Positions 1-64,000 of a stretch of 64,000 bases of DNA are shown piece after piece. Position numbers and translations under genes: made by a program. The stretch is from Acidobacteriota bacterium. GTDB lineage: Bacteria > Acidobacteriota > UBA6911. Positions within the stretch are counted from its first letter, which is position 1. Each line of letters starts with the position of its first letter. The notes under the pieces are model-generated. The model had not been told where the DNA came from. It did not search any database and saw only the letters and a list, made by a program, of their open reading frames with translations. Location: contig OY761556.1 of NCBI GenBank assembly GCA_963664705.1, forward strand, positions 768,001 to 832,000, written 5' to 3'.

Positions 1-1594
1 GTTCCAGCCCCTGTTTTCCCATTGGAGCCATCATGCCCGACGCAATGGAGTTGGCCCAGTAAACGCCTGCGGGCACTTCCGAATTCTTGGACAGCCACTC
101 GGAGAATGCCTCTTTGGTTTGAAAGCCCTGCGCGGTCTTAAGCAGCTTGGCGACCGACGGGTCCATAATAAGCGTTGCGGCTCCCGTTGCCGCGAGTACG
201 CGCGTGAAATCGCGCATCAATAATTGTGGCGGATAATGCTCCACGACGGACCCCGAGCAATTCACGAAGTTCCATCCCGAGAACATGGAGAGAACGCTTT
301 CCTCCGCTTTGTGCCCCATCTGTACATGAATGGGTTTCCAGCCCTCCGGCAGAGCCTCCTCATTTTCCGCGATGGTCACATTGTTGTAGCGCAGTGGATT
401 ACTCAGGGAAGAGAATCCGGTTATGCCCTCGATGTAACCCTGCAGAGCGCTATGCATCAGGGTCATCGCTCGACCAATGACAGAATTAGCTTCGGCATTC
501 GGCCCCAGGGCGCCCTCTCCCGAGTTCATTCCGATTTGTTTGCGAATCGGTCCGTTGATCAGCACCATGCTTGCATTGGATGTGGTGGAATCCATGAAGG
601 GAACCTGGGTAGACAAGGCCAGCAATACAGGCATGTATTCAGGCTTTGCCCCAGCCATTACACCGATGATTGCTACTTTTTCAACTGTAAATGGACGGAT
701 AGTTCCAAAGACGCCGGCGTCTTTCTTGATCAGTTCATCCGGCTTGTGGCTGGTGCCTTTGAGCATTGCCTTCACTCTCTCTTCGGTTGGGAGAATGACA
801 GGATTGTAGTCCGTCCAGCCTTTATCCTTGAACAGCCGCTGCAGATTGTCTTCCGTGTCCGGAGGCAAAAATCTGGGTTCGGGGGCTGACTCGGAAGGAA
901 GCCCGGTTTTCTTTTCCTCGGCGGTCAAGGGCCTGGTCAGATTGTCGACAATCGCCTGCATCAAGGGTTTGCCGCTGACTTTGTCTCTGCCGTCGAGATA
1001 GGATTTCAGGCTGTCTTTACTGAGGCCAGTAAAAGGATACGGTACGCCAACCCAGCGGAGCGGCATGCCGGAGTTGTATTTGAAATAGGCGTTCATGCCA
1101 TAGTTCACGACGTTTTCGTTCGCGAGCGGTACGGTGGGAATGCCATATTGTTTTTCCAGGGTCTGAGAGAAACGGCTCACGGCCGATAGGCATCCCCATC
1201 AGCCAGCCACGCCGATGATGGCGGCGCTGCCCTTATTGGCGCCGATCTCCTTCCACAAGGCCGGATCATCCGCAACGTAATTGCCGCTTTTCAGCTTGAG
1301 AATGGTCTTTACGCCAGGCTTGTTCTTTGCAAACCAGGCCTGCATTTCCTCCAGCACCGGAAGGCGGCCGAATCCTTCGTAGTTCGTGTCCACAATATAA
1401 ACGGTTTTGCCTTCAAGCGCGTCAAGCCGTGGAGCCAGGGGAATTCGCTCGGCAAGTTTGTCTGTGAGACCAGGACTCATAACCGTTATTTTTTCCTTGG
1501 ACGCGTCACCTGCGGCATGAGATGGTCCGATGCTGCATAGTACCAGGCCCGCGATCGCCAGCAGGCTATACAACAAGAGCGGCGTTCTTTTCAT
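1..1594 (-). CDS. Exported UGSC-family selenoprotein (Sec at codon 132, UWGC motif); 3' end runs off the window
   Basis: GGAGG RBS before ATG 1594 and a signal peptide. The in-frame TGA at 1199-1201 reads GVAG-U-WGC, and the frame stays open for 399 more codons, including GWTDYNPVILPTEERVKAML and TVEKVAIIGVMAGAKPEY. The ORF track stops at the TGA. Confidence 0.8.
1163..1198 (-). promoter_or_regulatory. Putative bacterial SECIS hairpin
   Basis: 13 nt after the UGA lies stem CGGC/GCCG with loop CGUGA (G at loop position 2). A weak lower stem is possible. Confidence 0.5.
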
Positions 1595-1716
1595 TTTTCC
1601 TCCACTGAGATGACCGTTGGCGGCCATGTCCACAGTCGTTGCCATACAAGAAAAGCATTGATTAGGAAATTGAGGCTATTGTAACGAAAACGGGAATTAT
1701 GCGATAGCAAAGATCG

Positions 1717-2244
1717 CTATCGGGCAATTTCCTGCGGTTTGCCAAGACGGAGGATGTTGGTGTCCCAGACACAGCCTCCAGCACAATTCCAGCCGTAATA
1801 CCACAGATACACCTGACTTCGCGTGCGCGAATATGGGGCGATCACAATGCCGCTGTATTTTTCCGCAACATCCTCCCACATAATGTAATTCGAGAATTGT
1901 TTCTGAATTTCGCTGAAGAGGTCGCGCCCATAGCTTTGTGCAAACGAGTCCATTTCCTCCGGGCTCTGGAGAAACTGGATGCGGCCGGATAAATTTTGTC
2001 CATAAGCGCCGGTAAATGCATCAATATCCGTGGGATTCCGGAGGTAAAGTATCCGTGATCCATCCACGATGGTGACCGTGTGCCGGTAACGGAAAGTCTC
2101 AGGACGGAACTCCGCGATCGCACACCAGCGTTTCCACCCGCCATTCACGTCAAACCAAAAGCCATTCGGCTTTGGTTGACCACTTTGTGGATAGCTCATT
2201 TCCTGCAGGGTAACGGGTTCTGCTGACCAGTGATAGTATGCCAT
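1717..2244 (-). CDS. Hypothetical Trp-rich protein, possibly ADP-ribosyltransferase-like fold
   Basis: 175 aa with RBS GAGGA; motifs YYH, KPNGFW, WKRWC, WEDVAEKYSGI, WYYGWNCAGGCVWD. Confidence 0.65.
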   Translation of the reverse strand: MAYYHWSAEPVTLQEMSYPQSGQPKPNGFWFDVNGGWKRWCAIAEFRPETFRYRHTVTIVDGSRILYLRNPTDIDAFTGAYGQNLSGRIQFLQSPEEMDSFAQSYGRDLFSEIQKQFSNYIMWEDVAEKYSGIVIAPYSRTRSQVYLWYYGWNCAGGCVWDTNILRLGKPQEIAR

Positions 2245-2325
2245 TTGCTATGATTCCTCGTTTAGGCGTGCGGCTCCACTTTACCTTGAAGGCGCAAAGA
2301 CTCCAAGTTGCAGATTCGATTCCGC

Positions 2326-2353
2326 TAAAGAAGACCGTAAACTCCTCCGATAA
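2326..2353 (+). promoter_or_regulatory. Putative sigma28 (FliA/SigD) promoter
   Basis: TAAA-N16-TCCGATAA resembles TAAA-N15/16-GCCGATAA and points at a chemoreceptor gene. Confidence 0.55.
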
Positions 2354-2459
2354 TAGGGCATGGAGTAAGAAGGCTTGCTATTTTACTCAATAGATTAGTT
2401 GATTCCTTTAGATAAGCAGACTGATGTCTTAGCGGGTAGATAACCAGGTCTACAAGTTG

Positions 2460-2510
2460 AAGGCGCAGCGGGCACGAGAAGTGAATGGTGCCTGCTGCGC
2501 CTTTTTTATT
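2460..2510 (+). terminator. Intrinsic terminator within the MCP upstream region
   Basis: AAGGCGCAGCGGGCAC / GTGCCTGCTGCGCCTT 16-bp stem followed by a T tract. Confidence 0.75.
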
Positions 2511-2805
2511 TCTCAGAAGCCGGAGGAGACAAAGAAATAATCCGCCCTCAAAAAGGCTGCGGGAGTACCGGAATCGGTTGATCTCGACAGCCAGTTGGGG
2601 GGACAGGTTCTCCTATGCTAGTGATTGCTCCGCTCCCTGTTCCTGTTGCACATACGAGCCACCTCATCGAAGTTGACTGCGGCAGCCTGAATTTCCTGGA
2701 GAATTTCAATAGTCCGTTATCAATGCCTGGAGGGCAACAACTTGGTTTCGTTGCAAAGAAGCCTGATCAACAGATCTTTTTTCGGACCAATCGAGGGAGG
2801 TCGAG

Positions 2806-4995
2806 ATGAAGTGGTTCTATAACATGAACATTGCTACGAAGCTGACGTTTTTTTCGCTTGCAATGGTATTGGTGGCGGGAGTGGTCGGTTATGTGGGGAT
2901 TACGGAACTGGGCAATCTCAGTCAGGCCGACCTGGCCATGTACAGAATTAACGTAGTGCCTCTCGGGCAGGTTGCCCAGGCATCGAAAAACTATCAGATG
3001 CTTCGCGTTGGTGTGCGCGATGCCATGCTGGCGGAAAACAAGGAATCGAAAGAGCAGGCCTATGGGACGGTTAACGAAAAGATAAAACAGTTGATGGGCT
3101 TCATCAAAGATTATGAAAGCATCATTGCCTCGAAGGAAGAAAGAGATGTCTACGATACCTTCAAATCGAGTGTCCAAAAGTATGCGGAGGACTTCGAGGT
3201 CTTTCGGAAACTTCTGGATGCAAAGCAAAAGAATGATGCCTTGAAGTACATGCATGGCCCCTTCCTTGTCGTTGCCAAGGAAGGGCTGGCGGCGATGGAT
3301 CAACTGGTCAAATTCAACACCGAACAGGCCCGGGCAAGTTCGGACAATAACCTGGCGCTGGCGAGTTCGGCTCGGAACGTGATGCTGGTTATTCTGGGCG
3401 TCACCGCTTTCATGGGCATAGGGCTTGGGCTGTGGATCTCCCGCCTCATTTCCAACCCGATCAAGCAGGTGGCAGAGCGTGCGGAAAGACTTCAATCGGT
3501 CTGCATTGCCAACCTTGGCAAAGCCAGTGAAGCGATGGCGCACGGTATTCTTGATGTTACGGTGGAGACAGATACCGAACTGCTGCAGATAGAGAGCAAG
3601 GATGAAGTGGGTAAGCTGGCGAGAAGCGTCAACGGGATCATCAGCCAGACTCAGTCGACTATTGGTTCATTTGAGGCGGCAATGGCTAACCTCCGGCACG
3701 TAACCGACGAGATCAATGGCATGATCCGGAGTGCTCAGGCCGGCGACCTTTCGAATCGCGGCAAGGCAGATCAGTTTGAAGGAGGCTATCGGCAGATGGT
3801 GTTCGGATTCAACGCCACGCTGGATGCCGTCGTCGGACCGCTGCAGATGGCTTCCACCTATATCGATCGCATCAGCAAAGGCGACATCCCGTCGAATATC
3901 ACCGAACACTACAATGGTGATTTCAACGCGATCAAGAACAGCCTGAACCTTTGCATCGATACACTCCGAGCTCTTATCGAGGAGGACGGCGGAGCGGCGC
4001 TGCTGGCTGCGGCCAACAAAGATCTGACGGCCCGCGCCAAACGCCAATACCAGGGTGCTTTTGAGAAAATGAGAAATAACATCAATACCCTGATTGGAAA
4101 TCTCGATGACGCCCTTGTTCAGGTAACGCTTGCCGCCGAACAGGTTGCATCCGCATCGGGACAGATTTCTTCCGGAAGCCAGACCCTGTCGCAGGGTTCC
4201 TCGGAGCAGGCGAGCTCGCTCGAGGAAGTGACCAGCTGCATTCAGGAAATGGCATCAATGGCCAGGAGAAATGCCGAGAATGCGAAGGAAGCGCGAAGCC
4301 TCTCTGAAGGCGCGCTGTCGACGGCGGACCGCGGCGTTGAAAGCATGAAGCGGCTCTCCGCGGCAATCAACCGTATCAAGGCATCGTCCGATTCGACCGC
4401 AAAGATCGTCAAGACAATTGACGAGATTGCTTTCCAGACCAATCTGCTTGCCCTCAATGCGGCGGTTGAGGCCGCCCGCGCCGGAGATGCCGGGAAAGGG
4501 TTTGCTGTCGTTGCCGAGGAAGTCCGCAACCTTGCCATGCGCAGCGCGGAGGCAGCCAAGAACACAGCCAACATGATCGAGGAATCCGTCAAGAATGCGG
4601 AGGGTGGTGTTTCCATCAACCAGGAAGTTTTAAATAATCTTACCGAGATCAACACTCAGGTGAATAAAGTCAGCGCCGTGATGGCTGAAATAGCCGCTGC
4701 ATCCGATCAGCAAAGCCAGGGCGTTGAGCAGGTCAATACTGCGTTTGAGCAAATGAATCAGGTAACACAGCAGATGGCAGCCAATGCTGAGGAATCGGCA
4801 AGCGCTTCGGAGGAACTGTCGGGACAGGCCGAAGAGATGAAGGGGATGGTTGGGGCTTTCCGTTTGACCAATGTTTCGGGAAAAGCGGTTCGGACCAATC
4901 GTCAGGCTCCCAGGCAGACGGCAGACCTGGCTCCGGGACTCAAAAAGCCTTTTGAGGCTCCAGGTTTTGCTTCGAACAGTTCCGCCGGTTGGTAG
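2806..4995 (+). CDS. Methyl-accepting chemotaxis protein (4HB sensor, multiple HAMP domains)
   Basis: Two TM helices, HAMP repeats, signalling tip [37 protein letters not shown]; RBS GGGAGG. Confidence 0.95.
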
Positions 4996-5010
4996 CGTGA
5001 GCCGGCCGTA

Positions 5011-5065
5011 GCCTCAAAGATGCAGAGACATGGATGGATCGTTTGGGTCTTTGCATCTTTGAGGC
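5011..5065 (+). terminator. Long hairpin after the MCP gene
   Basis: GCCTCAAAGATGCAGAGAC ... GTCTTTGCATCTTTGAGGC, a 19-bp stem with one G-U pair and no T tract. Confidence 0.55.
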
Positions 5066-5184
5066 GTAGGACCTTCGTAAAGCCGCAATTTTCCCACCTG
5101 ATGTCGAAACCGACTTTCCAGATTTGAATGGACGAAGTTTCAAAATATTGATAGCTTTAGCCCTGAATTGTAGGGGGCGGAAGC

Positions 5185-7119
5185 ATGCGCGGAGGGAATG
5201 GATCTGGCGAGAATATCGGATCAGGATCTTCTTTGAACCGGGTGAAATCGTCTATCGTTGCAGGTCTGGCAAACCTGACGTGGAAAGCCTTCCAGGCGAT
5301 CAACACACTTGTACCGGAAGGAGAACTCCCGCAGCCTTCCTGGGCTCCCGACAAGATATCCAAGAGCAGGGAACGCTCGAAACCGCCCCTGGGTTTTCCC
5401 AGGGAGACAGACTCGCTTTGCCCCGTTTGCGTTCCGGAGATCAGGAAACAGATCGTTTCCGGCGAGGCGAATCTCGATGTCCTCATCAAAAGCCATCCTG
5501 GCGAAATCAAGGCGCAGCTTGTGGAGGAAAACGGCCGGATCTTAATCCGGAAGGTTTGTGATAAACACGGGCCGTTCGAAGATGTCCTGTCCACAAATCC
5601 TGCCTTTACGCGGCGCGTTGAAGATCTGTTTTTCGGTCGCGATTTTCAGACCGTCCAGGATGAGAATTTGCATCGGCACGGCGCCTCTTCCATTCTCTAT
5701 GGTCGGGGAACTGTTCTGACTGTTGACCTGACCAACCGTTGCAACATGATGTGCAACCCCTGCTTCACGGATGCAAATCAAGTCGGGTATGTGTGCGAAC
5801 CGAGCCTGGAAGAAATAAAGGCGGTGCTCGACCGGGCGGTTTCCTTCAAGCCGCGCAGGCAGATCATCATACTGTTCTCAGGCGGAGAACCTACACTTTC
5901 GCCTCATTTTCTTGAAGCGGTTGCCTACGCCAAAAAGATTGGTTTTTATCGAATCCTGGCGGCGACCAACGGCATCCGGTTTGCCCAAAGTGAGGAATTC
6001 ACGCGCCAGGCAAGGGATGCCGGGCTGCACGGCACGTACCTGCAGTTTGACGGAATCAGCAACGAAAAGAACCAGCATCGGGGTGTGAAGAACCTGTTCG
6101 ATGTGAAGGTTCAGGCGATTGAAAACATGGCCAGGGTCGGCATGAAGACGACACTGGTTACCACTGTTGTCAACACGGTGAACCAGGAGGAAACCGGTCG
6201 AATTGTCGATTTTGCCCTGAACAACGTGGATAAGGTGCAGACAGCGGTTTTTCAACCGATTTCCTTCACCGGGCGGGACGAGTCCATCGATGACGCCTCG
6301 CGGAATAGACAGCGATACACGCTGTCTCAACTGGTTGAAGATCTAAAACGGCAGTTGCGCGGGAAAGTGGAGCCCATGCGCGACTGGTTTCCACTCTCAA
6401 CCTACAGTGCGTTTACCAGCATTATGGACATTCTCCAGGGACCGGCTGCCTCCTGGGGGTGGAGTGCCTGCAACTGTCATCCCGATTGCGGCGTCTTTAC
6501 TCTGCTGGTGGTCCATCGGCAAACGCGCGAATGGATTCCTTTGTTCAAGTTCTTCGACTATGAGCAATTTATTCGTGATGTGAAGATCATCACGGACACG
6601 GCAAGAGGAAAAACGCTCACCGAGGCACAGCTGGCATTGGCTATTTTGAGAAACTTCCGTGCAGATCAGGCCCCCAAGGGATTTCCAATCTCCCAGGTCG
6701 TCAAGCTGTTCCGGCCTAATTCCGAAAAAGCAGACAGCGATCGAAATGACCGCATGAAAACGCGCTCATTTGAAGATGAGTGGCGCGTTTTGTGTGTCGA
6801 GGGGATGTGGTTCCAGGATCTGTGGACGTATGATTTTCGAAGAACCGAGATGTGCGTCATCCCCTATGGCACGCAGGAAGGGGAGATTTCCTTTTGTGCT
6901 TATAATACCGGAATCGGCTGGCGCCAGATCGTGGAGACGCGACATCAGACCGCACACCTCTCGGATTGGTATAAGGAAAAGGGAAAGCACGAAATCTATG
7001 CAAAGGGAAGAGAAGTAGAGCTGAAAACCACCCGGCACGACCTTATCCTTCCCGTCCTTCAAAATGAAGAGATAGGTGTTTCGAAAGAACGATCGACGGC
7101 ATCGGTTAAGTCAAAGTAA
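5185..7119 (+). CDS. tes: Radical SAM protein, tetraether lipid synthase (Tes/MJ0619)-like
   Basis: N-terminal CPVC...CDKH metal site, DLTNRCNMMCNPCF SAM motif, SGGEPT, YLQFDG, CHPDCG, GMWFQD, CVIPY..ISFCAYN. Confidence 0.8.
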   Translation: MRGGNGSGENIGSGSSLNRVKSSIVAGLANLTWKAFQAINTLVPEGELPQPSWAPDKISKSRERSKPPLGFPRETDSLCPVCVPEIRKQIVSGEANLDVLIKSHPGEIKAQLVEENGRILIRKVCDKHGPFEDVLSTNPAFTRRVEDLFFGRDFQTVQDENLHRHGASSILYGRGTVLTVDLTNRCNMMCNPCFTDANQVGYVCEPSLEEIKAVLDRAVSFKPRRQIIILFSGGEPTLSPHFLEAVAYAKKIGFYRILAATNGIRFAQSEEFTRQARDAGLHGTYLQFDGISNEKNQHRGVKNLFDVKVQAIENMARVGMKTTLVTTVVNTVNQEETGRIVDFALNNVDKVQTAVFQPISFTGRDESIDDASRNRQRYTLSQLVEDLKRQLRGKVEPMRDWFPLSTYSAFTSIMDILQGPAASWGWSACNCHPDCGVFTLLVVHRQTREWIPLFKFFDYEQFIRDVKIITDTARGKTLTEAQLALAILRNFRADQAPKGFPISQVVKLFRPNSEKADSDRNDRMKTRSFEDEWRVLCVEGMWFQDLWTYDFRRTEMCVIPYGTQEGEISFCAYNTGIGWRQIVETRHQTAHLSDWYKEKGKHEIYAKGREVELKTTRHDLILPVLQNEEIGVSKERSTASVKSK

Positions 7120-7198
7120 TTCCATACCTGCGGTCTCTGTCGCGCATTACAAGGGGCGAACCGGGGACCGGGGCATGCGCGTTATCACATCCAGAGCT

Positions 7199-8248
7199 AT
7201 GGCCTATACGATTGGACAGATTGCCGCCCTGTTGGGTTTGGAATATAGCGGTGATGGAGACCGTTTGCTGACAAAAGTTGCCAGACTCGAGACCGCCGAT
7301 GAGTCCTCGCTGGTTTTTGTGCAGGCGGGCGAGTCGGAACGGACTCTCTCGGATGGACCCATCCCCGGCTGCGTCATTATTTCAAAATCTGCCGCGCCCT
7401 GCGGGATGAATGCAATCTACTCGGACAATCCCAAGCTCGATTTTTCGCGGGCTGCAGCGCAACTTCACCCTCGGCCGGTCAGTCGAGGGACCCGGCACGC
7501 AACCGCCGAGATTCATCCGGATGCCTCCGTGGGCGCCAATGTGGAAATCGGTCCCTTTGTCGTCGTGGAAGCCGGGGCACGAATCGGCGATGGCACCATC
7601 CTGCATGCACGCGCGGTTGTCGGCGAGGGGTGTATTCTCGGGAGCGATTGTATATTGCATCCGGGGGTTATGCTTTATCCCCGCGTTCATATGGGGAATC
7701 GGGTGATTCTACATTCCGGCGTTGTGGTTGGAGCCGATGGTTTCGGATATGTTCCAGACCGCGAATCCTATTGGAAGTTTCCCCAGGTCGGATCGGTGAT
7801 CATCGACGATGATGTTGAGGTCGGGTGCAATTCGACCATCGACCGCGGTTCGTTGGGAACAACGCGCATTGGAGCCGGAACCAAGATCGATAACCTGGTG
7901 CAGATCGCGCACAATGTCGAGATCGGCAGACATGTTGTTATTGCTGCGCAGACCGGTATTTCCGGCAGCACGGTCATCGAGGATCGTGCCGTCATCGGCG
8001 GGCAGGTCGGTTTTGGGGACCATGCACGCGTACAGACGGGAGCCGTGATTGGGTCCAAGGCCGGCGTACTTCCTGGAAAAATTGTGCGCAGCGGAGATGT
8101 CTATTGGGGTGTTCCCGTGCGCCCTTTGCGCGAATATAAGCGACTGAATGCACTGTTCGGGCGGCTTCCCGAAATGAAGGCGGAAATTGATGCGCTGAAG
8201 AAGGAAATTGCCGTCCTGCAGTCATCGATCAAGAAGAATGAGGAATAG
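7199..8248 (+). CDS. lpxD: UDP-3-O-acylglucosamine N-acyltransferase
   Basis: Hexapeptide repeats, GADGFGY, TIDRG, TKIDNLVQIAHN. Start uncertain (7175 or 7199). Confidence 0.93.
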   Translation: MAYTIGQIAALLGLEYSGDGDRLLTKVARLETADESSLVFVQAGESERTLSDGPIPGCVIISKSAAPCGMNAIYSDNPKLDFSRAAAQLHPRPVSRGTRHATAEIHPDASVGANVEIGPFVVVEAGARIGDGTILHARAVVGEGCILGSDCILHPGVMLYPRVHMGNRVILHSGVVVGADGFGYVPDRESYWKFPQVGSVIIDDDVEVGCNSTIDRGSLGTTRIGAGTKIDNLVQIAHNVEIGRHVVIAAQTGISGSTVIEDRAVIGGQVGFGDHARVQTGAVIGSKAGVLPGKIVRSGDVYWGVPVRPLREYKRLNALFGRLPEMKAEIDALKKEIAVLQSSIKKNEE

Positions 8249-8283
8249 CTGCCAGGGGTTATAAGTTCCGGATTATGCGTGAG

Positions 8284-8332
8284 AACCTGTAACCTGAGAT
8301 ATGAACCCTGCAACCTGTGGCCTGTAACTGAT
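8284..8332. repeat. Degenerate heptamer array (AACCTGT)
   Basis: AACCTGT AACCTGA GATATGA ACCCTGC AACCTGT GGCCTGT, period 7, intergenic. Confidence 0.6.
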
Positions 8333-8336
8333 CCGC

Positions 8337-9347
8337 ATGCCTTTTATTGAAGTCAATAATCTGAGAAAAGAATTCCGGGTTTTCAAGCACCGGGAAGGGG
8401 TTTGGGGCGCCTTCAAGGATCTGTTTCACCGGGAATACAAGAGCCTGTCTGCCGTGGATGGAATCAGCTTTTCCATCGAGAAGGGAGAATTTGTCGGCTA
8501 TATCGGCCCGAATGGCGCCGGAAAATCCACAACGATCAAGATGCTGACCGGGATTCTGATGCCGACATCGGGGGATATAGTTGCCAACGACTACCGGCCC
8601 TATGCGGATCGGACGCGGTATACAAAGAAGATCGGCGTCGTATTTGGTCAGCGCACTCAGCTTTGGTGGGATATTGCGGTGGTGGAGAGTTTTAAACTGC
8701 TGCGCAGAATTTATGATGTTCCGGAGTCGGATTATCGCCATCGGCTGGAGTTCTTCTGTGATCTCCTTGGGCTCGATGAGTTTCTCCACTCTCCGGTGCG
8801 CAAGCTGAGCCTGGGTCAGCGAATGCGTTGCGAAATGGCTGCGGCGCTTCTGCACAATCCGCCCATCGTATTCCTGGATGAGCCGACCATTGGCCTTGAC
8901 CTGATTGCCAAAGACCGGATCCGCCAATTCCTCAAGAATATCAACCGAGAATTGAGTACGACGATTTTATTGACCACTCACGATCTATCGGACATCGAGG
9001 AGCTGTGTCGGCGCGTCATTATCATTGATAAGGGAAAGCTCCTTTATGACGGTTCGTTGGACGAGTTGAGGCATCGTCTTGGAAGGTACAACTCCATCAA
9101 CATCCATCTGGATGACCGGAAACACCGATCCAAACTGGATGCGGTGCTCTGCAGCGGAAACGGACTGCAATGGGAACATGCGGATGAACTCAGCTACCGC
9201 GTCCGGTTTGACAGGGAACAGGTGTCCACCGCGGAGATCATCCGGAAGATCGTCAACGAAGTGCCGATCCACGATATCTATATTGAAGCGGAACCGATAG
9301 AAGACATCATTAAGACGATCTATAGTCGCGGCCTGTCGGAGTCCTGA
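8337..9347 (+). CDS. ABC-2 type transporter ATP-binding protein
   Basis: Walker A GPNGAGKST, LSLGQRMR signature, FLDEPTIGLD. Confidence 0.95.
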   Translation: MPFIEVNNLRKEFRVFKHREGVWGAFKDLFHREYKSLSAVDGISFSIEKGEFVGYIGPNGAGKSTTIKMLTGILMPTSGDIVANDYRPYADRTRYTKKIGVVFGQRTQLWWDIAVVESFKLLRRIYDVPESDYRHRLEFFCDLLGLDEFLHSPVRKLSLGQRMRCEMAAALLHNPPIVFLDEPTIGLDLIAKDRIRQFLKNINRELSTTILLTTHDLSDIEELCRRVIIIDKGKLLYDGSLDELRHRLGRYNSINIHLDDRKHRSKLDAVLCSGNGLQWEHADELSYRVRFDREQVSTAEIIRKIVNEVPIHDIYIEAEPIEDIIKTIYSRGLSES

Positions 9348-9356
9348 CGCAATGGT

Positions 9357-10196
9357 ATGACCCAATTATTGAGATTCGCGGCAAGAGCAAGGTTTATGAA
9401 TCGGCTGCCAATTTACTTTGAATTTGCCCGGATGTCTTTTCTCAAGATTCTTGCCTACCGCCTCCGCTATTTCACCGGCATTGTCGGCTACTTCATCAAT
9501 GTTTCCGTTTACTATTTCATCTGGAAGGCAATTTATGGAGCGAGCACAAATGTGGCCGGATACAATCTGCCGGAGATGACAACGTATGTTGCGATCGGCT
9601 GGATCATTCGCTCCTTTTATTTCAATAATGTGGATCGCGAGATTGCCATGGAGGTGTCGGAAGGCAAGATCGCCATTAATCTGATCAAGCCGGTGGATCC
9701 GCAGTTGATGTACGTAGCCCAGACGGCGGGCGAGGCGTGCTTCCGCGCCCTGCTGTTCACACTGCCGATTGCTGTTGTTCTGATGCTTGTCTATCCGATC
9801 GGATTGCCCGCCTCCGCTTCTCTGGGCTTGCTTTTTGTCCTGAGCTGTTTGCTGGCATTGCTGATTTTTACTCTGCTGAATTTTATCGTCGGCACACTCG
9901 CTCTTCACATCGTTTCGATCCTGGGCGTAATCCGAGCAAAGTATGCGATCGTGGAATTTTTTTCCGGATTGCTGATTCCGATTTCCTTCTTTCCTGCCGG
10001 GCTTCAGCGCTTCATGGCATTCCTTCCCTTTCCACACGTGAGCTTTACTCCTTTGCAGATTTATCTCGGAAAAGTCCATGGTGCGGCGGTATGGGAAGCG
10101 CTTGGTATCCAAGGCTTGTGGGTCTTGGTCCTATTCGTGACCGGCCGAATTTTCTGGAAATTCTCAACCCGCAAGCTTTCGGTACAAGGAGGATAA
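9357..10196 (+). CDS. ABC-2 family permease (DUF990-like)
   Basis: About 6 TM segments ending SVQGG; follows the ATPase. Confidence 0.88.
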   Translation: MTQLLRFAARARFMNRLPIYFEFARMSFLKILAYRLRYFTGIVGYFINVSVYYFIWKAIYGASTNVAGYNLPEMTTYVAIGWIIRSFYFNNVDREIAMEVSEGKIAINLIKPVDPQLMYVAQTAGEACFRALLFTLPIAVVLMLVYPIGLPASASLGLLFVLSCLLALLIFTLLNFIVGTLALHIVSILGVIRAKYAIVEFFSGLLIPISFFPAGLQRFMAFLPFPHVSFTPLQIYLGKVHGAAVWEALGIQGLWVLVLFVTGRIFWKFSTRKLSVQGG

Positions 10197-10197
10197 C

Positions 10198-10989
10198 TTG
10201 TTTAAGATTCTGGTTATTCTCTCTCAATACTTCGCGCAATATGCCAAAACTCGGATGGCCTATAAAGCGGACTTCTTTATTGCATCCTTTGCCAACATCC
10301 TGGCAACGGTGGCCGGCTACGGGTTTGTCCTGGTGCTTTTCAGCCGAATACCGCAATTAAGGGGGTGGAGATTTGAGGAAGTGCTTTTCATTTATGGTTT
10401 CTCGCTGATTCCGATGGGACTGTTCAATATTGTCAGCCTTAATCTCTATGATTTCGGCGATATCTATATAGTGGAAGGGAAGTTTGACCGCATCCTGCTT
10501 CGTCCCGTTCATTCGCTGTTTCAAATCATGTTCGAAAATTTCCGCCTGGAGTCCATGCAGGAAATCATTACCGGGCTCATCGCTGTTGCCTATTGTGCCG
10601 GCAAACTGAAGATAGCGGTCACGGCTTTAAACCTGATCCTTTTCCCGCTTCTCTCATTGTGTGGCGCAATTATATACATCTGCATTTTTGTGATTATTTC
10701 CAGTGTCAATTTCTGGGTTGAGGATCGAATCGGACTGGCTCCGCCGGTGTTCAACATGATTGCTTTTGGAAGATACCCGATCACGATCTATAACACGGCG
10801 ATTCAATTTCTTTTGAGCTGGATCATTCCCTTCGCCTTTGCATCGTTCTATCCTACAGTTCGCTTCCTGGGACGGACGGAGTTCAGGACGGAATTCTATC
10901 TCATTCCGGTGGTTACTGCGGCCCTGGTTGGCATTTCCATTTTTGTGTGGGAAAGAGGCGTATTGCAGTACAAGAGTACCGGCAGCTAA
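10198..10989 (+). CDS. ABC-2 family permease
   Basis: About 6 TM segments, GKFDRILLRP, FGRYPITIY, ending YKSTGS. Confidence 0.88.
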   Translation: MFKILVILSQYFAQYAKTRMAYKADFFIASFANILATVAGYGFVLVLFSRIPQLRGWRFEEVLFIYGFSLIPMGLFNIVSLNLYDFGDIYIVEGKFDRILLRPVHSLFQIMFENFRLESMQEIITGLIAVAYCAGKLKIAVTALNLILFPLLSLCGAIIYICIFVIISSVNFWVEDRIGLAPPVFNMIAFGRYPITIYNTAIQFLLSWIIPFAFASFYPTVRFLGRTEFRTEFYLIPVVTAALVGISIFVWERGVLQYKSTGS

Positions 10990-10992
10990 TCT

Positions 10993-11784
10993 TTGAAACA
11001 GATGCGACAGCCAGATAGTTATGCGCAACTCCCCGAATCCGGAGAGTCAAAACGAAGAAAAGAAGAAAGCGATGCGATGCTGCAGTGGATCTGCAGGTCA
11101 GCATTGCCGGAAACCTTCGCCTTTTTTCGGAATGTACGGATCGATGCGGCGTTTTATCCCTACATCGGACTGACACACACAATCCGGCGCAAAGGTTCCG
11201 GGTGGATGGTTCGGATCAGCGATCATTGCCGGCAAGCCCCCAGGCCCGTCCTCGAAGCCATCGTTATCATTCTCGGTTCAAAAATAGTGAGGCGGAAGCC
11301 CCAGGGGAAATATGTGGAGATCTATGATCATTACCGCAAGGATCCCCAACTTGAAGAATCGGTGCGGGGACGGCGCAGGACAAGTGGCCGCAAGCGAATC
11401 GGCAGCGTCGATGGGAAACACCACTCGCTGGTGCGGCTTTACGAAGAAGTGAATGCAGATTTTTTTAACAACCAGGTCGAAATTCGCAAAATAGGATGGA
11501 GCTTGAGAAAAGGATGGAGGCGGCTGGGCCATTATGACCCCATCCACCACACGATCACGGTGAGCCCGGCACTGGATTCCGGCAAAGTACCCGAATTTGT
11601 GGTTCGCTATATTGTTTACCACGAAGTGCTTCATGCCGTTTTTGGGGAGGAATCTTCAACTCCATCTCGCCGCCATCATCCTCCCGAATTTCAGCGCGCA
11701 GAAAAAGCCTATCCGGATTATGAGCGGGCTAAAAAGTTTCTCCGCGAATATTTCGGCCGTCGCCGCAGGGCGATTGACGGTTAG
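10993..11784 (+). CDS. SprT/M48-like zinc metallopeptidase domain protein
   Basis: YIVYHEVLH HExxH motif, RLGHYD, HHPPEF. Start uncertain. Confidence 0.8.
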   Translation: MKQMRQPDSYAQLPESGESKRRKEESDAMLQWICRSALPETFAFFRNVRIDAAFYPYIGLTHTIRRKGSGWMVRISDHCRQAPRPVLEAIVIILGSKIVRRKPQGKYVEIYDHYRKDPQLEESVRGRRRTSGRKRIGSVDGKHHSLVRLYEEVNADFFNNQVEIRKIGWSLRKGWRRLGHYDPIHHTITVSPALDSGKVPEFVVRYIVYHEVLHAVFGEESSTPSRRHHPPEFQRAEKAYPDYERAKKFLREYFGRRRRAIDG

Positions 11785-11915
11785 CGCGGGAGATTATTTT
11801 GAAGCGTCCATGTTTGGTCGACAGATAGTGGATGTTGCCAGCAAAATCTGCAATTCATTTTGCCTTTGTGATATAAAACCACCTTCAACCTGATACGCAT
11901 GAAGTCGGCGGTTGT

Positions 11916-12563
11916 ATGAAATGTCCATTATGTGAACAGAGGAAAGCCAAAAGACCTTGCCCGGCAAAGAATGGGCTGATCTGCCCGCAATGCTGCGGAG
12001 AGAAGCGGGTTCTGGAGATTGATTGCCCGGAAAGCTGCGCATTTCTTCAGACCGGCAGGGAAAGGGAAATACAGGATTACGCCAAACGCTTTCGCGCTCT
12101 TGACCGGGATTCCATTGTGAAGAATCAGCGAATCCACAACGATCAGCAGGATACGATTGCGCGCATTGAATACACTCTTGCCCGCGAACGTTTATCGGAC
12201 CGGAACCTTCAGGATAAAGATGTGGTGGCTGCCATCGGGATCCTGATTGAAGCTTACAGGACGGAAGACAAGGGCGTCCTGTATGAGAAGACATCCGAAG
12301 ATATTCGTGTTGAGGCATTGCGCAGAACCCTAAAAACGACGGTGGAAGCGCTTCGCAATCCCGGAGGGCAGGAAAATCGAGGGATTGTAGATGCCAAGAG
12401 CGAACGCCTGCCGCTCTCTGCCGCCGTTGACTGCCTGGAAATTATACGCTCTCTCGCGGCATCCTACCTCGCGGACCGCGGGTCAGATTCAGGTTACATT
12501 GATTTTCTTGCACGCCTTTACCCTCGCGAGGAACAAGGCGGCACTTCCATTTTATTGCCCTGA
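11916..12563 (+). CDS. Hypothetical protein with N-terminal Cys-rich zinc-binding domain
   Basis: CPLC-x8-CPA-x5-CPQCCG-x8-CPESC followed by a helical region. Confidence 0.75.
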   Translation: MKCPLCEQRKAKRPCPAKNGLICPQCCGEKRVLEIDCPESCAFLQTGREREIQDYAKRFRALDRDSIVKNQRIHNDQQDTIARIEYTLARERLSDRNLQDKDVVAAIGILIEAYRTEDKGVLYEKTSEDIRVEALRRTLKTTVEALRNPGGQENRGIVDAKSERLPLSAAVDCLEIIRSLAASYLADRGSDSGYIDFLARLYPREEQGGTSILLP

Positions 12564-12568
12564 CTCCC

Positions 12569-13582
12569 ATGATCCTGAATCAGTATAACTGCAATCCTGA
12601 AACGTTGATCAGCGCCGTGCGCGGCTTCCAGAATAAGCGCATTCTGGTTTTCGGTGATTTGATGTTGGATCGATTTATCTATGGTTCGGTGTCCCGCATC
12701 AGCCCGGAAGCGCCTGTTCCCGTTGTGGAAATCAAGAGAGAGAGTACGCGCCTGGGCGGAGCTGCCAATGTATCCTCAAACATTCGGAGCCTGGGGGGGA
12801 TCCCGGTCCCGCTTGGGATTATCGGCAGCGATTTCGAAGGGGATCGCCTCCGGGAGGAATTCCGGTCGCTCGAGTGTCCTGTGGGCGGGCTTATTGTGGA
12901 TAAGAAACGCCCGACCAGCATCAAGACGCGAATCATTGCCCATCATCAGCAGGTTTGCCGCACGGACCGTGAAGATCGCTCGCCTTTATCCGCCGATATA
13001 CAACTGCGGGTTGCAGAGAGATTCCTTTCCGCCCTTCCGTCTGTGGCGGCGGTGATCGTCTCTGATTATGCAAAAGGACTGATTACGCCCGCAATGCTGC
13101 GGCGCGTATTGCCGAAAGCCAAGGCTGCGGGAAAATTTGTCTGCATCGATCCCAAGATGAAAAACTTCAGCGCCTATAAGCCTGCGACGATTATTACTCC
13201 GAATACCACCGAAGCGGAACAAGCGTCCGGAATCCCGATTTCGGGCAATCGGGATCTGCTGCGCGTCGGACGGAAAATCCTGGGCGAAACTGGTATCGAT
13301 CATCTGCTGATCACTCGTGGCGAAGAGGGAATGGCTCTTTTTGAGGGCGACTCGAAAGTAACCTGCATTCCTACGGTGGCTCAGGAGGTATTTGATGTGA
13401 CCGGTGCGGGGGATACCGTAATTTCGACGCTGGCACTGGGACTGGTCGCCGGGCTGTCCATTCTGGAAGCTTCCATGCTTGCCAACATCGCGGCCGGGAT
13501 CGTGGTCGGGAAACTGGGTACCGCATCCGTGAGTCCCGACGAGCTGATTGCCGGCATTCGGCAGCATGTGAATACAGATTAG
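12569..13582 (+). CDS. rfaE1: D-glycero-beta-D-manno-heptose-7-phosphate kinase
   Basis: GDLMLDRF, RISPEAPVPV, VSDYAKG, DVTGAGDTV. Confidence 0.93.
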   Translation: MILNQYNCNPETLISAVRGFQNKRILVFGDLMLDRFIYGSVSRISPEAPVPVVEIKRESTRLGGAANVSSNIRSLGGIPVPLGIIGSDFEGDRLREEFRSLECPVGGLIVDKKRPTSIKTRIIAHHQQVCRTDREDRSPLSADIQLRVAERFLSALPSVAAVIVSDYAKGLITPAMLRRVLPKAKAAGKFVCIDPKMKNFSAYKPATIITPNTTEAEQASGIPISGNRDLLRVGRKILGETGIDHLLITRGEEGMALFEGDSKVTCIPTVAQEVFDVTGAGDTVISTLALGLVAGLSILEASMLANIAAGIVVGKLGTASVSPDELIAGIRQHVNTD

Positions 13583-13596
13583 CCTGCAAATCTATA

Positions 13597-13643
13597 TCGG
13601 CAACGCGTGGCAACGAAACCTCAAGGACACATCTGCGTTCTCC
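13597..13643. repeat. Diverged 47-bp copy of the GT9 gene 3' region (14104-14150)
   Basis: 42/47 identity; direct repeat 507 bp apart. Confidence 0.8.
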
Positions 13644-13928
13644 TGACTTGAGCAATGAGGCCGTTTTAAGTCCCATGGCTATTTTCTGATCTCCGGGGCT
13701 GATTTGATTGCGATTCCAAGTTCCTTGGGCAGATAGTATGCGGCATCAGCCGGGACGGCTGCGTTCCCAGCGCACAATTCCCCAAAAGCTCCCCCGCACG
13801 GCTCTGTGCCATGGCTGGATCCGCCAGTTATCGGCATTGATATGAAGCCGATGCACACCGCTGCTTGCATGGCGCTGCTGCCTCAAAATAATTGTTCTGA
13901 GGTGTCTGCAATGCGAGCGAGGCACCAG

Positions 13929-14035
13929 GCCCGGAGGGCTGAAAGCAAGTAGCCAGGAGTGAGCGGAGCGAACCCCTGGATTGGGTTGGACCATTAACAA
14001 GCCCCGAAGTTTAGGCAAAGGCTTGATCTTTCGCC
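13929..14035. repeat. Degenerate REP-like palindromic element
   Basis: GCCCGGAGGGC, then TAGCCAGGAGTGAGCGGAGCGAACCCCTGG, then GCCCCGAAG, between convergent genes. Confidence 0.5.
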
Positions 14036-14066
14036 GAAATAAGTGGGTAATTCGGCAAGTCAAAAA

Positions 14067-15116
14067 CTATGCCGATGGTTTGGCGAGCATTCTGGCGCAG
14101 GCTTCGGCAACGCGTGGCAGTGAAACCTCGAGGATACATCTGGGTTCTCCGAAAACACTGCACTCATATCCCGGGCAGGGTATGCATGGAAGATTGGAGC
14201 CCACGGCCTCGTAATTCGTTTCCCAGGGATGCCAGGCTTGCAGATTGGAGGATCCCCATACAACCACCAGCGGCCTTTTCAGCGCGGCGGCGGCATGTGC
14301 CGGGCCGCTGTCACATCCTGCAAAGAGGCGGCATCTTTCAATCAGCGCAAACAGGTCCATGAGCGGCAGATCTGCCCAGTAAGTATGGCGGCTTAGCGCG
14401 GTCCGCTGGATTTCGTCCAGCAGGTACCTTTCGTGGGCAGCAGCTGTGAAGATGACAGGGATTCCACAATTTTTCAGAATCCAGTCTCCCAGACCGGCAA
14501 ATCTGGCTGCGGGCCACTGTTTGGTGGGCAGCGTGGCAGTCGGCTGGATCAGAACGAACTCCGAGATCCCCGCCCGGGTAAGACGATCGCCAATGCCGGA
14601 TCGCGATCTTTCATCAATGTGCAGCGTGGAACGTGAGGTATCTATCGGGATATCCAGCCAGCGCAGAAGGCTGAGCTGATGTTCGACCGTGTGCAAAGAT
14701 GGACGCCCCCAGATTCCGGTGGAGGGTGGGATGCGCGTCGTATAAATCCAGGAATGTCGATGCCCTTCCTGTCCTATCCGTAATTGGGCTCCGCTGGTCC
14801 CGGTAAACATCATGGACGTTGTCCCTCCGTGGAGGTTCAACACTGCGGGATAATGCCTCTTCCTGATTTCCGCAACGGCCCGGAATCGCGTCCAGCCATT
14901 GCCTTTTGCAGTACCGCGTTGAAGGACAAGCGTCTCACGCACGGCCGGGTGATGAAGAAAAACCGGAGCGAAGGGTGCCTCAATCAGTACGCTTGGCCGG
15001 ATTTCCGGCCTCCAGCGATGAAGTGCCTCTATCAGGGGTAGGGTTAGGATGGCATCCCCAAGGGAACGCAGTCGAATGAGTAGAATATTGGAAATATTTT
15101 GCAGGTCGCGCCGCAA
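14067..15116 (-). CDS. Glycosyltransferase family 9 (ADP-heptose:LPS heptosyltransferase)
   Basis: LIRLRSLGDAIL, KQWP, GCDSGPAHAAAA, CIPC..C..C. Confidence 0.9.
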   Translation of the reverse strand: MRRDLQNISNILLIRLRSLGDAILTLPLIEALHRWRPEIRPSVLIEAPFAPVFLHHPAVRETLVLQRGTAKGNGWTRFRAVAEIRKRHYPAVLNLHGGTTSMMFTGTSGAQLRIGQEGHRHSWIYTTRIPPSTGIWGRPSLHTVEHQLSLLRWLDIPIDTSRSTLHIDERSRSGIGDRLTRAGISEFVLIQPTATLPTKQWPAARFAGLGDWILKNCGIPVIFTAAAHERYLLDEIQRTALSRHTYWADLPLMDLFALIERCRLFAGCDSGPAHAAAALKRPLVVVWGSSNLQAWHPWETNYEAVGSNLPCIPCPGYECSVFGEPRCILEVSLPRVAEACARMLAKPSA

Positions 15117-15188
15117 TCGTTGCGCTTCCGCACTTGTCCCCGTGGATGTAGATGATTTTTGAGACGCCGAATTCAGGGTGGATGCTCC

Positions 15189-15362
15189 TTAGGGTTCCTC
15201 GATGGTGGCCTCGTCAATCAACATGACAGGTATGTCATCCCGAATAGGATAAACCCGGTTGCACTTTACACATTTCAATCCATTCCCATCGGGAGTGAGT
15301 CGAACCTCTTCTTTGCAGAGCGGACAGGCGAGAATGTCCAGAAGTTCCTTGCTGATGGTCAT
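15189..15362 (-). CDS. Trm112/YcaR family protein (57 aa, absent from the ORF track)
   Basis: Hand translation MTISKELLDILACPLCKEEVRLTPDGNGLKCVKCNRVYPIRDDIPVMLIDEATIEEP. Confidence 0.92.
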   Translation of the reverse strand: MTISKELLDILACPLCKEEVRLTPDGNGLKCVKCNRVYPIRDDIPVMLIDEATIEEP

Positions 15363-15365
15363 TAC

Positions 15366-15992
15366 CTATTTCCCTCCTGATCCGGCTCCCTGGGATGATC
15401 GGGCCCCGAGACCGAATTTGTTTTCCGTGCCGGAAAAAAGCCTTCGTATATTCTGGCTGTGTCTGATTATGATCAGCAGCGCTCCCAGAGATCCCCAGCC
15501 GATTACGACTATCGGTTGTCCATACAAATATGCCCAGACCGGGAAAAGTGCAGTTGCACCAATCGATGCGGCGGATATATAGCGTGTCAGAGCCAAAATC
15601 AGAATAAACACGACCAGGGTTGTAAGTACAGCCGCCGGCGAAAGTGCAAGGTAGGCTCCGCAGCCGGTCGAAACCCCTTTGCCTCCTTTGAAGCGCAGCC
15701 AGACTGTAAAAATGTGTCCAGCGATGGCAATAAATGCCGCGGCTGACTGCCACTCGATGCCGCCGCCCAGCCATCCCGCGATCAGGACTGCCAGATAGCC
15801 CTTGCCCGCATCCAGCAGATAGGTGGCGATGCCATTGATCCGGCTTCTGCGAAAAACATTCGTGGCGCCAATATTTCCACTGCCAAAAGAGCGGATGTCC
15901 TTGCCTTCGGTGAAACGGACCAGGATGTATCCGAACGGAATCGAGCCCAGGAGATATGCAATGAAAGGGATTAAAAGCTCCGGTCGCGGCAT
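15366..15992 (-). CDS. plsY: Glycerol-3-phosphate acyltransferase
   Basis: YLLGSIPFG, GSGNIGATN, FKGGKGV, RHSQNIRRL. Confidence 0.95.
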   Translation of the reverse strand: MPRPELLIPFIAYLLGSIPFGYILVRFTEGKDIRSFGSGNIGATNVFRRSRINGIATYLLDAGKGYLAVLIAGWLGGGIEWQSAAAFIAIAGHIFTVWLRFKGGKGVSTGCGAYLALSPAAVLTTLVVFILILALTRYISAASIGATALFPVWAYLYGQPIVVIGWGSLGALLIIIRHSQNIRRLFSGTENKFGLGARSSQGAGSGGK

Positions 15993-16010
15993 GATTGACC
16001 CCGGTTCTCC

Positions 16011-16568
16011 TCAATCACAAAGCACAACCTTATTCAGGACAGTGTACACGGCGCCCTGAGGCTTCAGCGTGCTCTGGTAGATATTAAAATGGTCTGCATG
16101 GAAACTGTGCTCCAGACCGGAGCCAATCTTAATACAGTCGATCAGGGGCTGCAAATTCCTTTTCCCCTTAACGCGCCCAAGAGTCAGGTGTGGTTTGAAG
16201 GCCCGGTCCTCCGGGGGGAATCCAAGAGTTTCGCAGGTTTTTTCTACGATGCCTTGAAGCTGGACCAGCGCATCCCGGTCCCCCTCGATTCCGCACCAGA
16301 TGACCCGAGGATTTTTGTCGCTGGGGAAACAGCCCAGACCGCGAAGCCGAAGTCCGAAGCTGCGAATCGATGAAGTTGAAATTTGAAGTGCTTCCGCCAT
16401 CCGCGGAATGGAGCTGGGTTCCACTTCACCCAGAAATTTGAGCGTCAGATGAATAGAAGGGATGGCAACCCATCCGACTTCGGCTCCCACGCGGCGCAAT
16501 CCTTCCTGCATTTCCATGAGCATTGACCGGCATGCAGGTGGAAGCGGGATTGCGATAAATGTTCTCAT
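16011..16568 (-). CDS. thpR: RNA 2',3'-cyclic phosphodiesterase
   Basis: RTFIAI and two HxT motifs (HLTLKFLG, PHLTLGR). Confidence 0.93.
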   Translation of the reverse strand: MRTFIAIPLPPACRSMLMEMQEGLRRVGAEVGWVAIPSIHLTLKFLGEVEPSSIPRMAEALQISTSSIRSFGLRLRGLGCFPSDKNPRVIWCGIEGDRDALVQLQGIVEKTCETLGFPPEDRAFKPHLTLGRVKGKRNLQPLIDCIKIGSGLEHSFHADHFNIYQSTLKPQGAVYTVLNKVVLCD

Positions 16569-16630
16569 GATAGTGGCAGCCTACGATAAAGCGGTTGTCC
16601 GTCGCCAGCCGTTAGTCAAACATCGACTGT

Positions 16631-17551
16631 CTATCGATATTTGATGACGGCAAGACTGAGATCATCTGTTTGTTCACCGGTGGCGTTGCGATCGTCAAGG
16701 ATAGCCTGGCATATTTCCCGGGCAGTCCCGTTTCGGGCCCGCGAAACCGCTCTCTCCATTTGCTGCTGCGAATAGGTAGAAAATGGATCCAGTAATCCAT
16801 CTGTGAAGAGGAGCAGCACGTCTCCCTCACCCAGAAGATTCAATTCGTTGACCGTGTAGTGCTTCATGTAGCCCAAGACCGGCTGATACATGCGGGCGTC
16901 CGCATTGTCTTCGTTCAGTTGTAATCCAAGTGGGGGATAGCTCACCATCCGGTCCGGGCTGATCTCCACGAACCGATCGAACTCTCTGGAGAAGACAAGC
17001 GGCAAGGGATGGCCCGCATTGACAAATCGGAACCCGCCTGATGAATCGATCTCTCCATAGATCATGGTGATAAAGCTGGCTGCTTCCGTTTCGCCGGAAA
17101 GCTTGTGGAGCGTCCTGGATCTGTAGAACCGCATGTTGATCTGCTCGAAAAGGCGCGTGGTGATCTCCCCGCACTGATCGAGTTCGTATAAGGCGCCGAG
17201 ATAAAAGGTCTGGTGAAGTATCAGTGCCGTGATCGCATCGGTAAACTCGTGGCCCGCCACGTCCGCAACCAGAATTCCCCCTTTTCTCTTCAGGCTGTAG
17301 AGTCGCTGGGCGATCCCCTCCTGCCCTTGTGATAGGGCTCGGGCAATCCTGGCATCCAAATGGTACCGCTCCGGAAAATTTACATACGAAATCAGGTCGC
17401 CGCCTGCCACGCCATTCAGTGGAATCGATGTGCCGTAAATATCCACGTTGTCGATTCGGGGAATGGCCCCCGCTTCCGGAATGAGGCTCCCAGCAAGGTT
17501 GTCGGCTCCGCTTCGCAGTTCCTTGTCGAGTTTTGCTCTAGACTGCTTCAT
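16631..17551 (-). CDS. PP2C/SpoIIE-family phosphatase, stand-alone
   Basis: GGD, VADVAGH, NAGHP, FTDGL, DDLS. Confidence 0.88.
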   Translation of the reverse strand: MKQSRAKLDKELRSGADNLAGSLIPEAGAIPRIDNVDIYGTSIPLNGVAGGDLISYVNFPERYHLDARIARALSQGQEGIAQRLYSLKRKGGILVADVAGHEFTDAITALILHQTFYLGALYELDQCGEITTRLFEQINMRFYRSRTLHKLSGETEAASFITMIYGEIDSSGGFRFVNAGHPLPLVFSREFDRFVEISPDRMVSYPPLGLQLNEDNADARMYQPVLGYMKHYTVNELNLLGEGDVLLLFTDGLLDPFSTYSQQQMERAVSRARNGTAREICQAILDDRNATGEQTDDLSLAVIKYR

Positions 17552-17691
17552 CCTTGCTCCCGGTAAAAATCGCTATCGAGTATATCCTTTGTGAGAAAAA
17601 GCATGCCACGGAAAAACACCCATTCTATCCGTATTATTGGGGGTAAAAGCTTAAAAAATTGCCATAATCCCGCAAATATCCCATAAACAGA

Positions 17692-18930
17692 TCAGACTTG
17701 ACCGAGAAGGAATCGCCGCAGCCATGAAAGGGCGAGATAGGTTGAACGTTCCCGGATTGATTCCCGGTCGCCGGGCATGATTCGATGACGGCTCAGCGTT
17801 CGGTTACCATCGGACATGCCGATATGCACAAGTCCGACAGGTTTTTCCGCGGAGCCTCCTCCGGGGCCCGCTATCCCCGTAATGGATAGGCCGATGGAGC
17901 TATGCAATGCCTCGCGCACACCCAGTGCCAGAGCCTCTGCCACCTCCGCGCTGACCGCACCATATTGTTGGATCAGGGCGGGATCAACACCGCAGAGCTC
18001 TATTTTGGCTTCATTGCTATAGCAGAGGATGCCCCCCCGAAAGTATTCCGAGCTTCCCGGAACTCGTGTGATGTGCATTCCCAGCATGCCGGAGGTACAG
18101 GATTCCGCAACAGCAAGAGTTTTTCCCTCCTGCAGAAGAAGTCCCCCGACTACCTGTTCCATCATTTCATCTTTGGTTGTGAAGATCGCGTCCCCAAGCT
18201 TTGCCTGAATTTTGGAGGCTGCCTCATCAAGGTCGGAGGCAGCGTTGTTTGAGGTAACCCATTGATACAGGCGAACGGAGATGTGCCGGGTTCCTGCCAG
18301 CACCGTAGTCTGTATTTCGGGATAGGCTGTGTATATCGGAGCTATTTGCGAATCAAGTTCCGATTCCGTAATACCGGTGATATGAAAGGATCGGCAAGCC
18401 AGACGCGTTTCAGCTCCCAAGGCCCTGATTCTTGGCAGCATGGATTCAAACATAGGCTTGAGTTCTCTGGGCGGGCCCGGTAGAAGTGCGATATGCCGGC
18501 CTTTTTCCTCGATCCACATGCCGGGTGCTGTCCCCAACGGGTTATCGATTATTTCGGCTCCCTGGATAACTTCCGCCTGCTTCTCGTTTATTTTGGCCAT
18601 TTGAAAACCGCGCGCCGCAAATCGCTGTTTCAATATTTCCAGAATGGATTTGTCCATATGAAGCGGCCGATCGAGCACTGCGGCTACCGCATCGCGAGTG
18701 AGATCATCTTCAGTCGGGCCGAGTCCTCCGCTGAAAATAATGATGTCGGAGCGAAGCAGCGCAGCGCGCAGCACGGCCCCTATGTCATTCCGATCGTCTC
18801 CAACGACTGTTTTCAGATGGACGCGGCATCCGGATTCGTTCAGGTGCTGAGTCAGGAAAAGCGAATTGGTGTCCAGGCTATCGGGAGTCAATAGTTCTGA
18901 ACCGACTGCTATAATTTCCGCCTTGATCAT
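17692..18930 (-). CDS. cinA: CinA competence/damage-inducible protein (MCF plus NMN deamidase)
   Basis: GGLGPTEDDLT, LPGPPRE, AESCTSG, SITGIAGPGGG. Confidence 0.93.
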   Translation of the reverse strand: MIKAEIIAVGSELLTPDSLDTNSLFLTQHLNESGCRVHLKTVVGDDRNDIGAVLRAALLRSDIIIFSGGLGPTEDDLTRDAVAAVLDRPLHMDKSILEILKQRFAARGFQMAKINEKQAEVIQGAEIIDNPLGTAPGMWIEEKGRHIALLPGPPRELKPMFESMLPRIRALGAETRLACRSFHITGITESELDSQIAPIYTAYPEIQTTVLAGTRHISVRLYQWVTSNNAASDLDEAASKIQAKLGDAIFTTKDEMMEQVVGGLLLQEGKTLAVAESCTSGMLGMHITRVPGSSEYFRGGILCYSNEAKIELCGVDPALIQQYGAVSAEVAEALALGVREALHSSIGLSITGIAGPGGGSAEKPVGLVHIGMSDGNRTLSRHRIMPGDRESIRERSTYLALSWLRRFLLGQV

Positions 18931-18946
18931 TTCATTGTGCCCGGGA

Positions 18947-19408
18947 TTAGAAGAACAGGTTCAACAGGTGAAGCAGGATATTTCCATAGACACCAGCCAG
19001 CAAATCGTCGGCCATTACGCCCACGCCGTTTTCGAAGGATTCCAATTTCCGGATGGGGTATGGCTTCCACATATCAAAGACCCGGAAAGCAACGAAGCCT
19101 GCAGCCAGGTTGAAGATGCTTATGGGAAGGAACAGAAACGTCAGCAATTGACCGGCCACCTCATCGATAATGATGTATGAAGGGTCTTCTTCGCCGGTGC
19201 GTCGGCTGATAGCCGCGGAAGCAAGGATGCCGGCGAGGGTGATCAGGCACAGGGCGCTTATGTGAAGCGCAGGAAGAATTCGGCCGCAGCAACGGTAAAC
19301 GGCAAAGTACAAAATGGTAGTGACAAACGAACCATAGGTTCCTGGCGCTCCGGGAATAAAACCGATGTAGAACAGGCTGGCATAGGCCAGGCACAAGCGA
19401 TCCTTCAT
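18947..19408 (-). CDS. pgpA: Phosphatidylglycerophosphatase A
   Basis: APGTYGS, IIIDEVAG, FRVFDMWKP, GVMADDLLAG. Confidence 0.93.
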   Translation of the reverse strand: MKDRLCLAYASLFYIGFIPGAPGTYGSFVTTILYFAVYRCCGRILPALHISALCLITLAGILASAAISRRTGEEDPSYIIIDEVAGQLLTFLFLPISIFNLAAGFVAFRVFDMWKPYPIRKLESFENGVGVMADDLLAGVYGNILLHLLNLFF

Positions 19409-19596
19409 GCTTTCTCCGTAATGTCAGGGGATGAATCCCCGTCTTCGTCTTCATCTGGAGTATTGACCGGGATACGGTACGAGCCTGAAATCCAATTGTC
19501 CAGGTCCAGCAGCTTACAGCGCTGGCTGCAGAAAGGTCGGAATTTGTTTTCTTCAGTTGCCGTATCTTTGCCGCAGCGGGGACATTTGACGATCAT
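19405..19596 (-). CDS. yacG: DNA gyrase inhibitor YacG
   Basis: CPRCGK...RPFCSQRCKLLDLDNW...YRIP. Confidence 0.93.
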   Translation of the reverse strand: MIVKCPRCGKDTATEENKFRPFCSQRCKLLDLDNWISGSYRIPVNTPDEDEDGDSSPDITEKA

Positions 19597-19633
19597 ACTT
19601 GTCTGCAATTTCCTATAAATCGGACTGTGCCGG

Positions 19634-20977
19634 TCAGCGGACAATGGTTCCCAGTAAATCGTGGCCCAGGGCGCGTGTGATTCGGATGATTCGAAATTCG
19701 CCGCTTTTCACTTCACCGATCTCGGAATCATTGATGAGACAAACGCCGTCAATTTCGGGCGCCTGTGATGCCATTCGGCCCTGCAACAGTAAATCGCTTT
19801 CTTCGGATGGACCCTCCACAAGGATGGGGAATTCCTTTCCAAGCAGACGCCGGTTTTGCCTGGATGCGATAGTTGCCTGCTGCTCCATCAAAATGCGCCG
19901 CCGACTTTCGGCGGTTCTGGCGGACACCTTTGGTTTCAGCCCGTGGGCTAGCGTATCTTCTTCGTCGGAATAGGTGAACACGCCCAGCCTTTCGAATTCC
20001 ATTTCCCTGCAGAAATTTTTCAATTCCAGGAAATCCTCTCTCGTTTCTCCAGGATACCCCACAATCATTGTCGTTCGAAAGGTAACACCGGGAATTCCGG
20101 CGCGGATGTGCTCGATGAGCCTGCTGAGACTTGCGCGATTTCCGCCGCGCCGCATGGACTTCAGTATGCTCGCACTTGCATGCTGCAGCGGCATATCAAT
20201 ATAACGGCAGATTTTTTCGCTCGCGTTGACGACTTGTATCAATTTGTCGCTGACAAGCTCCGGATAGACATAAAGGAAGCGGATCCACCGCAGTCCCTCG
20301 ACCTTATCGAGAGCTTCAAGCAGATTGGCCAGGCCGTCCTGCATCCCCACATCCGTGCCATAGCTGGTGGTGTCCTGCGAAATCAGGGTGATTTCCCTGG
20401 TTCCTTCGGAGGCAAGCCTCGAGGCTTCCTTTACAAGCGATGGGATTGTACGGCTGCGGAGGCGACCGCGTATTTTGGGGATGACGCAGAATGCGCAGGT
20501 GTGATCGCAACCCTCGGATATCTTCAGATAGGCGCTGTATTTCGGCCCAATCAACGTCCTTGGGGTTGTGTCGTCATAAAGGTAGAGATCCGCGTCGCTT
20601 CGGCCGTAGGAATCGGGCGGCGCAACCGGGTCGCCGGAAACGGCTTTGACGATTTCCTCGATCTGATTTGTGCCGAGGATTGCGTCCACCTCAACCAGAT
20701 CCGAGTGGATTTCCTTTGGATAACGCTCCGCAAGGCAGCCTGTAACAATCAGTTTTTTGCAGGAACCGGAGTTTTTGAGCTGCGCAGCGGAGAGGATCGT
20801 ATCAATGGATTCCTTTTTAGCGTCACCGATGAAGCTGCAGGTATTGACCACAATGACATCTGCATTGGCCGGATCGGTTTCGATAACATGTCCGTGTGCC
20901 TGCAACAGTCCGATCATCACTTCACTGTCGACGAGATTCTTAGCACAACCTAAACTGATAAAACCTATTTTTGCCAC
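19634..20977 (-). CDS. rimO: Ribosomal protein S12 methylthiotransferase
   Basis: SLGCAKNLVDSE, GCDHTCAFC, APEIDG TRAM domain. Confidence 0.95.
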   Translation of the reverse strand: MAKIGFISLGCAKNLVDSEVMIGLLQAHGHVIETDPANADVIVVNTCSFIGDAKKESIDTILSAAQLKNSGSCKKLIVTGCLAERYPKEIHSDLVEVDAILGTNQIEEIVKAVSGDPVAPPDSYGRSDADLYLYDDTTPRTLIGPKYSAYLKISEGCDHTCAFCVIPKIRGRLRSRTIPSLVKEASRLASEGTREITLISQDTTSYGTDVGMQDGLANLLEALDKVEGLRWIRFLYVYPELVSDKLIQVVNASEKICRYIDMPLQHASASILKSMRRGGNRASLSRLIEHIRAGIPGVTFRTTMIVGYPGETREDFLELKNFCREMEFERLGVFTYSDEEDTLAHGLKPKVSARTAESRRRILMEQQATIASRQNRRLLGKEFPILVEGPSEESDLLLQGRMASQAPEIDGVCLINDSEIGEVKSGEFRIIRITRALGHDLLGTIVR

Positions 20978-21100
20978 CTGTCACTCCCGAGGAGCTTTCC
21001 ATAGTAAGCTTCCAGGATCATTGTATCAAGTCCATGACCTTGCATTGCTGCAATGGCTCGGAAACTGTCCGAAATACTGGAGTCACCTAAGCCTATATTC

Positions 21101-23269
21101 TCAATGCTTTCTCCGGAGTGCAACCCGAAGTTCGCGAAGAAGAATTTCCGCATCGGTCCGGTGGAAAGGAGCTTCGGGTGGACCGAAGCGAATGGAATTG
21201 TATATTTTTGTCAAATCGAGAAACGGTTTCCCGGCGGGGTGTTGCCCGATACTCCGAGCGAATTCCAGGGGGGTCTGGGTAGCGCCGCGTTGCATTCCTT
21301 CTGCTCCAAGAGCGGCCAGAGCCTCCATATAAAAACTTGCCGCGACTTTCCGGCTGTTCCTTCGATGAATGAGGCGTTGCAGCCAGCCCGATGCGCGTGC
21401 CCGTATTGTGGCGGTTATGATAACGACGATAATGGCCATCAAGGGGATCCAGAAAGCCCATTTTCGCAACAGCCAGAAAGCCACCTCCTTGACGCTCAAG
21501 TCCTGCCACCCCTTTTTAAGGCGTTCCTGCAGTGTGCTCCAGTGATCCATCACGCTTCGGGCGGCACTATCGGCCTTGGACCGCGCATTCACGAGCACAA
21601 CGGCCTGCTTCGAAAAGTCGTAATTTATCACGCTGTCCCACCACCAGAGATCGATGGCGTCGGACAGGTTGGCCAGAATGAGCGAAAGCCCGGATTTGCG
21701 CTGCCCGCTGTCCGGAGGCGTCGGATCAAATTCAATCCAGCCATAAGGCGGGAAATATGCCTCCACCCAGCTGTGGGCATTGTATTGCCGCACTGTCCAG
21801 CTGTTGCCCAGACGATTGTATTCTCCCATGCGGAATCCGTTGACGAGTCTGGCGGGGATTCCGAGTTGTCGAAGCATGATTGTCATGGCGGATGCGAAAT
21901 ACTCGCAATGGCCGCTCCGGATATCGAAGAGAAACGCGGCCAGCGGGTCCGGGCTGCTCGGCTTTCCACGCAGGACAAGGCTGTAGCCATAATGGGTCCG
22001 AAGATATTGCTCCATCGCCAGGGCTTTTGAGTATTTATCCTTAAAGCCCTTTGTGATCTGTTGGGCCAGGGCTTTGATCCGCGGATCTTCCGGTGGAGTC
22101 TGGGTATACACACGGATAATCTCGGGCGGAATCGGCCGAAGGTCGGAGATATTTGCGGGGTCCGGCTGGACGGGATCGGAAACAACGGAATATCTCAGCT
22201 TCTTGTTCAAGGACCGCGGCGCATACAGATTTTCCGAGCCATCGCGCAGAAGCAGACCAACGTCGACAGAGACCGCAAGCGCCTTGGGCGTCGCAAAGAT
22301 CACATCAGTGGACAGAGCTTCCAGGAAAAAGGTTTGATGAATCCAGTCCGTTCCCTGCGTGGAATTTTCCAGCTTGTAATGCCTTCCCTGAATCGGTATT
22401 GAGCCGCGGATCTGATTGGTCCGTTGCCACGCCCGCCCGTCATAGTAGTCAAAGGCGAGGCCCCGCCACTTCAATTCTGCGTGCAGTTCCGAGGGATCAC
22501 GATCCAGCTTTACGCGCATGACGACAGCATCGGATTGCTTGATATTTCCTATCTGGCCCAGTTCGACTCTTTCTGAAAATCCGGTTGTGAACTGCATGTT
22601 GCCGGATGGCCTGCCGTACATCCCGTAGGTGATTCTTGGCAGAATGAAGAAGATCGGGATCGATACGATGATAACCAAAAGTGCTATCCCCACCACCATC
22701 ATTGCCAGGAGACCGGCGGGGAAGGCGGAGAACAATTCCATTCCTGTACCCTGAAACTGCCTCGGGACGAAAAGTGGTTGGACCGGGATCTCCTTTTGAA
22801 CGCGAGCGTTTGTTCGCCGCATTTCAAAAAGAACCAGGGTGCTGATTCCACAAAAAAGGAAAACCAGGAAGCAGACGGCAAAGACAATATTGACCGTCAG
22901 GGTGGATGCGGCGAGAAGCTCGGTCAGGCTGATCAGGTATAACAGGATGTAATCGCGATCCTTCGAAAGGGTTAATAGCTTAATGGCCGCGGTAAAGAGA
23001 AGCAGATGAAAGACCGAGAGAATGAGGGAGCGCGATAGAAAAAGATAGTCAAGGGCAAAGAAGGGAAGATATGTCAGGGCGAGGCAGTTCAGTATCCATA
23101 TGGGGATCCGGTTGCGCAAGGCGCCAGTGTCGAGAAACCAACTGGAGATGAAGGTAACGACAAAAAACAGGGCAGACGGCCAGTCGACCGCCCCAGTCGC
23201 CCAGATAGCTATGAATCCGGAGGCGAAAAGGCAATAGGAAGACAGTTTGAATGACCGCGCAAATGTCAT
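21101..23269 (-). CDS. Membrane transglutaminase-like protein (TgpA; DUF3488/DUF4129)
   Basis: N-terminal TM segments; GHCEYFAS, HSWVE, FDPTP Cys-His-Asp triad. Confidence 0.9.
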   Translation of the reverse strand: MTFARSFKLSSYCLFASGFIAIWATGAVDWPSALFFVVTFISSWFLDTGALRNRIPIWILNCLALTYLPFFALDYLFLSRSLILSVFHLLLFTAAIKLLTLSKDRDYILLYLISLTELLAASTLTVNIVFAVCFLVFLFCGISTLVLFEMRRTNARVQKEIPVQPLFVPRQFQGTGMELFSAFPAGLLAMMVVGIALLVIIVSIPIFFILPRITYGMYGRPSGNMQFTTGFSERVELGQIGNIKQSDAVVMRVKLDRDPSELHAELKWRGLAFDYYDGRAWQRTNQIRGSIPIQGRHYKLENSTQGTDWIHQTFFLEALSTDVIFATPKALAVSVDVGLLLRDGSENLYAPRSLNKKLRYSVVSDPVQPDPANISDLRPIPPEIIRVYTQTPPEDPRIKALAQQITKGFKDKYSKALAMEQYLRTHYGYSLVLRGKPSSPDPLAAFLFDIRSGHCEYFASAMTIMLRQLGIPARLVNGFRMGEYNRLGNSWTVRQYNAHSWVEAYFPPYGWIEFDPTPPDSGQRKSGLSLILANLSDAIDLWWWDSVINYDFSKQAVVLVNARSKADSAARSVMDHWSTLQERLKKGWQDLSVKEVAFWLLRKWAFWIPLMAIIVVIITATIRARASGWLQRLIHRRNSRKVAASFYMEALAALGAEGMQRGATQTPLEFARSIGQHPAGKPFLDLTKIYNSIRFGPPEAPFHRTDAEILLRELRVALRRKH

Positions 23270-24525
23270 AGTTCGTCGAAAAAAACCACATGCGAGGATC
23301 GCCAGACCGCTGACGGGAAGCTGCCTCGTGGTTGCGATGTAATAACAATCTTGAAAACCTTATCGGAGAGGATCTCCTGCAACGGTGCATTATTTGCGGA
23401 AACGGGAAAGCCGGATAAATCCCAGAGCCGGGATCTTTCCATGGACTTTACCTCGTACCCTACAACTGCAAGCGATCGAAGAATTCGATACAGGTGATCG
23501 ATCCCGGTTCCGCGAGGGACATATTCGTCGGGAGTAAGAAATTCGATTCCCGCCCCCTGTTCAAGAAAATAGGCGGCAATACTTGCCGCGAGAGATACGG
23601 CTTTTTCAAATCTTTCCCGCAATTGTGGATGCGATTCTTCGCTGACGCGCGTGTCCAGGATCAGACAAAACTTGCTGTCCTCATCCCGGGCATGCTCGCG
23701 GGCCATCAATGTGCCTGTCTTGGCAGTAGCCTTCCAATCGATTAGTCGTGCGCTTTCAGAGTCCTCATATTTGCGAATTGAAAAAAGGTTTTCACCCGGC
23801 CCTACATGAAGCCCTTCGAGTGTTCCGGGAAGAAAAGGGAGAAGATGAAAAAATGAAGAAATCTGCCGGATTAGCGGATAGACGAGCACCTCTCCGTTGG
23901 CTCCGATGCGTTCGCCTCGGCGGAAGAAGCCAAAGGGGAACCGCGTGGAAATCCAGAATCCGTCCAGGCTGTATACGCCGCGGTTGGGAAAGGATTGCAC
24001 TGTCAATTCAGAGCGAGTTTCCCCGGCGCGAAGGACGGGAAAATAGGCTGCCTGGCGCAGCATCGAGCGGTTGTCCTCGCGGTGTTCGATTGCGTTAATC
24101 CTGCGCGGCAGGAGCTTTCGGATACGCGAAACCAAAGACCGGCTTCTGCTCATTTCCGGGTCTTCCACACGAATGGAGAACGACGGGAATACGCGCTTCA
24201 GATTTCTGACCGAAACTTTGATGGAAACGCGCTCGCCGGCAAATACGTTTTCCGGGAGCTGCAGGGACAATGCGACCTGCTTCAGAGAGTTCCTCGAAAC
24301 GATGCCTGAAACGGCAATCATGGACAGCAGGGCAGACAGGATAATGAAAAGCAGGTTATTGCCGGTATTGATGGCGGCAAGGGAAAGAATGGATACGCAG
24401 GCCAGGTAGATAAGCCCTTCGCGTGTAATTCGAACGGAAAAAGGGAGCGCACGTCTGGCAGGGCGCGGATTGCCGATGCCCTGATTGGAATTAGAGCGGG
24501 ATTTCGACGCTCTGAAGTATTTCAC
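23266..24525 (-). CDS. DUF58 domain protein
   Basis: AAINTGNNLL, TRFPFGFF, IDWKATAK. The GTG start near 24525 is inferred. Confidence 0.85.
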   Translation of the reverse strand: MKYFRASKSRSNSNQGIGNPRPARRALPFSVRITREGLIYLACVSILSLAAINTGNNLLFIILSALLSMIAVSGIVSRNSLKQVALSLQLPENVFAGERVSIKVSVRNLKRVFPSFSIRVEDPEMSRSRSLVSRIRKLLPRRINAIEHREDNRSMLRQAAYFPVLRAGETRSELTVQSFPNRGVYSLDGFWISTRFPFGFFRRGERIGANGEVLVYPLIRQISSFFHLLPFLPGTLEGLHVGPGENLFSIRKYEDSESARLIDWKATAKTGTLMAREHARDEDSKFCLILDTRVSEESHPQLRERFEKAVSLAASIAAYFLEQGAGIEFLTPDEYVPRGTGIDHLYRILRSLAVVGYEVKSMERSRLWDLSGFPVSANNAPLQEILSDKVFKIVITSQPRGSFPSAVWRSSHVVFFDEL

Positions 24526-25444
24526 TGAGAATCGCCTCTGCCTCTTCGCTCCGCTTGTACGGCGAAGAGTATTTGGAACTAACCACCACCCTGTGGGCCA
24601 GAACCGGCAGTACGAGCTGCTTGACATCGTCGGGTATACAGTAGCCGCGACCCTCGAAATATGCCATTGCCTGCGCTGCACGCCGCAAAGCCAGGGATCC
24701 GCGGGGGCTGACTCCAATCAGCAGGAATTCCGAGCGCCGGGTGGCTTCAACAATGGTCATGATGTAGTCGAGCAGTGATTCCTCCACGCGAACCTCGCTT
24801 ACGAGCGCCTGTGCCTGCACAATGTCCTCGGCGCGCATCAGCGGCTGGATACTCTCCACATCAGGGATGCTGTGTTGACGTCGTAAAATATCCTTTTCCG
24901 CCTCGGCATCCGGATATCCCATCTTGATTCGAAGGAGGAATCGGTCCAACTGCGATTCGGGGAGCGGATAGGTTCCGTGATGCTCCACCGGGTTTTGCGT
25001 GGCGACGACCATAAACGGTCGCGGGAGTGAGTGGGTATGGCTGTCAACGCTGACGCTTCCTTCGCTCATAGCCTCCAGGAGTGCGCTTTGTGTTTTGGGT
25101 GTCGTACGGTTGATTTCATCCGCGAGCACGATATTGGCGAATATGGGGCCTCGTCGAAAATCGAATGCCTGGCTGGTCTGACTGAAAATCGAGACTCCCA
25201 AAATATCCGAAGGCAGCAGGTCGCTGGTGAACTGGATTCTGCGGAATGTGCAGTCAAAAACTCGGGCGAGAGAGTGGGCCAGCGTCGTTTTTCCGACACC
25301 CGGGACGTCTTCGATGAGCAGGTGGCCTTCAGCCAGCAGGCAGATGAGTGCCAGCTTGATCGCTTCCGGCTTGCCCCGGACCACCGTTGCTATGGCTTTC
25401 TGCAATTGAAGAGTTCTGGGCTCCAGGTCTACGGTCTTGGTCAT
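24491..25444 (-). CDS. MoxR-family AAA+ ATPase
   Basis: EDVPGVGKTT, RIQFTSDLLPSD, LADEINR, GTYPLPESQLDRF. Confidence 0.95.
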   Translation of the reverse strand: MTKTVDLEPRTLQLQKAIATVVRGKPEAIKLALICLLAEGHLLIEDVPGVGKTTLAHSLARVFDCTFRRIQFTSDLLPSDILGVSIFSQTSQAFDFRRGPIFANIVLADEINRTTPKTQSALLEAMSEGSVSVDSHTHSLPRPFMVVATQNPVEHHGTYPLPESQLDRFLLRIKMGYPDAEAEKDILRRQHSIPDVESIQPLMRAEDIVQAQALVSEVRVEESLLDYIMTIVEATRRSEFLLIGVSPRGSLALRRAAQAMAYFEGRGYCIPDDVKQLVLPVLAHRVVVSSKYSSPYKRSEEAEAILSEILQSVEIPL

Positions 25445-25474
25445 GTCGGTTCTCGCAGACACAAGTATACTGAA

Positions 25475-25509
25475 AGGAGACAGAAGTCAGAAGACAGAAG
25501 TCAGCAGGC
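25475..25509. repeat. Heptamer array (AGAAGTC/AGAAGAC)
   Basis: AGGAGAC AGAAGTC AGAAGAC AGAAGTC AGCAGGC, intergenic. Confidence 0.7.
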
Positions 25510-25512
25510 CGA

Positions 25513-26562
25513 TTAGAAGAGGTTTTTTTGATTGCCTGTGATTTTGATGCCGAAGTGTTCGAAGGACTTTTTTGTCGCCATTCTTCCGCGTGGGGTCCTG
25601 TCGAGGAAGCCTATCTGGATCAAATATGGTTCGTAGATATCCTCGATGGCATCTTCGTCTTCGCTGATGGCGGCAGCAAGCGAACTTACCCCTACCGGGC
25701 CGCCGTTATATTTCTCAATGATGGTAAGCATCAGCTTGCGGTCGATTTCATCAAATCCATAAGTGTCGACATCCATCATGGCGAGCGCGCTCATGGCGAG
25801 AGCCTTGGTAATTTTTCCATCGCCCTTCACTTCAGCATAGTCGCGCACGCGCCGGAGAAGGCGGTTGGCGATGCGCGGTGTCCCGCGACTGCGTGAGGCG
25901 ATTTCCAGGGCGCCTTCGTCATCGATCTCGACTCCCAGCGTTTGTGCGGATTGAAGCACGATCACGCGCAGGTCGGGACTGCTATAAAACTCCAGCCGAT
26001 GAATGATGCCGAACCTTCCGCGCAAGGGGGCTGTCAGGAGGCCGGCGCGGGTCGTGGCTCCCACGAGGGTAAACCGGGGCAGTGGCATTTTGATGCTTCT
26101 GGCTCCAGGCCCTTCTCCGATCACAATGTCGATATAGAAGTCCTCCATTGCGGGATAAAGAATTTCCTCAATGGCCGGGTGCAATCTGTGTATCTCGTCA
26201 ATGAAGAGAACATCGTTTGGCTTGAGGTTTGTCAGTATTGCCGCCAGATCGCCTCGTTTTTCGATGACGGGCCCGCTGGTGGTCCGGACGCTTACCTTCA
26301 TTTCGTTGGCGATGATGGTGGCCAGCGTGGTTTTTCCCAACCCGGGAGGTCCGTATAGAAGCACATGATCCAGAGCCTCCGATCTCTTCAGAGCCGCCTG
26401 GATGCTGATTTCAATGTTGTCTTTGACCTTTTGCTGGCCAATGTACTGGCGCAGGGTTTGCGGGCGCAGACTCTGTTCGTAGGATTTCTCGTTGGAGTCA
26501 AACGATGGGCTCAGAAGAGTGTGGGGTAATTCTTTTGTCACGATATCTCCAGGCCGTGTCAA
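25513..26562 (-). CDS. ruvB: Holliday junction helicase RuvB
   Basis: [34 protein letters not shown]. Confidence 0.97.
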
Positions 26563-27164
26563 CCGGCGAGTCGTCGCAATGTGTTCCGCAGGACTTCCTC
26601 AAACGTGCGTTCGCATTCCGCCGAACGCAATACAACCGCAAGCGCTTTCTCCGCGGAAGGACGAGGGTATCCCAAATTGACGAGGGCTGAAAGGATATCT
26701 TCCTCGAGGGGGGATGGCGCACCGCTCTGTCTGGAGGCTTCCACCTGTTCGGGCAAAAGAAAAGGCGTCATATGGGCCTTCAGCTCAAGCACCAGCCGTT
26801 CTGCCGTTTTTCGACCAACACCCGGGATGGCGGTGAGGCGGGTTAGATTGCCTTCGGCTATCGCTTGGGCAAGTTCTTCGACCTGGGCTCCGGACAGTAT
26901 GGTAATGGCCAGCTTGGGGCCAACGCCGCTGATCGAGAGCAGCCGCAGGAAGAGATCTTTCTCTCTCTGGGTATGAAAGCCGAAGAGTGTCAGCGCGTCC
27001 TCGCGGACATGCGTATGGATTTTGAGCGAGACTTCATTTCCTTCGGCCGGGAGTTCATAAAAGCTTGTCAGCGGGATAAACACCTCATAACCGATCCCAT
27101 GAACATCCACCAGGAGTGCATTGGGTTTCTTCTGTAACAGCTGTCCCCGTAAATATCCGATCAT
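26559..27164 (-). CDS. ruvA: Holliday junction binding protein RuvA
   Basis: [35 protein letters not shown]. Confidence 0.97.
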
Positions 27165-27214
27165 AGTTCCTTATTGGAGGATCTTGAATTGAAAGCGAAA
27201 TCTGCAAACCGCAA

Positions 27215-29323
27215 TTACCTGGGTGTTGCGTCCGGAAGACCTCCGTCCACCGGGATAGTTGCGCCGGTCGTCGGACTTTGTCTTGTTGCAAAAAACAAGA
27301 CAGCCTTTGCCACATGCTCAGCGGTGACTTTTGCTTTCAGGAGATTTCTGGTCCTGTAATATTCCTCGAGGCCTTCGGGACTTAGTCCTCTGGCTGCCAT
27401 TCGGTCCGGGCCGACTTCAGACCAGAGGCCGGATTTGCGGCTTCCGTGAGAAAAAACAGCATCTGGCGCCACCATGTTCACCCGGACATCCATATCCGCA
27501 AATTCCTGGCTTGCGATCCGCGCCAGCTGATGACCAGCCGCTTTTGTTGCGCTGTAGGCTCCGAATCTCGCTCCGGGCGCAAAGACATTTTTGGTCGATA
27601 CCAGCACGATATCGCCGCCGGTGCCCTGCAATTTGAACACGCGGGCGGATTCGGCAAGAGTAAGAAGCATCCCTTCCACGTTGATTTTTTCTATCTTCCG
27701 GAATACATCGAGGCTCAATTCCATAAGTCCCGATACATGAGCCACGCCGGCGTTGAGTACGACCAAATCAATGCCGCCCCAGTTGCGGATCACCGCGCCG
27801 AATCCCTCGGCAACGGAACCTTGATCGGTGATATCCAGCGGAGCTCCCATCACACGTGAACCATAACGGGACCGGAGTTCCTCTACCAGCCCATTCAGTG
27901 CATCACCGGGAAGATCCGTAACCGCGACATGACAGCCCTGCCGTAAGAGCTCTTCGGCAATGCCCGAGCCGATCGCTCCCGCCGCGCCCGTTATGAGCGC
28001 GATCTGCTTGCCAAGCGGAAGAGCCTTCTCTCCCTGCAATTTTGTATGCTGGAGTGTGCGGTATTCCATCTCGAACAGATCCTGTTCCTCCATGCCGCAA
28101 TAGGTCCCCATGGCGGCGATCTGCTCTTTGGTCGCAAGCGTATGCTCTGCGATATCCTTGACAATATCGGCCGTCGCCGCATCCTTGCCCGCGCAGAGAA
28201 CACCTAATCCCGGCAGGAGGATGACCCGTGGAGTGGATTCCATTCTTTCGACGCCGCAAGGCATTTCGCCCGCATGTCTTTCGATGTAGGCATTATAGGC
28301 GCTTGAATATTCCTGGACCGCCTTCGAAAACTGTTCCCGGAAATTTTTCAGATCGCTGAAATCGGGACTATCAACCCACATGTAAGTGGATTTGGTGCGA
28401 ATGAGATGATCGGAAGTCAGCGGCGGAGTCAAGGCCACTTCTCGTCCCCGGTCGGAATCGACGAGGTTCAAAGTGTTCTTGGTGATTAGCGGTCGCAGGA
28501 TAACCTTCGACCAATGATGATCGGAATCCTGGGTCGGGCTAGCCAGAATTCCGCGAATGATGGGAGCGATTTCGGTCAGCCTTTTCTCTGCCACCGAAGC
28601 CGGAGTGGATACGGCGCAGACGAGCGGGTTGTGCGAATGCTGCCGGAGGTACGCCTCCGCTTTGTTGGCAAGGTCAATGGTGGCGGTGTAAGACTCGCAA
28701 GCGCTTGCCCCCCAGGTCACGAGTCCATGCTGCATTAAAACGAGCGCCCTGGCTCCTGGATTGCTATCCAGCATATCGGCGACGGCTTTTGCCAGCCTGA
28801 AACCGGGAGCCACATAGGGCACTACCACAACATCCTCGCCGAGGGCCTCCCGAACCAGCTTCTCTCCCCCGCGTTGATTGGTAAGCGCCAGAATGGAATC
28901 GGGGTGAGTGTGATCGACGAACTTATTCGGCAGAAACGCATGGACGAGGGTTTCAATGGACGGGGATGCTGCCCGGGCGTCCAGCAGATGGGTGCGAAAT
29001 TCATTGACCATCTGCTCATCGGTAAGTTCCGAAACCGTTCTCAGCCGTTTCAGATAGTTGAGATCAAGTCCCGTGTAGCCATTGGGTTCGATGTGGGCAA
29101 GATTGTAGCCTGAAGCCTTGACGTAGACCGCTGGAACTAATTCGCCCCACAGATTTCTGTGCGTGGTCTTAACCGATGAATTGCCCCCGCCGTGCAAAAC
29201 CAGTTTGGATTCGGCCCCAATCAGGGAGGCGACGTAAAGCCCCACGGCCAAATCCTGCCCGCAGTGCTCCCCGTACTTCGCCACGAACTGAGCCGCTTTG
29301 TCATCAGACCAGCGGTTTTCCAT
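27215..29323 (-). CDS. Bifunctional class II aldolase / short-chain dehydrogenase (RhaD-SDR-like)
   Basis: LHGGGNSSVK, PSIETLVH, DHTH, ITGAAGAIG, YSATK. Confidence 0.9.
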   Translation of the reverse strand: MENRWSDDKAAQFVAKYGEHCGQDLAVGLYVASLIGAESKLVLHGGGNSSVKTTHRNLWGELVPAVYVKASGYNLAHIEPNGYTGLDLNYLKRLRTVSELTDEQMVNEFRTHLLDARAASPSIETLVHAFLPNKFVDHTHPDSILALTNQRGGEKLVREALGEDVVVVPYVAPGFRLAKAVADMLDSNPGARALVLMQHGLVTWGASACESYTATIDLANKAEAYLRQHSHNPLVCAVSTPASVAEKRLTEIAPIIRGILASPTQDSDHHWSKVILRPLITKNTLNLVDSDRGREVALTPPLTSDHLIRTKSTYMWVDSPDFSDLKNFREQFSKAVQEYSSAYNAYIERHAGEMPCGVERMESTPRVILLPGLGVLCAGKDAATADIVKDIAEHTLATKEQIAAMGTYCGMEEQDLFEMEYRTLQHTKLQGEKALPLGKQIALITGAAGAIGSGIAEELLRQGCHVAVTDLPGDALNGLVEELRSRYGSRVMGAPLDITDQGSVAEGFGAVIRNWGGIDLVVLNAGVAHVSGLMELSLDVFRKIEKINVEGMLLTLAESARVFKLQGTGGDIVLVSTKNVFAPGARFGAYSATKAAGHQLARIASQEFADMDVRVNMVAPDAVFSHGSRKSGLWSEVGPDRMAARGLSPEGLEEYYRTRNLLKAKVTAEHVAKAVLFFATRQSPTTGATIPVDGGLPDATPR

Positions 29324-29452
29324 ATGTCTATTCCATCCTCGTTCGGCCGCGGATGTGGGTGCATCCGATCGATCACCGTGAATCAAATCATTTTGCTTAA
29401 TCTGGAATGATCAGGAGAAAACCCAATACCTCCCGCATCCGGTATCGTACGC

Positions 29453-30355
29453 CTATCGTTTAGCCGAAGCTTGTTTCAGATCATTTTTCAGGGTCTGAAA
29501 GAGCTCAAAGGCTTCCGCAGGTTTGGCGTTATCATGAACAACGCTGCGCACTGCCTGGATCATTGCCGCCGGAGCGTCGGACTGGAATATGTTCCTGCCC
29601 ATGTCGACTCCTGCCGCACCTTCGCTTACGGCCTTGTAAGCCATTTCCAGCGCTTCCAGTTCCGGAAGCTTCTTCCCGCCTGCCATAACGACCGGAACCG
29701 GGCACGAGGCCGTCACGGTCTCAAACCCTTCCGGGACGTAATAGGTCTTGACGACGTGGGCTCCGAGTTCCGCGCAGATTCGGCAAGCCAGCCGGAAATA
29801 GCGTGCATCCCGCGTCATGTTTTTTCCCACCGCGGTAACTCCAAGGGTTGGGATCCCGTAGCGCGTTCCCATGTCGACCAACCGGGTCATGTTATGAATG
29901 GACTGGGTTTCGAACTCTCCTCCAATAAACACCTGGACCGCCATCGCGGAAACGTTCAGACGGAGCGCATCCTCCATATCAACCGCAATCTGTTCGTTTG
30001 AAAGCTCCTTGAGAATACTCGGGCCGCCGCTGGCTCTCATCACGATCGATCTTGATGTAGCGGAAGGGATGCTTGTTCTCAATATGCCGCGCGTCAGCAT
30101 CAGTGCATCGGAATAAGGGACCAGCGGTACGATGTTAACATCCACGCGTTCAAGTCCCGATGTTGGTCCCTGAAAATAGCCATGGTCAATAGCCAGCATC
30201 ACGGTTCTGCCAGAAGCCGGGTTAAAAATGCGAGCAAGCCTGTTCTGCATTCCCCAATCCAACGCGTTTGAACCCTTCAGGAAAAACGGTGTATTTTTCG
30301 CGGGGATGTCCAGGCAGTAATCCTTTGTATCGGTTGCGCCATCTACGTCCGGCAT
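29453..30355 (-). CDS. lsrF: LsrF-family thiolase/aldolase
   Basis: [43 protein letters not shown]. Confidence 0.9.
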
Positions 30356-30473
30356 TTTTCAAATTTCCTTTCTCTGGCAGCTATTGCATCTGCCCGTATC
30401 GCTTTATCGCTAAAAATAAAACCATATGGTATATCAAGGCATGCTGTAAGACGAAGCCAAAAGTCAGTGTGTC

Positions 30474-30551
30474 GTGGGCAGTAGGCAGTGGGCCGCAGTG
30501 CAGCGGCCGGCAGGTAGCCCGCTACTCTCCTGCCTACTGCCTACTGACTAC
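30474..30551. repeat. Inverted heptamer arrays (GTAGGCA / TGCCTAC)
   Basis: GTGGGCA GTAGGCA GTGGGCC ... TGCCTAC TGCCTAC TGACTAC. Confidence 0.7.
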
Positions 30552-30648
30552 GGCCGTCCGCTCGTGTATAATGAATAACTTATAGATATCAATATGAGAT
30601 CTGCTACGAAGTCCGGCCTGATACCTACAGCAATGATTGGGAATAACA

Positions 30649-32079
30649 ATGGCACCTTGGGATAAGTTGAAAGAGGAATGCGGCATTTTCGGCATAGTTT
30701 CTCATCCGGAAGCCGCGCGCATCGCATATCTGGGATTGTATGCTCTCCAGCACCGCGGGCAGGAGTCTGCGGGCATCGTAACCTCCGACCGCAAAAAGTT
30801 GTTTATTGAGAAGGGGATGGGATATGTGGCCGACCTTTTCAGTGAGTCGCGGTTGGAACGGCTTCACGGGGATTCTGCCTTGGGCCATGTCCGATACTCG
30901 ACGGCCGGGGAGAGTGCTGCGTGGAATGCCCAGCCAATCCTAGTGGACTGCTGGCGCGGCCCTGTGGCTCTTGCCCATAACGGCAATTTGACGAACGCGG
31001 GATATTTGCGCCATGAACTGGAACGCGACGGCGCGATTTTTCACTCCACAAGCGACAGTGAAGTTGTGCTGCATCTCATATCCCGATCCAGACGTCGCAC
31101 GCTGCAGGAAGCGTTTGTGGAGGCATTGAGAACCGTCCAGGGTGCATTTTCTCTTTTGTTGATGACTCCCGAGTATTTGCTGGCGGCAAGGGATCCGCAC
31201 GGATTCCGGCCGCTTTGCCTTGGACGCGTCGAAGGGGCCTATGTGGTCGCGTCGGAGACCTGTGCCTTCGACCTTATCAATGCGGAGTATATAAGAGATA
31301 TCGAGCCGGGCGAGGTTGTTCGCATTGAGGAGAACAGCCTGGAATCTCAACTTCCTCTGGCAAGGGAAAAGCCGGCTCACTGCGTATTCGAGCACATTTA
31401 TTTCAGCCGCCCGGACAGCCTGGTTTTCGGGCGTACCGTGAATACGAGCCGCAGGGAAATGGGCAAATACCTGGCTCGGGAACACGCGGTGGAGGCGGAT
31501 GTTGTGGTCCCCGTGCCGGACTCAGGAGTTTCTGCTGCTATCGGGTATTCCCAGGAGAGCGGACTGCCTCTTGAATTCGGCCTGATTCGGAACCATTACG
31601 TTGGCCGTACCTTCATCGAACCCAAACAGTCGATCCGCAATTTCGGCGTGAAAGTCAAATTGAATCCGGTGCGGGAGATCTTGCGGGGTAAACGCGTGGT
31701 GTTGCTGGATGATTCCATTGTGCGCGGAACGACGAGCAAAAAGATCGTCAATATCGTTCGCGCGGCCGGCGCAAAGGAAATCCACATGCGTATTACGTCC
31801 CCGCCTATCATCGCGCCATGCTTTTACGGGATTGACATTCCGACGCGGCATGAATTGATTGCTTCCTCAAAATCGGTGGAGGACATCAGAAAGTTTATTG
31901 GCGCGGATTCGTTAGGCTATCTCAGTCTTGAAGCGGTGATGCGGGCGGTTGAGGATAACAAGCGGTATTGCTCGGCCTGCTTTACCAACAACTATCCGAC
32001 CGATGTCGCGGGCGACCCTGCCGTCTTCGAAAAACAGAAAAGCCTTTTCGGCAAAAACGACGATACGAAACCGGAATAG
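30649..32079 (+). CDS. purF: Amidophosphoribosyltransferase
   Basis: Propeptide then [22 protein letters not shown], Fe-S Cys (CSAC). Confidence 0.97.
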
Positions 32080-32115
32080 AAGGCGGGTTTGATCGGCCAT
32101 TGGTGCGGGAACACA

Positions 32116-32694
32116 ATGAAAAACAGAAAAATTGCGATACTACTGTCCGGGAGAGGTTCAAATTTCGTTGCCATTCATGAGGCGATCCAGCGGGGAGATC
32201 TGAATGCCGAGATATGCTGTGTGATTAGTAATGTCCAGGGGGCTGCAGGGCTGGCGCGGGCAAGGGAATTTGGCTTAAGGGCATCCTGTCTCCCTTCTCA
32301 CGGCATCGATAGAGCGGAGTATGATCGGATGCTGGTGAATGCACTCCGTCCGTTCGATCCTGCGATTGTCTGCCTGGCCGGATTTATGCGCATCCTGAGT
32401 CCCGAATTTCTCAGGGAATATCGGGGACGGGTCGTGAATATTCATCCGGCGCTGCTGCCCTCCTTTCCGGGATTGCATGCGCAGAAGCAGGCGCTGGAAT
32501 ATGGCGTGAAGATTTCCGGCTGTACGGTGCATATTGCGGATGAAGGCGTGGATACCGGCCCCATTCTTCTGCAAAGCGCTGTAGATGTGCTGGCGGGGGA
32601 TACGGAGGACAGCCTGTCTGCGCGCATATTGGAGCAGGAGCACCGGATTTACTGGCGCGCGATTGATCTTCTTCTGGCGCGTCTGAATGACTGA
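32116..32694 (+). CDS. purN: Phosphoribosylglycinamide formyltransferase
   Basis: SGRGSN, LAGFMRIL, NIHPALLP, VDTGPI. Confidence 0.97.
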   Translation: MKNRKIAILLSGRGSNFVAIHEAIQRGDLNAEICCVISNVQGAAGLARAREFGLRASCLPSHGIDRAEYDRMLVNALRPFDPAIVCLAGFMRILSPEFLREYRGRVVNIHPALLPSFPGLHAQKQALEYGVKISGCTVHIADEGVDTGPILLQSAVDVLAGDTEDSLSARILEQEHRIYWRAIDLLLARLND

Positions 32695-32783
32695 AAAGAC
32701 GGCCGTTGCCGGCCCAAAAGCCGCGCACGGGAGCGATGGGCTGGTCGATTTGAGGATAATTTTAAAATATTTCAATTTTTGTC

Positions 32784-33070
32784 TTTACAGATCGATGCGA
32801 CATGCGTAGAATCCCCCCTTCTCAGTCGTTGAGATTGAGGAAGTTGCAGCCTATTTGAAAAAAAGCTTTCGTTTCCTGGGCAGTTTTTGCTCACTCTCCG
32901 TGAACAAAATACCTGCTTGACAAGAGACGCGATCGGATCTAGTATTTGACCCGCCTCTCAGGAACGATTGAGGGGCTGGATATTTTCGATCGAATTGATT
33001 GAGAAGTCCTTCGGTCATAGTCGGGTTGATCTCAGCCAAAGTTGACAAGCTGATTTTTCAGTCCTAAGAT
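32784..33070 (+). promoter_or_regulatory. Three tandem sigma70 rRNA promoters
   Basis: TTTACA-17-TAGAAT (32784), TTGACA-17-TAGTAT (32917), TTGACA-17-TAAGAT (33042). Confidence 0.75.
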
Positions 33071-33180
33071 TAATGACTGCCTAGATCTTTGAAAACTAGA
33101 TAGTGCGTGTCCTAAAGACACCAATTCCAAAAGTAGTAACCAGTAGCCCGAACATATTAATGTTCGGGACTCTTCGATCT

Positions 33181-34724
<1,544 letters not shown>

Positions 34725-34829
34725 AGAGATGGGGTCCAAAGGCACGACTATCTAGTTTTCAAAGATCTAGGCTTTCTGGCCAACAAGCTTTGGACCCGTG
34801 GAAACGGGGAGATGGCTAATGACGAAGAT

Positions 34830-34906
34830 GGGCCTATAGCTCAGTTGGCTAGAGCGCACCCCTGATAAGGGTGAGGTCGGTAGTTCGACTCTACCTAGGC
34901 CCACCA
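34830..34906 (+). tRNA. tRNA-Ile(GAT)
   Basis: GGGCCTA...CTGATAA...TAGGCCC-ACCA, 77 nt. Confidence 0.97.
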
Positions 34907-34938
34907 CAACTGTTCGGTCGGAAAATATTTGACCAATC

Positions 34939-35014
34939 GGGGGTATAGCTCAGCTGGAAGAGCACCTGCTTTGCAAGCAGGGGGTCAGCGGTTCAAATCC
35001 GCTTACCTCCACCA
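34939..35014 (+). tRNA. tRNA-Ala(TGC)
   Basis: GGGGGTA...TTTGCAA...TACCTCC-ACCA with G3:U70. Confidence 0.97.
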
Positions 35015-35220
35015 GCCTCCGCAGGATGTGCCTGAAACCAAGAGCTTCGAAAAGAGCTTTTAGTTTCCGGCATAGCCGGAAGAAGTAATGATTCATCCGC
35101 CGTAGCTTTAGCGAAAGCGGAAGATCTTTGACAATCAGATAACGACGGGTAAAAAAGAATCAAGGAACAAGGGGCCATGATAGTGCTCTGAACTTGAGGT
35201 CTTGGAAGAGATTTTGAGTG

Positions 35221-38237
<3,017 letters not shown>

Positions 38238-38328
38238 TAAGATTTGCCCTGCTTGAAAATCTCAAGCCTGTCGTTATCTGACGATAGAACGGAAAAAAGG
38301 GAAGCAGCGAAGGCTGCAGACCAAAGTT

Positions 38329-38444
<116 letters not shown>

Positions 38445-38456
38445 TTAAATTATACA

Positions 38457-38527
38457 GCGCCAGTCATTCGTCGCCGGTAGTTCGCAAAGATGCGGACTAT
38501 GGACGACGGGTGACTGGCGTTTTTTTT
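38457..38527 (+). terminator. rRNA operon terminator
   Basis: GCGCCAGTCATTCGTCG...CGACGGGTGACTGGCGT followed by a T tract. Confidence 0.85.
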
Positions 38528-38677
38528 GCCTTTCCTATCCCTGTCCACACACATATCTCATCCTGTATCATTCCTTAGACTGTTGCATTGCCCGTAATGC
38601 CGCTGGTAAATAGCTATCAGCGGGTTTAACACAATTCATGGTCAAAAGAGATTAGCCAAGAAAAAAGGAGAGAAGAT

Positions 38678-39229
38678 ATGGGTGCGGCAAGAATAGCTCG
38701 GCTCGTTCCTGTCATTGCATGTTTTCTGTTCCTCCTCCCCGTTGCCAAGGCTCAAAGCAAAAAAGATCTGCCCTCGATCCAGGCACGTCTTGCAAAAGAA
38801 GTGCGCCACTCCCTCATTTTGCTGCCGAATTATGGCATTTTCGACAATCTCGAATTTTCCATCTCAGAAATCGACACCGTGACACTTTCCGGTCAGGTGA
38901 CCCGACCTTCTTTGAAAAGCGATGCTGAGCGCACAGTCCTTAACATCGAAGGGGTGGGAAAGGTTATTAACAAGATCGAAGTGTTGCCAATCTCGCCTGC
39001 GGATGAAAGGATACGCCTGGCCGCGTATCGTACGATTTTCTCAAAACCTGGATTGGATTTGTACGCTATGCGAGCTGTCCCGCCGATTCATATTATTGTC
39101 AATAACGGATCGATTACCCTGGTAGGTGTGGTGGCAAACGAAATGGAGCGGAATGTTGCCGGGATAGCAGCCCGGGAAGTTCCGGGAGCTTTTAGCGTCG
39201 TCAATAACCTCCGGGTAGAAAACAAATAA
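38678..39229 (+). CDS. Exported dual BON-domain protein
   Basis: Signal peptide; VTLSGQV, GVGKVINKIEV, ITLVGVV, VVNNLRV. Confidence 0.9.
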   Translation: MGAARIARLVPVIACFLFLLPVAKAQSKKDLPSIQARLAKEVRHSLILLPNYGIFDNLEFSISEIDTVTLSGQVTRPSLKSDAERTVLNIEGVGKVINKIEVLPISPADERIRLAAYRTIFSKPGLDLYAMRAVPPIHIIVNNGSITLVGVVANEMERNVAGIAAREVPGAFSVVNNLRVENK

Positions 39230-39408
39230 TCCGGCGGATCAGGGAAGTATCCTGATTTTTTGTTGATTATTTACGCTACTCCATTTTCTTTTCCCGGCGA
39301 TATCTTGCATTAGTTACGCAGCTCGATTACATTGTGCCACGGTTGCCGTGAAAACATGTGCCGCGGAAGTGGCTTTCCAGATAACAGGAATCCATAAGGG
39401 TACTTATT

Positions 39409-41823
39409 ATGACCGATACCATGACAGAGGAAGATGTTATTAAAGCACAGCCGGAAATTGAGCAAGCTCCACTGGTGCTCGCCTCTGAATTGCTTCCGAC
39501 ACGATTGCCGATTCTACCCATTCGACCGAGGCCGCTCTTTCCCGGGTTGCCTATCCCTCTGGAAGTAGGCCCTGATCAGATCCAGGGTATCCAGCATGCG
39601 CTTGAGTTTTCTTCAAAAACGATGGGAATTATCCTCGTTCGTGACCCGAACGGGCCCGAAACGCCCGACAATCTGTACAAGGTCGGGGTGGCCGCGAAAA
39701 TCCTCCGTGTATTCCAGGGCGAAAATGAAAGCACCAACATCCTGATCAATTGCGTGGAGCGATTCACAATTGAGGATATGTCCAAATCGGACATCGGGAT
39801 CATGGCCAATGTCAAATACCAGCTTCCGGCGGCGGTGCCTGTCACTGAAGAGCTCAAGGCCTATGCAATGGCTGTGGTGACGACCCTTAAGGATCTTGTG
39901 AAGTTGAACCCGCTGCAATCCGAAGCGATTAAAATGTTTCTCAGCCGGTCCACCTTCGATGATCCGGGCCGGCTTGCAGATTTTTCGGCCAACCTGACCA
40001 CCGCAAGCGGCGCCGAGCTCCAGGAAGTGCTGGAAACCTTCGATGTCCGCGCTCGAATTGATCGCGTCCTGGTGTTGCTGAAGCGTGAGGTCGAAATATC
40101 CAAGCTTCATGTTGAAATCAACAAGCAGATACAGGAGAAAATTTCCGGCCAGCAGCGCGAGTTTTTCCTGAGGGAGCAGCTGAAGGCGATCAAGAAAGAA
40201 CTCGGCCTCGAGAAAGAAGGGAAAACTGCCGAGATCGAAAAATTCCAGGAAAGGCTCAAGACCCTGACGCTCAATGAAGAGGCCAGGAAAGCTGTTGAAG
40301 ACGAAATGGATAAACTGCAGCTTCTGGAACCTCACTCGCCCGAGTACACGGTTTCCCGAAATTATCTTGATTGGCTCACAATTCTGCCGTGGGGCAAGTT
40401 CAGCCAGGATTCCTTTGATGTTGAGAAGGCGCGAGAGATTCTTGACCGGGACCATTACGGCCTGGCGGACGTCAAAGATCGAATTTTGGAGTTTATTGCG
40501 GTTGGAAAACTCAAAGGCGACATTTCCGGTTCCATCCTTTGCCTCGTCGGCCCTCCCGGAGTCGGGAAGACTTCGGTCGGAAAGAGCATTGCCGATGCGT
40601 TGGGGCGAAGTTTTTTCCGGTTTTCCCTCGGAGGCATGAGGGATGAGGCGGAGATAAAAGGGCATCGACGCACCTATATCGGCGCGCTGCCGGGAAAGTT
40701 TCTGCAGGCAATGAAGACGGTTGGGACTTCCAACCCATTGATCATGCTCGATGAAATCGACAAAGTCGGGGCATCTTTCCAGGGCGATCCTGCTTCAGCG
40801 CTCCTGGAAGTTTTGGACCCGGAGCAGAACAGCAGTTTCCGCGATCACTACCTCGATGTTCCGTTTGACCTGTCGCATGTTCTTTTTGTTGCGACCGGGA
40901 ATCAACTGGATACCATCCCGCGCCCCTTGCTGGACCGAATGGAAATTATCCGCCTTTCCGGATACATCTCTGAGGAAAAGCAGGAAATCGCACGCCGTTA
41001 TCTGATTCCCAAGGCCATCAGGAACCACGGGTTGAAGGAGGGCCAGATCTCCATTCGGCGCGATGCATTATCCACCATCATCGAGAACTATGCCCGTGAA
41101 TCAGGCGTGCGGAATCTCGAAAATCTGATCAAAAAGATTGCCCGCAAAGGTGTCATGGAAGTTGTTCGCGGCGAAAAAGACAAAATTGTCATTCAAAAGA
41201 AGGATGTGGAAACATATCTCGGAAAGCCTGTCTTCATGGCGGATGAGATGTTTGAGAATATTCCGGGCGTTGTCACCGGGCTGGCATGGACGAGCATGGG
41301 CGGCGCCACGCTTCAAATCGAGGCTACCGCTGTGCACAGCCGCAGCAAAGGATTCAAGCAGACCGGCCAACTTGGCGCGGTAATGGTGGAGAGTTCCGAT
41401 ATCGCCTATTCCTATGTGATGGCGCATCTTGAAAAATACGGGGCAAAATCGGACTTTTTCGATGAACGCTTTGTACACATTCATGTTCCCGCGGGCGCTA
41501 CGCCAAAAGACGGGCCCTCAGCCGGGGTAACGATGGCCACGGCGCTGCTATCCATGATACTGAACAAGCCGGTTCGAAAGCACCTGGCAATGACCGGGGA
41601 GCTTACCCTGACCGGGCAGGTTCTGCCGATCGGCGGTGTGAAGGAGAAGATCATTGCAGCCCGACGCGTTGGCTGCAAATTTTTGATTTTCCCGGAAGCG
41701 AACAAAAAGGATTTTGAAGAGCTTCCGGATTACCTGAAGAAAGGGTTGACGGTCAGCTTTGCCGCGCGCTACGAAGAGGTATTCGGGCATGCGTTTGGTG
41801 TGAAGCCGGCTGCAAAATCCTAG
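39409..41823 (+). CDS. lon: ATP-dependent Lon protease
   Basis: GPPGVGKTS, GHRRTYIGA, PKDGPSAG, PIGGVKEK. Confidence 0.97.
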   Translation: MTDTMTEEDVIKAQPEIEQAPLVLASELLPTRLPILPIRPRPLFPGLPIPLEVGPDQIQGIQHALEFSSKTMGIILVRDPNGPETPDNLYKVGVAAKILRVFQGENESTNILINCVERFTIEDMSKSDIGIMANVKYQLPAAVPVTEELKAYAMAVVTTLKDLVKLNPLQSEAIKMFLSRSTFDDPGRLADFSANLTTASGAELQEVLETFDVRARIDRVLVLLKREVEISKLHVEINKQIQEKISGQQREFFLREQLKAIKKELGLEKEGKTAEIEKFQERLKTLTLNEEARKAVEDEMDKLQLLEPHSPEYTVSRNYLDWLTILPWGKFSQDSFDVEKAREILDRDHYGLADVKDRILEFIAVGKLKGDISGSILCLVGPPGVGKTSVGKSIADALGRSFFRFSLGGMRDEAEIKGHRRTYIGALPGKFLQAMKTVGTSNPLIMLDEIDKVGASFQGDPASALLEVLDPEQNSSFRDHYLDVPFDLSHVLFVATGNQLDTIPRPLLDRMEIIRLSGYISEEKQEIARRYLIPKAIRNHGLKEGQISIRRDALSTIIENYARESGVRNLENLIKKIARKGVMEVVRGEKDKIVIQKKDVETYLGKPVFMADEMFENIPGVVTGLAWTSMGGATLQIEATAVHSRSKGFKQTGQLGAVMVESSDIAYSYVMAHLEKYGAKSDFFDERFVHIHVPAGATPKDGPSAGVTMATALLSMILNKPVRKHLAMTGELTLTGQVLPIGGVKEKIIAARRVGCKFLIFPEANKKDFEELPDYLKKGLTVSFAARYEEVFGHAFGVKPAAKS

Positions 41824-41849
41824 CCGCATTCGGGCTGAAAGGCCCATCG

Positions 41850-42428
41850 ATGACTACGATTGTGATTGGCGGGCACTCCCGCAAAGTGGGGAAGACATCC
41901 GTCACCGAAGGTTTGATCCGGGAATTGCACCAATACCCCTGGACTGCCGTGAAAATCTCATCTCACTGGCATGCAGACCCGGCTGTGACGGATGCTTTTC
42001 TTATCCACGAGGAATCTCCGGGAAGCGGAAATTCTTCAGATACGGCCAGGTACCTGAGGGCGGGCGCCTCGCGTGCTTTCTGGATGCAGGTGCGCCCGCA
42101 GCATTTCGCGAATGCGCTTCCCACCCTGCTTTCCATTATGCATTCCGGGCCGTACACAATCGTTGAGAGCAATGCAATTTTGCATCATATTTGCCCGGAG
42201 CTGTACGTGATGGTCCTTCGCTATGATGTGGACGAATTTAAGGCCAGTGCCCGCGATTCACTGGTCCGGGCGAATGCCATTATTGCGATTGATTCCGGAG
42301 AATCCATCCCTGCCTGGAAAGATGGAATAAGAGCTGCCATGGAGGGGATCCCTGTCTTTACAACACCCATACCAGGCAAACTGCCGGCCGGCTTCATCGA
42401 TTTCGTAAAAGCTCGTTTGGGAATCTAG
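41850..42428 (+). CDS. MobB-like P-loop protein
   Basis: IGGHSRKVGKTS, AVKIS, DTARYLRAGA, IVESN. Confidence 0.7.
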   Translation: MTTIVIGGHSRKVGKTSVTEGLIRELHQYPWTAVKISSHWHADPAVTDAFLIHEESPGSGNSSDTARYLRAGASRAFWMQVRPQHFANALPTLLSIMHSGPYTIVESNAILHHICPELYVMVLRYDVDEFKASARDSLVRANAIIAIDSGESIPAWKDGIRAAMEGIPVFTTPIPGKLPAGFIDFVKARLGI

Positions 42429-42474
42429 CCGCAAGGATAGCCGGTTTCTTGCCGGCAGGATCTCATCCGCAACC

Positions 42475-42885
42475 TCAGATACGCTGAGATCTGGCAGAAA
42501 CTCGGGATTTTACAAAGTCTACAATTTCCTGCAATGGACTGCCGGGCGGAAAGATGGCTGCAATCCCGATTTCCGTTAGCGCGGGGATGTCCCGTTCAGG
42601 GATAATGCCGCCCGCAAAAACCAGGACATCTTCCATCCCGTTCTCGTGCAGCAGGCTGATGATCTTTGGGAAAAGATGCATATGGGCTCCTGATAGAATG
42701 GAAAGCCCGATAGCGTCGACATCCTCCTGCAGAGCCGCCTGCACGATCTGCTCCGGAGTCTGCCGCAGCCCGGTGTAGATAACCTCCATTCCGGAGTCCC
42801 GGAGGGCGCGGGCGATCACCTTGGCTCCCCGGTCATGGCCATCCAGTCCCGGCTTTGCTACCAAAATTCGAATTATCTTCTCCAT
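42475..42885 (-). CDS. Acyl-CoA mutase small (B12-binding) subunit
   Basis: [25 protein letters not shown]. Confidence 0.93.
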
Positions 42886-42926
42886 TGGCTGAATCCTCGA
42901 ACAACTGCTTCTCAGGTGCTTCAGGA

Positions 42927-44525
42927 CTAGAAGATGGCCGGTTCCTGGTATTCCCCGAAAACGGATCTCAATGTGTCGCACATTTCGCCAAGAGTGGCAT
43001 AGGAGCGGACGCACTCGAGAATCACGGGCATCAGATTTTCCGTGCCCTGCGCTGCAGTCTTTAACCTCGACAGGTTTTCCCGGACATGCGTGTCATTCCT
43101 CGAAGCTCGCAGCCTTTTCAGCTTTGCGCACTGACGCTCTGTCACTTCTTCGTCAATAGCCAGAATCTCGACCGGGGCTTCTTCTTCTCCGGCGAATGCG
43201 GTAATCCCGACGATGTGCTTTTCCTTGCGTTCCAGGGCTTTGGCATACTGATAGGATGCTTCCTGGATTTCCCGTTGTGGGAAACCGCGTTCAATGGCTT
43301 CGATCATGCCCCCCATTTCATCTATTCTTGCGAAATAGTCGAGGCAGGCGGCTTCCATTTCATTGGTCAGGGTTTCTACGAAATAGGACCCCCCGAGCGG
43401 ATCGACTGTGCCGGCCGCTCCGCTTTCGTGCGCAATAATCTGCTGCGTTCGAAGCGCAAGTCGGACGGAATCCTGCGTCGGCAGTCCCAGTGTTTCATCC
43501 AGCGAATTGGTGTGAAGCGATTGTGTTCCTCCCAGAACGGCGGCCAGTGCCTGGATTGCAACGCGTACAACATTGTTGTAGGGCTGCTGGGCGGTTAAAG
43601 AAACTCCGGCAGTTTGAGAGTGGATTCTGCAGAGAAGCGACCTGGGGTCCTTGGCGCCAAACCGGTCCCGCATCACCCGGGCCCAGATTCGTCGGGCCGC
43701 GCGAAGCTTGGCAATTTCCTCGAAAAAGTCATTGTGGATGTCAAAGAAGAAACTGAGGCGCGGGGCGAAATCATCGACCGCGAGCCCCACATCCATGCAG
43801 TATTTTACATACTCCATGCCGTCGCGCAGCGTGAATGCAAGTTCCTGAATGGCCGTCGAACCGGCTTCCCGGATATGATATCCGCTGATGGAGATCGTGT
43901 TCCAGCGCGGAACGTGGCGAGTTGCGTACGCGATGATGTCGGTCACAATCCGCATGGCGGGCCGCGGTGGGAAGATGTAGGTTTTTTGCGCGATATACTC
44001 TTTTAGAATATCGTTCTGGATCGTTCCGGAAATATCCTCCCAGCGAACTCCCTGTTTTTCGGCTGCTACCAGATACATTCCCCAGATCATCGATGCAGGA
44101 GCATTCGTTGTCATGGATGTGGTTACGGTATCAAGCCGAATGCCTTCAAAGAGGGTTTCCATGTCCGCGAGCGAATCAATCGCAACGCCGCAGCGGCCGA
44201 CCTCTCCGGCGGAAAGAGGGTGATCCGAATCATACCCGTAAAGAGTGGGGTAATCGAAAGCCACGGAAAGTCCCGTTTGTCCCTGTTTCAGGAGGTATTT
44301 GAATCTTTGATTGGTATCCTCCGCGGTCCCAAAGCCGGCAAATTGACGCATTGTCCAGAGCCGGCCCCTGTACATGTCCCGATGCACTCCGCGAGTATAG
44401 GGGAACTCCCCTGGCAGCCCGAGGTCGTTCTCAGGGGCAAACCCCTCGAGATCTTCGTGCGCATATACCTCTTTAACGGGATGTCCGGAAATTGTGGTGA
44501 CCTGTTTTTCGATGGTCTCTTTCAT
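42927..44525 (-). CDS. Acyl-CoA mutase large subunit (isobutyryl-CoA mutase-type residues)
   Basis: [47 protein letters not shown]. Confidence 0.92.
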
Positions 44526-44564
44526 GAATTCATCTGGATTTGGTTGCGTGCGCCTGCCGATGAA

Positions 44565-45044
44565 CTAGTTTTTGTCTTCGAGTTCTTTTGCTCTCCGGAA
44601 GCAGTCGATCGCTTTATCGTTCTGGTTCATGTTTTTATACAGATAGCCCTTTTCTTTCCAGATTGCGATCTGACTCGGAGAGGACCGAAAGCACTTTGAA
44701 CTCCGGTCAATGACCTGAAGGCCAAGGGATGCTTGTCCCTGCCGCAGAAACTGGTCGCTCAAAAAGAGCAGCTCTTTGAGCAGGAGAGGTTCCTGATCGT
44801 CCGGCCACCGCATTTCAAATATCTTGTTTGCCTCAGCGACCGCCTTTTGAAATTCTTTTTGTTTTATCAGCAGCATTACGATTTCATGCTGGGTTTCGGC
44901 CATGCTCTTGGTTTTGCCCAAGGCTGCCGGCGGATCCGATTGTTGCCCGCAAAGAGGCGCGATTGGCAAAATCCCTGCAAGTAATATTGTAAGAACGCCG
45001 GCTGTGATCCTTCGCCTGATTTTTGATATTGCAGCCGAATTCAT
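44565..45044 (-). CDS. Exported TPR-like protein
   Basis: Signal-like N-terminus and C-terminal TPR (KGYLYKNMNQNDKAIDCFRRA); coupled to the upstream gene by ATGA. Confidence 0.75.
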   Translation of the reverse strand: MNSAAISKIRRRITAGVLTILLAGILPIAPLCGQQSDPPAALGKTKSMAETQHEIVMLLIKQKEFQKAVAEANKIFEMRWPDDQEPLLLKELLFLSDQFLRQGQASLGLQVIDRSSKCFRSSPSQIAIWKEKGYLYKNMNQNDKAIDCFRRAKELEDKN

Positions 45045-45529
45045 CGATCCTCCGATCGAAAAGGGTTTTCCGCGGCAGTTGCATGGATTTCTATGAAAGG
45101 ATTATAGGCGTATGGATTGTCGTTTTGGGACTGCATCTGGCGTGCTTCCCGTTCCCGGATGTATTGGGAGATATACCTGTCCAGGCTTTGTTGCTGGATA
45201 TGGGTATATTGCACATATCCCATGGCAAGCGCAGCAAGCAATCCAGCGGTGGCCATTACCGGACGCCAGCGACGAACCAGCCAGACGCGAGGTGCGGTTT
45301 CCGGTGCGTCCTGGTAGATGCGGGCTCGCACCATATTCCACGATTCGGGGCGTGGATCCAATGTGCGGCTATGAGATTCAACGAAATCGCCGACTTCCTG
45401 CAGACTGCGCAATTCCTCTGAGCAGGGAACGCAGGTTCGAAGATGGGATCGGACTCGTTCCGTGTCGGCGGCATTCAACTCGCCGTCCAAATACGCAGTC
45501 AACTCTTCTCCGCATTGTATACAATCCAT
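45041..45529 (-). CDS. Zinc-finger (zf-HC2) anti-sigma factor
   Basis: YLDGEL, HLRTCVPC, one TM helix. Confidence 0.9.
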   Translation of the reverse strand: MDCIQCGEELTAYLDGELNAADTERVRSHLRTCVPCSEELRSLQEVGDFVESHSRTLDPRPESWNMVRARIYQDAPETAPRVWLVRRWRPVMATAGLLAALAMGYVQYTHIQQQSLDRYISQYIREREARQMQSQNDNPYAYNPFIEIHATAAENPFRSEDR

Positions 45530-45532
45530 GGA

Positions 45533-46138
45533 TTATGCCTTCAGATATTCTTTAACACGTTTCCGGACTTCCAGTCGAGCACGATGAATGTCTGTCTTGA
45601 TGCTCGGAAGACTTCTGCCGACCGCCTCCGCAATCTGCTGATAGCTGAGATGCTGAAGGGCGGAGAGGATGAACACTTCCCGGTATTTTTCAGGAAGCCC
45701 GGCGATAACATCTGCCACAACATCTTCGAGCTCTATGTTCTGAAAAGCCTCGTCAGGGTTCTTCCGCGTATCCACCAGCTCGGTCACCGTCTGGCCATTT
45801 TCGTCCAGAGCGTCAATCGAAACACTCGCGGGAGCGCGCGTACGATATCTCTGGTACACAAAATTTCTTGCAATCCGGAAAAGCCACGGTTCGAACCTGC
45901 TGTCGTCCTTCAGCGTCGCGATTTTCTGGTAAACAGCTACGAAGGTTTCCTGTGCAAGATCTTCTGCCTCTTCCGGAGAATTGACCATCCGGTAAATGAA
46001 GTTCAGGACCTTGCGCGCAAAGAAACCATATATTTCCTGATAGGACTGAATATCTCCCTTTTTAGCTTTCCTGATCCACTGGACCAGCGTTGCGGGATCG
46101 ATATTCGTGCTCACCGGGTTCAAGTTTTTTTTCGTCAA
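45533..46138 (-). CDS. ECF sigma-70 factor
   Basis: AEDLAQETF, WLFRIARN, LSYQQIAE, IHRAR. Confidence 0.93.
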   Translation of the reverse strand: MTKKNLNPVSTNIDPATLVQWIRKAKKGDIQSYQEIYGFFARKVLNFIYRMVNSPEEAEDLAQETFVAVYQKIATLKDDSRFEPWLFRIARNFVYQRYRTRAPASVSIDALDENGQTVTELVDTRKNPDEAFQNIELEDVVADVIAGLPEKYREVFILSALQHLSYQQIAEAVGRSLPSIKTDIHRARLEVRKRVKEYLKA

Positions 46139-46416
46139 ACTGAACTCACAATTGTTGATACATAGGGATACGGAAAGTTTCGCTTCGGACCCATTTTTTT
46201 TGAACCATTATAAACCGGCCAGTGTCATTGGCATACCAAATCAGCGCAGTTTACTGCCTTTCGAATTTGCATGTTTCCGGAGCGATCCGGCAGCAATTGC
46301 CCCTTCTTTCTTAAGTGTAGCAGAGAGGATGGGCCCATTCCTGACGAGAATTCGTGCCCATGCAAGGAAGGCGTCTATTTCAGAAAGGTCATCCACATCG
46401 GAGTTTGCCATATTTT

Positions 46417-46443
46417 GGAACGCACTTACGGCCGGTCCGTATT
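46417..46443 (+). promoter_or_regulatory. Putative ECF-sigma promoter for the PDZ gene
   Basis: GGAAC-N16-CGTATT. Confidence 0.5.
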
Positions 46444-46486
46444 GAGTGAGGAACAGTTTTGTAGGTTGTTACACCGGAGGATACAC

Positions 46487-47326
46487 ATGAGTTCCTTTGC
46501 TAAAACGGGAAGCATTCTGCTGGTTGCCTTTCTCCTCAGCACGTCGGCTTCCCTGGTTTCTTATGCACAATCGGGGCCGTTTCCGAACATCATCCAGATG
46601 AATTCCAATGGGGCGTACCTGGGGATTGAGATGGAGGATGTTACTGCGGCAAATCTGGCCAAATTCAAACTGACCAGTGAAAAAGGGGTGATTGTCCGCT
46701 CCGTGGTGAGCGGAACTCCGGCAGAGAAAGCCGGACTTCATGAAGATGATGTCATTCTCGAATATGCCGGGACACCGGTGTGGTCGGCCGCCCAGTTTAC
46801 CCGGCTTGTCCAGGAAACACCGCCGGGGCGCAAGGTGGATCTGGCCGTCAGCAGAGAGGGGAAGCGTATCAGCCTGACAGCTGAAATCAGATCGAGGAAT
46901 GAAGATCGAAGCAGCCGGTCTGAGGACGGCATGCGGAATCTCTTTCGCATGCTTCCAGATGGACGGGCGGAGCGCGGGGATTCCCGAATTATTCTGGAGC
47001 CAAGCGGAAAACCGCGGCTTGGCCTGACCCTACAGCCCTTGAGTGATCAGCTCGCGGAGCATATGGGCGTTCCCGGCAAAAAGGGTGTTCTGGTCGCTTC
47101 CGTTCTGGAGGGATCTCCCAGTGCTGGGAAGGTTCGTGCCGGAGATGTGATTACCGCAGCCGATGGCAAGGATATCGGCCAGCCGGAGGATCTCACCCGG
47201 ATTGTTCGTGATAAAGAAGGAAAAATGAGCCTGAAGCTGATTCGGGATAAAAAGGAATTGACCGTTGAGGTGACGCTGTCGACGATTCCCGCGCCCGGCA
47301 AAGAGGAACGCGGTTTGAAATTATAG
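46487..47326 (+). CDS. Exported two-PDZ-domain protein without a protease domain
   Basis: RBS GGAGG, signal peptide, YLGI..PAEKAGL..DVI and RLGL..SPSA..GDVI. Confidence 0.88.
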   Translation: MSSFAKTGSILLVAFLLSTSASLVSYAQSGPFPNIIQMNSNGAYLGIEMEDVTAANLAKFKLTSEKGVIVRSVVSGTPAEKAGLHEDDVILEYAGTPVWSAAQFTRLVQETPPGRKVDLAVSREGKRISLTAEIRSRNEDRSSRSEDGMRNLFRMLPDGRAERGDSRIILEPSGKPRLGLTLQPLSDQLAEHMGVPGKKGVLVASVLEGSPSAGKVRAGDVITAADGKDIGQPEDLTRIVRDKEGKMSLKLIRDKKELTVEVTLSTIPAPGKEERGLKL

Positions 47327-47338
47327 ACTCGACCCTGA

Positions 47339-47380
47339 CCGTAAAGATTCAAGGCGTGAACCCGCCTTGAATCTTTACGG
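47339..47380. terminator. 18-bp perfect hairpin between the PDZ gene and lexA
   Basis: CCGTAAAGATTCAAGGCG-TGAACC-CGCCTTGAATCTTTACGG. Confidence 0.7.
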
Positions 47381-47393
47381 ATCAAAAAATTCG

Positions 47394-47444
47394 TTGACTT
47401 TCACCTTTTTGCCACCTAGAATCCGTGGTGGAGAAAAGGTGAAA
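47394..47444 (+). promoter_or_regulatory. lexA promoter with candidate operators
   Basis: TTGACT-17-TAGAAT overlapped by CACC-N7-CACC (47402-47416) and GGTG-N7-GGTG (47427-47441). Confidence 0.75.
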
Positions 47445-47446
47445 TC

Positions 47447-48052
47447 ATGAAACTGACTAAACGACAAAGAGAGATTCTCGATTTCCTCTCCGACTTTATC
47501 GACCACAACGGATACTCGCCGAGCATGGAGGAAATTGCGGAGCATTTCCACTTCGCATCCCTCAATGCGGTATTTAAACACCTGGAAGCTCTGGAAAGCC
47601 GTGGGTACCTGCACAGGGATTCCAACCGTGCTCGTTCCATCCAACTCTCCCCATCCGCTCCGGCATCTGTGAGCAATCTTCCTCTCTTTGGTTACATTGC
47701 CGCCGGACAGCCGATTGAGGCTGTCTCTGCTCCGGAGGTTTTACAGGTTCCCGAATACCTTTTGCCAGGACGTGGGGATTATTACATCCTGCGTGTAAAA
47801 GGCGAATCGATGATTGAGGAACATATTCAGGATGGAGATTACGTTGTGATTGAATCCCGGCAGACGGCTGCGCCGGGTGATACCGTCGTAGCTCTGGTCG
47901 ATAATGAGAATGTCACTCTAAAGAAGTATTTTCCGGAAGGCGGTCGGATTCGCCTGCAGCCTGCCAATCAGTCTCTTGAACCGATCATACTGGACGGTGC
48001 GAGGGTAAAAATTCAGGGTGTTGTTGTTAGCGTGATGCGTAAATACGATTAG
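47447..48052 (+). CDS. lexA: LexA repressor
   Basis: LTKRQREIL, YSPSMEEI, IAAG cleavage site, GESMI Ser, TLKK Lys. Confidence 0.96.
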   Translation: MKLTKRQREILDFLSDFIDHNGYSPSMEEIAEHFHFASLNAVFKHLEALESRGYLHRDSNRARSIQLSPSAPASVSNLPLFGYIAAGQPIEAVSAPEVLQVPEYLLPGRGDYYILRVKGESMIEEHIQDGDYVVIESRQTAAPGDTVVALVDNENVTLKKYFPEGGRIRLQPANQSLEPIILDGARVKIQGVVVSVMRKYD

Positions 48053-48063
48053 GAGAGGGAATC

Positions 48064-48249
48064 ATGGGCAAAATTTACTACGTGAACATCAAGGGACGAA
48101 CGTTGGAAAGCAGGAATCTCAAGGAACTGCTGGCCCGTGCAGTTTCCACAAAGCGGAATATGGATCAAAAGTATCGTATGCAGGTTTGTTCTGGAGCGTC
48201 GGCTTTTGCGGCGAACAGCGGAACCGCCTGCGTCGGCTCCTGCTCCTGA
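48064..48249 (+). CDS. Small hypothetical protein downstream of lexA
   Basis: Strong RBS GGAGAGGG; starts 11 nt after the lexA stop; 61 aa. Confidence 0.65.
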   Translation: MGKIYYVNIKGRTLESRNLKELLARAVSTKRNMDQKYRMQVCSGASAFAANSGTACVGSCS

Positions 48250-48665
48250 TCCGCTGTCCGCAACCGGAATAGTGCAAACGCTGCAGGCTGTATGGAGCAA
48301 TCGCTTCCGCAATTGACTGATGCGCGATTCTTTATCGTGCGGAGTAGCGCGCTTCGGGTCGGAAACCTCTTGGCGAAAATTTTTTTTAGTTCGGAAACTT
48401 TCCGTCAATGCTTTGCGGGAGCTCTAATCCGGGCCTGCACATTCTTTATGCAAAGAGGTAACAACTATCTATTTTGCAATCATTTGTTCCTGTTAAAAAC
48501 TCTGCTTTCGCCCGGTTTTCCACAATTTCTGTGAAAAACTCGGAGTCGGTTTTCCGCAAAAATTTGTAGCGTGCCGCTCTCCAGGGGGCGGTGTATAATG
48601 CGCCTTCCAAATTGAGGGATGTTCCTTCAATTGCTTTTATCCGATCAAGGTGCAGGTAGGGAACT

Positions 48666-49286
48666 ATGTCGAAGCTTTTTAAGAAGGATGAGAAGTTCTT
48701 CAAGATATTTGGACAGATGACGGTGCATATCCTGGAGGCCGCAGAGATACTTGGAAACATGCTGCGGAATCCGGCCGAGGTGGATTTGGCATCGCTTGCA
48801 TCAAAGATCAAGGATTTGGAGCATAAAGGGGATGAACTGACGCATCGTGTTATCGATGAACTGAATAAAACGTTCATTACTCCGATTGATCGTGAAGATA
48901 TCCATGATCTAAGCGCAGCCTTGGATGATGTCCTTGACCTGATTGACGGGATTGCCACCCGGATTGTCCTTTTTCGTATCAAGGAACCGATTCGTTCCGT
49001 GCCGGAGATGTGTTCTGTGCTTTTAAGCCAGACCATGGAGATTGGAGCCGCCGTATCCAACCTGCAGGATAATGATCATGTAGTGGAGCGCTGCATTGAG
49101 ATAAACAGGCTCGAAAATGATGCCGATCGCCTATTCCAGTCTGCGATTGCTGCGCTATTTGATGAAGTGAAGGATCCCATTGAGGTGATCAAGCGGAAAG
49201 AAATCATCGAGACGCTCGAGGCTGCAACGGACAAGGCAGAAGATGTTGCCAATGTTCTCGAGTCCATCATTGTTAAAAATACATAA
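48666..49286 (+). CDS. DUF47 (PhoU-like phosphate transport regulator)
   Basis: EHKGD, TFITPIDREDI, LENDAD, TDKAEDVA. Confidence 0.9.
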   Translation: MSKLFKKDEKFFKIFGQMTVHILEAAEILGNMLRNPAEVDLASLASKIKDLEHKGDELTHRVIDELNKTFITPIDREDIHDLSAALDDVLDLIDGIATRIVLFRIKEPIRSVPEMCSVLLSQTMEIGAAVSNLQDNDHVVERCIEINRLENDADRLFQSAIAALFDEVKDPIEVIKRKEIIETLEAATDKAEDVANVLESIIVKNT

Positions 49287-49296
49287 GGATGCCCAG

Positions 49297-49335
49297 GCCA
49301 CGAATTTCACGCTGGAGTTTTGTGAAATTCGTGGC
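49297..49335. terminator. 14-bp hairpin between convergent genes
   Basis: GCCACGAATTTCAC ... GTGAAATTCGTGGC. Confidence 0.65.
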
Positions 49336-49342
49336 TATTCCC

Positions 49343-50296
49343 TTACGCACCCAGGTGCGCTGCCAGGCTTTCTCCAATTCCAATCAACAGGTCTGAGTTT
49401 TCCACACTGCGGATAAGGTGTTTGTCGACGGCGTGCACGCCGGCCAGGGTGCCGACAAAACTGCCTGTCAGCGCTCCTATTGAGTCGGAAGCGTCTCCCG
49501 CGTTTACGGCTGGAAGAACAGCACCGGCAAAGCTCCGGGGATGCTTCAAAAAACAATAGATGGCCGCCGGTATCGCTTCGATTGCATCGGAGCTTGTTCC
49601 GATTTCAAACAAGGCTTCTTCAGGCGGCAGGTGAGTGATCTGGGTCGACCAGCGCATCATGGCTGCCAGATCTTCATCCAGATGCGAGATATGATCCGCG
49701 GCTTCCAAAACCTGATCTGCCGGCCGGGAGCGTTCATCTGATTTGAGCAATCTCGCAATGAGGTAGGCGATGCCGACAGCCGCCGCCTTGGCCCGAGGTT
49801 CGTTGTGCGTAATGGTACAGTTGTCCAAGGCGGCACGAGTCAATTCCTCAGGGCAGTGGCTGAAATAGATGCCGATTGGAATCATTCGCATGGCTGCAGT
49901 GCAGCCGCTGCTGAAGACTCCGCTTTTGGTCCAGGGACGTCCGGTTTCCAGGTGCTTGCATGCGCGCAGATTTGCGGTTGAAGGAGTTCGATGCGGGAGC
50001 GTGTTCTGGTACCAGGAAAGCAATGCGTCCGCCTGTCGTGCTGGATCCATTCTCCTGCATTCGATCAGGCATTCCGCAGTCGTAAGCATTGTCTGGGTGT
50101 TATCAGTATAGGAACCCTCGGCCAGGAAATCACTCGCGTGCCCGGTGTGGGCTTTCACAAAGCTCGAGATCGGCTTGCCATAGTAGCGCCGTATTTGTTC
50201 CCGGCTGAGAAACTCCGCAGGCATTCCCAGTGCATCCCCCACAGCGAATCCCATCACAGCACCCACGCATCGATTTCTAAGTTCCTTGAGATCCAT
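49343..50296 (-). CDS. ADP-ribosylglycohydrolase family protein (degenerate motifs)
   Basis: GFAVGDALGMPAEF, YTDNT, AAMRMIP, ITH, GDASDSIG. Confidence 0.85.
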   Translation of the reverse strand: MDLKELRNRCVGAVMGFAVGDALGMPAEFLSREQIRRYYGKPISSFVKAHTGHASDFLAEGSYTDNTQTMLTTAECLIECRRMDPARQADALLSWYQNTLPHRTPSTANLRACKHLETGRPWTKSGVFSSGCTAAMRMIPIGIYFSHCPEELTRAALDNCTITHNEPRAKAAAVGIAYLIARLLKSDERSRPADQVLEAADHISHLDEDLAAMMRWSTQITHLPPEEALFEIGTSSDAIEAIPAAIYCFLKHPRSFAGAVLPAVNAGDASDSIGALTGSFVGTLAGVHAVDKHLIRSVENSDLLIGIGESLAAHLGA

Positions 50297-50339
50297 GGGT
50301 AGCTTCCTCTTGAGAAAATTATAGCACGGGACAAATTGA

Positions 50340-50374
50340 GATTTACGATTGTCGATAGACGATTTACGATGAGA
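50340..50374. repeat. Heptamer array (GATTTAC)
   Basis: GATTTAC GATTGTC GATAGAC GATTTAC GATGAGA. Confidence 0.65.
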
Positions 50375-50422
50375 CTTCGAGCTGAGTGTTCGTCGATAAA
50401 CCGTCAATGGATGGAGGGTTGG

Positions 50423-52210
50423 ATGCAACTTTCATTGGTAGACTGGCTTGCCATCGCTGCCTATTTTCTATTTAACATGCTCATAGGCCTGTACTACCGG
50501 AAGCGCGCTACTGCGAGCACCGAGGACTATTTCGTTGGTGGCCGCAAGGTATCCTGGTGGCTGGCGGGGACATCGATGGTGGCCACGACCTTTGCCGCAG
50601 ACACTCCCCTGGCGGTGACTGGCTTCGTGGCCGCAAATGGGATAGCCGGGAATTGGGTCTGGTGGAACATGCTGATGAGCGGCATGCTCACGGTCTTTTT
50701 CTACGCCCGTCTCTGGCGGCGGGCGGGCGTTCTAACCGATGTGGAGTTTGCGGAGATACGATACAGCGGCCGGCCGGCAGCATTTTTGCGTGGATTTCGA
50801 GCCGTGTACCTGGGTCTGCCGGTCAACTGTATCATCATGGGTTGGGTAAACCTGGCGATGGTCAAGATCCTGATGATGATTTTTGGCGTGACGAAAATAC
50901 AGGCACTCCTGATCGTATTCGGCATCATGCTGCTGACCGCGATGATATCCACTCTGTCCGGTATCTGGGGTGTTCTTGTGACAGACCTTTTCCAGTTTGT
51001 TCTCAAGATGGGAATGATGCTTGTTCTGGCCTATTTTGCCGTTCATGCGGTCGGCGGCATGGAGTCGTTGAAATCGAAACTCCTCGGTCTGGATGCGGCA
51101 AAAGCAGCTGCAACCGGCGGTCATGGATCCATACTTTCCTTTACACCGGATATCGGTTCTGTATGGATGCCGATGCTGACATTTATCGTGTATCTGGCGG
51201 TCAATTGGTGGGCGACCTGGTATCCGGGGGCGGAACCGGGCGGCGGCGGATACATCGCACAACGCATTCTATGCGCCAAAGATGAGAAGCATTCCATGCT
51301 CGCAACTCTCTGGTTTAATATCGCGCATTATGCCATTCGGCCGTGGCCCTGGATTTTGACTGCATTGTGTTCACTCGTTCTGTATCCGACACTCGTGGAC
51401 AAGGAAAGCGGGTTCATCAAGGTCATTGTCGATCCGCAGGTGTTTCCCCCGGCTTTGCGCGGACTCATGATCGCCGCCTTCGCAGCCGCGTATATGTCCA
51501 CCATCGGCACGCAACTGAATTGGGGTGCCTCCTACCTGGTGAATGATTTTTACCGACGGTTTCTGGTGCGAAACCACGCGGAACGGCATTACGTATTTGT
51601 TTCACAGGCTGCCACGGTTTTGATCATGTTCGCATCCTGCTTCGTAACCTATTACCAGGATTCCATTGCGGGCGCCTGGAAGTTTCTGCTGGCAATCGGA
51701 GCAGGGACCGGCAGCGTTTTTATCCTCCGCTGGTTCTGGTGGCGCATCAATGCCTGGAGCGAGGTTTTTGCAATGGCGGCGTCCTTCTGCGTGTCGATGA
51801 TTCTCCAGTTGTACTTCAAATTGAACAATGATGATCCACTGCAGTTTGCCTGGATTGTGATCATCACGGTCCTGTGTTCAACCGTGATATGGCTGGCCGC
51901 GACGTACCTGACCTCTCCAGAGAGGGAAGACATATTGCTCGCCTTCTACCGACGCGTGCGACCCAGCGCGCTGCTGTGGCAACCGATTGCACGCAAGGCT
52001 TCCGATATCACTCCTCCGCGCGATGGCGCCTTCAATCTGCTGGACTGGGCATGCGGATGTATTCTCGTGTATATGAGCCTGTTCGGGGTCGGTAAAATCA
52101 TCTTCGGTCAGGTTGGCACCGGGGTTGTGTTTCTCATGATTGCAGGAATTGCCGGCTGGATCATTTATCGTGACCTGAGCCGCCGTGGATGGAAATCGGT
52201 GATTGAATAG
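50423..52210 (+). CDS. Sodium:solute symporter (SSS) family
   Basis: DYFVGGR, SMVATTFAADTPL, GYIAQR, AAYMST; many TM segments. Confidence 0.93.
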   Translation: MQLSLVDWLAIAAYFLFNMLIGLYYRKRATASTEDYFVGGRKVSWWLAGTSMVATTFAADTPLAVTGFVAANGIAGNWVWWNMLMSGMLTVFFYARLWRRAGVLTDVEFAEIRYSGRPAAFLRGFRAVYLGLPVNCIIMGWVNLAMVKILMMIFGVTKIQALLIVFGIMLLTAMISTLSGIWGVLVTDLFQFVLKMGMMLVLAYFAVHAVGGMESLKSKLLGLDAAKAAATGGHGSILSFTPDIGSVWMPMLTFIVYLAVNWWATWYPGAEPGGGGYIAQRILCAKDEKHSMLATLWFNIAHYAIRPWPWILTALCSLVLYPTLVDKESGFIKVIVDPQVFPPALRGLMIAAFAAAYMSTIGTQLNWGASYLVNDFYRRFLVRNHAERHYVFVSQAATVLIMFASCFVTYYQDSIAGAWKFLLAIGAGTGSVFILRWFWWRINAWSEVFAMAASFCVSMILQLYFKLNNDDPLQFAWIVIITVLCSTVIWLAATYLTSPEREDILLAFYRRVRPSALLWQPIARKASDITPPRDGAFNLLDWACGCILVYMSLFGVGKIIFGQVGTGVVFLMIAGIAGWIIYRDLSRRGWKSVIE

Positions 52211-52216
52211 TCGCCG

Positions 52217-52244
52217 GACTTCCGCCTCCGGACTTCTGACTTCT
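52217..52244. repeat. Heptamer array (GACTTCT)
   Basis: GACTTCC GCCTCCG GACTTCT GACTTCT; reverse complement of the 25482 unit. Confidence 0.6.
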
Positions 52245-52302
52245 ATCTTTTGTATTAGGCTTTTTGATGTATAATCCCTATTCCCTCACGCTTGGTTAAG
52301 GA

Positions 52303-53556
52303 TTGATGAGATCTTTTGCTTGGTTGCGCGCTTCTATCCGGTTGTGCCTGGGATTACTTTGCAGCCTTGCCTGTCTGCATGCAGGGGATAGTGTGCCGCG
52401 CGTACTTAATGGCATCGACGTCCTGCGCGAGAGTGGTTTTCAACCCCTTGCCGGGAAGCGAGTCGGTCTCATTACCAACCATACGGGGCTGGCGGCGGAC
52501 GGGACCTCCACAATAGATCTTCTTTATCGATCAGGGACGTGTAAGCTGGTCTTTCTGCTCAGCCCGGAGCATGGAATCCGTGGTACCATGGATAGCAAAG
52601 TGGATTCATCGGTTGATGAATCCACCTCGCTTCCAGTTTATAGCCTGTACGGAGAAACCAGGCGGCCCAGCGCCGAATTGCTTCAAAAAATTGATGCGCT
52701 TGTTTTCGACATCCAGGATATCGGCGCTCGCTTTTATACCTATATAACGACCATGGCCTACTGCATGGAGGCGGCGGCAAAGGCAAAGATAGCTTTTTAT
52801 GTCCTGGATCGGCCCAATCCTATCGGCGGCGTCCGCGTTGAAGGTCCAATCCTGGATGGAGACAGAACGTCCTTTACCGGATACATGCCGTTGCCGGTGC
52901 GGCATGGAATGACCGTGGGCGAACTGGCCCGCTATTTTAACGCGGAAAAGAGGCTTGGGGCGGAGTTGCATGTAATCGAGATGAAGGGCTGGCTCCGTCC
53001 ATATTATCTATGGGATACGGGACAGGTTTGGGTGAACCCTTCCCCCAATATGCGCAGTATGGCAGCCGCCGTGCTGTATCCCGGGGTATGCCTGTTGGAA
53101 TCGAGCAATATATCGGTAGGGCGGGGGACTGATCGGCCCTTTGAACTCCTGGGGGCGCCGTGGATTGAGCCCAGACATCTTGCTGCGGAGCTTAGAAAAG
53201 CGGGTGTTCCAGGCATCAAGGCCGTGCCCGTGTTTTTTACGCCGAGCACGGATCGATATCAGGGGAAGAAATGTGGCGGCCTGAGCCTGTCCGTTACCAA
53301 TATCGAGAAATTCGATTCGGTTTTGCTGGGGCTTTCGCTGATCGCCATTTTGCACCGCCTTTATCCCGACGAATTCGAAATCGGCAAAGTGATGGATCTG
53401 CTGGGAAATGCCAATGCGATGAAACAGCTGCAGGCGGGTAATTCTGTTCAGAAGGTGATTCAGAGCGGCAGCCAGAGGATGACGGAATTTCTTTCAAAGC
53501 GCCAAAAAGTTCTTATCTATGATGTGGTTCCCCGACACAAAAAAGAGAGGCAATAA
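52303..53556 (+). CDS. namZ: Exo-beta-N-acetylmuramidase NamZ (DUF1343)
   Basis: Signal peptide, PEHG, FDIQDIGARFYTY, LDRPNP, PSPNM, GRGT. Confidence 0.9.
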   Translation: MMRSFAWLRASIRLCLGLLCSLACLHAGDSVPRVLNGIDVLRESGFQPLAGKRVGLITNHTGLAADGTSTIDLLYRSGTCKLVFLLSPEHGIRGTMDSKVDSSVDESTSLPVYSLYGETRRPSAELLQKIDALVFDIQDIGARFYTYITTMAYCMEAAAKAKIAFYVLDRPNPIGGVRVEGPILDGDRTSFTGYMPLPVRHGMTVGELARYFNAEKRLGAELHVIEMKGWLRPYYLWDTGQVWVNPSPNMRSMAAAVLYPGVCLLESSNISVGRGTDRPFELLGAPWIEPRHLAAELRKAGVPGIKAVPVFFTPSTDRYQGKKCGGLSLSVTNIEKFDSVLLGLSLIAILHRLYPDEFEIGKVMDLLGNANAMKQLQAGNSVQKVIQSGSQRMTEFLSKRQKVLIYDVVPRHKKERQ

Positions 53557-54431
53557 TGGCTTCGACGGTTCGAAGAAAGAAAAGGAAGGACGAAATTAAG
53601 GTAACGATTGCTCCCTTTCGTAGCCTGGCGGATTACAAGGCCTGTGAGGATATTCAGCGGGAAGTCTGGCACTTCCAGGATATTGACATTATTCCGGTGC
53701 CGCTTCTGCTGGCCGCGAACCGCACCGGCGGTACGCTCATCGGAGCCTATAACAATCTTGGCGATCTTATCGGCTTTGCCTTCAGCCTGCTTGGGTCAAT
53801 GGACGGAAATCTTCTACACTATTCCCACATGCTGGCGGTTCGAGTTGCCTATAGGAACTTTGATGTCGGGTACAAGCTGAAAATCGCGCAGCGAAAAGAA
53901 GTCCTTCGCCGCAAGATATCGCTGGTCTCCTCTACCTTCGATCCGATGCAGCCGCTGAACGCCTATTTCACGCTGGGTAAGCTGGGGGCGTGGACCAATA
54001 CTTACGAAGAAGATTTTTATGGGGAAACCACCAGTGCTTCAGATCGAGGGCTCCCCACTGACCGAATGCTTGCCATTTGGGATCTTGACAGTAACCAGGT
54101 CGCCGAGAGACTCGAGTCCGGCCCTGCCCGCCGCGACATTCGAAAAGAGCTGAAGCAAAAGACGGTTATCAATACGTTGATCGAAGTTGCGCCGGGGCTG
54201 ATGCATTCGTCTCCTTTAAAGCTGAATTGCGCTGCCGACCGCTTTCTTTTCGAAGTTCCCTATAATCTTCCGGAAATCAAAAATCGAGACCTTGGAATGG
54301 CTCTCGAGTGGCAGGGGAAGATGCGCCAGGTATTCAAGAGTTATTTTAAAAAGGGATATGCGGCTACCGATTTCTGGGTGTCCGAGCAGGATGGGCATCT
54401 GCGCTCATTCTATCTTCTCGAAAAGCTGTAA
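53556..54431 (+). CDS. GNAT-superfamily acyltransferase (COG3375-like)
   Basis: HYSHMLAV, GYKLK, TFDPMQ..NAYF..KLG, TDR; TAATG coupling to namZ. Confidence 0.8.
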   Translation: MASTVRRKKRKDEIKVTIAPFRSLADYKACEDIQREVWHFQDIDIIPVPLLLAANRTGGTLIGAYNNLGDLIGFAFSLLGSMDGNLLHYSHMLAVRVAYRNFDVGYKLKIAQRKEVLRRKISLVSSTFDPMQPLNAYFTLGKLGAWTNTYEEDFYGETTSASDRGLPTDRMLAIWDLDSNQVAERLESGPARRDIRKELKQKTVINTLIEVAPGLMHSSPLKLNCAADRFLFEVPYNLPEIKNRDLGMALEWQGKMRQVFKSYFKKGYAATDFWVSEQDGHLRSFYLLEKL

Positions 54432-54697
54432 CGGAGCTATTTAGCTGCAGCAGGTTTCCGTGCCTAATCTGCGGGCTGCAACCTGCTGCAGTGCATGATG
54501 CGACCCCTCGTGTATTGACAGACAAGCAACCCCATCCTCATTGAAACCCGCCGGGAGCGCCTCTTCATATCCGGTGATTAGTGGCGGAATGGACCAATGC
54601 CCAACCAAATGCATCATAGGATGACCTCGAGTCGATTGGCCAAGCGGAAAGGCAGTTTTCGTGAAATAATAGCGAAGTTTCTCTTGAGGGGAGATCT

Positions 54698-55531
54698 ATG
54701 AATCTCGAAGAACTAACCAATCAGTATGATTTTAAGGGTCGCGTTGTTGTGGTTACCGGAGGTGCCGGCATCTTGTGTGGAGAGATGGCCTGCGCATTGG
54801 TTGGATGCAATGCAAAGGTGGCGATTATTGATCACGCGCCGGAGCGGGCGGAACGTCTGGCTGCGCAACTGAATGTTCTGAAAGATCAATGCATCGTGGT
54901 GGCTGGTGATGTGCTGCAAAGGCAATCCCTGGAACTGGCTGCGCAAAAAATTATGGATTTGTGGGGCAGAGTGGATTGCCTGATTAATGGAGCCGGCGGG
55001 AACAATCCCGGTGCAACGACGGGTGTCGACAGGACATTTTTCGATTTGCCGGAGGAATCACTCCGATTTGTCACAGATCTCAATCTCATGGGAACAGTGA
55101 TCTCCTGCCAGGTTTTTGGCAAGACGATGGTTGGGCAAAAGGAGGGTGTGATTCTAAATGTATCCTCCATGAATGCATTTCGCCCGCTGACGCGCATCCC
55201 GGCTTATTCGGCTGCAAAAGCCGCCGTGTCGAATTTTACTCAATGGCTTGCCGTATACATGGCACAGGAATATTCGCCGGATATCCGTGTGAATGCCGTC
55301 GCCCCCGGGTTTTTCCTGACCGAGCAGAATCGCTTCCTGCTGACCGATAAGGACACGGGGAAAATGACACCTCGAGGTGAACAGATATTGGCCCACACTC
55401 CAATGAGACGTTTTGGATCGCCCGAAGACTTGCTGGGCGGTGTGTTGTGGCTTCTGTCTCCAATGTCCCGGTTTGTAACAGGAATCGTGTTGCCGGTTGA
55501 TGGTGGATTTTCTGCATATTCCGGGATTTGA
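54698..55531 (+). CDS. SDR oxidoreductase (D-mannonate oxidoreductase-like)
   Basis: TGGAGILC, NGAGGN, PLTRIPAYSAAK, PGFFLTEQNR. Confidence 0.88.
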   Translation: MNLEELTNQYDFKGRVVVVTGGAGILCGEMACALVGCNAKVAIIDHAPERAERLAAQLNVLKDQCIVVAGDVLQRQSLELAAQKIMDLWGRVDCLINGAGGNNPGATTGVDRTFFDLPEESLRFVTDLNLMGTVISCQVFGKTMVGQKEGVILNVSSMNAFRPLTRIPAYSAAKAAVSNFTQWLAVYMAQEYSPDIRVNAVAPGFFLTEQNRFLLTDKDTGKMTPRGEQILAHTPMRRFGSPEDLLGGVLWLLSPMSRFVTGIVLPVDGGFSAYSGI

Positions 55532-55852
55532 GGCGGCTGCAAAGACTTTTGCCGCGAATTGCACGGATTTTGCTCGCGCGGTCAAGCCGGATTAGCCAAC
55601 AGTATCCACCACGTTAGATTCGCGCTTCTTTCAATTGAATTGGCGTTCAAAAGAATAGGAAAACAGCTTTGGCCCGCCGCCACAAGGCCGGTCGATTCAG
55701 TTATGGTCCCGGAATGAAGGGGAGCGAACCGAGCCGTAACGGAGGAATCATAACTGAATCGAATTCCGATAAATCAAAATTGAATTTACAAAAAGGAAGT
55801 CGCAGCCCCTACATTCCCTGCATTGAAGATGACACATGCCGCCTCATCCGTC

Positions 55853-56308
55853 TTATTTGGACGGAAGCTTCGAATTGTGAGATGCCACACACTGCCATTT
55901 GCCCCCGACTTTGACGAAAGTGTCTGTCCAGGGGTATTTCCCCGTAGAATCCTTTCCTTTGAAGGTTCCCTTAATACTGGCGATGCCTGTTGCAATAGCT
56001 GTATCGCCATATACTTTTACTTTCAAATTTTCATGAAAAAATGAACTGTAGTTATTTAGCTTTCCCTTGACCCACTGGAGTATGGCGGCCTTATCGGTCA
56101 TAACCCCATCCTCATCCGTCATGACAAACCCATCAGCTATGTTGCGCTCAAACCATAAAACATCATGTTTGATGGCAGCTTCAGCCCATGCGTTTTCGAG
56201 CGCTGCTATCTCCTGTATAACATTTTGTCCTGCGGTTGGTTTTGCCTGTCCAAAGATCAGGCATGGCAGCAAGAGCATTAAGAGAACTGAAACACATATG
56301 CTTTTCAT
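55853..56308 (-). CDS. Exported NTF2-like (DUF4440) protein
   Basis: Signal peptide, KVYGDTA, TDTFVKVGGKWQCVASH. Confidence 0.85.
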   Translation of the reverse strand: MKSICVSVLLMLLLPCLIFGQAKPTAGQNVIQEIAALENAWAEAAIKHDVLWFERNIADGFVMTDEDGVMTDKAAILQWVKGKLNNYSSFFHENLKVKVYGDTAIATGIASIKGTFKGKDSTGKYPWTDTFVKVGGKWQCVASHNSKLPSK

Positions 56309-56327
56309 TGGAGTCTCCTTTTGTGCG

Positions 56328-56780
56328 CTACTGTTTTTCATAAACCCAAGTCTCACTTGTTTCCTGTCCTTTTGAGTCTTTCACTTTTCCTACGGCCGTC
56401 TGCGTTTTTCCATCTTTGGAGATGACAACCCGCCAACTGGACACTTCCTTTCCAGCCTTCTTGGCCACTACCGTGATGGCGTTGGAGTCAATCTTTTTCA
56501 TGGAGATTACGTCTTCATTTGGGTTTCCAACTCTGGGGTGCTCTTTCCCATCATAGGTTGCAGCCCATTCATCATGGAATGCTTTCCCTTTGCCGTCCAC
56601 GCCCTCAAAGCTTGTCTTGAACCCGTTTTCTTGCGGCGTTATTACCATGATTTCATTCTTGGGCATGTTCTCAACCTTGCTCTTGGCCAGGTTTAGTTTC
56701 CATGATCCGATAAATGGATCTGCCGCCCATGCCCAGCCAACTAATCCGAGAACAGTCAGCAACAGCATTGCCTTTTTCAT
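56328..56780 (-). CDS. Exported beta-barrel (lipocalin-like) hypothetical protein
   Basis: Signal peptide, FIGSWKLNLAKS, YDGKE, SKDGKT, VYEKQ. Confidence 0.8.
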   Translation of the reverse strand: MKKAMLLLTVLGLVGWAWAADPFIGSWKLNLAKSKVENMPKNEIMVITPQENGFKTSFEGVDGKGKAFHDEWAATYDGKEHPRVGNPNEDVISMKKIDSNAITVVAKKAGKEVSSWRVVISKDGKTQTAVGKVKDSKGQETSETWVYEKQ

Positions 56781-56847
56781 TTATTTGTCCTCCGCTGCTT
56801 GTGATTTAGGAATTCATTTATTCAAACGGGTAGAAATTTGCTCCAGG

Positions 56848-57471
56848 CTACTTCCTGAGTTCTGCAATGAATGTTTCTGTGAGTTTGGAAGTGCCATCCG
56901 TTTGCTTAGACTGTTTTGCCATGTATGGGCAGATCCCGGAGGTGATTATTTTGCCGTCCTGAACGACGCCTTCACCGCTATGGATGGCTCCCTCAATTTG
57001 CGGCCAATCTTTGGCAAGCGCATACTTTTTGCCCTTCAATAATCCTGCTTGGCCGAGGATTACCACTGATCCGGTCTGTGCTGCGATTGGCTTCCCTTTG
57101 GCCACAGCCTCCTTGATAAATGCCATGCCTTCGGACGGAAGCGGAGCCCCGGATGCAGCCATGCAGGGTATGATTATTCCCTTATAATCAGCCACCTTTG
57201 CCGCACTGAGCTTTAGATCCGGTTTCAATTTTGCGAGCCCTGCGGTCAGCGGTTTATTTGAAGCCGTGGATACCACGACGGTGTATCCCGCCTTCTTAAG
57301 GAGGTCGCTCATAACGCCAACTTCCTTTGTAAGCATCAGCTCAAGATCCGATGACTTTGCTTCGTTGACGATCATTAAGACTTTGCCCCCTTGCTTGGCA
57401 AACCCCGACGGCGATGAACAGACTGCAATTACCAGTCCCAAAAGCGAAACCAATAACATGGTTTTTCGCAT
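56848..57471 (-). CDS. Exported DJ-1/PfpI-like protein lacking the elbow Cys
   Basis: Signal peptide, YKGIIIPCM, GKPIAAQTGS, AGLLKGKK, VVQDGKIITS. Confidence 0.8.
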   Translation of the reverse strand: MRKTMLLVSLLGLVIAVCSSPSGFAKQGGKVLMIVNEAKSSDLELMLTKEVGVMSDLLKKAGYTVVVSTASNKPLTAGLAKLKPDLKLSAAKVADYKGIIIPCMAASGAPLPSEGMAFIKEAVAKGKPIAAQTGSVVILGQAGLLKGKKYALAKDWPQIEGAIHSGEGVVQDGKIITSGICPYMAKQSKQTDGTSKLTETFIAELRK

Positions 57472-57894
57472 AGCAGCTTCCTCCGAATATTGCGATTTCA
57501 AAAGAGTCGGAATGACAACAGAGTGTTACCCGCCAAAGACCGCGCTGGGCTGCGCTAGAATTGGTGCAGGAATCAAAGCAAGGATGAGCTTGAATGTGCC
57601 CTAAGGCAACTTCCTGGATATTGCTATATCCTATCTACCATATTACCGTAAGAACATTAAAGGACTTTTATTGGATTTGTCCGGTTATCAAAACCGCACG
57701 GAATTTGCGGGCTTCCTGTATAATCTGTTGGGCAAAATCAACAAATACTCAGAATCCGAATGTCCACTCACTTGTGGTGAATCTGTGGTAAATCCGGTTC
57801 AGGACAGTGCAATAGTGCAATAAAGGGGAGCCCAAGAGCAAGAACCACAACCTCAATGATTTACGCTAGTTTGTTGATTTTATTGAAGTACAGC

Positions 57895-57923
57895 TTGACA
57901 CCACGAGGCCGCGAACGTATTAT
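57895..57923 (+). promoter_or_regulatory. sigma70 promoter of tRNA-fMet
   Basis: TTGACA-17-TATTAT. Confidence 0.75.
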
Positions 57924-57934
57924 TTCCCAGTTAT

Positions 57935-58011
<77 letters not shown>

Positions 58012-58024
58012 GCCATCATAAATC

Positions 58025-58049
58025 AGCCGCCGACAAGGCGGCTTTTTTG
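58025..58049 (+). terminator. Terminator after tRNA-fMet
   Basis: AGCCGCC-GACAA-GGCGGCT followed by a T tract. Confidence 0.85.
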
Positions 58050-58287
58050 TTGGGTTGAGCGTAACAAATGGCTTTTTGCTGACACTTCGCAAACCCCCTC
58101 ATTATCTGCCTGGTCACTATTCTCTCAACCAGGCATCTCGCTAATACCATCGGGCGCACAAATTTCGAGTTTCCCGGTTCAATCTGGTCGATACGGCTGT
58201 ACTATTGCCGCTTGGAAATCATGAATAGTTCCTGGCAATCTCCAGTCTTACATTGGGGGGATTCGGCGTCGGCTGCGGGAGAGAATA

Positions 58288-59667
58288 TTGATTACGAATT
58301 GTCATAGTGGCTTTTGGGGCCGCGTGCGGGAGCGGTTGGAACGGCATCCGCTTGCCCACCTCGCTGTGCTGTATTTGGGCTGCATTGTGATTTTCCTTGT
58401 CTCTGTTCCATTGCCTCGCGTGGATGGACAACTGGTTGGGTCCGATGGTACTTACTATTACGCCTACCTGCCCAGCCTGTTGATAGATCACGATTTGGAT
58501 TTCAGCAACCAATATCGGAGACTGATGCCACAACTCTCCGCAAACTCATCCCCGCCTCTTCCCGATGGCACTACCAACAAATTTGCCGTTGGCGCGGCGC
58601 TTCTCTGGTTCCCATTTTTTCTTTTGGGCCACGGTATCGCGCTTATTCTGAATGCCTCGGGTTTTTCCACAGTGCCGGATGGGATGGGGTTTGCCTATCA
58701 GATCCCCACATTGCTCGGCAGTATTACCTATGGTTTTGTCGGGGTAGTGCTCGTCTACCGTATCTGCCATAGATTTTTCAGCCCATTGAGCAGCGCTTTG
58801 GCCGCCATTTTGATCTGGCTGGCTACAAGTCTGATTTATTACATGACCGCCGAACCATCGATGTCTCATGCCTGCTCCTTTTTTGCGGTTGCGTTGTTTC
58901 TGGAGCTCTGGCTTCGGTTCCGACCTCTGCCCGATCTCAGGCAATGGGTGCTTTTGGGAATCACCGCTGGAATTGTCGCGTTAGTGCGATTGCAGGACGC
59001 AACCTGGCTGGTACTGCCATGTATGGATTCATTATTGGCTTTGAGGAAAAGCAGAAATGTCGGCTGGAGACGCCAACTAGGAGGGATCTGCTGTTTTGGA
59101 GCTGCTGCCTGGGTGACCTTTTTGCCGCAAATGGTCATTTGGCAAATTCTGAATGGGTCCATTGTCAGACCAGGCTATGTTCACGCACACGAGGGATTTT
59201 TCTGGCTAGCGCCGAAAACTCTGAAAGTCCTGTTTTCGCTCTGCCATGGGCTTTATTCGTGGCATCCGATTTTGCTTTTTGCGACTGCCGGCCTGGTTTT
59301 ACTCTATCGCAAAAATAGGCTCCTTCCTGCTTTATTGGGACTGATGTTCGCCGTGCAAATCTATGTCATTGGTTCCTGGCATGCCTGGTCTGGCGGCGAT
59401 GCGTTTGGCGGAAGAATGCTTATCAGCTCACTTCCGGCACTGGCATTGGGACTGGCGGCCCTTGTCGATTGGGCTGCGGAACGCCGGGCGATGCCAATTG
59501 TCGTCAGCCTGTCATTGATTCTGGTTGTATGGAATGCGTTGTTATTGGCCCAGTACCGATTCCGCTATATCTCTCAGGGGGCGGCAGTCAACCTTGATGA
59601 CATGACCTTGGGAAAACTGTCAATGCTACAGGATATTGTCAGCCGCATCCATGCCATGCTTCGATAG
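58288..59667 (+). CDS. Multi-pass membrane protein, GT-C (ArnT/PMT-like) glycosyltransferase
   Basis: About 11 TM segments, SDGTYYYAYLPSLLIDHDLDF, MSH, FGGRM. Confidence 0.7.
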   Translation: MITNCHSGFWGRVRERLERHPLAHLAVLYLGCIVIFLVSVPLPRVDGQLVGSDGTYYYAYLPSLLIDHDLDFSNQYRRLMPQLSANSSPPLPDGTTNKFAVGAALLWFPFFLLGHGIALILNASGFSTVPDGMGFAYQIPTLLGSITYGFVGVVLVYRICHRFFSPLSSALAAILIWLATSLIYYMTAEPSMSHACSFFAVALFLELWLRFRPLPDLRQWVLLGITAGIVALVRLQDATWLVLPCMDSLLALRKSRNVGWRRQLGGICCFGAAAWVTFLPQMVIWQILNGSIVRPGYVHAHEGFFWLAPKTLKVLFSLCHGLYSWHPILLFATAGLVLLYRKNRLLPALLGLMFAVQIYVIGSWHAWSGGDAFGGRMLISSLPALALGLAALVDWAAERRAMPIVVSLSLILVVWNALLLAQYRFRYISQGAAVNLDDMTLGKLSMLQDIVSRIHAMLR

Positions 59668-59774
59668 GATCCCTCTTTGGCGATGTCCTATGGTCCGGAA
59701 GATTGTTTTTCAATCTCTATGCTTGATGAAGATGCGTTCATGATTTCAACGGCAAGCCCGGCGCCGGCGGTCGG

Positions 59775-61016
59775 CTAGTTTTTGGGCCCGGTCCCCGTAG
59801 AGATCGTGGATACGCGCCGCGTCACAAGCAGGTGCGGTTCCTTATGTATATCGCCATACCCGAAACGCAGGGGCATTTCGCGATGAGGCTGCGACTGCCA
59901 TAATTTTACAAAATCGTTCTTCTCGCAGGTGCGTGAAGGGATGAAGGTTCCCTCGAATGTCCCATACGTCTCCTGCACGAAACCAGCCTTCTGCGCATAG
60001 CGCGGAGGGATTCCGCTGCTGTCGGAGATTATGAAGTCTGAATAACCCAGCAGGTAGTTTCGAAGCTGCCCAAAGGGCAGAGTCCAAAGAAGGTAGCTTG
60101 CGGCTTTCACAAGACCAACCGTATGCCCCTTTGCCTCCAGGTGACGCAGCACTGCGGGGTCCTGCTTAAGCGCCGTGTCACTCAGGTCCGCAGCAATGTG
60201 CCGGTGCACTCGAATGCGCGTACCAAGGCTGGTGTCCATGGGCCTGAAGGTCAATTCAAGGTTGGAGAATGCCAGCGAAAAGTCCGGCGACTTCCACACC
60301 TTGTTGAGCTTGCGTGCTTGTATTGGTTCAAAGGCTGCAATGTCCGCGTCATCGAGATAGTGCAGGGATCCGTTTGGCTCAATTCTGAAATAGCGCAGCG
60401 ATACCGGTTCAAAACCGTGGATGGCGAGAGCTACCAGGAAGAACGACAATTGTCCGGCGATTCCACCTCGGTGCATTTGCATCAGGTCCTCGCTGGCACT
60501 ATCGCTGAGTGTCAACAACTGCAGCATGGAGTGCCGCAACCGAGTAAGGTCTTTTTCCAGCGAGTCGGAGTTGATGGTTGTTATCCGACGTGGATCGCCT
60601 GCGGACTCAAGCGAAATCGTGGTGATCTCTGTTGCATCGGGATATGCCGTCAGGGCGGAGAGCAGATCGCCTCCTCCCAAAGGGTAGACTACCTTTGTTG
60701 GCAGGCCGGCCGGGCGAAGCCTGGAGAGGTAGGGCCCCATGATCGACAAATATTGATCACGATAGACCTGCATTCGTGGCAACAGCTCGTCGCAGTGACG
60801 CTTGATTACGTCCAGATCAAACGACTTCGGGATTGGCGCATTCCCAGAGCAGGCCGCAATCCTGAATAGCAGGCGGGCCTCCGAACCAAAATCGTGCCCG
60901 GCAGTGGATGCGTTTCCATTCTCAACGGGATTCCCGCGTCGACCGCTGGCACAGCCATGACAGCAAAAGGAGACAGCGATAAGTACCAGGGCAACAAGCG
61001 GGAACGCGCTTCGCAT
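59775..61016 (-). CDS. Hypothetical lipoprotein
   Basis: Lipobox-like GC after a hydrophobic stretch; motifs VVYPLGGGD, KAASYLL, DSSGIP, FGYG. Confidence 0.7.
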   Translation of the reverse strand: MRSAFPLVALVLIAVSFCCHGCASGRRGNPVENGNASTAGHDFGSEARLLFRIAACSGNAPIPKSFDLDVIKRHCDELLPRMQVYRDQYLSIMGPYLSRLRPAGLPTKVVYPLGGGDLLSALTAYPDATEITTISLESAGDPRRITTINSDSLEKDLTRLRHSMLQLLTLSDSASEDLMQMHRGGIAGQLSFFLVALAIHGFEPVSLRYFRIEPNGSLHYLDDADIAAFEPIQARKLNKVWKSPDFSLAFSNLELTFRPMDTSLGTRIRVHRHIAADLSDTALKQDPAVLRHLEAKGHTVGLVKAASYLLWTLPFGQLRNYLLGYSDFIISDSSGIPPRYAQKAGFVQETYGTFEGTFIPSRTCEKNDFVKLWQSQPHREMPLRFGYGDIHKEPHLLVTRRVSTISTGTGPKN

Positions 61017-61334
61017 CTTCCCGTTAGCTCTTGCAGTTTTGCCTGGCCGTGGATTGATAGGTATTGGCGAAAAGATGAATGAACTATGCAAAGGCCATCC
61101 TTATCCAGAGTATGAAGCCAAACTTGGATCCTCCCAGATTGCTGGGGATTAAGCAACCCGAAATTGCGTAGCATATTTGATCGTTGGATGGCAAATTAGG
61201 AGACAGTCATTCGTCCGGTTTTGGAACCGGACGATTCCGATAATCAGCTTATCGAGCCTGGATAGCACCTTCGGGATCTTGCCCCGTTGTCAAAGTGCTT
61301 CATTCAAACATGCTGGCGTCGGGCAGGCAATTTT

Positions 61335-62951
61335 TCAGCGAGCTCCAAGGCGGACGGAGGCCTTGCTGACAATCCCCTTTCTTCCAAATTCATCCTCGAC
61401 ATTTATTTCGAGCTGATTCCGCCCAATCCCCAATTTCCATTGAAAATGCGAATCAACCGGTTTCCATTCTCCGCCATCAATCCTGGCCAGGTACCGCTTG
61501 AAAAATGGTTGGCTGTTGCCGCATTCAACCGACAGGGTGTCGTCCCCGGTTCGAATAAGGCGGAACGAAGCTTGATTTAGGGACCACCAGAGATCCCGCG
61601 GACGCGTGTACCAGACCGCGGTGGACGATTCCACAATTGGAGTCTTTTCGTCAATGTAAACCGGAAAGCCGCAGTAGCCGTCAGGATCCTCAGCGAAGGC
61701 TCGGCACCATGGCTCAGGCTGCGACTGCCAGTTGTTTCTTGGCGTAAGCTGCATCCATCCGGCCGTCAAATATCCATGGCCATATTCCCAATCCCACTTT
61801 TCGTGTTCTCCATAGGTATAGTCGTTCGTCACGCATTTGATCGGATGCTTGCCCCGGAGTGCTTCTACTCGGGAGAGGTTGACGTCTTCGCCGCGACGCT
61901 GAATTTCGCCTGGTTTTAATACAAAATTCGTATAGATATTATGCATTTCAAGCAGACTGAGCGGCTGTCCGGTTTTTCTGTCGGCATAATAAGTGTCCAG
62001 CGAGGGATCCAGGTACACCCACTTGTTCAGTTCATTCACCCATATCTCGGCGACTTCATGATTAGTATCGCGGAAGCCCTTGATCGCCAGGTGGCGAGCC
62101 TGCCAACCCAAGGAAATGACTGCTGAAATTAGAGTCTCACAATAGCTCATGCAGTGGCCATAGATGGTGCCCCCATTTTCTTCCCCAAGAGCTTTGCGAA
62201 TATTCCATGGATAGCTGCCATCCGGGTTTTGCATCTCAGGGCGTTTGTTTTTCCGTTTGGCTACCCAATCCAGAAGTGCTTTGAGTTGCCCGAATTCGTT
62301 CTGCTTCCCGGCAATGACTTCATCCAGTTTGAATGTTTGGCGAAGCCAGGTCAGGTCGGATTGGTCGGGCCGCTCATAGCCAAAGACAACAGGCGAAACT
62401 AAAATTTGTTGGACCTGGTCCTCCAGCAGAATCACCGCTTCTGGAAACACGGAAGGATTGGCCTGGTACGTTATTTTCGCTCCCGTGATTGCAGGTAGAA
62501 CTCTTGCATCGGTTGTTGTGAGTACAAAGCGGAATTGGGCGTAACGTCCCCTGGGGATGATGGCTCCGATTGCGGGCTGCCATTTGGACCAGGTCGCCTC
62601 GGTTTGGAAGAAGGAAGTGCCGGTGCGGACTTCGACGGCAATGTGGGCTGGGGCCTCAGCATTGGCGGTAATCTGAATGCCGAGATCTGAAATGCTTCCT
62701 TCGTTGCTCAGAATACCTGTGCCGATGAGATCAAGCACATCCGTAATAATCACTCCGGCGCCGCCGGTCTTCTGCAAGTTGCGGGCATCAAGTACCAATG
62801 AATCGCCTTTTGGAATCACGCGGGTTGCCTCGAGGCCGGCATATAGATCTCTGGCTGTCAGGATCCGTTCCTGAGCGTTGTCGGCGGCGAAGAGTATCTG
62901 CCCATGAATCACGGCAATCCAAACCAGGGAAATCCATCTCAATCGGCCCAT
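61335..62951 (-). CDS. Exported transglutaminase-like domain protein
   Basis: RBS GAGG, signal peptide, GHCMSY, HEVAEIW..KWVYLDP. Confidence 0.75.
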   Translation of the reverse strand: MGRLRWISLVWIAVIHGQILFAADNAQERILTARDLYAGLEATRVIPKGDSLVLDARNLQKTGGAGVIITDVLDLIGTGILSNEGSISDLGIQITANAEAPAHIAVEVRTGTSFFQTEATWSKWQPAIGAIIPRGRYAQFRFVLTTTDARVLPAITGAKITYQANPSVFPEAVILLEDQVQQILVSPVVFGYERPDQSDLTWLRQTFKLDEVIAGKQNEFGQLKALLDWVAKRKNKRPEMQNPDGSYPWNIRKALGEENGGTIYGHCMSYCETLISAVISLGWQARHLAIKGFRDTNHEVAEIWVNELNKWVYLDPSLDTYYADRKTGQPLSLLEMHNIYTNFVLKPGEIQRRGEDVNLSRVEALRGKHPIKCVTNDYTYGEHEKWDWEYGHGYLTAGWMQLTPRNNWQSQPEPWCRAFAEDPDGYCGFPVYIDEKTPIVESSTAVWYTRPRDLWWSLNQASFRLIRTGDDTLSVECGNSQPFFKRYLARIDGGEWKPVDSHFQWKLGIGRNQLEINVEDEFGRKGIVSKASVRLGAR

Positions 62952-63194
62952 CGTCAGTTTCCTCTTGGTGAAGCCAGATTTGTGCATTAAGCCCGGCGCC
63001 TTCAAGCGTGTCATTGCCCCGAAGCATATCCCAATTCGCAGACCTGCTCCTAGAAAAAAGCCTGAACATGGATATTGGTTATTATGTTGATATCCGGAGG
63101 TTCTGGCCGGCCCGATTATAGTTGCGACGAGTCAATCGGGATTGCTAATGTACAGTGATTGGCGTGACTCTAACCGAAACCAGGAGGCTACGTA

Positions 63195-63563
63195 ATGAAG
63201 ATCAGAGTTTATGCAATTGGATTGGTTGTGTTGCTGAGCATCGCGGTATGTGCTCTTGCTGCTGATTTTTCGGGTAAATGGATTGCCCGGGCCGGAGATG
63301 TCGATATTACGTTGATCTTCAAGGTGGACGGAAGTGCATTAACCGGAACCGTTGATAATCCCCAAGCGGGTCCCACCGAAATCAAAGAAGGAAAGATTGA
63401 CGGAGAAAATATATCTTTCTACGTGGTGAGAAAAATGGGAGAGACTGAGGCCAAGATATCATGGAAGGGAAAGGCCTCAGGCAGTGAAATCAAGTTTGTG
63501 CGTGAAACCATGGGAGGCGGCCAGGGTGGCGCCATGGAAATCATCGCCAAGAGAGCCCAATAG
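63195..63563 (+). CDS. Small exported beta-barrel hypothetical protein
   Basis: RBS AGGAGG, signal peptide, ADFSGKW, LTGTV, GKIDGENISF. Confidence 0.8.
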   Translation: MKIRVYAIGLVVLLSIAVCALAADFSGKWIARAGDVDITLIFKVDGSALTGTVDNPQAGPTEIKEGKIDGENISFYVVRKMGETEAKISWKGKASGSEIKFVRETMGGGQGGAMEIIAKRAQ

Positions 63564-63621
63564 GCTGATCCGAAATTCAAAGCAAGGTGGTGAGTGGAAC
63601 AAAGATAGAGTTTCCTTAATT

Positions 63622-63647
63622 AAAAGCCGCCCTGTCGGCGGCTTTTT
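63622..63647. terminator. Bidirectional terminator
   Basis: AAAAGCCGCC-CTGTC-GGCGGCTTTT. Confidence 0.85.
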
Positions 63648-63815
63648 GATTCGATATATGGAGGATGCAGGGCGGCTATATTGTTAGTCTTGATGCCGCC
63701 AAAATCCTGATAGCATGCCGGAGCCAATCAAATAAGCTATTCCAGAATAGTGCTCCGGGCTATCAGAAGACAGGATGTCCTTTCCTTTATCCCGCTCAAA
63801 TCCGCAATTTCTCAT

Positions 63816-63846
63816 TTGACTCTCCCTTTGGGGGAGACTCTACGCT
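63816..63846 (+). promoter_or_regulatory. MerR-type promoter with dyad operator
   Basis: TTGACT-19-TACGCT with TCTCCC...GGGAGA dyad. Confidence 0.8.
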
Positions 63847-63866
63847 CTTGGTGGAGTGAGGACGCT

Positions 63867-64000
63867 ATGTTCAGCATCGGTCAGTTTTCAAGGATCACAG
63901 GGCTTACGATCAAGACCATTCGTCTCTATCACGAAAAGGGACTTTTGATTCCGTGCCGGGTGGATGAGTCAACCGGGTATCGCTATTTTGACGGCAGGAA
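63867..64000 (+). CDS. MerR-family (BmrR-like) regulator, 5' part
   Basis: Hand translation MFSIGQFSRITGLTIKTIRLYHEKGLLIPCRVDESTGYRYF; runs off the window. Confidence 0.92.
   Translation, partial: MFSIGQFSRITGLTIKTIRLYHEKGLLIPCRVDESTGYRYFDGR

Follow-up and report, generated by a model that had tools for sequence, protein, structure and literature searches.

In a bacterium of the Acidobacteriota, an in-frame UGA (codon 132) is, judging by its sequence and that of its relatives, very likely read as selenocysteine within one 584-residue gene. The gene lies across the left edge of the stretch analyzed here, 64,000 nucleotides of contig OY761556.1 (hereafter the window; features in Table 1). With moderate confidence we describe its product as a UGSC/Unknown_1 fusion selenoprotein, with Sec132 very likely, that is predicted to be exported and to be a selenol/thiol reductase.

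Probable recoding of the in-frame UGA

The TGA sits in the context G-V-A-G-TGA-W-G-C on the minus strand, just where a sequence-only reading of the same DNA had placed it. It joins into a single frame two open reading frames that a table-11 listing gives separately, at 1199-1645 (148 aa) and 2-1180 (393 aa, with a GTG start and open at its end). Translated with TGA as U, the frame has zero further stops and, as the earlier reading had it, stays open for 399 codons past the TGA to the window edge (1198-2). That reading had put the length at at least 531 aa; 531 codons do fall inside the window, and the full protein comes to 584 residues, beginning MKRTP, with the whole gene (C1:767843-769594, minus strand) extending 159 nt beyond the left edge. 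A GGAG/GAGG-type site precedes the equivalent start in 12 of 12 ortholog loci. Scanning around the gene for promoters and terminators returned no promoter-like site, and terminator-like sites were fewer than in shuffles.

Table 1. Features of the gene in window coordinates
Feature	Position	Strand	Basis or remark
Coding sequence, codons 1-531 of 584	1..1594	-	last 53 codons and stop beyond left window edge
Shine-Dalgarno-like GGAGG	1599..1603	-	4 nt spacing to ATG start codon, 1594-1592
Predicted signal peptide, residues 1-27 (MKRTPLLLYSLLAIAGLVLCSIGPSHA, then AG)	1514..1594	-	cleavage site inferred, hydrophobicity heuristic
UGSC domain, residues 38-197, modeled flavodoxin-like alpha/beta	1004..1483	-	Pfam PF24696, AlphaFold2 model, Foldseek
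TGA, predicted selenocysteine codon 132	1199..1201	-	open frame, genus conservation, Sec/Cys column
TGC, Cys135, the C of U-W-G-C	1190..1192	-	Cys at +3 in all 31 TGA-bearing paralogs
SECIS-like hairpin	1172..1186	-	stem CGGC/GCCG (1185-1182 with 1176-1173), loop CGUGA (1181-1177)
C-terminal 'Unknown_1' domain (GWTD...PTE, VMAG, NGP, IGRA, AENEE), residues ~245-584	1..862	-	in-window part ends at residue 531

In 18 of 18 same-genus genomes tblastn alignments run through the TGA into orthologs of 70-79% identity, each with exactly one TGA, and G-U-W-G-C is retained in all 12 ortholog loci examined. Across 95 family genes (78 loci, many phyla) the column holds TGA in 83, TGC or TGT in 11 and a leucine codon in one, which is the Cys/TGA pairing that the sequence-only reading had proposed to look for. 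Full-length database homologs bear CSTC, CPGC or CGSC at the Sec site, with a CxxC there in P0138, P0140, P0147, P0150 and P0181. Homology crosses the codon: the Pfam UGSC profile (PF24696) matches residues 38-197 with the TGA inside (36.7 bits against a gathering cut-off of 25; profile positions 2-156 of 172).

It is exceedingly improbable that the TGA is a true stop, dividing the region into a 131-residue secreted peptide and a 446-residue protein from the GTG at window 1180, or marking a pseudogene. A GTG does lie 6 codons after the TGA, and gene callers annotate the region in this way, splitting the gene as the sequence-only reading had anticipated: all of the best 120 database matches cover merely 73-76% of the protein, the part after the TGA. 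Yet the codon falls inside a single Pfam domain, a single strand-helix unit and a single confidently modeled fold; homologs with Cys in its place are single proteins; and a TGA kept throughout the genus is replaced elsewhere solely by Cys codons or, once, by Leu. Each outcome named beforehand as telling against a single selenoprotein and then examined (at the Sec/Cys column, in the reach of homology and in the selenocysteine machinery described below) came out in favor of Sec132.

A SECIS-like hairpin and the selenocysteine machinery

The hairpin with a CGUGA loop that had been noted 13 nt after the UGA is present and is conserved in relatives, where it starts 12-13 nt after the codon across the conserved set. 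We take it to be a predicted SECIS element, which SelB would recognize. Pairing holds in 97.6% of cells across an alignment of 17 sequences, with one compensatory pair; the basal pair (1186/1172) is GC in nine, UA in seven and unpaired in one, the U-U of this gene, whose own hairpin of 4 bp plus that U-U is the weakest in its group. Over the 42 nt after the UGA, the 31 TGA-bearing paralogs of this genome fold with a mean of -12.2 kcal/mol vs -8.6 in 620 in-gene control windows (Mann-Whitney p = 1e-6). In an 86-nt local fold, the lowest free energy belongs to another stem, of 10 bp, which takes in the UGA (z = -2.0; matched by 5 of 200 shuffles). We rejected this alternative stem as a functional element, two of its pairs being broken in orthologs, whereas the CGGC/GCCG hairpin is preserved in them (alignment read by eye). 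An Rfam scan of window positions 1050-1300 returned a sole match at chance level (CyVA-1, 15 bits vs 41.4).

The genome holds the machinery that the sequence-only reading called for. There are matches to selA, selB and selD above curated cut-offs and tRNA-Sec is likewise present, each of them twice. Both tRNA-Sec genes combine an 8-bp acceptor stem with a long variable arm and a UCA anticodon, and carry a G before the CCA end (ARAGORN drawings, read by eye), the position at which tRNA-Cys identity calls for a U. The duplication of SelB and of the UCA-anticodon tRNA could also accommodate a tRNA resembling tRNA-Sec, paired with a dedicated SelB, that decodes UGA as cysteine, in the manner of the selC*/selB* pair proposed for some Deltaproteobacteria in the available text of PMC5389517. 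We regard cysteine decoding as very improbable: the two tRNAs are of the 8/5 tRNA-Sec shape and carry the G, selA is duplicated too though a Cys system has no need of it, and 18 of 21 genus genomes have one SelB match and nevertheless keep the TGA-bearing family. The same count of SelB matches weakens the idea that two SelB/tRNA-Sec sets serve two hairpin classes.

Family membership and paralogs

The earlier reading described a hidden exported selenoprotein with a variant of the UGSC motif. The gene is a member of the catalogued UGSC selenoprotein family, a UGSC/Unknown_1 fusion and no new kind, and the pairing has been in print since Zhang and Gladyshev reported it from Global Ocean Sampling data (2008, PLoS Genet, PMC2398784, as far as its available text shows). 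The Unknown_1 block AIIGVMAGAKPEYMPVLLAL...LINGPIRKQIGMN matches the rows AVNGVMAGCRPEYMP...NGP of Figure S1A in that paper, and the protein aligns with full-length homologs across both domains. By its sequence, the protein falls outside the equivalog group of the small stand-alone UGSC protein; the NCBIfam equivalog model NF041046 (UGSC_fam) scores 20.9 bits against a cut-off of 125, over residues 114-199 alone.

Within this genome, 31 of 35 tblastn matches have TGA at the column, all 31 of them placing a Cys at +3, and the genus carries 8-43 copies of the family per genome. The U-W-G-C motif is the mark of one ortholog group. Among the papers listed on UGSC selenoproteins and Acidobacteriota selenoproteomes, titles and abstract openings contain no account of the expansion or of an exported form, and the words 'signal peptide', 'periplasm' and 'secreted' are absent from a 2026 review (PMC13188914). 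What is new here is the U-W-G-C group mark, the 31 TGA-bearing paralogs, a reductase-gene linkage limited to non-exported members and a C-terminal domain without a solved-fold match.

Structural models of the two domains

An AlphaFold2 model of the whole chain has a pLDDT of 91.0 and a pTM of 0.89. In it, the UGSC domain is a strand-helix unit repeated five times, and Foldseek matches that domain to flavodoxin-like domains with a probability of 0.97-0.99 and a TM-score, by target, of 0.23. The C-terminal domain modeled alone reaches a pLDDT of 92.5. Neither Pfam nor NCBIfam yields a match to it at E up to 1, and a family-profile sequence search of solved structures gave nothing below E 0.047. 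Among 48,161 chains searched with VIA-align for a solved fold, the best Z was 5.5 and none reached 8; most matched rows correspond to model residues 124-333, with the rest barely covered. Foldseek gave weak matches alone (E 3.6e-4, TM-score 0.21-0.25), and the ESM Atlas returned only UGSC-labeled or unnamed clusters, with no usable named cluster once PF24696 was excluded.

The best match in both structural searches was the alpha subunit of a class I (iron-sulfur) fumarate hydratase (7xky_A), at the Foldseek E-value and VIA-align Z given above, the latter with an rmsd of 4.0 over 91 residues. We do not take it for a relative. Its TM-scores are those just quoted, the rmsd over the full alignment is ~17 A, the Z lies below the 7-8 typical of unrelated best matches, and the conserved columns of the C-terminal domain include no cysteine able to hold a cluster.

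The invariant polar residues of the C-terminal domain are D262, T270, E271, R375, N370 and E410. Several full-length homologs lack any redox motif, and because they have lost it entirely, the C-terminal domain must be able to do something without it. A partner domain that is modeled confidently and resembles nothing solved would probably, on determination of its structure, reveal a new active site.

Predicted export and gene neighborhoods

The N-terminus predicts export of the protein. It has K/R within the first 10 positions, a most hydrophobic 12-residue stretch with a mean Kyte-Doolittle value of 2.77, and S-H-A before A-G; residues 1-25 fall below a pLDDT of 50 in the AlphaFold2 model. The signal peptide claimed by the sequence-only reading recurs, by the same hydrophobicity heuristic, in 12 of 12 ortholog loci, and signal-peptide-like N-termini are found in 18 of 21 paralog genes. 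The likelier route is the Sec translocon, given the absence of a twin arginine and the strongly hydrophobic core; the route is nonetheless uncertain, as the closest out-group relatives (59-61% identity) bear RR (Tat-like) signals. Exported family members come in Sec-type, twin-arginine-type and lipoprotein forms, so the chemistry of the family must work outside the cytoplasm too.

Where the family gene lacks a signal peptide, 20 of 47 loci have a thioredoxin-reductase-like gene no more than 6 kb away; among exported loci the count is 0 of 31. Five representatives of this gene score 254-308 bits on TIGR01292 with whole-length alignment. For the present gene, 11 ortholog loci with ~1.5 kb of flank share no conserved neighbor, and thus no reductant is linked to it. 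Its flanking open reading frames have no Pfam match except a chemotaxis receptor, and the one DsbD-type gene of the genome is ~105 kb away.

Proposed function

The function that we favor, as predicted, is that of a periplasmic selenol/thiol reductase. SelB with Sec-tRNA would recognize the hairpin downstream of the UGA and insert Sec132, and the signal peptide would direct the product through the inner membrane. In the model, Sec132 lies between strand 123-130 and helix 133-150 of the flavodoxin-like domain, the usual place of a redox-active CxxC, and this domain packs confidently on the C-terminal domain, which would bind a small substrate. Sec132 may then attack the substrate, with Cys135 as the putative resolving cysteine converting the adduct to a selenylsulfide, and an outside reductant would re-reduce the Sec132/Cys135 pair. 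In cytoplasmic relatives the part of this reductant probably falls to a thioredoxin-reductase-like flavoprotein whose gene is adjacent.

Dsb-type and thioredoxin-type proteins also place their redox motif at a helix N-terminus, as the model does with the UxxC at Sec132, and the want of a linked reductant gene would suit an oxidase. The exported protein might therefore act on proteins, as a periplasmic thiol-disulfide (selenylsulfide) oxidoreductase or isomerase that binds its clients through the C-terminal domain. We think this unlikely. The invariant polar residues listed above are typical of a small-molecule site; relatives adjoin ABC transporters, solute-binding proteins, dehydrogenases and amidohydrolases; TonB-dependent-receptor-like genes occur in 9 of 35 paralog neighborhoods of this genome; and thirty diverged paralogs suit many substrates better than one housekeeping job.

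Selenol/thiol pairs are able to bind soft metals and reduce peroxides. A detoxifying or binding role, in which the pair, in the periplasm, binds or reduces a metal, metalloid, chalcogen oxyanion or peroxide, would be in keeping with this, and many catalogued prokaryotic selenoproteins are of such a sort in the available text of PMC13188914. Such a role would not need the large conserved second domain, however, and no metal-resistance or peroxide-stress genes recur beside family members, which leaves detoxification quite improbable here.

Implications

UGSC is among the commonest selenoprotein families of aquatic metagenomes and, in what the available text of PMC2398784 and PMC13188914 records, has no function after almost twenty years. 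Comparison around this gene offers three testable handles: reductant, location and fold. For the first of these, the cytoplasmic members that sit beside a thioredoxin-reductase-like flavoprotein gene name a probable reductant.

One may tentatively imagine, though we doubt it more than we believe it, that the genus has radiated Sec-dependent, mostly exported reductases to its 8-43 copies per genome, each copy suited to its own small substrate that enters across the outer membrane. If true, periplasmic selenium chemistry would be a major undescribed part of organic-matter processing by these soil bacteria, and this family alone would rank the genome among the larger printed bacterial selenoproteomes (records of 46, 57 and 63 genes). 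Annotation pipelines halve such genes, which hides some thirty selenoproteins at once in genomes like this one.

Comparison with known systems

The closest known counterparts are the UGSC/Unknown_1 fusions of PMC2398784. Both share the domain order, with an N-terminal UxxC module followed by a C-terminal Unknown_1, and the conserved block VMAG-x-PEYMP ... NGP, and neither has an assigned function. In the available text of that paper the motif is U-G-S-C, whereas it is U-W-G-C here; our protein has Ala (VMAGA) where the printed VMAGC block has its conserved Cys; and a signal peptide is predicted here, with no mention of export there. This genome, moreover, holds about thirty copies.

The small stand-alone UGSC protein (PF24696/NF041046) has in common with ours the Pfam match, a Sec in the matching column with Cys three positions on, and a SECIS-like hairpin downstream. 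It differs in that our protein is fused, has the dipeptide WG and scores far below the NF041046 cut-off.

The UGSC fold was guessed to be a thioredoxin fold in PMC2398784, in the portion of its text available. Against the thioredoxin-fold oxidoreductases, the surroundings of the UxxC are here modeled as five strand-helix units and Foldseek matches them to flavodoxin-like domains, a comparison that rests on a model rather than a structure.

GrdB and PrdB of glycine and D-proline reductase, which also carry a UxxC, are recycled by the thioredoxin reductase system, and grd operons carry trxB. Pfam GRDB (PF07355) has no match to our protein at E up to 1 (hmmscan), and a search of the whole genome with it gave no match, with controls equally silent. 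No pyruvoyl-type partner was seen, and the present member is predicted to be exported. The resemblance is in working logic alone: in both, a UxxC selenoprotein is joined to a substrate-handling partner, and a thioredoxin-reductase-like gene adjoins the cytoplasmic relatives of our family.

A very likely selenocysteine codon within a single gene

The UGA at codon 132 is very likely read as selenocysteine, which would make the gene a selenoprotein gene; several independent lines argue for this, drawn from the domain, orthologues, motif, paralogues, other phyla, database homologues and insertion machinery. Read with the standard code, the locus splits into two ORFs that share a frame. With TGA translated as U there is no further stop before the window edge, and the 531 codons, 399 of them past the TGA, are those that the sequence-only reading had given as a minimum. 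In the genome, where the window occupies C1:768001-832000, the gene extends 53 codons further, and the full protein has 584 residues from MKRTP. Pfam UGSC (PF24696) matches residues 38–197 at 36.7 bits (threshold 25), so that a single domain crosses the TGA. Gene callers had been expected to split such a gene, and the best 120 of 2312 database relatives all span just 73–76% of the query, corresponding to the part after the TGA; one of these 120 carries the source name "UGSC family (seleno)protein".

Among 30 relatives searched, all 18 same-genus genomes have an orthologue with exactly one in-frame TGA and 70–79% identity on both sides, and in other genera of the class only 2 of 12 genomes gave matches, both weak. 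The G-U-W-G-C motif is present in all 12 orthologue loci fetched (this one and 11 others). Further afield, 78 related loci from Acidobacteriota, Chloroflexota, Actinomycetota, Thermodesulfobacteriota, several Proteobacteria and other phyla hold 95 family genes. At the alignment column of codon 132, 83 of these have TGA (two of them, aligned at least one column off, were assigned from the stop shown in their context), 11 have TGC or TGT and one has Leu. At loci from other genomes the surroundings of G-V-G-H-U-S-T-C and G-V-G-H-C-S-T-C are otherwise identical, and some full-length database homologues carry CSTC, CPGC or CGSC at the site, the motif being lost in others. The pairing of UGA with Cys that the sequence-only reading had named as a check is borne out, and homology, rather than ending at the TGA, continues through it in both the domain and the orthologues.

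A conserved hairpin downstream of the UGA

The CGUGA-loop hairpin noticed 13 nt past the UGA is present, with the stem CGGC/GCCG, and is conserved. In an ungapped alignment of this gene with its 11 orthologues and five close paralogues, 97.6% of the cells of a 5-bp stem are paired, with 0 of 500 shuffles as high, and sliding the stem partner by 1–3 columns lowers pairing to 27–59%. At the closing pair, 9 sequences have G-C and 7 have U-A; the sole unpaired case (U-U) is this gene, whose stem is therefore 4 bp. As the other four pairs are nearly invariant, the evidence for covariation comes from a single pair in sequences that are related to one another. In more distant paralogue groups, different stems such as GCCGGC-AGUU-GUCGGC stand almost equally far from the UGA, and the 42 nt past the UGAs of the 31 TGA-bearing paralogues fold, as a set, at -12.2 kcal/mol, versus -8.6 in 620 same-gene control windows (p = 1e-6). 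An 86-nt fold around this UGA favours another stem, of 10 bp and including the codon, which we do not take as functional because two of its pairs are broken in orthologues (alignment read by eye).

Selenocysteine machinery and paralogues

The genome encodes a complete selenocysteine machinery, which, with the conserved UGA/Cys pairing and hairpin, supports the selenoprotein interpretation first made from the sequence. The selB, selA and selD genes all score above curated cut-offs, and ARAGORN calls two tRNAs with a UCA anticodon, 8-bp acceptor stem and long variable arm. A third call, 72 nt long and with a mismatched acceptor stem, is probably spurious. The machinery is doubled: selB, selA, selD and the tRNA-Sec gene each occur twice, one selD copy carrying an in-frame TGA, and one set is clustered at 3.07 Mb, where selB-selA faces selD-tRNA-Sec. 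Since 18 of 21 genus genomes have a single SelB match, the second set looks peculiar to a few genomes, and it may have been acquired.

The protein has 35 tblastn matches in its own genome, all on C1 and, this gene apart, all beyond the window. A TGA stands at the column in 31, always with Cys at +3; three are stop-free with Leu, Ser or Gly there, and one falls short of the column. By motif, the 31 divide into G-U-x-G/S-C (10), G-H-U-S-x-C (14) and U-G-S-C (7, six reading G-D-U-G-S-C). Counting the TGA-containing selD, at least 32 selenoprotein genes are therefore predicted. Genus relatives have 8–43 family matches per genome, and passages of two papers print bacterial selenoproteome records of 46, 57 and 63 genes (PMC12013277, PMC13188914).

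Predicted export and genomic neighbours

The protein is probably exported, and the Sec pathway is the predicted route. Its N-terminus has K and R at positions 2–3, a hydrophobic core and S-H-A before A-G. By a hydrophobicity heuristic, the features of the signal peptide proposed earlier recur in all 12 orthologue loci, after a strong ribosome-binding site, and 18 of 21 paralogue genes examined have a signal-like N-terminus. Of the 95 family genes found elsewhere, 55 lack a signal-like N-terminus and one is not judgeable; such an N-terminus is combined with a twin-arginine motif in 26 and occurs without that motif in 13, a mix suggesting that family members act on either side of the membrane. 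The nearest out-group relatives (59–61% identity, U-H-G-C) are of the twin-arginine type, a start with which some selenoproteins would be exported already folded. Many Acidobacteriota members and one from a Verrucomicrobiia genome begin in the manner of N-R-R-K-L-L-S-L-L-G.

ORFs within 6 kb of the 78 loci were clustered. The commonest neighbour, at 20 loci, is a pyridine nucleotide-disulfide oxidoreductase of ~310 residues, in most cases encoded immediately downstream in the same orientation; five representatives align with the whole thioredoxin reductase model TIGR01292 at 254–308 bits, below the equivalog cut-off of 343. It occurs at 20 of 47 signal-less loci versus 0 of 31 exported loci, a split that, the loci being inter-related, is no statistical test. 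This distribution makes it a candidate dedicated reductant of the UGSC module, and it fits a cytoplasmic redox pair that would draw on NAD(P)H for its recycling.

In 8 of 31 exported loci and in 0 of 47 others, the next gene downstream encodes a secreted protein of ~190 residues; a representative from another phylum has a DUF4352 match of 34.9 bits. Homologues follow eight paralogues in this genome (BLASTP E 1e-14 to 1e-92, without a Pfam match). Secreted or lipoprotein-type, this protein is seen downstream of exported G-H-U-S-x-C members here and in other phyla. Other recurrent neighbours in other genomes include ABC transporter parts, solute-binding proteins, PQQ dehydrogenases, a short-chain dehydrogenase, an amidohydrolase and a cytochrome c. 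Around the 35 paralogues of this genome, TonB-dependent-receptor-like outer-membrane proteins recur in 9 neighbourhoods, tungsten-type aldehyde:ferredoxin oxidoreductases in 6 and molybdenum hydroxylases in 4. This gene itself has no conserved neighbour among the orthologue loci. A divergent methyl-accepting chemotaxis protein gene (four-helix-bundle sensor, HAMP domains and MCP signalling domain) lies 1.2 kb upstream. Elsewhere in the window, tRNA-Ile(GAU) and tRNA-Ala(UGC), which typically share the spacer of a ribosomal RNA operon, are adjacent, with tRNA-Met further on.

Coordinates of features in the window, on contig C1 of the source genome and at related loci in other genomes (L numbers)
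Feature	Location	Strand	Remarks
Selenoprotein gene start, ATG	window 1594-1592	minus	GGAGG upstream, 4 nt gap
In-frame TGA, codon 132	window 1201-1199	minus	G-V-A-G-TGA-W-G-C
Standard-code ORFs	window 1199-1645, 2-1180		
Chemotaxis protein gene	window 2806-4995	plus	
tRNA genes	window 34830-35014, 57935-58011		
Sec machinery genes	C1:3072623-3078309, 3461774-3463132, 3657373-3659256, 2046792-2047721, 6559014-6559112		
~190-residue protein	C1:2644072-2644644, 2635433-2635999		six more places in this genome
~190-residue protein, other genomes	L055, L056, L064, L070, L081, L104, L110, L111		
TonB-dependent-receptor-like proteins	C1:6848815-6853182		eight more
Aldehyde:ferredoxin oxidoreductases	C1:6761734-6763779		five more
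Molybdenum hydroxylases	C1:4055767-4058166		three more
Thioredoxin-reductase-like gene	L049, L054, L063, L071, L075, L076, L084, L086-L089, L093, L096, L098-L100, L102, L103, L105, L113		
Twin-arginine start	L041, L042, L046, L050, L060, L065, L069, L072, L081, L091, L094, L097, L104, L106-L108, L110, L111		

Structure models and a possible mechanism

AlphaFold2 models the whole chain with high confidence (82-row alignment, pLDDT 91.0, pTM 0.89), with disorder only in residues 1–25 and the two domains confidently packed. The modelled N-terminal domain has five strand-helix units, with Sec132 between strand 123–130 and helix 133–150. Foldseek matched it to flavodoxin-like domains, instead of the thioredoxin fold guessed for UGSC in the 2008 text (PMC2398784). 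Modelled alone, the C-terminal domain reaches a pLDDT of 92.5. Its top match in both structural searches, weakly, is the class I fumarate hydratase alpha subunit (for Foldseek, E 3.6e-4 and a TM-score of 0.21–0.25 at an rmsd of about 17 A; for VIA-align, Z 5.5 across 91 residues). VIA-align found 0 of 48,161 chains at or above Z 8, a sequence search of solved structures gave no match and an Atlas search no named relative; we treat the modelled C-terminal fold as unexplained.

A reductase mechanism is possible, and we infer each of its steps tentatively. SelB would insert Sec132, and the protein would then be exported and its signal peptide cleaved. The C-terminal domain may bind a small substrate, which the selenolate would attack; Cys135 could resolve the adduct to a selenylsulfide, and a periplasmic donor would re-reduce the pair. 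The only DsbD-type membrane electron carrier of the genome is encoded about 105 kb from this gene.

Comparison with known families

The C-terminal 340 residues have no match in Pfam or NCBIfam, and an exhaustive search with this domain gathered 3242 clusters at 50% identity. They hold the block that Figure S1A of PMC2398784 labels "Unknown_1". Passages of that paper (Zhang and Gladyshev, 2008) describe a UGSC/Unknown_1 fusion in ocean metagenome reads, so the pairing is already in print, and stand-alone Unknown_1 proteins in a few organisms. In the available portions of the literature on UGSC selenoproteins and acidobacterial selenoproteomes, we found neither the U-W-G-C orthologue group, nor exported family forms, nor a family expansion of this size. 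The gene misses the NCBIfam UGSC equivalog cut-off and falls within the Pfam UGSC definition, and it has the fusion architecture published in that 2008 text. The protein is ordinary as a kind, yet it is part of a striking expansion.
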